Positions 1 to 6,849 of a stretch of DNA of 6,849 nucleotides are shown here, piece after piece. This DNA comes from a virus. Lineage: Duplodnaviria; Heunggongvirae; Uroviricota; Caudoviricetes. Location: IMG/VR virus record IMGVR_UViG_2617270976_000007, positions 1 to 6,849 of that record. One strand, written 5' to 3'. Both the position numbers and the translations under genes were made by a program. The notes beneath the pieces were generated by a model. It was not told where the DNA came from, did not search any database, and saw nothing but the letters and a program-made list of their open reading frames with translations. Each line of letters starts with the position of its first letter. Positions within the stretch are counted from its first letter, which is position 1.

Positions 1-237
1 CTGTCACCCTTTGACGTGGTGATATGGATGACGGATGGCTGGCCGCTGTATGAATCCCGCCTGAAGGGAAAGCTGCACGTAATCAGCAAGCGATATACGC
101 AGCGAATTGAGCGGCATAACCTGAATCTGAGGCAGCACCTGGCACGGCTGGGACGGAAGTCGCTGTCGTTCTCAAAATCGGTGGAGCTGCATGACAAAGT
201 CATCGGGCATTATCTGAACATAAAACACTATCAATAA
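1..237 (+). CDS. insB: IS1 transposase InsB (InsAB' C-terminal portion), 5'-partial; start lies outside the window
   Basis: Frame-1 translation from base 1 reads [78 protein letters not shown], then stop TAA at 235-237. This matches the IS1 InsB C-terminus; the ORF-track Met at 16 is internal. Confidence 0.9.
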
Positions 238-252
238 GTTGGAGTCATTACC
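1..252 (+). mobile_element. IS1 insertion sequence, right-hand portion (window starts inside the element); ends with the IS1 terminal inverted repeat at 230-252
   Basis: Frame 1 encodes the C-terminal part of IS1 InsB; the element ends with ...cactatcaataagttggagtcattacc, the IS1 right end as I remember it. Bases 1-252 are the exact reverse complement of 6570-6821. Confidence 0.93.
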
Positions 253-278
253 TCATTTTTCAGATGGTGGAAAGAACC

Positions 279-2132
279 ATGGCATTTAAACACTATGATG
301 TTGTCAGGGCGGCGTCGCCGTCAGATCTTGCGGAAAAGCTGACACATAAACTGAAAGAGGGCTGGCAGCCGTTTGGTAGTCCGGTGGCCATAACCCCTTA
401 TACCCTGATGCAGGCGATTGCAGCAGAAGGTGATGTGGTCGTCAGTGGTGCAACTGAGCCGGAGTGGTACTACGTCATCGTACTGGCCGGGCAGTCCAAT
501 GCCATGGCTTACGGTGAAGGGCTTCCGCTTCCGGATTCATACGATGCGCCCCATCCGCGCATTAAGCAACTGGCCCGTCGTAACACAGTGACTCCCGGTG
601 GTGAAGTATGCGTATTTAACGACATCATTCCTGCTGACCATTGTCTGCATGATGTTCAGGATATGAGTACGATTAACCATCCCCGGGCTGACCTGAGCAA
701 AGGGCAGTACGGCTGTGTCGGCCAGGGCTTACATATTGCCAAAAAAATGCTTCCGTATATCCCTAATAATGCGGGGATCCTGCTGGTACCATGCTGTCGT
801 GGTGGTTCGGCATTCACCCAGGGCACGGAGGGGACATTCAGCGAGTCCACGGGGGCCAGTCAGGATTCGGCTCGCTGGGGAGTGGGTAAGCCGTTATATC
901 AGGATCTGCTTTTCCGCACGAAGGCAGCATTGCAGAAAAACCCGAAAAACGTTTTGCTGGCGATATGCTGGATGCAGGGGGAATTCGATATGACGAATGC
1001 CAGTTACGCCCAGCAGCCAGCAGCATTTCTTGCAATGGTACAGCAGTTCCGTGCTGACCTTGCCGGGCTGGCAGCGCAGTGTCACGGTGGAAGTCCGGCA
1101 TCAGTCCCCTGGATTTGTGGCGACACGACATACGCGTGGAAACAAGAACACGGTACGCAATATGAAGTGGTATATGGTGCATATAAAGGTAAAGAATCCC
1201 AGCAGATTTATTTTGTTCCCTTTATGACCGATGGTAGCGGAGTTAATACACCGACAAACAACCCGTCAGAAGATCCTGATATTGCCGGGTCTGGTTATTA
1301 CGGTTCGGCATCCCGAACGAACAAAAACTGGGTATCATCAAATCGCCCGACGCATTTCAGCTCATGGGCGCGTCGTGGCATTATTCCCGATCGTATGGCA
1401 ACTGCTATTCTGAACGTAGCCGGGCGCACCTCAGCCTTCATCAGTGGTAAGGCACCGGAAATCAAACCCTCGCCCGGCGGCGACACGCCATCGGTGCCGT
1501 CTGAAGATGCATCCGTACGCACAATCTCCCTGTTGCCGACAGCCGGAGATGCTGCTGCGCAGGGCTGGAGCATTAAGAATGGCGGAATTCAGTTGTCAGA
1601 TGGTGTATTTAAGATCACCAAGCAGAGCAATAAAGCCTGGTCCCTGACGCGCCCGGTGGATGACGCAGTCTCCCTGCTGACACGGGGTGGCAGACTGAGC
1701 TGTAAGTTTCGACTGTCAGGCGCACTGACCAACAACCAGTTCGGTCTGGGAATTTATCTGTATACCGATGTAGCGTTACCTGACGTCGTGGCGATGACCG
1801 GGACTGGTAACCCGTTCCTGATGTCGTTCTTCACCCAGACCACAGACGGCAAACTGAATCTGATGCATCACAAGAAAGCCGGAAACACAAAGTTGGGCGA
1901 GTTCGGGAATTACAGTAACGACTGGCAGACGCTGGAGCTGGTGTTCACCGCCGGCAGTGCCACGGTTACTCCGAAACTGAATGGAGTGGCTGGCCCGGCA
2001 TTCCAGGTCATAAAAGACAGTCTGACAGTGGGACTAAATGCACTGACGCTGACGGATATTACCAAAAATGCAACGTATGGCGTTGAGATAGAAAGTCTGG
2101 TGCTGGAGATAAATGCACCGGCATCATCATAA
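279..2132 (+). CDS. nanS-p: Prophage sialate O-acetylesterase of the NanS/YjhS family (NanS-p-like): N-terminal extension, SGNH/SASA esterase core, C-terminal beta-rich putative carbohydrate-binding domain
   Basis: Long ORF with stop TAA at 2130-2132. The GQSN serine block ([19 protein letters not shown]) and following blocks ([56 protein letters not shown]) match the NanS esterase family as I recall it. About 220 extra C-terminal residues fit the phage-borne NanS-p architecture. Start is uncertain: ATG 279 (GGTGGA 7 nt upstream) or in-frame ATG 264. Confidence 0.8.
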
Positions 2133-2217
2133 AAAGTGAGCCAGTCAAATGGAAGGTATCGTTAAACTCACCGGTAGTGTCAGTGGGTCGTCTGAGACGC
2201 CTGCATGAGTTATCAGA

Positions 2218-2249
2218 GCCATCAGTACTTAACTGGTGGCTTTTTTATT
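2218..2249 (+). terminator. Putative rho-independent terminator between the esterase gene and the holin
   Basis: Stem GCCATCAG (2218-2225), loop TACTTAA, stem CTGGTGGC (2233-2240; 8 bp with one G-U pair), followed by TTTTTTATT (2241-2249). Confidence 0.55.
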
Positions 2250-2281
2250 GTTGTCAGCTTCCGGATAACGGGAGACGGGGT

Positions 2282-2497
2282 ATGTACCAGATGGAAAAAA
2301 TCACAACAGGTGTGTCATACACCACGTCAGCGGTGGGAACGGGCTACTGGTTCCTGCAGTTGCTGGACAGGGTTTCCCCGTCTCAGTGGGCGGCAATAGG
2401 CGTGCTGGGGAGTCTGCTGTTTGGGCTGCTGACATATCTGACTAACCTGTATTTCAAAATCAGAGAGGACCGTCGTAAGGCTGCACGGGGAGAGTAA
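2282..2497 (+). CDS. S: Class II holin (pinholin) of the phage 21 S21 / EssQ type, 71 aa, with dual-start motif
   Basis: [71 protein letters not shown] has two hydrophobic segments and the charged C-terminus [13 protein letters not shown] typical of S21-like pinholins. Met1 and Met4 give the holin/antiholin dual start. GGAG lies upstream. The 106-aa ORF-track version (2177) runs through the terminator and is not the real start. Confidence 0.9.
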
Positions 2498-2501
2498 TTC
2501 A

Positions 2502-2846
2502 ATGACTCAAAACTATGAACTGATTGTGAAAGGGATCCGCAATTTTGAGAATAAAGTTACGGTAACTTTAGCGTTACGGGACAAAAAACGCTTTGACGGT
2601 GAAATTTTTGACCTGGACATCTCGCTGGACCGTGTTGAAGGTGCCGCGCTGGAGTTTTATGAGGCAGCAGCCAGAAGGAGCATCAGACAGGTCTTCCTGG
2701 ATGTTGCTGCCGGGTTATGTGAAGGGGATGAGCAGTCGCCGGAAAAGCGCCCCGTAATTTTAGAGGCGCAGGATGTGTTGATAACCTACAGAGGAAAACT
2801 ACCGGGAATAATTACGGGTTCTCTGAAGAGTCCGCCGAAATGGTAA
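2502..2846 (+). CDS. Small conserved lysis-cassette protein, 114 aa, at the position ydfR (DUF1327) occupies between essQ and rrrQ in Qin-type prophages; function unknown
   Basis: ATG at 2502 is 4 nt after the holin stop, with GGAGAG 7 nt upstream, which implies translational coupling. Placement between pinholin and SAR endolysin matches the essQ-ydfR-rrrQ order. Sequence identity to YdfR was not verified. Confidence 0.65.
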   Translation: MTQNYELIVKGIRNFENKVTVTLALRDKKRFDGEIFDLDISLDRVEGAALEFYEAAARRSIRQVFLDVAAGLCEGDEQSPEKRPVILEAQDVLITYRGKLPGIITGSLKSPPKW

Positions 2847-3084
2847 TTTTACCAGCATATTTTTCATCCAGTAATACAGCAAGCCGCCTGAAAGAGTCTT
2901 GTTGTTCCTGAGACCATTTGGGATTGCATGATTCAAACTGGATTGATGCCAGCGTTGATTGCATCTGTTCCCTTGGAATTGAGAATGCCAGATATGAGAA
3001 GGCGACGGTAAGGGTATTCACGTCTTCCCGAAGCCTAGAAATGCTGTCGAGCAACTCCTGTAGAGAAATGGTGTTATTGTCCAT
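2812..3084 (-). CDS. Hypothetical 90-aa protein encoded antisense inside the lysis cassette; its 3' end overlaps the previous gene by 35 bp
   Basis: Minus-strand ATG at 3084 is preceded by GAGGA with 6-nt spacing (ATCATGAGGATTATTTATG). Translation MDNNTISLQELLDSISRLREDVNTLTVAFSYLAFSIPREQMQSTLASIQFESCNPKWSQEQQDSFRRLAVLLDEKYAGKITISADSSENP is helix-like with a balanced composition. The segment is AT-richer than the flanking lysis genes. No homolog recognised. Confidence 0.4.
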   Translation of the reverse strand: MDNNTISLQELLDSISRLREDVNTLTVAFSYLAFSIPREQMQSTLASIQFESCNPKWSQEQQDSFRRLAVLLDEKYAGKITISADSSENP

Positions 3085-3189
3085 AAATAATCCTCATGAT
3101 TGTATTGACCTGTTAGCAGCCTGAGGCAACAGGCTGGAACTGATAAACATATCCAGGGCTCAGAAACCGATAAATCCTGATAAATATCC

Positions 3190-3735
3190 ATGAACGCAAA
3201 AATCAGATACGGCCTGTCGGCTGCCGTTCTGGCGCTGATTGCCGCTGGTGCGCCTGCGCCTGACATTCTCGACCAGTTTCTGGATGAAAAGGAAGGTAAC
3301 CACACCACGGCATACCGTGATGGTGCGGGTATCTGGACCATCTGCCGCGGTGCCATCCTGGTGGATGGCAAACCTGTCGTTCCGGGCATGAAGTTGTCGA
3401 AGGAAAAATGCGACCGGGTTACTGACATGCAGATGCGTCAGCGTGATGTTGCTGCGCTCGATGCAAAATACACGAAGGAGTTAGCTGATGCGAAAGCTGA
3501 AAATGAAACTCTTCGCGCTGACGTTGCCGCTGGTCGTAAGCGCCTGCGTATCAACGCCACCTGTCCAGGTCCCGTGCGTGAAGCCACCGGCACCGCCCGC
3601 GTGGATAATGCAACCGGCCCCCAACTGGCAGACACCGTTACACGGGATTATTTCACCCTCAGAGAGCGGCTGATGACGATGCAGAAGCAACTGGAAGGGG
3701 CGCAGGAATATATCCGTACTCAGTGCCTGAAATAA
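3190..3735 (+). pseudogene. In-frame fusion of SAR endolysin R (RrrQ-like, N-terminal ~76 aa) to the i-spanin Rz C-terminal periplasmic domain; deletion junction near 3419-3424
   Basis: Residues 1-76 (MNAKIRYGLSAAVLALIAAGAPAPDILDQFLDEKEGNHTTAYRDGAGIWTICRGA...KEKCDRV) match the RrrQ/R21-type lysozyme N-terminus, including the SAR-like Ala/Gly-rich segment and the E-x8-D-x5-T catalytic spacing. From TDMQMRQRDVAALDAKYTKELADAKAEN onward the protein matches lambda Rz up to its C-terminus ...LEGAQEYIRTQCLK. The lysozyme C-terminal lobe and the Rz N-terminal membrane anchor are missing. Confidence 0.8.
3488..3673 (+). CDS. Rz1: Rz1 outer-membrane lipoprotein (o-spanin), embedded in the +1 frame of the Rz portion
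   Basis: MRKLKMKLFALTLPLVVSACVSTPPVQVPCVKPPAPPAWIMQPAPNWQTPLHGIISPSESG has a signal peptide with lipobox VSAC and the proline-rich mature region, closely like lambda Rz1. AAGGAG sits 7 nt upstream of the ATG. Confidence 0.85.
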   Translation: MRKLKMKLFALTLPLVVSACVSTPPVQVPCVKPPAPPAWIMQPAPNWQTPLHGIISPSESG

Positions 3736-4085
3736 GTTTTGTTGATGCGCCGTATCGTCGCTGTATTCCCTCATTAACAGAGACCGCAGCCCGACAGGGA
3801 GACTCCTCTGCGCGAGTGTGCGGGGATAATCAAAAACGATACACACCGGGGTTTACCGCGTTAACGGAGCGCGGCGTTGTCCCCTCATAGTCGCCTGTCC
3901 GGTGCGATGGTGGAAGAAACCGGATGTTTATCACTATTAATTGATGACACAGAAATGGATTCATTGAATTTCAGCACGTTTTTGTATTCGTGTTATTGAA
4001 CATCTGTTTATTTTACTTTTAACATATTGATAATAAAAAGAGCTGTAAATCTTTAGATGAGTCGATTTTGTCCGGGGAAGTTCAA

Positions 4086-4226
4086 ATGGATTTTATGCTG
4101 ACGGTTTCTGGTGTGGTTATCCTGTCCATTGCTTATACTGCAGATAAATATGGCTGCCATTTGTTATCACGTATTGGCGCTTATTGTTCGTTGATGCTGA
4201 TTTTCTCGTCGCTTTTTTTTGAGTAA
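4086..4226 (+). CDS. Hypothetical 46-aa hydrophobic small protein (possible membrane peptide); not in the supplied ORF track because it is shorter than 60 aa
   Basis: ATG 4086 with GGGGAAG 5 nt upstream; translation MDFMLTVSGVVILSIAYTADKYGCHLLSRIGAYCSLMLIFSSLFFE, stop TAA 4224-4226. Possible sigma70-like promoter TTGAAC (3996-4001), 18-nt spacer, TAACAT (4020-4025). Lies in an AT-rich stretch between Rz and the cos-proximal gene. Confidence 0.3.
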   Translation: MDFMLTVSGVVILSIAYTADKYGCHLLSRIGAYCSLMLIFSSLFFE

Positions 4227-4358
4227 GTTATATTAATTATAACAAATAATTTTCTGTGTTATTTTTTCAGGCTATCCCGTCAGAGGGGAAGCCTGTACTG
4301 CCGGGGAGCGAATGGAAAACTGATGTGTCCGGTAACTGCGTGTTCTGTGAACACCATG

Positions 4359-4544
4359 TTACTTAATTATGTAATTCATACCCGAACTCTCTGTTGACAG
4401 CCTTCTTCTGCAGGCTTCAATAACCCACGCTGAAAAGTTTCCTGAACCTTTCAGATCAAGAGCGATGTTAATTTGTTCAATCATCTGGTTTGGAAATCGG
4501 ATGTTGCGGGTTGTTGTTCTGCGGGTTCTGTTCTTTGATGACAT
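4359..4544 (-). CDS. Small cos-proximal protein with predicted ribbon-helix-helix fold, homolog of the lambda right-end small ORF
   Basis: Minus-strand ATG at 4544 with GGGGA 6 nt upstream. MSSKNRTRRTTTRNIRFPNQMIEQINIALDLKGSGNFSAWVIEACRRRL... closely resembles, from memory, the small ORF on the complementary strand near lambda's right end (MSTKNRTRRTTTRNIRFPNQMIEQINIAL...FSAWVIEACRRRL). The beta-strand/helix/loop/helix layout fits an RHH DNA-binding fold. Confidence 0.7.
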   Translation of the reverse strand: MSSKNRTRRTTTRNIRFPNQMIEQINIALDLKGSGNFSAWVIEACRRRLSTESSGMNYIIK

Positions 4545-4721
4545 AATGTTTCCCCATATTCAGTGTTGCTGATTTGTATTATCTGAAGTTGCTTTTACGT
4601 TAATTTGATGCAGATCAATTAATACGATACCTGCGTCATAATTGATTATTTCTCGTGGTTTGATGGCGTACACACATGTTGTGATAAACCTTATATAGAT
4701 GATAATCATTATCATTTTCGT

Positions 4722-4915
4722 GGGTCCTTTCCGGCGATCCGACCGGTTACGGGGCGGCGACCTCGCGGGTTTTCGCTATTTATGAAAATTTTTAGGGAAA
4801 AATCAGATCCGTTCTTCTTCTTTTTAACTGATTGATTATCAATAGAATTTTAAAAATATAAAAGGATCTGACAAAGGCTGTTTTTGTTAGAAAACGCCAT
4901 TTTCAGATCCTTTCT
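4722..4915 (+). other. Lambda-type cos site: cosQ-proximal sequence, cosN (12-nt cohesive end GGGCGGCGACCT at 4752-4763) and cosB with three terminase-binding repeats
   Basis: GGGTCCTTTCCGGCGATCCGACCGGTTACG|GGGCGGCGACCTCGCGGGTTTTCGCTATTTATGAAAATTT is near-identical to the lambda genome-end junction. Three CAGATCC elements (about 4806-4812 direct, 4863-4869 inverted, 4904-4910 direct) have the orientation pattern of lambda R3/R2/R1, immediately upstream of the small terminase gene. Confidence 0.85.
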
Positions 4916-4932
4916 GGTTCCCGGGGGAGTGT

Positions 4933-5481
4933 ATGAACGTCAATAAGAAAAAACTGGCCGATATTTTTGGCGTTGATGTCAGGACCATCACCGCCTGGCA
5001 GAGTCAGGGGTTACCACTAGTTTCTGGTGGAGGGAAAGGGACTGAATCAGTTTTTGATACAACTGCTGCCATTCAGTGGTATGCGCAGAGGGAAGCTGAT
5101 ATTGAAAACGAAAAACTCCGTAAAGAGATCGAGGATTTGAGGGCTGCCAGCGAATCAGACCTTCAGCCCGGCACCATTGATTACGAACGTTACCGACTGA
5201 TGAAGGCACAGGCCGATGCACAGGAGCTGAAAAATGCTCGTGAGGAAGGCCTTGTCCTCGAGACGGAGTTATTTACCTACATCTTTCAGCGAGTGGCACA
5301 GAATATATCAGGGATCCTTGTCCGTGTCCCTCAGACACTGCAGCGTAAATACCCTGATATATCACCCGTACATCTTGATGCTGTGAAAACTGAAATCGCG
5401 AAAGCATCCGATGTGGCTTCTGAAGCCGGTGAGAATGTGCGCAGGTGGATTGATGATTTCAGACGAACTGAGGGCGGCTAA
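4933..5481 (+). CDS. nu1: Terminase small subunit (lambda Nu1 / NohA family), apparently full length, 182 aa
   Basis: [42 protein letters not shown]...[48 protein letters not shown] aligns along its length with lambda Nu1 (MEVNKKQLADIFGASIRTIQNWQEQGMPVLRGGGKG...). It sits directly downstream of cosB and its stop (TAA 5479-5481) overlaps the start of the next gene. Confidence 0.9.
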
Positions 5482-6103
5482 TTCTGCAGGAGCGATAGCA
5501 ACCGGCCTCCTTGCGCTAAAAATTCCTGTCCCTCTGACGACAGTTCAGTGGGCAGATCGACATTATTACCTTCCGAAAGAGTCATCTTACACCCCGGGGC
5601 GGTGGGAAACACTGCCGTTTCAGGTTGCCATCATGAACAGCATGGGGAATGACCGGATCCGCACTGTTAATCTGATTAAATCTGCCCGTGTTGGTTATAC
5701 AAAGATGTTGCTGGGAGTGGAGGCTTATTTTATTGAGCATAAATCACGCAACAGCCTTCTTTTCCAGCCCACGGATTCTGCTGCTGAAGATTTTATGAAA
5801 TCTCATGTGGAACCCACGATCAGGGATGTGCCGGTTTTACTCGATCTTGCACCGTGGTTTGGGCGTAAACATCGTGATAATACCCTCACGCTGAAACGTT
5901 TTTCATCGGGCGTGGGCTTCTGGTGCCTGGGCGGGGCTGCCGCTAAAAACTACCGTGAAAAATCCGTGGACGTGGTCTGCTATGACGAACTTTCCTCGTT
6001 CGAACCGGATGTCGAAAAAGAGGGTTCGCCAACCCTGCTTGGGGATAAACGTATTGAGGGCTCTGTATGGCCCAAGCCGCCGTGCAGGAGAACCAGCGAG
6101 TGA
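5453..6103 (+). pseudogene. A: Terminase large subunit (lambda gpA family), N-terminal ~216 aa only; truncated by an internal deletion with the junction near 6077-6080
   Basis: ...VQWADRHYYLPKESSYTPGRWETLPFQVAIMNSMGNDRIRTVNLIKSARVGYTKMLLGVEAYFIEHK...GFWCLGGAAAKNYREKSVDVVCYDELSSFEPDVEKEGSPTLLGDKRIEGSVWPK matches lambda gpA residues ~35-205. Similarity ends after GSVWPK and the frame stops at 6101-6103, whereas full gpA is about 640 aa. Start codon is uncertain (5453, 5435 or 5411, all in frame). Confidence 0.85.
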
Positions 6104-6569
6104 TGGGGATCCTGACATGCCAGGAAGCGAAAGGACGTGAACAGCTTGCCACGATGCTGGCAGGGCAACAGGGCATGAGCGTTGAACAGGCCCGGGCGAT
6201 TCTGGCCGCGGCGGCACCGCAGCAGCCGGTGGCATCCGCGCAGAGTGAAGCCGATCGCATTATGGCGTGTGAAGAAGCGAACGGTCGTGAACAACTGGCA
6301 GTAACGCTGGCGGCGATGCCGGAGATGACGGTGGAAAAAGCCCGCCCGATCCTGGCTGCTTCACCGCAGGCGAATGCCGGACCATCACTCCGTGATCAGA
6401 TCATGGCCCTGGATGAGGCAAAAGGGGCTGAGGCGCAGGCTGAACAGCTGGCTGCCTGCCCGGGAATGACCGTGGAGAGCGCCCGGGCTGTGCTGGCTGC
6501 GGGATCAGGTAAGGCAGAACCGGTCTCTGCATCCACAACCGCCCTGTTTGAACATTTCATGGCGAACCA
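6079..6569 (+). pseudogene. Fragment of a repeat-containing phage protein (three ~45-aa tandem repeats; possibly the C-terminal region of a head protease/scaffold-type morphogenesis protein); 5' end set by the deletion junction, 3' end interrupted by IS1
   Basis: Frame-1 translation contains three related units: RVMGILTCQEAKGREQLATMLAG..MSVEQARAILAAA; RIMACEEANGREQLAVTLAAMPEMTVEKARPILAAS; QIMALDEAKGAEAQAEQLAACPGMTVESARAVLAAG. The last codons (VMTPTY, stop) are IS1-derived, so the native C-terminus is lost at 6570. Functional assignment is a guess. Confidence 0.4.
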
Positions 6570-6849
6570 GGTAATGACTCCAACTTATTGATAGTGTTTT
6601 ATGTTCAGATAATGCCCGATGACTTTGTCATGCAGCTCCACCGATTTTGAGAACGACAGCGACTTCCGTCCCAGCCGTGCCAGGTGCTGCCTCAGATTCA
6701 GGTTATGCCGCTCAATTCGCTGCGTATATCGCTTGCTGATTACGTGCAGCTTTCCCTTCAGGCGGGATTCATACAGCGGCCAGCCATCCGTCATCCATAT
6801 CACCACGTCAAAGGGTGACAGCAGGCTCATAAGACGCCCCAGCGTCGCC
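6570..6849 (-). mobile_element. IS1 insertion sequence, right-hand portion in reverse orientation (extends beyond the window); terminal inverted repeat GGTAATGACTCCAACTTATTGAT at 6570-6592
   Basis: 6570-6821 is the exact reverse complement of 1-252; starts with the canonical IS1 terminal repeat and encodes InsB on the minus strand. Confidence 0.93.
6585..6849 (-). CDS. insB: IS1 transposase InsB (InsAB' C-terminal portion), 5'-partial; coding continues beyond the window edge
   Basis: Minus-strand translation ...[87 protein letters not shown], stop at 6585-6587; identical to the InsB fragment at 1-237. Confidence 0.9.

Follow-up and report, generated by a model that had tools for sequence, protein, structure and literature searches.

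Does a stretch of lambdoid prophage DNA that is bracketed by two inverted ends of the insertion sequence IS1 constitute a mobile unit, or is it a piece of decaying prophage into which IS1 has inserted? The DNA examined here (the window, 6849 bp, range 1-6849) is the complete contig JNQT01000097.1 of draft assembly GCA_000704325.1. We favor, with a probability of roughly 0.8, the explanation that a decaying lambda-like prophage segment lies between a pair of distinct IS1A elements, whole or partial, each junction representing an ordinary in-situ insertion. As part of this same explanation, the contig is probably a short-read contig of a draft genome of the E. coli type.

IS1 ends at both margins of the contig

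The repeat finder returned a single perfect inverted repeat with arms at 1-253 and 6569-6821 (253 nt, 100% identity), in which the 253rd pair (T253/A6569), one base past the IS1 ends, matches by chance. Relative to the annotated IS1A of E. coli K-12 (NC_000913.3, 19796-20563), window positions 1-252 correspond to IS1A positions 517-768 and the reverse complement of 6570-6849 to positions 489-768, with 0 mismatches in either case. Both arms close on the right terminal repeat ...AAGTTGGAGTCATTACC, with the right ends facing inward and the arms in inverted orientation, and the C-terminus of InsB is read toward the interior from each side (ORFs 16-237 on the plus strand and 6585-6830 on the minus strand). 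In the left IS1 3' stub (1..252, plus strand, 100% K-12 IS1A) the InsB C-terminal coding sequence extends to 237 and the right terminal inverted repeat occupies about 230-252, while the called gene at 1-237 matches PF03400 (DDE_Tnp_IS1). The second 3' stub (6570..6849, minus strand, 100% K-12 IS1A) has the same PF03400 match on the gene at 6585-6849, and each stub is cut by the contig end. The right terminal repeat and the InsB C-terminal coding sequence, by which membership in IS1 was judged, are thus found in both arms, and the first-pass annotation was accurate in describing two inverted IS1 copies with right ends inward.

Strictly, these "two IS1 copies" are two distinct IS1 right-end junctions. 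They represent at least two physical copies or partial copies of the element, because one IS1 has one right end only. A single IS1 on a circular molecule that joins both contig ends was considered and ruled out, since both junctions are of the right end and one element can provide just one of these. We infer that both copies are full-length and that each transposed here in its own event.

As the window is an entire draft contig whose ends are IS1, the outer IS1 ends and target duplications are absent from the record. Both contig ends fall inside the element, of which just 252 and 280 of 768 bp are present, and the record stops before the outer halves, the left terminal repeats, the insA/insB frameshift region and the outer target duplications. 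Multi-copy insertion sequences complicate short-read assembly (PMC4558774). An IS1-containing junction query was matched in 5,000 of the 5,426 complete E. coli genomes, at a median of 10 places per genome (maximum 66), and the assembler would have stopped at this multi-copy repeat on both sides of a 6.3-kb unique segment. The identity of the left 252 bp with the right copy, to which the first-pass annotation drew attention, is indeed 100%, but it carries little information because it is expected for a collapsed repeat, here the contig-end stubs of a multi-copy IS1. The nearest known counterpart is IS1 (isoform IS1A of E. coli K-12) occurring as simple chromosomal insertions in cryptic lambdoid prophages; the present copies have the IS1A right terminal repeat and an AT-rich insertion site, whereas the 3' third of each copy alone is in the record.

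A lambdoid late region with broken genes

What remains in the interior (253-6569) is part of the late region of a lambdoid prophage, and it matches intact prophages, e.g. that of E. coli 2017C-4173W12, at 99.4% identity. Its first gene (279..2132, plus strand) is intact and encodes a NanS-p-type sialate O-acetylesterase of 617 aa with Pfam matches to DUF1737, SASA and DUF6645 (PF08410, PF03629 and PF20350); the predicted product has the DUF1737 N-domain, the SASA domain and the C-terminal domain by which NanS-p is defined. Comparison with the PDB gave 3PT5 (NanS, E=8.5e-122) and 6YP6 (NanS-p, E=9e-31), and relatives annotate the gene as a SASA family carbohydrate esterase. It is followed by an intact class II holin of the phage 21 S type (2282..2497, plus strand; PF04971, E=9e-33), a YdfR/DUF1327 protein to which no function is assigned (2502..2846, plus strand; PF07041, E=7e-43; phrog_406) and a conserved phage hypothetical protein of 90 aa that is annotated in relatives (2812..3084, minus strand; phrog_2411, E=1e-58). 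An in-frame endolysin-Rz fusion (3190..3735, plus strand) was identified by alignment to NZ_CP030768.1 and carries Pfam Phage_lysozyme at 33-85 and Phage_lysis at 72-179, and the embedded Rz1 lipoprotein gene is intact (3488..3673, plus strand; PF06085, E=1e-19).

Farther along are a YlcI/YnfO (DUF3950) small protein (4359..4544, minus strand; PF13132 and annotation in relatives) and a lambda-type cosN core, GGGCGGCGACCT (4752..4763, plus strand; a single exact match with 0 expected by chance), which is the lambda cohesive-end sequence and lies about 170 bp upstream of nu1. The gene for the terminase small subunit Nu1 is intact (4933..5481, plus strand; PF07471, E=1e-85). That for the large subunit gpA is reduced to its 5' third (5453..6075, plus strand; PF05876, phrog_4145 and breakpoint alignment), comprising the first ~208 codons, after which the reading continues out of frame to a stop at 6103. 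The lambda-like cos-packaging order, a cosN core upstream of nu1 and then the large terminase gene, is therefore present with the latter as a stub. The last gene is the 3' fragment of an S49 head maturation protease/scaffold gene (6076..6569, plus strand; 100% match to S49 family peptidase genes; phrog_53). The ORF listing contained no portal, capsid or tail genes in the window, and Rfam and tRNA scans of the window gave no match.

In Stx2a phages a NanS-p esterase is found upstream of the lysis genes (PMC10462455). Gene order in the window is the same as in the Stx-type lambdoid late region (Q - tRNAs - [stx] - nanS-p - S - R - Rz/Rz1 - cos - nu1 - A - W - B - C ...), whereas the contig has nothing upstream of the esterase or downstream of the protease gene, deletion has removed most of A, the whole of W and B and two-thirds of C from its 5' side, and endolysin and Rz are fused. 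Comparison with IS1-free relatives, which the first-pass annotation had recommended, gave exact junctions and allowed both deletions to be reconstructed. One, of 754 bp, leaves about 76 aa from the N-terminus of the endolysin joined to Rz residues ~51-155 at 3418/3419, with TTA as microhomology; the other, of ~4.0 kb, joins gpA to the S49 protease fragment at 6075/6076, with AA as microhomology. The endolysin-Rz fusion and the gpA-S49 deletion leave the locus without the complete lysis and head-morphogenesis genes of a functional prophage, and the designation prophage remnant is borne out by the broken lysis, terminase and protease genes. A role for IS1 in these deletions, at which the first-pass annotation hinted, finds no support in their microhomology junctions (3 bp and 2 bp), which are far from IS1 and not adjacent to it. 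Within the favored explanation they are most probably IS1-independent microhomology events.

The record is a draft contig that ends in a collapsed repeat, and the bracketing could conceivably be an assembly artefact, with IS1 stubs added in error or chimeric joins mimicking internal deletions. This is highly improbable. Assemblers would be expected to join on long exact overlaps rather than on microhomology of 2-3 bp, the IS1 junctions are base-exact at the canonical terminus (GGTAATGACTCC.../...GGAGTCATTACC), and the left one is at a site where another genome has IS1 1 bp away.

The two junctions and a proposed IS1 target region upstream of the esterase

An IS1-free relative reads GCGAACCA|TTCACCGG inside the S49 peptidase gene at the point where the window reads GCGAACCA|GGTAATGACTCC. 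IS1 thus interrupts the S49 protease frame at 6569/6570, 85 bp before the natural stop; the first-pass annotation had placed an interrupted coding frame at this boundary. The inner 9 bp at the junction are GGCGAACCA (6561-6569). The right junction is, by this comparison, a precise in-situ IS1 insertion point, the S49 gene running on uninterrupted in relatives. Among the 5,426 complete E. coli genomes, none has this junction or covers >85% of the window.

At the left, 252 is the last base of IS1 and the esterase starts with the ATG at 279 (as annotated in relatives), leaving 26 bases between them; the earlier figure of 27 bp is correct within counting convention. The 9 bp adjoining the IS1 right end (TCATTTTTC, 253..261, no strand assigned) are a candidate copy of a target-site duplication whose partner would lie beyond the contig. 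The uninterrupted left site, AAAGAATCATTTTTCAGATGG, is carried by AR_0058, whose iraM-esterase spacer runs without a break into the sequence that starts at 253 in the window. This junction is likewise an in-situ IS1 insertion point in prophage DNA, within an AT-rich intergenic stretch. Insertion in situ is indicated because both inner junctions sit where the DNA is continuous in IS1-free relatives.

When the left junction was searched for in complete E. coli genomes, a near-identical one was found in razor3 alone, where a full IS1 of a different isoform lies 1 bp from the left site with a 9-bp duplication, CATTTTTCA. We rejected this as the same insertion; it is an independent event 1 bp away by another IS1 isoform. 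AR_0058 has a full IS1 in the same orientation inside iraM, and ST131 strain 4224 has a full same-orientation IS1 across iraM from the esterase, such that three other genomes (razor3, AR_0058 and ST131 4224) carry independent IS1 insertions in the left region. That independent insertions in the same orientation cluster within ~700 bp on the upstream side of the prophage esterase gene suggests a regional IS1 target hot spot. Insertions there would separate nanS-p and the lysis genes from all upstream sequence, which in these prophages includes the late promoter. In the promoter/terminator scan the counts did not exceed those of shuffled sequence, and the IS1/esterase junction had no promoter-like site, leaving an IS1-created hybrid promoter for the esterase unsupported.

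Mobility, inversion and insertion

A 6.3-kb segment bracketed by two inverted IS1 ends has the outward form of a composite transposon, and IS1-flanked examples exist: Tn9 has direct IS1 copies, and Tn1681 has inverted IS1 copies around a heat-stable enterotoxin gene (our literature search retrieved no Tn1681 paper). The locus resembles both in having a few kb of passenger DNA between two IS1 ends, inverted as in Tn1681. The passenger here, in contrast to theirs, consists of prophage genes in native order, about half of them truncated, no second location was found in the collections searched, and the outer ends lie beyond the contig. That the IS1-esterase/lysis/cos/Nu1-IS1 block is an active composite transposon, moved or movable through the outer IS1 left ends in the manner of Tn1681, is very improbable on several grounds. 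Its inner junctions are in-situ positions in a contiguous prophage layout, so the block has not demonstrably moved, and most of the genes it carries are broken, with no selectable function evident.

The distribution of the block also argues against such a transposon. The right junction, the deletions and the block as a unit were absent from the complete E. coli genomes (5,426), from 72,556 plasmids and 50,697 phages, and from GTDB representatives and JGI metagenomes. When plasmids and phages were searched with the interior as a test of relocation, no record covered >=80% of it, and neither the gpA/S49 deletion junction nor the right or left junction had a match in GTDB representatives or JGI metagenomes. 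The exact products of the esterase, the endolysin-Rz fusion, the terminase stub and the protease stub occur on this contig alone, in two samples, to which the right junction and both deletion junctions are also confined; a variant 174-aa ORF had no exact product on record. Relocation or an alternative orientation of the block was observed in none of the collections searched, and in none was the unit at more than one location or replicon, as a composite transposon would be. The first-pass annotation thus holds as a description of the locus, whereas the inversion and composite movement that it proposed are generic to any inverted IS pair, have no supporting evidence and were accompanied by no relocation. 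Movement or inversion of the bracketed block is possible in principle, and its status as a mobile unit is unsupported.

An extension of the transposon proposal would make the block a functional inverted-IS1 composite transposon that, once inserted in a replicon of suitable size, a helper lambdoid phage could also package. Helper packaging is conceivable because the block has an intact cos site, Nu1 and the NanS-p esterase, and if true the block would amount to a cos cassette that transposes and thereby spreads an esterase for mucin sugars; we regard it as extremely improbable.

Inversion provides a more credible, if still unlikely, alternative. The two IS1 would either be parent and daughter of one duplicative inversion, in which IS1 transposes replicatively within a molecule, or go back to two simple insertions between which homologous recombination later inverted the DNA. 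The segment would now be inverted relative to the rest of the prophage: the iraM side would follow the right IS1, and the head genes, together with the final 85 bp of the protease gene, would adjoin the left IS1 on its outer side. IS1-family elements appear to use replicative intramolecular transposition (PMC4471558, citing Turlan and Chandler, EMBO J 1995). By derivation, duplicative inversion yields exactly this geometry, inverted copies with the same (right) ends inward, and inverted junctions 6.3 kb apart are also expected from a single event of this kind; like ends face inward in any inverted pair, however, so that this geometry cannot tell the histories apart. Identity of the arms, as in recent sister copies, speaks for duplicative inversion, but repeat collapse and IS1A uniformity give the same identity, which is uninformative in a collapsed repeat. 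Moreover, the outer flanks that bear on inversion lie beyond the contig, and a separate insertion at the left site would be no surprise, given that this site is a hot spot for independent IS1 insertion.

For separate insertions into a decaying prophage, the explanation that we favor, the 6.3-kb unique segment would hold the NanS-p esterase, the lysis cassette, cos, Nu1, the terminase stub and the head-protease stub. The left IS1 would have entered the AT-rich intergenic hot spot at a point 26 bp ahead of the esterase and the right IS1 the head protease gene, and the prophage would also have been eroded by the two IS1-independent microhomology deletions. Full-length copies, target duplications and independent insertion are assumptions of this explanation, the outer halves and flanks being outside the record. 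With GGTGATGCTGCCAACTTACTGAT... as the IS1 left end, two simple insertions would predict contig ends ...GGTATTTTAAAGAATCATTTTTC|GGTGATGCTGCC on the iraM side and GGCAGCATCACC|GGCGAACCATTCACCGGCTGCGG... at the protease 3' end.

The methodological lesson is that IS stubs at the ends of a scanned window, when that window is an entire draft contig, are a product of repeat collapse where the contig breaks off, as is their perfect identity, and give no basis for calling a defined mobile structure. The biological weight of the locus is small, as work on E. coli and Shigella genomes routinely meets IS1 insertions in cryptic prophages, draft contigs bounded by IS elements and decaying prophages with microhomology deletions. 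An IS1-ended prophage fragment is an ordinary situation, in which IS1 would act as a mutagen and recombination substrate that inactivates and fragments the prophage.

IS1 arms and the limits of the draft contig

A repeat search of the window yields just one long repeat, perfect and inverted, with arms at 1-253 and 6569-6821, the remaining repeats being two-copy or three-copy, chance-level matches of 14-29 nt. The annotated E. coli K-12 IS1A (NC_000913.3 19796-20563) served as the reference for alignment: its positions 517-768 match window 1-252 at every base, and its positions 489-768 match 6570-6849 equally well once the latter is reverse-complemented. Both arms terminate in the right terminal repeat (...AAGTTGGAGTCATTACC), which points to the interior on the left and on the right, and the InsB C-terminal frame runs inward at either window end. 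On all features that can be tested from sequence the bracketing elements are IS1A, and the 253rd paired base is a chance match outside the IS1 termini. The inverted arms with inward-facing right ends described in the first-pass annotation are therefore confirmed by both repeat search and alignment.

An exact-product look-up with the endolysin-Rz fusion identified the window as the entire draft contig JNQT01000097.1 (range 1-6849, assembly GCA_000704325.1), which was also the sole record for three more such look-ups. At its two ends this contig includes 252 and 280 bp of IS1; the outer ends of the elements, and any target duplications there, fall beyond the record. Insertion sequences present in many copies make short-read assembly difficult, and contig ends adjoin them (PMC4558774). 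A 131-bp query with IS1 as its first 63 bases matched 5,000 of the 5,426 complete E. coli genomes, at a median of 10 and a maximum of 66 places per genome. Because the arms represent consensus repeat sequence, their identity to each other is little informative on the history of the two copies. Two different junctions carry an IS1 right end, so IS1 must be physically present at least twice, as whole or partial copies, in inverted orientation. The bracketing partly reflects the ending of draft assemblies at repeats.

Late-region genes and internal deletions

The interior, laid out with Pfam, PHROGs, PDB and annotated relatives, is a typical late region of Stx-type or related lambdoid phages with a NanS-p esterase, an arrangement reported for Stx2a phages (PMC10462455). 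It comprises an intact NanS-p-type sialate O-acetylesterase (279-2132; DUF1737, SASA and DUF6645; PDB 3PT5, E=8.5e-122, and 6YP6, E=9e-31), a phage-21-type holin (2282-2497), YdfR/DUF1327 (2502-2846), a conserved 90-aa phage hypothetical protein (2812-3084, minus strand), an endolysin-Rz fusion (3190-3735) with an intact Rz1 (3488-3673), YlcI/YnfO (4359-4544, minus strand), a lambda-type cosN core GGGCGGCGACCT (4752-4763), an intact Nu1 (4933-5481), the first ~208 codons of gpA (5453-6075) and a 3' fragment of an S49 head maturation protease/scaffold gene (6076-6569; phrog_53). Scans for tRNA genes and Rfam families found none in the window. The closest matches, at 99.4% identity over 278-6075, are to intact prophages of complete E. 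coli genomes; in NZ_CP030768.1 these genes run Q, methyltransferase, tRNAs, esterase, holin, ydfR, lysozyme, Rz, ylcI, nu1, A, W, portal, S49 peptidase, D, E and tail genes.

Relative to NZ_CP030768.1, the window lacks 754 bp between the endolysin gene and Rz, with a junction at 3418/3419 that has a 3-bp TTA microhomology and fuses the genes in frame, and a stretch of about 4.0 kb that separates gpA from the S49 gene there, with an out-of-frame junction at ~6075/6076 that has a 2-bp AA microhomology. Both deletions are absent from all 5,426 complete E. coli genomes. The first-pass annotation hinted at IS1 as a source of the remnant's deletions; comparison with this relative places both junctions away from IS1 and, because neither touches it, these are not IS1-adjacent deletions. 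In the fusion the Rz N-terminus gives way to the ~76 N-terminal residues of the endolysin, which lead into Rz residues ~51-155; the resulting 181-aa ORF is intact and leaves the embedded Rz1 unbroken. Of the features of phage-21-type endolysins, the signal-anchor segment at the N-terminus and the region of the E-D-T catalytic motif are presumably both retained. The fusion is probably an accident of decay.

Several further features were observed in the interior. The esterase gene is intact amid an otherwise decaying fragment; its exact 617-aa sequence is recorded only in JNQT01000097.1, and close variants are widespread. A strong terminator-like hairpin, with 12 pairs and then a T run, is located in the esterase-holin gap (2215-2243, plus strand), and the number of terminator-like sites in the whole window is not above that of shuffled sequence. 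Between cosN and the nu1 start, within an AT-rich stretch (3900-4950, GC 0.36-0.42), an imperfect 23-nt inverted repeat with 83% complementarity and a 7-nt spacer (4861-4913) may belong to the terminase-binding region or act as a regulatory hairpin. In the closest relatives (H1-H6) a ~410-bp remnant of an IS3-family transposase lies between ylcI and nu1 (11549-11958 in locus L002), and span arithmetic indicates that the window (about 4545-4932) and other relatives, e.g. NZ_CM142696.1, appear to be without it.

Two IS1 junctions and a suggested upstream hot spot

Across the right junction, GCGAACCA is followed by TTCACCGGCTGC in the relative and by GGTAATGACTCC in the window. The relative's uninterrupted sequence shows the S49 gene to be split by IS1, 85 bp ahead of its stop, and the broken frame extends 22 nt into the element, which bears out the proposed interruption of a coding frame.

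At the left, the window from 253 on is continuous with the iraM-esterase spacer of strain AR_0058 (AAAGAA TCATTTTTC AGATGGTGG). In strain razor3 a full-length IS1 (768 bp) is inserted one base to the right of the window's position, oriented alike, of a different isoform and flanked by a 9-bp duplication CATTTTTCA; by sequence comparison, its insertion is an event independent of the window's. With the same orientation, IS1 lies within iraM in AR_0058 and, as seen from the esterase, beyond iraM in ST131 strain 4224. Four genomes therefore have four different IS1 positions and at least two isoforms in the ~700 bp that precede the esterase (window 253-278; relatives' loci L003 11287-12072, L004 8351-9048 and L006 851-1548), with the transposase reading toward the esterase in all four, which suggests a regional, perhaps orientation-biased IS1 hot spot. 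Given this hot spot, an independent left insertion is unremarkable. The left IS1 spares the esterase ribosome-binding region and ORF and severs both from all upstream DNA; a simple promoter scan found no promoter-like site at this junction. A mosaic boundary is also seen here, as the 25 bp at 253-277 match the iraM-linked spacer type of AR_0058, razor3 and TW14425 and the best matches from 278 onward are prophages with another upstream spacer, e.g. 2017C-4173W12 (99.4%).

Possible movement or inversion, and probable prophage decay

Tn1681, an inverted-IS1 composite transposon, is the closest formal analogue of the composite-transposon-like movement proposed in the first-pass annotation. Occurrence at more than one location is a defining feature of that class, and a second location of the block was sought in complete genomes, plasmids, phages, GTDB and JGI, with none found. 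Among 5,426 complete E. coli genomes, none covered >85% of the window and none contained the right junction; no plasmid or phage record covered >=80% of the interior; neither GTDB species representatives nor JGI metagenome contigs contained the exact patterns of the right, left or gpA/S49 deletion junctions; and look-ups found the exact products of the esterase, endolysin-Rz fusion, terminase stub and protease stub nowhere outside JNQT01000097.1. The block is thus on record in just one lineage and one context. Neither relocation nor an alternative orientation was seen in the searched collections, which for a single lineage is no disproof, and IS1-mediated deletion or composite transposition, with unrelated DNA at the flanks, is possible.

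Inversion of the segment is likewise possible, through one intramolecular replicative IS1 event or through recombination between inverted copies. A passage in PMC4471558, citing Turlan and Chandler 1995, indicates that IS1-family elements appear to transpose intramolecularly by replication. By our own derivation a replicative event would leave like ends inward, but every inverted pair has this geometry. Two simple IS1 insertions, with prophage DNA continuing outside both, are most likely. The best-supported account of the window is ordinary prophage decay, with a lambdoid late region broken up by two microhomology deletions and two IS1 junctions and the draft assembly interrupted at the IS1 copies. 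The IS1 bracketing is a real observation, and it represents ordinary biology.

Follow-up and report, generated by a model that had tools for sequence, protein, structure and literature searches.

An IS1 right end next to an intact nanS-p-type esterase gene in a decayed, non-Stx lambdoid prophage of Escherichia coli

The window, that is, the whole 6,849-nt stretch of DNA that was analysed, begins with the right end of an IS1 element, which is followed after a short spacer by an intact open reading frame (ORF) for a NanS-p-type sialate esterase and by an intrinsic terminator. This arrangement is best read, with good confidence, as an ordinary IS1 insertion beside an intact nanS-p gene in a decayed, non-Stx lambdoid prophage, in which the view upstream is limited by the contig, expression of the esterase would be reduced and the change would belong to neutral decay. 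An earlier reading of the letters by themselves (the sequence-only reading) had pointed to the IS1 end, the intact esterase frame and the terminator, and these observations are confirmed. The interpretation that it attached to them is partly supported: loss of cargo genes, separation of the esterase from the late operon and IS1-driven expression are unproven.

The esterase gene and its product

The gene that follows IS1 is an intact and ordinary NanS-p, 98-99% identical to alleles of ST131-type and O104:H4 prophages and already present in GenBank. Its features are as follows.

279..2132, + strand: nanS-p-type sialate O-acetylesterase CDS, 617 aa (KDY11481.1 / WP_032208748.1)
285-428, + strand: DUF1737, residues 3-50 (PF08410, E=1.8e-15)
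453-1415, + strand: NanS-like SASA esterase (PF03629, residues 66-262 in Pfam)
495-497 and 1353-1355, + strand: serine codon of the GQSN motif (Ser73) and conserved histidine codon (His359, in HFSS)
1539-2117, + strand: lectin-like DUF6645 (PF20350, residues 467-577, E=2e-19)

The assignment to the NanS-p type, which the sequence-only reading had proposed, is borne out by the combination of DUF1737, SASA and DUF6645 domains, by structural matches and by the position of the gene in the late region. For residues 59-379 the match is chromosomal NanS (YjhS; PDB 3pt5, E=8.5e-122), and for residues 421-613 it is a crystallised NanS-p C-terminal domain (PDB 6yp6, E=9e-31). Ser73 and His359 align to the same residues of NanS, where Ser19 and His301 are what we take to be the catalytic pair; a catalytic role of the NanS serine and histidine was reportedly described by Rangarajan and colleagues in 2011.

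Alignment of the N-terminus had been put forward as a check on this gene, and it shows an intact protein: DUF1737 starts at residue 3, the sequence does not differ from WP_016230612 over residues 1-156, and the start is that of intact homologues. Both the start and the length of the 279-2132 ORF exactly match genes annotated by PGAP as 'SASA family carbohydrate esterase' in intact prophages. WP_016230612, an iraM-linked allele from an E. coli faecal isolate (locus L003), is identical at 613 of the 617 residues, and the allele of an O104:H4 strain from Germany at 606 of 617. Relative to the closest allele, the gene carries 10 synonymous and four non-synonymous nucleotide differences, with no frameshift and no stop, and three conservative substitutions in the esterase (L157M, G406V and L584V) are private to it. 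A mosaic origin of the gene was considered and rejected, as identity to the iraM-linked allele is uniform at about 99% and there is no recombination breakpoint.

NanS-p enzymes of enterohaemorrhagic and enteroaggregative-haemorrhagic strains (933W L0105/z1466, phi24B vb_24B_21 and the five O104:H4 enzymes) contain the same three domains and are likewise encoded directly upstream of holin S. Full-length identity is 53% to 933W L0105, the prototype NanS-p, and 98% to the O104:H4 allele, but the esterase described here lies in a non-Stx prophage with iraM rather than stxAB upstream. Chromosomal NanS shares the esterase core (residues 59-379, including the GQSN serine and the HFSS histidine); unlike the prophage protein, it has neither DUF1737 nor DUF6645 and is encoded in the nanCMS operon. 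According to a review, all five NanS-p enzymes of O104:H4 strain C227-11 are active esterases (PMC8065619). From this and the 98% identity to the O104:H4 protein, we infer that the product may act on Neu5,9Ac2 or on O-acetylated sialic acids of mucin.

Downstream genes and decay of the prophage

Behind the esterase gene, the order of holin S, ydfR, R'-'Rz and Nu1 is colinear with that of intact prophages. As in other lambdoid late regions that carry it, nanS-p stands immediately before the lysis genes.

2215..2249, + strand: intrinsic terminator between nanS-p and holin S (12-bp stem and 5-nt loop, hairpin 2215-2243, followed by a T-run)
2282..2497, + strand: holin S (P21 type), intact, 71 aa (PF04971, E=9e-33)
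2502..2846, + strand: YdfR/DUF1327 gene, intact (PF07041; annotation of homologues)
3190..3735, + strand: chimeric R'-'Rz ORF (PF00959, residues 33-85; PF03245, residues 72-179; BLAST map against locus L001)
3488-3673: embedded Rz1 ORF, intact
4933..5481, + strand: terminase small subunit Nu1, intact (PF07471, E=1e-85)
5453..6075, + strand: terminase large subunit gpA, N-terminal (ATPase) fragment only (partial match to PF05876)
6076..6569, + strand: S49 peptidase/scaffold gene, internal fragment (100% identical to L001 16966-17461, inside CDS 16041-17546)

The terminator that the sequence-only reading had placed downstream of the gene is real. Its hairpin has a folding energy of -17 kcal/mol (z = -4.4), and none of 200 shuffled sequences folds as well. 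The same hairpin is found in the intact prophage, at L003 8963-8991, and it is therefore a native element and not a peculiarity of this locus. No Rfam family was found anywhere in the window.

Beyond the holin and ydfR, the late region is damaged at several points. A 751-bp deletion with its junction at 3419-3421 and 3-bp microhomology has joined the N-terminus of the lysozyme (about 77 aa) to Rz, and the endolysin is destroyed. A second deletion of about 4.0 kb lies at 6075, where the BLAST map jumps (window 6075/6074 to L001 12966/16966); lost with it are the remainder of gpA, the genes for head-tail joining and portal, and a 5' portion of the S49 peptidase gene. The S49 gene is interrupted once more by a second IS1 at 6570, 85 nt short of the stop codon. 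Because of the R-Rz fusion, the gpA-S49 deletion and this second IS1, the prophage is unable to lyse the cell or to package DNA. Lacking endolysin, a full terminase and the portal, it is a decaying remnant.

The IS1 right end, its junction and the ends of the contig

The two IS1 fragments and the spacer between the first of them and the esterase gene are located as follows.

1..252, + strand: IS1 right-end fragment, comprising the C-terminal 78 codons of InsB (stop 235-237) and the terminal inverted repeat; the contig starts within IS1
253..278, + strand: native spacer, 26 nt, TCATTTTTCAGATGGTGGAAAGAACC, a 100% match to uninterrupted prophages (aligned to L003 7001-7026)
6570..6849, - strand: right-end fragment of a second IS1, in inverted orientation to the first (PF03400); the contig stops within it

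InsB (PF03400) was detected by Pfam on both end fragments, including the product of 1-237. In the first fragment the terminal inverted repeat reads ...AAGTTGGAGTCATTACC and its last base is 252; the tip, ...TTGGAGTCATTACC, recurs unchanged at the right end of a complete IS1 in strain razor3, and the fragment is 99.2% identical to a match annotated as IS1A (H81). The transposase of this IS1 and the esterase are read in the same direction. Bases 253-340, which comprise the spacer and the first 62 nt of the gene, match many uninterrupted E. coli prophages at 100% identity. The spacer contains a Shine-Dalgarno (SD)-like GGTGGA at 266-271 and an alternative in-frame ATG at 264-266. Close adjacency of IS1 to the gene, as given in the sequence-only reading, thus holds, with the tip at 252 and the ATG at 279; the distance of 27 bp stated there does not, as the gap (253-278) is 26 nt.

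Under the preferred reading, IS1 inserted in the AT-rich iraM-nanS-p spacer, 26 nt upstream of the start codon of the esterase and in the same orientation; the esterase ORF, the SD-like sequence and all three domains are untouched. Under simple insertion, iraM or the sequence ...AAAGAATCATTTTTC would be expected next to the IRL end of this IS1 copy, with the duplicated sequence TCATTTTTC(A) on that side.

By an exact match of its protein, the window is the whole of a draft contig, JNQT01000097.1 (6849 bp; assembly GCA_000704325.1, E. coli 2-316-03_S4_C2). An origin in Shigella, considered in view of the density of IS1, was rejected on this identification. Its segment 6570-6849 is 100% identical over 252 nt to the reverse complement of 1-252, so that inverted IS1 ends stand at both termini, with 252 nt and 280 nt of the element visible at the respective ends. 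A complete IS1 measures 768 bp, carries both inverted repeats and lies between target duplications of 9-10 bp. Short-read assemblies typically leave a short contig bounded on both sides by one repeat where they break at a collapsed multicopy insertion sequence. Termination of the contig inside IS1 at both ends reflects short-read repeat collapse, and what looks like 'replacement' of upstream DNA is an assembly horizon. Because the contig ends inside IS1 and the DNA on the far side lies out of view, neither replacement of the upstream region nor loss of cargo is derivable from the window, and the claim that IS1 had replaced the DNA in front of the esterase and removed whatever preceded it finds no support. 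More generally, where one repeat stands at either end of a window, a whole short-read contig is the probable explanation, and the 'missing' flanks should not count as biology.

Native upstream context and IS1 insertions in other genomes

In intact relatives, the region upstream of the esterase is ordered as follows: the Q antiterminator, a small ORF, a DNA methyltransferase gene, tRNA-Ile/Arg, DUF3927, iraM on the - strand, an AT-rich spacer of about 260 bp, and nanS-p. In L003 the native spacer occupies 6767-7026. In the closest relatives iraM is divergent from nanS-p, and stx is absent upstream. The framing of this locus as part of a Stx-type phage, adopted in the sequence-only reading, is therefore not a fitting one, as the prophages that both spacer and gene match are non-Stx and have iraM in front of nanS-p.

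A BLAST search of 5426 complete E. coli genomes identified three with IS1 just upstream of this nanS-p allele. In one of them, razor3 (NZ_CP176051.1), the element is co-oriented with the gene and its tip is 25 nt from the ATG, 1 bp off the junction in the window. The orientation and the esterase allele family are the same in both strains, the late region being otherwise complete in razor3. There, a 10-bp direct duplication, CATTTTTCAG, borders IS1, and the Q gene, the methylase gene, the tRNAs and iraM are all retained upstream, which marks the event as a simple insertion. The razor3 element is only about 93% identical to the copy in the window. As the two elements are different IS1 isoforms (about 93% identity) and their junctions are shifted by 1 bp, the two events are independent. 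Since this near-identical insertion keeps its upstream genes, adjacency of IS1 to the esterase does not imply upstream loss. In the other two genomes, AR_0058 and an ST131 strain, IS1 lies inside iraM.

The junction of the window itself is absent, in identical form, from the 5426 complete E. coli genomes (BLAST); it is likewise absent from the species-representative genomes of GTDB (exact-junction scan) and from JGI metagenome contigs (gapped-junction scan). The exact esterase protein and the R'-'Rz fusion were found on this contig only, which points to a singleton event. Stx2a phages are reported to carry elements of other families (IS629/IS1203 and ISEc8) within nanS-p or between it and stx (PMC10462455). 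Those cases likewise place insertion sequences in the Q-S late region beside nanS-p, and the present locus adds to its known heterogeneity; it differs from them in that the element is IS1, the prophage lacks stx and the insertion site is the iraM-nanS-p spacer.

A more drastic course of events is possible, if doubtful: an IS1-mediated adjacent deletion or inversion could have removed or displaced the Q-pR'-tRNA-iraM segment, leaving nanS-p as a silent, promoterless relic that has not yet mutated. Such a history is in line with further damage to the same prophage (two deletions and the inverted second IS1) and with the lack of a promoter-like site upstream of the esterase ORF, and IS1 is known to generate both kinds of rearrangement (PMC9330008). 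The present data are, however, equally compatible with simple insertion, for which razor3 offers a precedent. Against a silent relic, the ORF shows no inactivating change and its differences are mostly synonymous, although these may predate the insertion.

The inverted pair of elements also raises the idea of a composite transposon. Inverted IS1 copies bound known composite transposons such as Tn1681, and a Tn1681-like unit with 6.3 kb between its inverted copies could in principle mobilise nanS-p together with the remnants of the lysis and terminase genes. The two copies are indeed identical over the visible 252 nt and inverted, with their outer (IRL) ends pointing away. The interior is nevertheless colinear with ordinary prophages, both IS1 junctions fall at ordinary prophage positions, and no second occurrence of the module or of its junctions turned up in complete E. 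coli genomes, GTDB representatives or JGI metagenomes; neither full-length IS1 copies nor an outer target duplication is visible. Such a transposon is thus extremely improbable.

Transcription of the esterase gene

Simple insertion of IS1 by an intact gene, the preferred reading, leaves the question of how the esterase would be transcribed. In the intact prophage, a consensus scan of the AT-rich iraM-nanS-p spacer found no + strand promoter-like site, and there is for this reason no sign that IS1 severed a private nanS-p promoter. In quantitative PCR, nanS-p rises by 1-2.4 logs on induction with mitomycin C (PMC10462455). Taken together, the promoter-free spacer and the mitomycin C response fit a gene served by the Q-dependent late transcript.

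The terminal repeat of IS1 contains an outward -35 box, and the element is able to form hybrid promoters with flanking DNA (PMC8764528, PMC9330008). Such promoters need a correctly spaced -10 box, and other IS1 insertions have left expression lower or unchanged (PMC8764528). The best candidate at the present junction is the following.

239..268, + strand: candidate IS1/flank hybrid promoter, TTGGAG (239-244), 18-nt spacer, GATGGT (263-268), matching 6 of 12 consensus positions

Which hexamer IS1 supplies as its exact -35 box is assumed here, and the pattern sought was such an outward box in the IS1 end with a -10 hexamer 16-18 nt away in the flank. A strict scan detected no promoter-like site in 1-2600, and a relaxed scan, which called pairs with at least 7/12 matches and required A2 and T6, detected none across the IS1/flank junction; consensus scans of this kind may miss weak or non-sigma-70 promoters. 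Inspection by eye of 240-278 gave no extended -10 element (TGn plus hexamer). Transcription from the best candidate would begin so close to the gene that the leader is about 3-4 nt and excludes the SD-like GGTGGA. The TTGGAG-18-GATGGT pair is accordingly judged non-functional or very weak on these sequence features, and the hybrid promoter proposed in the sequence-only reading is not supported at this junction. The IS1 fusion promoters described previously (Prentki et al. 1986; afaA in ST131, acrEF and blaTEM-6) share an outward, TTG-containing hexamer that faces the downstream gene, but the flank here lacks the correctly spaced -10 hexamer.

A different matter is read-out from within the element. 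No + strand terminator-like hairpin was found in 1-278, and since IS1 and the esterase point the same way and the path from insB to the ATG is free of such hairpins, read-out is physically possible. In the classical picture of IS1, the promoter of its transposase is weak and repressed by InsA, and the largely untranslated insB region makes IS1 transcriptionally polar, an effect that antiterminated polymerase overrides. On the preferred reading, IS1 would separate nanS-p from its usual Q-antiterminated pR' late transcript and would create no functional hybrid promoter, so that transcription of the esterase would depend entirely on polymerases crossing IS1. Their source might be weak, InsA-repressed read-through from the transposase promoter or, if Q-pR' still lies beyond IS1, Q-modified late transcription. 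As a net prediction, we infer that expression of the esterase is reduced, not enhanced.

The opposite outcome was envisaged in the sequence-only reading, in which IS1 replaced the late-operon DNA and its read-out, or a hybrid promoter, would give constitutive, lysis-independent esterase that aids growth on O-acetylated sialic acids. Several features agree with that account, among them the co-orientation of IS1, the hairpin-free path to the gene, the occurrence of two independent co-oriented insertions 1 bp apart, and an esterase ORF that is intact while the endolysin and the packaging genes are destroyed. It is very improbable all the same: the best hexamer pair remains below the 7/12 screen and its leader is devoid of an SD sequence, IS1 without a well-spaced -10 box lowers expression or leaves it unchanged (PMC8764528), the configuration is a singleton, and upstream loss is not demonstrable where the contig simply ends.

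A related proposal holds that the iraM-nanS-p spacer is a recurrent, selected target of IS1, at which co-oriented insertions 25-26 nt upstream uncouple the esterase from Q-dependent, lysis-linked expression and give low constitutive read-out from IS1. The pair of independent insertions in the window strain and razor3, 1 bp apart and alike in orientation, might suggest selection; an IS1 hot spot in AT-rich DNA explains both equally well, and selection at this site is very improbable. The IS1 event is instead read as part of neutral prophage decay and would not represent adaptive rewiring.

Biological significance

The significance of the locus is small, as NanS-p esterases are well-characterised products of multi-copy prophage genes and insertions of IS elements in the Q-S region are already documented. 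Should the spacer be a selected IS1 target, the locus would represent a phage moron domesticated inside a prophage that is past lysis and packaging. It would then offer a small, neat case in which an IS element has domesticated a metabolic gene of phage origin that bears on mucus foraging.

Esterase allele and adjoining prophage genes

Relative to all three relatives with which it was compared, the NanS-p-type esterase encoded in the window carries three private substitutions, all of which are conservative and none of which lies within the GQSN or His motifs:

window 747, codon 157: L157M
window 1495, codon 406: G406V
window 2028, codon 584: L584V

Two deletions and an antisense reading frame characterize the prophage genes 3' of the esterase:

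window 2812-3084, - strand: conserved hypothetical ORF of 90 aa, overlapping the 3' end of ydfR in antisense orientation
window 3190-3735: chimeric lysozyme-Rz ORF, junction at 3419-3421
window 6074-6076: junction of a deletion of about 4.0 kb, with a 2-bp overlap

The antisense ORF matches no Pfam family and is carried by intact prophages, where it is annotated as WP_000369850.1. In the lysis genes, a 751-bp deletion with 3 bp of microhomology joins about 77 N-terminal residues of the lysozyme to Rz, and among a collection of 15 billion proteins the fused product occurs in this contig only. NCBI lists this chimeric ORF under the name "lysis system i-spanin subunit Rz" (WP_113707146.1). The larger deletion removed the head-tail joining and portal genes, such that the ATPase domain of terminase gpA now abuts the middle part of the S49 peptidase/scaffold gene. 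The remnant of the latter (window 6100-6560) contains three loose repeat units of about 40 aa (…EEAxGREQLA…MTVExARxILAA…), which are native to the intact gene (100% identical at 16966-17461 of the reference prophage L001) and were not called as DNA repeats by Tandem Repeats Finder.

IS1 and the region upstream of nanS-p

In intact relatives, GC-rich hairpin units (…CCCCTCTCCGGAGGGGC…) are repeated between the prophage tRNAs and nanS-p (L001 5100-5780 and L003 6235-6400), adjoined by small annotated pseudogene fragments. These repeats look like duplicated terminator-like modules, and the window contains none of this region.

The window constitutes one entire short-read contig (JNQT01000097.1), whose termini are both formed by the same IS1 end:

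window 1-252 and 6570-6849: inverted copies, 100% identical to each other
L004 (E. coli razor3 locus) 8295-9063: independent IS1, same orientation as the window's IS1 next to nanS-p

The inverted arrangement at the contig termini thus implies at least two IS1 copies with their IRR ends facing the 6.3-kb segment. The razor3 element is another isoform (about 93% identical), flanked by a 10-bp target duplication (CATTTTTCAG) and located 1 bp away from the window's insertion. In AR_0058 (L005) and ST131 strain 4224, iraM itself is interrupted by IS1. Around iraM and nanS-p there thus appears to be a local hot spot for IS1 targeting.

Follow-up and report, generated by a model that had tools for sequence, protein, structure and literature searches.

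How an open reading frame that begins as a phage lysozyme comes to end as the i-spanin Rz, and whether its product is a working protein or debris, is the question raised by a 6,849-bp stretch of DNA (hereafter the window), which is the whole of contig JNQT01000097.1 in the draft E. coli assembly GCA_000704325.1. Judged by its gene content, the window is a piece of a lambdoid, Stx-phage-like late region lying between two IS1 ends:

1–253, plus strand: left IS1 end at the contig boundary
279–2132: SASA-family sialate esterase gene
2282–2497, plus strand: S21-type pinholin gene, 71 aa, intact (Pfam PF04971, 9e-33, profile positions 1–63 of 64)
2502–2846, plus strand: YdfR-family (DUF1327) gene, between the holin and the endolysin
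2812–3084, minus strand: 90-codon antisense ORF, WP_000369850.1, hypothetical
3190–3735, plus strand: chimeric ORF, 181 aa (KDY11485.1 / WP_113707146.1)
after the chimeric ORF, minus strand: YlcI/DUF3950 gene
4933–5481: Nu1, followed by a truncated terminase large subunit gene and an S49 peptidase/scaffold gene fragment
6074–6075 (context 5411–6591), plus strand: second deletion junction, ~4.0 kb, 2-bp overlap, out of frame
6569–6849, minus strand: right IS1 end, inverted relative to the left copy

The gene order matches the conserved lytic module of Stx-type phages, in which a SASA esterase precedes a pinholin and a SAR endolysin, the latter by prediction (PMC8136144); there were no stx genes within the 6,849-bp window, and an Rfam scan over the same length returned no matches. 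The pinholin is full length in the ORF translation, begins MYQM with the M1/M4 dual start, and is WP_000284510.1, the same protein as in the intact parent genomes described below. The antisense ORF sits between the YdfR-like gene, whose 3' end it overlaps, and the endolysin gene; the parental prophages conserve this ORF and have it annotated (WP_000369850.1), and its product had no Pfam match. Farther downstream, both parents carry an IS3-family transposase or remnant between the YlcI-like gene and nu1; at the corresponding 4647–4665 this is absent from the window, which here resembles the uninterrupted state. At the edges, the IS1 termini at 1–253 and 6569–6821 are 100% identical and inverted, with the right copy extending to 6849; since both ends are IS1 termini, the contig evidently breaks inside repeated IS1 copies.

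The chimeric ORF and the features within it are as follows:

3190–3420, plus strand: lysozyme-derived part, codons 1–77, an N-lobe fragment (100% nucleotide identity to an intact 177-aa gene)
3211–3261, plus strand: SAR-like segment, residues 8–24, GLSAAVLALIAAGAPAP (hydropathy and composition)
3292–3339, plus strand: catalytic motif E35-x8-D44-x5-T50 (regex match)
3419–3421, plus strand: deletion junction, TTA, a 3-bp microhomology (754 bp gone relative to the intact prophage)
3421–3735, plus strand: Rz-derived part, parental residues 52–155 (domain map of PMC5295617)
3488–3673, plus strand: Rz1 o-spanin gene, 61 aa, intact, embedded in the +1 frame (Pfam PF06085, 1e-19)

A sequence-only reading of this DNA had proposed that a deletion joined an endolysin N-terminus in frame to the periplasmic domain of Rz, giving a 181-aa protein, and both the Pfam domains and an exact comparison with the parents bear this out. 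Phage_lysozyme (PF00959) matched chimera residues 33–85, covering just profile positions 2–51 of 125, and Phage_lysis (Rz; PF03245) matched residues 72–179 over profile positions 18–125 of 126 (E = 5e-46). Megablast with the ORF as query found dozens of matches at 100% identity in 5,426 complete E. coli genomes; among the matches listed, all were in two pieces with a span of 1,299–1,300 bp, annotated "lysozyme" and "lysis protein", and these split matches are the intact parental arrangement. When the ORF was compared base by base with two intact parents, NC_017646.1 and NZ_CP030768.1 (locus L002), its first 232 nt matched the lysozyme gene exactly and its last 317 nt the Rz gene. At the protein level, exact comparison with NZ_CP030768.1 showed residues 1–77 to be residues 1–77 of lysozyme WP_000992072.1 and residues 78–181 to be residues 52–155 of Rz WP_001082539.1. 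The endolysin origin claimed earlier for the N-terminal 76 aa thus holds by identity to WP_000992072.1, but the fragment is 77 residues long. Mapping of the junction, which the reading had asked for, was done against the intact parents and also resolved what was lost: the 754 bp comprise lysozyme codons 78–177, the 298-bp R–Rz spacer, and Rz codons 1–51, that is, the transmembrane domain (TMD) together with 25 residues from the start of coiled-coil 1 (the first half of CC1). The ORF carries 0 substitutions since the deletion, both halves being 100% identical to intact copies. As for the frame, the parental Rz start lies 832 nt downstream of the R start, and Rz is therefore read in frame +1 with respect to R. 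Any deletion of length 1 mod 3 with one end in each gene joins the two; the in-frame join is a 1-in-3 outcome, no more than the chance expectation.

By its identity, the lysozyme-derived part comes from an R21-like, Stx-phage-type SAR endolysin. Its residues 8–24 are weakly hydrophobic (Kyte-Doolittle mean 1.77 vs 2.95 for the parental Rz TMD) and 59% Gly/Ala/Ser/Thr, being rich in Ala and Gly, with the basic residues K4 and R6 upstream. SAR domains are defined as weakly hydrophobic N-terminal segments with one to three basic residues before them (PMC9239132), and residues 8–24 are compatible with a predicted SAR domain. In an alignment, E35, D44 and T50 lined up with the equivalent residues of the solved endolysin 7m5i. 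Both the SAR-like segment and the E-x8-D-x5-T residues named in the sequence-only reading are therefore present, the former by the hydropathy of residues 8–24 and the latter by the regex match and the 7m5i alignment, and its statement that the lysozyme C-terminal lobe is gone was likewise correct: parental residues 78–177 are deleted, and the complete fold of N- and C-lobes is absent. No muralytic activity would be expected from the chimera despite its catalytic residues, because the whole C-terminal lobe is missing. A cleavable signal peptide in place of the SAR segment was also considered. Proline at +1 blocks signal peptidase I, and as both Ala-x-Ala sites of the segment (AGA↓P and APA↓P) have Pro at +1, we infer that this candidate is ruled out.

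On the Rz side, the chimera keeps the distal part of coiled-coil 1, the hinge, coiled-coil 2, the C-terminal domain, and both Cys residues of Rz. In lambda Rz the counterpart of parental residue 52 is T52; by lambda numbering, residues 52–153 are kept and CC1 residues 27–51 are lost. The Rz-native N-terminal transmembrane anchor is absent, and a foreign SAR-like segment stands at the chimera N-terminus. The earlier claim that the Rz anchor is gone is right as regards the native residues 1–51, which are deleted, but the anchor was not simply lost, for the SAR segment takes its place; with the N-in/C-out SAR segment of the lysozyme in that position, the chimera is predicted to retain an Rz-like type II topology. 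Mutational work on Rz indicates that its TMD is only an anchor, the role of which an artificial TMD can take over, that the proximal CC1 tolerates proline (Q36P and A50P being functional), that lysis-defective missense mutations concentrate in residues 57–88, and that none of the lysis-defective alleles tested was dominant negative (PMC5295617). Measured against that map, the chimera lost only replaceable or tolerant parts of Rz and retains the mutationally sensitive ones (CC1 57–88, the hinge, CC2, and the C-terminal domain). A single-sequence AlphaFold model of the chimera had one unbroken helix (residues 71–121) running over the junction at low confidence (pLDDT 50.8), and was used solely as a weak hint of helix continuity; a mixed lysozyme/Rz protein alignment was left out of the prediction, as it forces non-homologous N-termini together. 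Since the sensitive Rz parts are kept, an N-in/C-out anchor has been gained, and the predicted helix crosses the junction, some residual spanin-like or Rz1-binding activity is conceivable. The embedded Rz1 gene, which the sequence-only reading described as untouched, is indeed nucleotide-identical to the parental gene and encodes a full-length protein with a signal peptide, its lipobox Cys, and a proline-rich mature domain; we identified the lipobox VSAC (LVVSAC), KPPAPPAWIMQPAP, and an AAGGAG ribosome-binding site 5' of the ATG. This protein aligns with lambda Rz1 over its whole length.

We consider it highly probable that the ORF is a recent, neutral, one-off product of a microhomology deletion, in a prophage that other deletions and IS1 are also taking apart. 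In the scheme we propose, a lambdoid, Stx-phage-like prophage lost 754 bp between two TTA trinucleotides in one deletion, which would by chance have had a length that restored the frame, so that the lysozyme start codon would now read on to the Rz stop. This event would have left no functional endolysin, as only ~40% of the lysozyme fold would remain and the C-terminal lobe, which supplies the opposite wall of the substrate cleft, would be gone; it would also have left no canonical i-spanin, with the pinholin and Rz1 staying intact. The lysis cassette is very probably inactivated and canonical lysis disabled, as the earlier reading had anticipated, given the deletion of the lysozyme C-lobe and of Rz 1–51. 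If made at all, the chimera would be inserted N-in/C-out via its SAR segment, and its Rz distal coiled-coil and C-terminal domain would be displayed in the periplasm, where binding to Rz1 might still be possible.

The distribution of the junction agrees with a single, local origin. We searched with a 71-nt probe centred on the junction, counting as a match any place that covered ≥80% of the probe, and obtained 0 matches in the 5,426 complete E. coli genomes, 0 full matches in 50,697 phage records, and 0 full matches in 72,556 plasmid records, with half-length matches only in each collection. Exact junction strings of 39 and 24 nt were not present in the GTDB representatives (185,579 species, one genome each), and the 24-nt string was found neither in 241 million metagenome records nor in the IMG/VR viral contigs. 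The exact protein is the lone member of its 90% cluster among ~15 billion proteins and is recorded on one contig. The sequence-only reading had asked whether the same fusion recurs in related genomes, and the junction was found in no genome collection searched; it had also named, as a refuting outcome, a one-off deletion with no expression and no phenotype, and as far as the allele is concerned a one-off is what we found, a singleton in every collection searched. Both halves still being identical to many intact copies, the allele appears to be recent and strain-specific.

Fusions of the same general kind have arisen elsewhere. A protein homology search identified at least three further E. coli proteins with both Pfam domains:

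P0003, 202 aa: lysozyme to ~residue 135, then the last ~67 residues of Rz
P0005, 119 aa: lysozyme to ~residue 78, then the last ~41 residues of Rz (from Rz ~115)
P0004, 310 aa: full lysozyme reading through into Rz, then the Rz1 frame

Their junctions differ from that in the window, and by this measure they are independent events and not copies of the window allele. P0003 and P0005 are each on a short draft contig, and neither junction was present in the 5,426 complete E. coli genomes. Rare alleles, differing junctions, and the lack of these two junctions in complete genomes argue that such fusions arise sporadically without spreading, and repeated, non-spreading deletions are a signature of neutral or mildly deleterious decay and not of a selected architecture.

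The second, ~4.0-kb deletion runs from the terminase large subunit gene (at ~codon 220) into the S49 peptidase/scaffold gene, with the terminase ORF stopping at 6103; the head-tail joining protein, the portal and the C-terminal part of terminase went with it, and it destroys terminase, portal, and protease. The junction at 6074–6075 was not found in the 5,426 complete E. coli genomes. The left IS1/esterase junction was found in one complete E. coli genome, razor3 (NZ_CP176051.1), where a simple IS1 insertion separates an iraM-like gene from the esterase gene and the Q antiterminator is still present upstream. Farther downstream, the lysis region of razor3 belongs to another mosaic, in which R and Rz are intact, and razor3 therefore gives no date for the deletion. 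With respect to expression, a promoter scan found no plus-strand sigma-70-like site near the chimeric ORF, the counts being at the level of shuffled sequence. The parental cassette relies on Q-antiterminated late transcription from ~5 kb upstream, and in the window contig IS1 intervenes.

The suggestion in the sequence-only reading that so exact an in-frame join is unusual for simple decay is not supported by these results: the join is a 1-in-3 event, the allele is a singleton, and its flanks are 100% identical to intact parents; in addition there are the out-of-frame 4-kb deletion, the two IS1 copies, and the other sporadic fusions. Neutral decay, rather than an adapted gene, is the most likely account of the chimera.

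Among the alternatives, the one that keeps most of its standing, while still improbable, is that the junction is an assembly or sequencing artefact that is not in the isolate, having arisen when short reads of a genome that has several similar prophages were assembled as a draft. The chimera is known from one 6.8-kb contig of one draft assembly only, P0003 and P0005 also come from short draft contigs only, and no such junction was found in complete genomes. The 3-bp overlap at the junction is, however, far below the overlap or k-mer length of any assembler, and the flanks are collinear, for 3.1 kb and 1.2 kb, with a single parental prophage, which is the pattern of a genuine internal deletion; moreover, drafts vastly outnumber complete assemblies, so that rare alleles are to be expected there.

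A second alternative, which we judge slimmer still, is that the deletion accidentally created a SAR-anchored i-spanin or Rz1-binding tether: a functional surrogate in which the SAR segment would stand in for the Rz TMD and a ~50-residue lysozyme fragment for the proximal CC1, paired with the intact Rz1, and which would work when another prophage or a superinfecting phage provides the endolysin. The replaceable TMD and the proline-tolerant proximal CC1 (PMC5295617) suit such a role, as do the retention of Rz 52–155 with both Cys residues and the C-terminus beside an intact Rz1, a periplasmic length (157 residues) that is at least that of native Rz (~130), and the low-confidence prediction of a helix unbroken over the junction. 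SAR anchors, however, are held in the membrane by the proton motive force and are released by pinholins (PMC9239132; PMC6116005). Depolarisation by the pinholin would free the SAR anchor (PMC9239132) just when a spanin needs its hold on the inner membrane, and since the SAR anchor exits the membrane on depolarisation, the chimera would make a poor inner-membrane anchor for membrane fusion. Half of CC1 is gone, moreover, and the lysozyme fragment is unlikely to serve as a rigid helical spacer; the allele, a singleton, shows no sign of selection, and the prophage is otherwise defective.

The least probable alternative is that the chimera, tethered or released, is a decoy that binds Rz1-type o-spanins of lambdoid phages, whether co-resident or superinfecting, and weakens their disruption of the outer membrane, for although the C-terminal interaction region of Rz is kept and heterologous partners exist (a median of 3 related lysis loci per E. 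coli genome), this role is disfavoured by the finding that tested lysis-defective Rz alleles were not dominant negative (PMC5295617), the junction is not recurrent, there is no promoter nearby, and expression would hinge on late transcription, itself tied to induction.

Were either of the last two alternatives true, the chimera would be a spanin with an inner-membrane anchor that the membrane potential switches, or a decoy modulating lysis by co-resident lambdoid phages, and a functional chimera would give a sharper definition of the requirements for an i-spanin. Under neutral decay, which we prefer, it has little biological weight and is a further example of defective prophages losing lysis genes by microhomology-mediated deletion, in which one such deletion in three gives an in-frame chimeric ORF that appears designed. 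It does provide a natural construct for spanin work, in which one may ask whether a SAR anchor and a non-Rz spacer can stand in for Rz 1–51.

The chimera was compared with known systems. With the R21-like/Stx-type SAR endolysin WP_000992072.1 it shares residues 1–77, including the SAR-like segment and E-x8-D-x5-T, and a neighbouring S21-type pinholin, but it is without residues 78–177 (the C-terminal lobe, 60% of the Pfam profile), and is not countable as an endolysin. With the lambda-type i-spanin Rz (WP_001082539.1 and lambda Rz) it shares the distal CC1, hinge, CC2, C-terminal domain, both Cys residues, and the embedded Rz1, but it is without the native TMD, linker 1, and CC1 27–51, its N-terminus being a SAR segment plus a lysozyme fragment. 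P0003, P0004, and P0005 are rare alleles in which these two adjacent genes, with their Pfam domains, are likewise combined in a single ORF, with different junctions. The lysis-gene remnants in the cryptic prophages of E. coli K-12 (e.g., the rzpR pseudogene of Rac) offer a further parallel, since there too lambdoid lysis cassettes of defective prophages are truncated or decayed; unlike the window ORF, those remnants are lineage-fixed and are not known to include in-frame R–Rz chimeras. An R–Rz chimera is a known kind of event.

Such products are easily overlooked in annotation. NCBI automatically named the chimera "lysis system i-spanin subunit Rz" despite the missing Rz anchor and the leading lysozyme fragment, and P0003, a different fusion, was automatically named "lysozyme"; automatic names hide such fusions, and caution is warranted where "i-spanin subunit Rz" is applied to a product that has a lysozyme fragment and no Rz anchor.

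Two further observations concern rearranged or deleted lysis-gene DNA. A related E. coli lysozyme of 253 aa (P0002) has its first ~76 codons duplicated in tandem, so that the SAR segment and catalytic motif occur twice, and its break (…KEKCD) falls at almost the same point of the lysozyme as the window deletion and P0005; the near-coincidence of these three breaks hints at a fragile site around lysozyme codons 75–78. The parental spacer that is deleted in the window (L002 6535–6832, 298 bp) holds, within the lysis cassette, a strong hairpin resembling a terminator, AAAAACCCCGTTTGTTGGCACCAAGCGGGGTTTTGTGTTT, and, beside the spanin genes, an unannotated hydrophobic ORF of 32 codons for a putative small membrane peptide, MAEKLSTWKFILIWLVFVIMASGYFIGQIRWW, which stops immediately upstream of the Rz start.

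Follow-up and report, generated by a model that had tools for sequence, protein, structure and literature searches.

The late region near cos is a known hot spot for accessory genes. The accessory cassettes of lambdoid phages, which Hendrix and colleagues reportedly described as morons, are said to include bor and lom of phage λ and the morons of phage HK97. The prophages DLP12 and Qin carry other cargo between Rz and ylcI/ynfO. A second point of comparison is given by AcrZ, MgrB, SgrT, KdpF, and MgtS, which are bacterial inner-membrane microproteins of 50 amino acids or fewer that bind larger membrane proteins. Membrane microproteins of prophages are under-studied and often decide phage exclusion, envelope physiology, and stress tolerance.

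Here, we analyzed a stretch of 6,849 nucleotides (the window; IMG/VR record IMGVR_UViG_2617270976_000007, positions 1 to 6,849), which is a decayed fragment of a lambdoid, Stx-phage-like E. coli prophage. Two identical, inverted IS1 ends (1–253 and 6569–6821) bracket the window, and IS1 has replaced the late promoter region upstream of the lysis genes. Relative to a prophage of APEC O18 that looks intact (L001), the window lacks 751 bp, and the deletion joins the endolysin to Rz. See Table 1 for the features of the window. Between the lysis genes and cos, the fragment carries an AT-rich cassette with a short, very hydrophobic open reading frame (ORF). Our best joint reading, to which we give a probability of about 55%, is that this cassette is a moron whose cargo is a genuine orphan gene of 46 codons for an inner-membrane microprotein.

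Table 1. Features of the window, with coordinates counted from its first nucleotide.
Feature	Position	Strand	Remark
SASA/NanS-type esterase	264–2132
Class II holin	ends 2497		Upstream of R::Rz
YdfR/DUF1327 gene	2502–2846
R::Rz fusion	3190–3735		Rz1 inside
GC-rich non-coding linker (our reading)	3736–3925	.	Between Rz and the variable cassette
AT-rich, mosaic, moron-like cassette	3926–4409	.	46-aa ORF preceded by a putative promoter block and followed by a structured 3′ spacer; includes the final 17 codons of the ynfO-like gene
Candidate sigma-70 promoter core (invariant 35-nt block)	4006–4040	+	Conservation; promoter role inferred
Shine-Dalgarno-like GGGGAAG	4074–4080	+	Read from sequence
46-aa ORF (WP_000347013.1, hypothetical protein)	4086–4226	+	Predicted two-helix inner-membrane microprotein
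T8 homopolymer	4213–4220	+	Codons 43–45; T7/T8/T9 among haplotypes
Perfect extended −10, TGTTATAAT	4236–4244	−	Antisense into the ORF; read from sequence; probably fortuitous
YlcI/YnfO-family (DUF3950) gene, 61 aa	4359–4544	−	Convergent; Pfam, NCBIfam, and PHROG matches
cos, then Nu1-type small terminase	4933–5481
Truncated large terminase			3′ of the Nu1-type small terminase

A mosaic AT-rich cassette in a second variable slot

The original prediction described the DNA beyond Rz as an AT-rich, variable region, and both parts of that description hold. The GC content is 26–32% at about 3950–4300, compared with 50–64% in Rz and the following 190 nt and with 50–60% in the flanks, and stays at 26–43% across the whole cassette. 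Phages BP-4795 and λ match the window up to 3924 and 3861, respectively, and both resume matching it at 4410; the intervening DNA is unrelated. The resumed match includes the N-terminal part of the ynfO-like gene (4410–4544), which is common to BP-4795 and λ 48169–48502. The product of this convergent gene was identified by Pfam as DUF3950 (9e-19), by NCBIfam as YlcI_YnfO_N, and by PHROG 949. Our literature search on ynfO, ylcI, and DUF3950 returned nothing useful.

The linker that precedes the cassette occurs in 1892 of 5426 complete E. coli genomes, with up to nine copies in each, and remains 92–96% identical even beside diverged cassettes. None of its reading frames has an excess of synonymous changes, indels are tolerated, and its predicted RNA fold is not unusually structured (z = −0.54). 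From these properties, we read the linker as non-coding. A 55-aa ORF at 3723–3890 matches PHROG 6954 ("Rz-like spanin"), but it was rejected because it has no coding signal and contains indels.

Alignment with λ places the locus relative to bor. Window positions 3419–3713 align with λ Rz, 3746–3861 are homologous to λ 46868–46981, and 4410–4751 align with λ 48169–48502, beside cos. Since λ 46868–46981 lies downstream of bor (46459–46752), the slot of bor corresponds to the junction of Rz and the linker near 3736. In other prophages this junction holds other inserts, such as a 225-nt ORF in L004. The AT-rich cassette instead takes the place of λ 46982–48168, the p78/p79 region. The ORF had been placed where λ carries bor; it actually lies one variable slot further right. 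That a bor-like gene is missing here was borne out, as the ORFs scanned in 3723–4366 gave zero Pfam matches at E values up to 1, Bor (PF06291) included, and no ORF in 3736–4358 matches Bor or another Pfam family. The ORF does resemble the gene of the λ Bor lipoprotein in being an accessory gene between Rz and cos of a lambdoid prophage. However, it has no sequence similarity to bor, encodes no lipobox, and lies on the opposite strand, and its cassette is downstream of the conserved linker, whereas bor is upstream of it.

The cassette was found in 734 of the 5426 complete E. coli genomes (13.5%), almost always between the linker and ynfO. Nearly all of these 734 copies are at least 97% identical, and therefore much of the apparent conservation reflects recent spread. 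At least three packaging backbones carry the cassette: a Nu1/A type, an HNH plus TerS type, and a TerL_nuclease type without ynfO. In loci L005–L007, ynfO is absent downstream, and the shared part of the cassette ends near 4335. Among phage records, the cassette is present in 2 of 50,697 overall, and in 2 of the 138 matching records. It was found in no plasmid in PLSDB, and two scans of GTDB species representatives found neither the cassette nor the ORF.

The presence/absence pattern and the base composition make a moron the best reading of 3926–4409, which occupies the second of two variable slots that separate the lysis genes from cos. Like described morons, the cassette is found in some close relatives and missing from others at a single site near cos in the late region, flanked by conserved phage genes; its base composition is very different from that of its neighbors, and its small cargo gene comes with a conserved upstream block of its own. 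Unlike them, it has no canonical terminator after the ORF, its promoter is a candidate from sequence, its cargo belongs to no known family, and this cargo is on the late-gene strand, while bor is on the opposite one. Downstream of the ORF, we saw only weak hairpins without a proper U-tract, at 4340–4354 and 4268–4296; in the latter, the T-run precedes rather than follows the hairpin. The 3′ spacer is moderately structured on the two strands (z = −2.2 and −3.1), and these hairpins are not conserved in the L003 allele.

A short hydrophobic ORF restricted to E. coli prophages

The ORF itself was confirmed as an ATG-initiated frame on the + strand that encodes 46 amino acids (MDFMLTVSGVVILSIAYTADKYGCHLLSRIGAYCSLMLIFSSLFFE). 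A reasonable ribosome-binding site had been proposed, and GGGGAAG, 6–8 nt 5′ of the ATG, is indeed a fair Shine-Dalgarno sequence. The ORF is not unannotated, as had been thought: PGAP/RefSeq calls exactly this interval as WP_000347013.1. The related statement that gene callers miss such genes is correct for the DDBJ phage records and incorrect for PGAP; the two phage GenBank records that hold the ORF leave it unannotated. The peptide is very hydrophobic, as predicted, with a GRAVY of +1.11. Two other frames in the region were considered and rejected. A 52-aa extension from a TTG start adds codons that change non-conservatively in L003, and the Shine-Dalgarno sequence serves the ATG. A 35-aa ORF on the minus strand (4053–4160) and the other four frames show no synonymous excess.

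We searched widely for relatives of the peptide. No match was found in Pfam, NCBIfam, PHROGs, PADLOC, or PDB sequences. A word-indexed search of 5.8 billion clustered proteins returned E. coli copies only, and profile HMMER, run against 1.84 billion representatives, gave nothing beyond the cluster of the peptide itself, fragments, and a few multi-stretch hits on longer proteins (169–1593 aa), which we presume to be spurious. Viral and metagenome scans contained only the same E. coli-type alleles, while protein-mode searches gave two phage records and no plasmid. Foldseek comparison of an AlphaFold2 model with BFVD gave no meaningful match. No paper was found that mentions WP_000347013 or the peptide, and the peptide and DNA strings were absent from the supplements of four EHEC Ribo-seq/TSS papers and one microproteome paper. 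Across the databases searched, no homolog was found outside E. coli. The ORF is thus an orphan restricted to E. coli prophages that is already catalogued in RefSeq as a hypothetical protein.

Several of these properties are what would be expected if the frame were open by chance, in which case the cassette would be a spacer without coding function or a regulatory element (promoter, region bound by H-NS, or source of an RNA antisense into ynfO) and the near-identity of its copies would reflect recent phage-borne spread. The length of the ORF is at chance, as 43% of dinucleotide-preserving shuffles of 3926–4358 contained an ATG-initiated ORF of 46 codons or more. Its hydrophobicity could follow from T-rich DNA, since 45% of the nucleotides at codon position 2 are T. 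The lack of homologs elsewhere and the identity of at least 97% among nearly all copies fit this explanation as well.

Allelic variation and selection on the reading frame

We collected 240 loci, some of which are one contig entered twice, and these reduced to 39 cassette haplotypes, about 36 of them full. Conservation of the frame had been set beforehand as a check, and the ORF is open in every haplotype that covers it, including three diverged lineages. In one lineage the ATG has become GTG, which is still a start codon. Changes in the length of the T-run near the 3′ end (T7/T8/T9) alter only the last 1–5 residues. The L005-type allele has 89% amino acid identity to that of the window, and the most distant, the L003/L234-type allele (annotated WP_000523825.1), has 71% amino acid and 77% nucleotide identity. 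An open frame alone says little here, because the probability that no stop codon would be acquired under the observed divergence is about 0.4–0.7, and this too is compatible with a fortuitous ORF.

Each variable site and allele was counted once over codons 2–42, with the expectation taken from the transition/transversion mix. We counted 17 synonymous and 16 nonsynonymous events, compared with 10.1 synonymous events expected (P = 0.0086); for the other five frames, P for a synonymous excess was 0.06 or more. After correction for six frames, P is about 0.05 for these 33 events, and since most copies are near-identical, the test rests on few lineages. The NG86 dN/dS against L003 is 0.27–0.31, the lowest of the six frames. 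A cruder simulation of the amino acid changes between two alleles was not significant (P of about 0.2–0.3).

Identity to L003 varies sharply along the cassette. It is 67% at 3926–3974, 77% at 3975–4005, 100% (35/35) in the 35-nt upstream block, 67% in the 5′ leader (4041–4085), 81% in codons 1–42 of the ORF, and 59% in the 3′ spacer. This profile makes the ORF and the upstream block islands of constraint. That the block rather than the ORF is the most conserved element would suit a purely regulatory cassette. However, a fortuitous frame would not be expected to exceed both its leader and its 3′ flank in identity, or to show a synonymous excess in this one frame only. CGGGGAA and the start codon are also kept in L003 although the leader around them has diverged, and indels, frequent in the 3′ flank, are absent from codons 1–42 of credible sequences. 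The leader shows no unusual RNA structure (z = +0.86), which likewise argues against a non-coding role. The one internally frameshifted allele that we inspected, L243 (P0010 sequence; 2 of 240 loci), was rejected as a case of decay: its four single-base insertions are scattered, non-coding DNA included, so they look like sequencing error.

Together, the kept frame and the frame-specific synonymous excess make a real gene for a small hydrophobic protein the best reading, and 4086–4226 is quite likely to be protein-coding, judging from these comparisons of alleles. Evidence that the frame is kept under purifying selection across diverged alleles is of moderate strength. We consider a fortuitous ORF in non-coding DNA unlikely. 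Even with the R/Rz fusion and the truncated terminase, the copy of the ORF in the window is undamaged and matches the major haplotype exactly.

Predicted structure and topology of the product

The peptide has two hydrophobic segments, at residues 3–19 and 30–45, around a charged loop. The segments are 16–17 residues long, with Kyte-Doolittle 15-residue means of up to 2.1 and 1.9, and 17-residue windows on the Wimley-White octanol scale reach −5.6 and −7.7 kcal/mol. AlphaFold2, working from a shallow alignment of three near-identical sequences, predicted helices at 2–22 and 24–44 with a break at Gly23 (pLDDT 72, pTM 0.39), and these two helices agree with the two hydrophobic segments. Read from the sequence, the 46-aa peptide has no cleavable signal peptide. 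It also has no lipobox, as [LVI][ASTVI][GAS]C is absent and Cys24, which is preceded by K-Y-G, is Tyr in the L003 and L005 alleles. The product is probably a two-helix microprotein of the inner membrane, as judged from these models.

Conservation is uneven along the peptide. The invariant columns cluster at 19–34 (A19-D-K-Y-G..L-L-S-R-I-G-A-Y-C34) and in the second helix, while the first helix accepts V/I, S/A, S/F, Y/C, and T/N changes. The sole conserved charges, D20, K21, and R29, are all in the loop. G31xxx[S/A]35 is also invariant and may be a small-xxx-small helix-packing motif. We propose that the product would form a helical hairpin in the inner membrane, with helix 1 at about 3–19 and helix 2 at about 30–45. 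Because the conserved charges are in the loop, the positive-inside rule would place the loop in the cytoplasm and both termini in the periplasm. With the loop and the packing motif invariant and helix 1 tolerant of change, the microprotein may act by binding a specific membrane protein through its loop rather than as a generic pore-forming toxin. This role in partner binding is of low certainty and draws on analogy to known membrane proteins of 50 amino acids or fewer and to phage exclusion factors.

The same features bear on whether the peptide could be a membrane-depolarizing toxin of a type I toxin-antitoxin-like module, restrained either by an antisense RNA or by transcription of the convergent ynfO gene. 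In its size, its strong hydrophobicity, and its origin in horizontally acquired AT-rich prophage DNA, the peptide does resemble type I toxins such as Hok/Gef, Ldr, TisB, Ibs, ShoB, and ZorO. A perfect extended −10 reading 4244–4236 also points antisense into the 3′ end of the ORF, and the convergent gene is 132 nt away with no strong terminator between. However, this −10 reads TCTTATGAC in L003, and a 10-nt deletion has eliminated it from L005–L007, where the ynfO transcript would also be missing. In Pfam and PADLOC, the peptide matched no model, whether of Hok/Gef, Ldr, TisB, Ibs, Fst, or of another family, and Rfam, searched across the window at E values up to 1, gave no sRNA and only a spurious lncRNA match outside the ORF. 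Thus, the search for antisense RNA signals that had been proposed did not support a type I arrangement. Moreover, what is conserved most strongly is the polar loop and not the general hydrophobicity of the peptide, and the charges are in its middle rather than in a terminal tail, a distribution that differs from that of type I toxins. We regard a depolarizing toxin as very improbable.

Candidate promoter and routes of expression

The original prediction also reported promoter-like hexamers upstream of the ORF. In our scan, no site on the + strand upstream reached the threshold of 9/12, and the four promoter-like sites in the region compare with 3.5 expected from shuffling, which is the level of chance. 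There are only two upstream candidates, and both score 8/12: TTGAAC (3996–4001), N18, and TAACAT (4020–4025); and TTTATT (4007–4012), N16, and GATAAT (4029–4034). The case for a promoter comes instead from conservation of the 35-nt block, which overlaps both hexamer pairs and is always linked to the ORF, occurring in the same 734 genomes and in 94 viral contigs. From this conservation alone, the block may be the promoter of the ORF. A Fur box within the block was rejected, as the best match (12/19) is at the level of shuffled sequence.

We envision that the cassette would be transcribed from its own promoter within this block, starting near 4032–4042 and active in the lysogen, and that translation would begin at the ATG behind the GGGG of the Shine-Dalgarno sequence. 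In phage λ, late-strand genes are read through from pR′ by Q-antiterminated transcription. The ORF shares the late-gene strand, and we saw no terminator between it and Rz; such transcription would therefore cover it, and intact phages may thus also express the gene from pR′. In this prophage, where IS1 has replaced the late promoter region, the cassette's own promoter would be the only possible source.

Late expression raises the possibility that the product is a lysis accessory, co-transcribed with the S21-type holin, the SAR endolysin, and Rz/Rz1, that adjusts when lysis occurs, for instance through an interaction with the pinholin or the spanin. Its place on the same strand just downstream of Rz/Rz1, the pR′ read-through expected from λ biology, and two transmembrane-like helices that recall the layout of class II holins are all consistent with such a role. 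However, the same holin, endolysin, and Rz set lacks the cassette in BP-4795, as in about 136 of the 138 matching phage records, and the ORF also occurs with different neighboring modules. The peptide has no holin match in Pfam or PHROGs and no basic C-terminal tail, ending in ...IFSSLFFE. The conserved upstream block of the cassette, and the survival of an intact ORF in a prophage that has lost working R and Rz genes, also argue against this role. We find a lysis accessory quite improbable, and we retain a moron-borne microprotein gene with its own candidate promoter as the preferred reading.

Possible function and implications

The inner-membrane microproteins AcrZ, MgrB, SgrT, KdpF, and MgtS are among the closest described systems. 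Like the predicted product, they are of similar size and strongly hydrophobic, have no room for an enzymatic domain, and carry a short conserved polar motif beside their membrane segments. Unlike them, the ORF product comes from prophages, is found in E. coli alone, and has two predicted transmembrane helices, while most of them have one; there is no homology between them.

A more far-reaching combination of these ideas is doubtful, though it can be stated. The ORF may represent a new, E. coli-restricted microprotein family, recently born, possibly de novo from AT-rich moron DNA, and expressed from the prophage, whose loop would bind an inner-membrane protein of the host and give the lysogen a selectable trait. 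Such a trait might be the exclusion of superinfecting phage DNA entry or an altered activity of a transporter or sensor. A selectable trait for the lysogen would explain the presence of the cassette in 13.5% of E. coli genomes and on several phage backbones.

The ORF is a well-delimited candidate, plausible but modest, and not a discovery. Should the gene prove real and active, one E. coli strain in seven among those sequenced would make an uncharacterized prophage membrane microprotein, and the carriers include O157:H7, other STEC, APEC, and UPEC lineages. The ORF may also serve as a compact model for the origin and persistence of orphan genes in the moron slots of phages.

Deletions and IS1 ends in the prophage remnant

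Comparison of the window with the intact-looking prophage L001 of APEC O18 revealed a 751-bp deletion that has joined the endolysin gene to Rz (see the table for the coordinates of all features). To the left of the deletion, window 491-3421 aligns with L001 1-2932, and to the right, window 3419-4792 aligns with L001 3684-5057. Because the deletion produces this endolysin/Rz fusion, the lysis cassette of the window, judged from its sequence, is dead. The 46-aa ORF downstream of it is intact. Immediately after the truncated gene for the large terminase comes a 174-aa ORF with repeat units. This arrangement suggests that, immediately ahead of the IS1 end on the right, a second internal deletion joins terminase to a head-assembly gene. 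The remnant is bracketed by two IS1 ends. None of the 5426 complete E. coli genomes showed more than 85% coverage of the window; therefore, the IS1-bounded arrangement is absent from that collection.

Features discussed in the text (window coordinates unless stated)
Feature	Position	Strand	Description
IS1 ends	1-253 and 6569-6821		Inverted orientation; 100% identical to each other
90-aa ORF	2812-3084	minus	RefSeq hypothetical protein WP_000369850.1
181-aa ORF	3190-3735		SAR-endolysin N-terminus fused in-frame to Rz C-terminus
GC-rich segment (linker)	3736-3925		190 nt; homologous to lambda 46868-46981
T8 homopolymer	4213-4220		Codons 43-45 of the 46-aa ORF
Extended -10	4236-4244	minus	Perfect; TGTTATAAT
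YlcI/YnfO (DUF3950) gene	4359-4544	minus	
174-aa ORF	6067-6591		Repeated units '...GREQLA...MSVEQARAILAA...'
L243 (IMGVR_UViG_2526164613_000025)	about 9780-10300 of L243	reverse	Source of variant P0010; E. coli DEC5B

Variation and antisense signals at the 46-aa ORF

The T-run near the 3' end of the 46-aa ORF is T7, T8, or T9 depending on the haplotype, giving C-termini of ...LFFE, ...LFF or ...LFLSKLY. It lies too near the stop codon to act as an on/off switch. The sequence behind P0010, a frameshifted protein variant from another cassette-bearing locus (L243), carries four single-base insertions in 300 nt. As some of these fall in non-coding DNA, decay of the gene is disfavoured, and the insertions are probably sequencing errors.

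On the opposite strand, the extended -10 sits within an AT palindrome, GTTATATTAATTATAAC, and would start an RNA at ~4229, antisense to the 46-aa ORF. Compared with the window, the diverged alleles of this ORF do not keep the element.

Neighboring small genes and the GC-rich linker

The YlcI/YnfO protein shows a ribbon-helix-helix-like pattern, and a PHROG of HicB-like antitoxins gives a weak match to it (E=0.012). Because the variable cassette supplies the final 17 codons of the gene, the C-terminus varies between phages; the protein is 61 aa long in the window versus 75 aa in BP-4795. Lambda retains homologous DNA at 48169-48502, where the lambda record examined has no gene annotation. The 90-aa ORF, located between ydfR and endolysin and opposite in strand to the lysis genes, has no Pfam match and may be another small accessory gene.

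The linker occurs in 1892/5426 E. coli genomes, with up to 9 copies per genome, and is strongly conserved, yet tolerates indels. An ORF spanning it (3723-3890) matches PHROG 6954, labeled 'Rz-like spanin'. This label seems an annotation artefact. We found no coding signal in any frame of the linker; nor was significant RNA structure found there. Placed between two variable slots, the segment may serve as a recombination linker.

Follow-up and report, generated by a model that had tools for sequence, protein, structure and literature searches.

A probable recent remnant of a lambdoid prophage in Escherichia coli with an intact cos site and small terminase gene

The region described here is very probably what is left of an ordinary lambdoid prophage; the remnant is young and private to one strain, and its decay appears to be recent and most likely neutral. 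The window, that is, the whole stretch of DNA analysed (6,849 nt), is one complete draft contig of E. coli 2-316-03_S4_C2, with IS1 sequence at its left and right ends. The features of the window outside the cos site are as follows.

1..252, + strand: IS1 end (insB 3' part and terminal inverted repeat; Pfam DDE_Tnp_IS1), left contig boundary
264..2132, + strand: SASA/NanS-p-type carbohydrate esterase gene, intact, prophage cargo gene (Pfam DUF1737, SASA, DUF6645)
2282-2497, + strand: class II holin gene, intact (Pfam; L001 annotation)
2502-2846, + strand: YdfR/DUF1327 gene, intact (Pfam; L001 annotation)
3190..3735, + strand: in-frame fusion of lysozyme (aa 1-77) and the C-terminal part of Rz (Pfam Phage_lysozyme and Phage_lysis in one product)
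3488..3673, + strand: Rz1-type o-spanin ORF, still whole within the Rz remnant (phrog_3198 Rz-like spanin, E=1.8e-29)
4359..4544, - strand: DUF3950 (YlcI/YnfO family) gene (Pfam)
4933..5481, + strand: small terminase TerS, Nu1 family, full length, 182 aa (Pfam Phage_Nu1, PF07471, and phrog_57)
5453..6103, + strand: truncated large terminase TerL, 216 aa (Pfam GpA_ATPase matches only)
6074..6075, no strand: junction of a 3999-bp deletion that links TerL codon 208 with S49 codon 309 (AA microhomology)
6074..6569, + strand: piece of the S49 head maturation protease/scaffold gene that covers codons 309-474 (phrog_53 head maturation protease)
6570..6849, - strand: second IS1 end, in the opposite orientation to the first, right contig boundary, truncating the S49 gene

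Of the two IS1 copies, the contig contains just the inner parts (252 and 280 bases), and their insB ends point inward. Similarity to the intact prophage L010 begins at 253, directly after the left IS1 end, which separates the late genes from Q/pR'. An IHF consensus is also located inside the left IS1 end (229-241). The esterase gene (264..2132) is annotated as 'SASA family carbohydrate esterase' in the relatives. According to the K-12 annotation, the DUF3950 gene is also the upstream neighbour of cos in K-12 DLP12 and Qin.

The window was compared with L010, and the identity is 98.1% for 253-3421, 99.96% for 3419-6075 and 100% for 6074-6569. Four unrelated lesions alone separate the window from this intact prophage: two IS1 insertions, a lysis-gene deletion and a terminase-to-protease deletion. 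The window is thus colinear with the intact prophage except for deletions and IS elements that remove essential functions, as in the case of cryptic or defective lambdoid remnants. According to blastn analyses against L001 and L010, the lysozyme::Rz fusion corresponds to a 751-bp deletion relative to the intact relatives, and the junction is located at 3419-3421 with TTA microhomology. Both deletion junctions show microhomology of 2-3 bp. The 181-aa product of the lysozyme::Rz fusion is on record solely on this contig. The S49 fragment (6074-6569) shows 100% identity with L001, L010 and L014. None of the 5426 complete E. coli genomes searched contains the TerL::S49 junction. The gene-position index and the cluster table have no entry for the 216-aa reading that begins at the annotated TerL start, and they list the called 156-aa junction product solely on this contig. 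Recurrent 216-aa TerL fragments in the database were considered as relatives and rejected, as they are frameshift products that end at a shared out-of-frame stop and do not have this junction.

From these comparisons, the following course of decay is proposed. One IS1 insertion just upstream of the nanS-like gene would have cut the late operon from Q/pR', and a 751-bp microhomology deletion would have joined lysozyme to Rz. A 3999-bp microhomology deletion would have taken TerL codon 208 into the S49 protease/scaffold gene, and the second IS1 insertion would have truncated the S49 gene. The cos site and terS would be intact merely because they have not yet been hit by any lesion. As judged from the sequence, there is no evidence of selective retention of cos and terS, and the identity to the intact relatives (99.96-100%) is too high for such selection to be tested in either direction.

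The initial annotation described cosQ, cosN and cosB as seemingly complete, and all the elements were found where it had placed them, with the spacing of the phage 21 sites.

4722..4728, + strand: cosQ GGGTCCT, packaging termination element (invariant across six aligned cos regions)
4752..4763, + strand: cosN, 12-nt cohesive-end sequence GGGCGGCGACCT (same sequence in lambda, phage 21, DLP12 and Qin)
4781..4795, + strand: I2-type IHF site region TATGAAAATTTTTAG (offset as in the annotated I2 of phage 21; conserved across all compared cos regions)
4801..4816, + strand: R3 box of cosB, core CAGATCCGTTCT at 4804-4815 (bp 50-65 counted from the cohesive end, a position shared with lambda and phage 21)
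4825..4837, - strand: I1 IHF site AATCAATCAGTTA, perfect WATCAANNNNTTR match between R3 and R2 (offset, bp 72-86, as in the annotated phage 21 I1)
4858..4873, - strand: R2 box, inverted, core CAGATCCTTTTA at 4859-4870 (bp 107-122 from cosN; one mismatch)
4901..4916, + strand: R1 box, core CAGATCCTTTCT at 4904-4915 (bp 150-165 from cosN)

The distance from cosQ to the nick is exactly 30 nt, the same as in lambda. The offsets of the elements from cosN (50-65, 72-86, 107-122 and 150-165) coincide base for base with the phage 21 sites annotated in M81255. The site thus has the features of a lambda-like cos: a 12-nt cosN, a 7-bp cosQ, R3-I1-R2-R1 with an inverted R2, and the fixed cosN-R3 spacing. 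The R-box motif CAGATCCKTTYT occurs three times (+/-/+) against 0.10 expected by chance, and three copies were reached in 0 of 200 shuffles. The three CAGATCC repeats that had been noticed earlier in the R3/R2/R1 orientation were thus found again. The R3 core matches the Gifsy-1 R3 core, and the Gifsy-1 equivalent of R2 at the same place is AAAGGATCTG. The cosN of Gifsy-1 differs from GGGCGGCGACCT at three positions (bp 8, 9 and 11). The 1386 bases from the cos region to the TerL break (4690-6075) are 100.000% identical to those of the intact prophages L010 and L014. In the comparison with functional relatives that had been set beforehand, cosN and the R boxes show no mutations. From the 100% identity to the cos of intact prophages, this cos should be cuttable by the cognate terminase.

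The Nu1-family gene was likewise confirmed to be full-length. The matches to PF07471 and phrog_57 span residues 1-181 of TerS, and the alignments of TerS with lambda Nu1 and with phage 21 gp1 extend over the full length. According to the protein alignment, the recognition helix RTITAWQS and the wing are of the Gifsy-1 type, and the C-terminal TerL-binding end is of the phage 21 type. The exact TerS protein is found in 81 indexed blocks of the collection, including many intact prophages. In all eight of its sufficiently long readable contexts, the TerL is 642 or 656 aa, and in the seven contexts that reach further, the portal, S49 and capsid genes are also present. T90M in TerS was considered as a decay mutation and rejected, because many intact prophages have exactly this M90 protein. 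A packaging specificity of the lambda or phage 21 type was also rejected, because the R boxes and the recognition helix are unlike both and match Gifsy-1. By sequence comparison, TerS and cosB are assigned to the Gifsy-1 recognition class, and cosQ/cosN to the lambda/21 type. Of 5426 complete E. coli genomes, 223 have potential helpers of the same cosB class, and the prophage type of this remnant is found in roughly 4% of complete genomes. The left IS1 cuts terS off from the Q/pR' late promoter, and the signal of a promoter scan for terS is not above the shuffled expectation (4 versus 3.3).

The truncated TerL is colinear with residues 15-208 of lambda gpA, with 73% identity. It keeps residues 1-207/208, which include the TerS-binding end and the segments that correspond, in the alignment, to Walker A and Walker B of lambda gpA. 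The similarity to the intact relatives stops at 6075, and about eight out-of-frame codons follow before the stop at 6101-6103. As stated in the initial annotation, the large terminase thus ends after about 216 aa and is joined to an unrelated fragment, by an out-of-frame run into the S49 protease/scaffold piece. A functional lambda-type gpA comprises the ATPase, the C-terminal endonuclease and the portal-binding end in about 641 aa, and the intact relatives have 642 aa with both ATPase and nuclease. The TerL of the remnant has no GpA_nuclease match and no nuclease/portal-binding domain. The claim that the remnant is unable to package itself agrees with this structure.

The left end of the terminase deletion bears on the possibility that such remnants arise non-randomly. 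Four independent remnants, including this window, have TerL broken within the same 10 nt (codons 205-208, TGGCCNAAA). Of the other three, one is a Salmonella-type sopE remnant at icd, another is a lambda-type remnant of E. coli, and the last is from a fourth lineage, also of E. coli. The deletion partner differs in each, and the left deletion end is what they share. TerL truncations and fusions overall are found at many different positions. The clustered breaks hint at a non-random element in the way these remnants form or in the reason for it. The cos-terS-terL' remnants could reflect a hot spot for deletions, or else selection for a particular TerS and TerL(1-208) product together with an intact cos, but we consider this very unlikely. 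If it is true, the three elements may act as a packaging decoy, in terminase interference, or as a recombination cassette for incoming phages. The clustering of the terminase breaks is the only element that might repay a wider survey.

It is very unlikely that the remnant is a helper-dependent mobilisable element, in which cos and TerS are kept so that a lambdoid helper packages and spreads it. The two are perfect copies of those of intact prophages, and potential helpers are present at the frequency given above. A co-resident terminase packages defective prophages with a matching cos in O157 Sakai (PMC2669165), and a cloned cos is enough for plasmid transfer by lambda and phi80 (PMC6092414). 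However, no integrase, excision, replication, AlpA or Rpp-like/interference ORFs were found with Pfam and PHROGs within the 6.3 kb between the IS1 copies, where the absence of integrase and replication genes is uninformative because the window is a draft contig cut at IS1 repeats on both sides. Fragments of lysis and structural genes persist, which are absent in PICIs (PMC6092414), and cosB is the phage's own rather than the diverged PICI type (PMC9026076). The architecture is found in one strain only, and terS is severed from the late promoter with no promoter signal above chance. A lone chromosomal cos yields stalled, tailless particles rather than transducing ones (PMC4669245). The contig is unbroken through cos-terS, which would make it less likely that the genome has another near-identical copy. 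The initial annotation had proposed that the remnant keeps exactly the parts needed by a helper. The part concerning cos stands, as a matching terminase could use it in trans (Sp4/Sp14, PMC2669165), whereas the TerS of the remnant is not needed by a helper of the same specificity. The logic of cos-type satellites to which it had pointed is unsupported; cos and terS merely lie between two recent unrelated deletions, and the junction is private to one strain.

Mobilisation of the 6.3-kb segment (esterase, lysis remnant, cos and terS) as an IS1 composite transposon is equally improbable. IS1 ends bracket the segment, inverted and with the insB ends inward. Nevertheless, both IS1 copies are partial, as the assembly broke inside them, the inner junctions are simple insertions in an otherwise colinear prophage, and the segment is found in no other context in the complete genomes and the gene-position index.

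We regard as highly improbable an anti-phage role, in which cos, the chimeric TerS and the N-terminal TerL fragment misdirect or poison the terminase of 21-like or same-class phages. TerS is a natural chimera of a Gifsy-1-type DNA-binding domain and a phage 21-type TerL-binding tail, and TerL' retains the residues aligned to lambda gpA 15-208, including the TerS-binding end. Initiation at a resident cos wastes proheads, according to Feiss et al. (PMC4669245), and the PICI protein Rpp acts by redirecting TerS and TerL (PMC9026076). On the other hand, intact prophages have this chimeric TerS as their regular small terminase, and it was thus not made for interference. Signs of expression are absent (the late promoter is cut off, and no promoter signal is above chance), the arrangement is private and recent, and no defence gene is found in the window. 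That the junctions are chimeric joins in a short draft contig assembled from short reads in 2014, each backed by this one contig only, is hardly credible, because the 2-3 bp shared at the junctions are far too short for a repeat-driven misjoin, and two clean separate junctions, together with the in-frame lysozyme::Rz ORF, are what genuine deletions more typically leave.

The reading as a recently decayed prophage leads to several predictions. If a phage, or another prophage of the cell, that shares this TerS specificity were to grow, its terminase would bind R3-I1-R2-R1 and nick cosN. Translocation would then run rightwards from cosN via terS, the junction and IS1 into the DNA beyond. Unless a second cos lay one genome length away, packaging would stall, and the particles would be tailless and non-infectious. 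A double-strand break at cos would stimulate recombination, and the remnant would donate cos-terS or cargo alleles to incoming phages, as in the case of DLP12 and lambda. Cryptic lambdoid remnants are known as recombination donors for incoming phages and as sinks for matching terminases, and in this way the phage susceptibility and gene exchange of the strain could shift slightly.

As it stands, the region is of little importance, being a further example of a cryptic lambdoid remnant whose cos is probably still live. Remnants of this kind have reportedly been known since the K-12 noh/qsr' work. In the literature search, no paper mentioning the assembly accession of this contig was found, and nothing specific was found on packaging or lateral transduction from the DLP12/Qin cos. 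Two cautions follow for similar cases. A half-decayed lambdoid prophage will by default show an intact cos beside a deleted terminase, and draft contigs ending in IS elements cannot prove that integrase or replication genes are missing.

The remnant resembles the cos-type satellites (EcCICFT073, SaPIbov5 and P4) in that their cos is cut by the helper terminase and they are without a large terminase of their own (PMC6092414, PMC9026076). In contrast, PICIs have an integrase, AlpA, pri-rep with an ori, Rpp and their own attachment sites, and their replication gives tandem cos sites; none of these is seen in this window. PICIs are also without phage lysis and structural genes, and their cosB is unrelated to that of the helper. 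This window is the opposite, with a holin, lysozyme::Rz, Rz1, the TerL fragment and the S49 fragment present, no interference/redirection ORF, and a cosB equal to that of the intact prophages. PICIs recur in many genomes, whereas this arrangement is found in none of the 5426 complete genomes and on one contig in the gene-position index.

Packaging initiated at a single prophage cos leads to stalled, tailless particles (PMC4669245, section 18). The lambda 'doc'-type particles of such in-situ packaging likewise arise from a lone chromosomal cos cut in trans, with unidirectional and non-terminating translocation into the host DNA (PMC4669245, section 18), and for this locus they would be a predicted fate only. 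In O157 Sakai, the defective prophage Sp4 is packaged by the terminase of the co-resident Sp14 (PMC2669165). Sp4 is also a terminase-defective lambdoid prophage with an intact cos, which is the same as that of its competent relative (PMC2669165). Sp4, however, retains an integrase and is excised and amplified, and none of that is visible here.

In the list of Murialdo and Feiss, Gifsy-1 is one of the phages that combine three R boxes with an IHF site (PMC9026076). It shares with the remnant the CAGATCC-core R boxes, the R3(+)/R2(-)/R1(+) layout and the IHF site. Its helix is RTVTAWQS against RTITAWQS here, and the wing is near-identical. The differences are that cosN here has the lambda/21 sequence, the TerS C-terminus and TerL are nearer to phage 21, and the host is E. 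coli.

The closest likeness in arrangement is given by DLP12 and Qin of K-12, in which the DUF3950 gene is followed by an intact cosQ-cosN-I2-R3-I1-R2-R1 and a Nu1 homologue. The order is ylcI-cos-nohD-aaaD'-tfaD in DLP12 and ynfO-cos-nohA'-stfQ in Qin, with cos intact in both. The large terminase is truncated at about aa 102 in DLP12, and is deleted in Qin with the break in Nu1 codon ~176. In each case, the terminase region is joined to a downstream morphogenesis gene, as in this window. The DLP12 cos and nu1 work when recombined into lambda, and breaks at cos stimulate recombination (PMC3945230). The K-12 remnants differ in their lambda-type R boxes and TerS and in their tail-fibre fusions, whereas the R boxes and helix here are of the Gifsy-1 type, the deletion is just 4 kb and ends in the protease/scaffold gene, and the remnant is found in one strain only. 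Other independent remnants of the same kind are L017, L023 and L027. A perfect cos and terS beside decay is the ordinary, long-known state of a cryptic prophage, and is not evidence for a satellite.

The window is the entire draft contig JNQT01000097.1 of Escherichia coli 2-316-03_S4_C2 (assembly GCA_000704325.1). Mutually inverted IS1 copies lie at both ends (1-252 and 6570-6849), each with an IHF consensus (229-241 and 6581-6593). Most simply, these ends are the points where the short-read assembly broke, and therefore genes not visible in the window permit no conclusion. According to the Pfam and PHROGs searches, a lambdoid late region occupies the stretch between the two IS1 copies.

Features between the IS1 copies
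SASA/NanS-p-type esterase
class II holin; YdfR-like gene
3190-3735, lysozyme::Rz fusion, with an intact Rz1 o-spanin ORF inside (3488-3673)
DUF3950 (YlcI/YnfO) gene
4722-4728, cosQ, GGGTCCT, 30 nt ahead of the nick, same as lambda and phage 21
4752-4763, cosN, GGGCGGCGACCT, same as lambda and phage 21
4804-4815 (+), 4859-4870 (-) and 4904-4915 (+), R-box motif CAGATCCKTTYT
4825-4837 (minus), perfect IHF consensus at the I1 position
4933-5481, Nu1-family small terminase (TerS), 182 aa, aligned end to end with lambda Nu1 and phage 21 gp1
5453-6103 (start to stop), large terminase (TerL), homology ending at 6075, colinear with lambda gpA residues 15-208
right part, S49 head protease/scaffold gene fragment, following the truncated TerL

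Every element described in the initial annotation was found in the window. The three CAGATCCKTTYT matches compare with 0.10 expected by chance, and three were reached in no shuffle. Numbered from the first cohesive-end base, the R boxes are located at bp 50-65, 107-122 and 150-165. These offsets are the annotated R3, R2 and R1 positions in the phage 21 record M81255, and lambda R3 is located at bp 50-65 (Murialdo and Feiss, PMC9026076). The stretch 4690-6075 shows 100.000% identity to the intact prophages L010 and L014, which have a full TerL together with portal, protease, capsid and tail genes. Thus, cosN and the R repeats, whose possible mutation the initial annotation had raised against its own reading, are unmutated. 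The exact TerS protein is indexed in 81 blocks of the collection; TerL is full-length in all readable contexts reaching far enough, and head genes are present in those reaching further. The sole TerS difference from the relative L001, T90M, is not a decay mutation, as M90 is the normal allele in intact prophages.

Neither the lambda type (CGTTTCC, RTIQNWQE) nor the phage 21 type (CGTGTCGG, RTIERWQS) fits the R boxes and the DNA-binding domain of TerS. Both features match those of Salmonella phage Gifsy-1, with CAGATCC boxes, RTITAWQS in the window against RTVTAWQS in Gifsy-1, and a near-identical wing. Despite the Gifsy-1-type R boxes, cosN is the lambda/21 sequence and cosQ is likewise of lambda/21 type. 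For the TerS C-terminus and TerL, phage 21 is the closest match (83% DNA identity from 5036 on). The packaging module (4752-5481) is a naturally occurring mosaic. Of 5426 complete E. coli genomes, 223 have the complete cosN-cosB-TerS-DBD of the CAGATCC class, and 4220 have a match to the cosN-I2 part alone. In L027, another remnant, CAGATCC-type R boxes adjoin a quite different cosN, and therefore this R-box class occurs together with several types of cosN. The Rz-to-cos spacer is a variable cargo slot among the relatives (window 3736-4721; L001 16200-17560; L008 7550-10000; L009 8680-10000). It holds the DUF3950 gene in the window and in K-12 DLP12 and Qin, bor in L009, a P4-cII-like gene and a PF14350 Beta_protein gene in L008, L012 and L016, and an IS3-family remnant in L001.

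The window is colinear with L010, at 98.1% (253-3421), 99.96% (3419-6075) and 100% (6074-6569) identity. The step between the lower esterase-holin part and the higher cos-terminase-S49 part (3419-6569) points to a recombination boundary within the late region. Four lesions set the window apart from L010. One IS1 is inserted 11 nt ahead of the esterase ORF, and therefore the link to Q/pR', upstream in relatives, is lost. A 751-bp deletion with TTA microhomology created an in-frame fusion of lysozyme residues 1-77 with the C-terminal part of Rz, the i-spanin. The larger deletion, 3999 bp with AA microhomology, joins TerL codon 208 to S49 codon 309; it took out the remainder of TerL, a W-like gene, the gene for the portal and the greater part of the protease gene. 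The second IS1 lies at S49 codon 474. The cos site and terS are simply the stretch left between two deletions. The TerL::S49 junction was found in 0 of 5426 complete E. coli genomes, and its product and the lysozyme::Rz fusion protein are each recorded on this contig only.

A search for TerL N-terminal fragments gave truncations and fusions at many positions, the partners being tail fibre, minor tail, portal, S49, IS1 and the TerL C-terminus itself, which fits ordinary decay. Numerous TerL fragments in the database measure exactly 216 or 248 aa and are not kin of the window junction; they are frameshift products starting at a GCT AAA AAC run (residue ~165) and ending at common out-of-frame stops, probably homopolymer sequencing errors or real pseudogenes. 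Four independent deletions have the left end in one 10-nt stretch, TGGCCNAAA, of the TerL gene (codons 205/206-208).

Left ends of the four deletions
window, 6066-6075, 21-like TerL, break after TGGCCCAA, joined to the S49 gene
L017, 10616-10625, icd-integrated and carrying sopE, TerL 99.4% identical to Gifsy-1, break after TGGCCTAAA, joined to the tail fibre assembly gene (tfa)
L023, ~3320, DUF1398-DUF3950-cos-Nu1, lambda-type TerL, break after GGTCT, joined to the S49 gene at another point than in the window
L027, ~4230, another E. coli lineage, break after GGTA, joined to the portal gene

The 'terminase large subunit' profile phrog_4145 (209 positions) matches TerL residues 2-208, ending at the shared break. 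Ranking bias contributes to this clustering, because the query itself ends at codons 205-208. The clustering may be chance together with search bias, or, with low probability, a deletion hot spot or selection. L017 (GCA_002045405.1, 1-15388) is a compact ~14 kb remnant inserted in icd, in the order int-xis-ninG-Q-lysis-PPC-cos-Nu1-TerL(1-208)::tfa'-sopE-umuDC, and the TerL' protein it encodes (P0009) is the head of a 525-sequence cluster. Like the window, L017 is a remnant keeping cos and TerS, in this case beside a type III effector gene.

The remnant in the window has an intact cos site and terS, and the nuclease, portal and capsid functions are absent. This state is very probably neutral, recent decay with passive consequences: cutting in trans, defective particles and exchange at cos. 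If a CAGATCC-class terminase were given in trans, its assembly on R3-I1-R2-R1 with IHF would be followed by nicking of cosN. Packaging would then run rightwards across 4752 via terS, the junction and IS1 into DNA beyond the contig, and, with no downstream cos, would end in defective particles. The break at cos would favour exchange of the cos-terS module or nearby cargo with an incoming phage.

Mobilisation of the remnant by a helper is improbable. The initial annotation had likened the intact cos and TerS to cos-type satellite logic; the anatomy, including the truncated TerL, is confirmed, whereas the satellite reading is unsupported beyond action in trans on a resident cos. Gram-negative PICIs have their own attachment sites, integrase, AlpA, a pri-rep/ori module and interference genes such as rpp, without phage lytic and structural genes; their cosB is unrelated to the helper cosB, and their replication provides tandem cos sites (PMC6092414, PMC9026076). 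In contrast, the window retains pieces of lytic and structural genes, and its cosB is the phage's own. No satellite-type ORFs were detected in the window by Pfam or PHROGs, and the arrangement is private to one strain. A helper of the same specificity would supply its own TerS; the remnant terS is separated from the late promoter, and the promoter scan gave no signal above chance for a terS promoter. The contig is unbroken across cos-terS-terL' and the S49 fragment, from which it is inferred that the genome probably has no second near-identical copy. Transposition as an IS1 composite is as improbable as mobilisation by a helper; the two inverted IS1 ends, of which the contig covers the inner parts, resemble a composite transposon. 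A decoy or interference role is slightly less probable again, and an assembly artefact is the least likely.

The window adds a new, strain-private case to a well-known group, the cryptic lambdoid prophage remnants that retain an intact cos and a noh-type gene. In overall layout it agrees with the classical cryptic prophages of K-12. In DLP12 the order is ylcI-cos-nohD-aaaD'-tfaD and the A homologue breaks off at about residue 102; in Qin the order is ynfO-cos-nohA'-stfQ and the break lies near Nu1 codon 176. Complete lambda-type cosQ, cosN, I2 and R3-I1-R2-R1 are present in both. DLP12 nu1, R and Rz are functional once recombined into lambda, and the recombinant junctions cluster at cos, consistent with breaks by terminase (De Paepe et al., PMC3945230). 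The O157 prophage Sp4, without an intact terminase, is packaged, which was attributed to Sp14 terminase, the two prophages having identical cos sites (Asadulghani et al., PMC2669165). If a phage grows in a cell whose resident prophage has a cos of matching specificity, packaging begins at that cos, enters bacterial DNA and stalls at the full head, giving a tailless, non-infectious particle (Feiss et al., PMC4669245, section 18). Action in trans on a resident cos is a general, already documented fact.

Follow-up and report, generated by a model that had tools for sequence, protein, structure and literature searches.

A triple-repeat reading frame behind a truncated terminase gene is very probably a dead remnant of a phage-21-type head protease/scaffold gene

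What is a reading frame built of three related units of some 45 residues, directly behind a broken terminase gene, and could it still do anything? The window analyzed here, 6,849 nucleotides in all, is the whole of draft contig JNQT01000097.1 (GCA_000704325.1), with IS1 at both ends and, between the IS1 copies, late genes of a lambdoid prophage that belongs to the phage-21/Stx-phage type (Table 1). The original prediction, made from the letters of the sequence, could not place the repeat in a known family with confidence; it can be placed as the scaffold (Nu3/gene 6) part of a lambdoid S49 head protease gene. We give a rough probability of 93% to the reading developed below, that the stretch from 6076 to 6569 is a dead remnant of a phage-21-type gene of this kind and a case of ordinary prophage decay.

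Table 1. Features of the 6,849-nucleotide window
Feature	Position	Strand	Description
IS1 end (3' part of insB and terminal inverted repeat), cut by contig end	1-252	+	InsB C-terminus ORF, PF03400; ...AAGTTGGAGTCATTACC ends at 252
DUF1737/SASA esterase	264-2132		
P21-type holin	2177-2497		
DUF1327 gene	2502-2846		
Lysozyme::Rz ORF, 181 aa	3190-3735	+	Phage_lysozyme at residues 33-85; Phage_lysis at residues 72-179
YlcI-like gene	4359-4544	-	
Terminase small subunit gene, intact (Nu1 / phage 21 gene 1 type)	4933-5481	+	Pfam Phage_Nu1, E = 1.2e-85, full length
Terminase large subunit gene, truncated	5453-6103	+	208 of 642 native codons, then 8 out-of-frame codons (PPCRRTSE) and stop
Chimeric ORF, 174 aa	6067-6591	+	MAQ (terminase DNA, other frame), C residues 310-473, QVMTPTY from IS1
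Deletion junction	6074-6075	.	2-bp microhomology AA common to terminase codon 208 and gene C codon E309
3' part of head protease/scaffold gene (lambda C/Nu3; phage 21 genes 5/6)	6076-6569	+	Codons 310-473 of 501 plus 2 nt
Tri1 box (unit 1 core)	6119-6222	+	M81255.1 5542-5645 via gapless alignment; unit HMM match at residues 5-49
Tri box 2 (unit 2 core)	6259-6369	+	'Tri box', M81255.1 5682-5792; unit HMM match at residues 58-100
Tri3 box (unit 3 core)	6400-6513	+	M81255.1 5823-5936; unit HMM match at residues 105-148
IS1 end, truncating gene C, cut by contig end	6570-6849	-	Terminus GGTAATGACTCCAACT at 6570; insAB/IS1 match; InsB ORF with PF03400

Comparison with phage genomes by megablast splits the region in two: positions 5400 to 6072 match terminase genes, and positions 6074 to 6569 match a protease/scaffold gene that is annotated variously as "head-tail preconnector protease C / scaffolding domain," "Nu3," or "S49 family peptidase" (phages D2, 21, ev017, 4A7, and others). 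At the protein level, tblastn finds 95.7-97% identity across all 164 residues to the C/Nu3 proteins of phage 21, ev017, 4A7, D2, PhiR57_1, and others, and 61.7% identity to the Gifsy-1 "lambda gpC homolog"; the homology search proposed along with the original prediction thereby leads to gp5/gp6 of phage 21, at 96% protein identity. The PHROG profile phrog_53 (head maturation protease) matches the fragment with E = 2e-61, and the PHROG profiles for head scaffolding protein and capsid assembly protein, which hold a single unit, each match it in three stretches. Pfam and NCBIfam yielded no family for the fragment, no Pfam model covers the tail of the parent protein, and exact look-ups of the 174-aa and 162-aa ORF products returned no match.

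Two relatives define what the fragment was. The phage 21 record (M81255.1, genes 5/6) aligns to 6074-6569 without gaps and with 10 mismatches (~98% DNA identity), and it has the same three units in the same order and register; it differs in that the window copy is without codons 1-309 and the last 28, lying instead between an out-of-frame terminase stub and an IS1 end. The S49 peptidase gene of a prophage in Escherichia coli 2017C-4173W12 (NZ_CP030768.1; WP_001253935.1) shows 0 mismatches over the 494 nt of the fragment. The terminase part and the C part of the window each show 100% DNA identity with this prophage, so it can be taken as a proxy for the parent before the deletion; the window differs from it in that the prophage retains the full 4,001 bp and a gene C without IS1. 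The intact parent protein has 501 residues, with a Peptidase_S49 domain (PF01343) at residues 146-293 (E = 1.3e-35), and this domain is absent from the window, where codons 310-473 alone are kept. What the window holds is thus a fragment of a member of the lambdoid head protease/scaffold family, not a functional member. In the parent clusters (the NZ_CP030768.1 prophage and phage D2, as in lambda), the head operon runs Nu1-A-W-B-C-D-E; Nu1, a stub of A, and the tail of C are left in the window in native order and orientation, with D and E lost at the IS1/contig end. The counterparts of the intact small-subunit gene are likewise annotated as terminase small subunit in relatives, and the contig contains no portal or major capsid gene.

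That the fragment lies directly behind a truncated large-terminase gene, and that a deletion brought it there, can be read in the sequence itself. At the junction the terminase parent reads ...GGCCCAAATCC (in a longer reading, ...TATGGCCCAAATCC), the C parent reads ...ACGGAAGCCGCC (longer, ...ACGGAAGCCGCCGTG), and the window reads ...GGCCCAAGCCGCC (longer, ...TATGGCCCAAGCCGCCGTG). The terminase stub is identical in DNA to the intact NZ_CP030768.1 gene up to 6075, and Pfam GpA_ATPase matches it over profile positions 2-160 of 247 only. The boundary between terminase-derived and C-derived DNA is accordingly at 6074-6076, not at 6067 or 6103. Comparison with intact lambdoid head clusters, suggested earlier as a way to the parent gene and the size of the deletion, identifies the S49 peptidase gene and 4,001 bp (the distance between the breakpoints in NZ_CP030768.1, coordinates 7677-11677 of our locus L002). 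The deletion took out terminase codons 209-642, all of W and portal gene B, and C as far as codon 309, the protease part included. The description of the repeat as fused behind the terminase is right in that the two adjoin; but the frame shifts at the join, which rules out a protein that continues from terminase into the repeat, and the terminase frame ends 8 codons past the junction. Also missing from the window copy are the annotated ribosome-binding site (RBS) and first 8 codons (MPQLTATE) of phage 21 gene 6: the RBS and ATG (M81255.1 5464-5468 and 5475) would sit at least 24 nt upstream of the junction, and the window does not contain the nested ORF as such. None of 5,426 complete E. coli genomes contains the junction, and an exact-pattern search of species-representative genomes gave 0 matches.

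On the right, the repeat fragment does end exactly at 6569, as first assigned: the next base, 6570, opens the IS1 terminus GGTAATGACTCC. This terminus (GGTAATGACT) falls after the second base of C codon 474; the last 28 residues of C are lost here, with QVMTPTY in their place. Both the terminal sequence of IS1 and an InsB reading frame are present at this 3' boundary. The two IS1 copies are inverted relative to each other, each turning its insB-distal terminus toward the prophage segment, and the contig ends are assembly breaks in IS1. The left IS1 end lies 26 nt before the called start of the esterase (279), and the upstream late promoter/Q region, together with any stx locus, is missing from the contig.

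Loss of the native start leads to the question of whether the remaining frame could be read at all. The overlap of the terminase stop with an ATG (TGATG; TGA at 6101-6103, ATG at 6103-6105) and the upstream AGGAG (6086-6090) are both where they had been described; the spacer between AGGAG and this ATG is 12 nt, long for a Shine-Dalgarno site. Upstream, the C frame is closed by an in-frame TGA at 6055, and the earliest start of the ORF is an ATG at 6067, in terminase-derived DNA, with GAGGG (6056-6060) 6 nt ahead of it. Judged by its sequence setting, the ATG at 6067 is a better candidate start than those first put forward. Alternative starts are GTG at 6100 (the choice of the gene caller) and the ATG at 6103. 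The deleted native RBS and start have thus been replaced by chance starts at 6067, 6100, and 6103, and it is plausible that translation could begin at 6067, or at 6100 or 6103 by coupling to the terminase stop. A search of the + strand near the ORF at 6067-6591 found no promoter-like site.

The three-fold repeat is real. Pairwise local BLOSUM62 scores between the units are 84-101 (z = 11-16), against 24-26 ± 5 in shuffled controls, and not one of 2,000 shuffles reached the observed score. The related units occupy fragment residues 5-49, 58-100, and 105-148 (nt 6088-6222, 6247-6375, and 6388-6519), with between-unit identities of 44-53% in protein and 54-63% in DNA; because DNA identity is so limited, Tandem Repeats Finder does not report the units at the DNA level. 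The unit size of about 45 aa given at the outset is roughly right, with measured periods of 53 and 47 aa and units of ~45-50 aa. The core motif described then holds exactly in units 2 and 3 and only approximately in unit 1, which departs from it with I-L-T-C-Q-E-A in place of I-M-x-x-E-E-A and M-S-V-E in place of M-T-V-E.

This triple repeat was already known, having been annotated since the phage 21 head-gene record M81255.1 (annotation 1993). Gene 6 in that record carries repeat_region features named "Tri1 box," "Tri box," and "Tri3 box," all three with the note "function unknown; putative," and the three tandem units of the window sit at the annotated positions. The original prediction had allowed that a known protein with these repeats would reduce the frame to a routine gene remnant, and the Tri boxes of M81255.1 do just that. 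The first Tri box follows closely on the annotated, putative start of phage 21 gene 6.

A hidden Markov model (HMM) made from the three units matches lambda C once (residues 357-400, E = 1e-16) and gives three matches in full-length relatives from E. coli and Salmonella (Gifsy-1-type). Identity across proteins is 67% for units at corresponding positions and 50% for those at different ones, from which it follows that the triplication would predate the split of these lineages; by this sequence comparison it is old. The array has not been static in all lineages. In one E. coli lineage (protein P0056), units 2 and 3 are 85% identical, compared with 44-58% in other proteins, suggesting that part of the array was re-duplicated, or underwent gene conversion, more recently. 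Natural variants include one with unit 2 cleanly absent (P0018, a two-unit scaffold ORF of 158 aa), two with 19 aa missing inside unit 2 (P0011 and P0012), and one lacking part of unit 3 (P0010).

The lambda counterpart is similar in setting and different in copy number. Lambda gpC/gpNu3 is encoded by a gene between portal B and decoration D and has the same architecture; residues ~357-400 of lambda C are 47-58% identical to each window unit, and the single lambda unit has the "R(I/V)MGIL" form of unit 1, including the three-residue "MGI" insertion. Lambda has this one unit and a longer Ser/Thr/Ala-rich linker, against three units in phages of the phage-21 and Gifsy-1 types. Another difference is the annotated internal start of the scaffold, which is at C residue 239, inside the S49 domain, for lambda Nu3 and at residue 302 (putative) for phage 21 gene 6. 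Despite one versus three units, lambda Nu3 has 201 aa (L003 833-1438) and phage 21 gene 6 has 200 aa (L004 1477-2079).

What the units do in an intact phage can be approached through lambda, in which C is the prohead protease and Nu3 the scaffold, in the same reading frame, interacting with B, C, E, and itself; portal incorporation needs a scaffold-portal interaction. An AlphaFold2 model of the fragment (from a 15-sequence alignment; pLDDT 57, pTM 0.25) shows each unit as three short helices, with low-confidence linkers between them. Foldseek comparison of this pLDDT 57 model with the PDB gave no match with E < 8, and the matches of a sequence-profile search of the PDB were confined to de novo designed helical repeat proteins and noise. 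Kinship to the designed repeat proteins was considered and set aside, the resemblance being a generic helix-capping pattern (G-x-S/T-x-E-Q-A). Lambda gpNu3 is reported to be intrinsically disordered, and the low-confidence helical model fits a flexible scaffold. P22 gp8-like helical coat-binding domains, short helical modules in a flexible, largely disordered scaffold, serve here as a working analogy with no homology claimed; neither the PDB profile search nor Foldseek gave a sequence or fold match to a P22-type scaffold, and the model is too poor to compare. We favor the inference that the Tri units are multivalent helical contact modules of the scaffold tail, a role in capsid binding or self-association drawn from the biology of lambda Nu3 and of other scaffolds.

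Other parts of the prophage, and of its relatives, have broken in comparable ways. To judge by the intact relative (L002), in which lysozyme (3624-4157) and Rz (4456-4923) remain two genes, the lysozyme::Rz ORF of the window looks to have lost ~0.75 kb internally and in frame, the second such loss in this prophage; a nested Rz1-like ORF (3488-3673) is kept in the window. A protein search also found many other deletion derivatives of gene C, among them a portal::C fusion, a methyltransferase::C fusion, internal in-frame deletions, and a clean two-unit variant, with breakpoints scattered through the protease domain and units 1, 2, and 3; such scatter means that random prophage decay explains the picture.

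The derivative most like the window is in a Qin-like cryptic prophage of E. coli Z0117EC0005 (NZ_CP098223.1), where another deletion joins terminase A to the C scaffold tail and the right-hand breakpoint lies in the 6 nt (GAAGCC, codons E309-A310) that also hold that of the window. It differs in that the left end is at terminase codon ~538 rather than 208 (~1 kb apart), the microhomology is 6 bp, and the join is in frame; the fusion keeps the complete 3' end of C and is followed by the decoration gene. Its product of 730 aa, A(1-~538)::C(310-501), is encoded at L006 2919-5111 with the junction near L006 4527-4535, and is labeled in RefSeq "phage terminase large subunit family protein." The shared 6-nt right end is a curious coincidence. 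A breakpoint hotspot at the gene 6 start, as two independent deletions ending no more than 6 nt apart might indicate, was considered and rejected, other derivatives breaking at scattered sites.

Could the remnant have been put to use? One proposal is that the chimeric ORF, from its start at 6067, 6100, or 6103 to 6591, is expressed by read-through and retained as a defense, its product a decoy scaffold, devoid of protease and altered at the C-terminus, that poisons head assembly by superinfecting phages of the phage-21 or lambda type. The frame is open for 174 codons with chance start signals, all three units are intact with 0 mutations relative to the functional gene, and the independent in-frame terminase::C fusion of Z0117EC0005 keeps the same units. 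Yet 0 mutations fit a very recent deletion equally well; a junction private to one draft assembly gives no indication that selection has kept the remnant; the ORF is missing its native RBS, its start codon, and its last 28 residues; no promoter-like site accompanies the ORF on the + strand; and other derivatives break both inside and outside the units, as random decay predicts. We consider such a decoy very improbable. A more general conjecture, that protease-less Tri-unit fragments recurring in decaying prophages (the window and Z0117EC0005) are expressed and dominant-negative against superinfecting lambdoid phages, or, in milder form, that one versus three Nu3 units tune scaffold valency, is very improbable as well.

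Doubt might instead fall on the assembly, the terminase-C join being chimeric and the genome holding an intact or otherwise arranged head cluster. The contig is short, draft, and bounded by IS1 at both ends, and its junction recurs neither in the complete E. coli genomes nor in the species-representative set; even so, the join shares just 2 bases, not a repeat that could mislead an assembler, the collection reports the contig for 2 samples, and equivalent natural deletions exist in finished genomes, which together make an artifact as hard to credit as the decoy. The least credible of all is a separate gene, for a repeat protein or a helix-hairpin-helix (HHH) DNA-binding protein, unrelated to head assembly. 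The second half of the unit (L-A-x-x-P-G-M-T-V-E-x-A-R-x-I-L; ~6427-6498, fragment residues 118-141) does give weak HHH matches, PF00633 scoring on unit 3 only (15.4 bits against a gathering cut-off of 24, E = 0.017), and HHH_5 is likewise sub-threshold in the equivalent part of lambda Nu3 (E = 0.14); resemblance to the designed helical tandem-repeat proteins points in the same direction. Against this, the fragment is identical to part of the gene between the portal and decoration genes of intact head clusters, the HHH match lies below the curated cut-off, and the designed-protein matches reflect generic helix capping. The HHH-like stretch is probably generic helix-loop-helix sequence.

Decay of a head protease/scaffold gene, the reading preferred here, gives the following history. 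The intact gene encodes an N-terminal S49 serine protease followed by a helical, flexible scaffold tail with three diverged units of ~45 aa. In the intact phage, these units may bind the major capsid protein and/or self-associate, bringing the protease into the prohead, and would be degraded on maturation. An illegitimate deletion of 4,001 bp at the AA microhomology placed C codon 310 directly behind terminase A codon 208 in a different frame, and an IS1 insertion removed the last 28 codons of C. From the full identity of the 494 nt that survive with the intact gene, we infer that both events were recent. Even if translated from the chance starts, the remnant product most likely does nothing; it could not act in head assembly because the portal gene, the major capsid gene, and the protease domain are absent.

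With this result, what stood as an unplaced repeat protein has its proper name, a pseudogene fragment from the scaffold tail of the lambdoid S49 head protease gene, and both breakpoints are fixed to the base, which aids annotation of the contig. The biological weight of the result is small; the copy number of the Nu3-type unit is a matter of intact phage genes, not of this locus.
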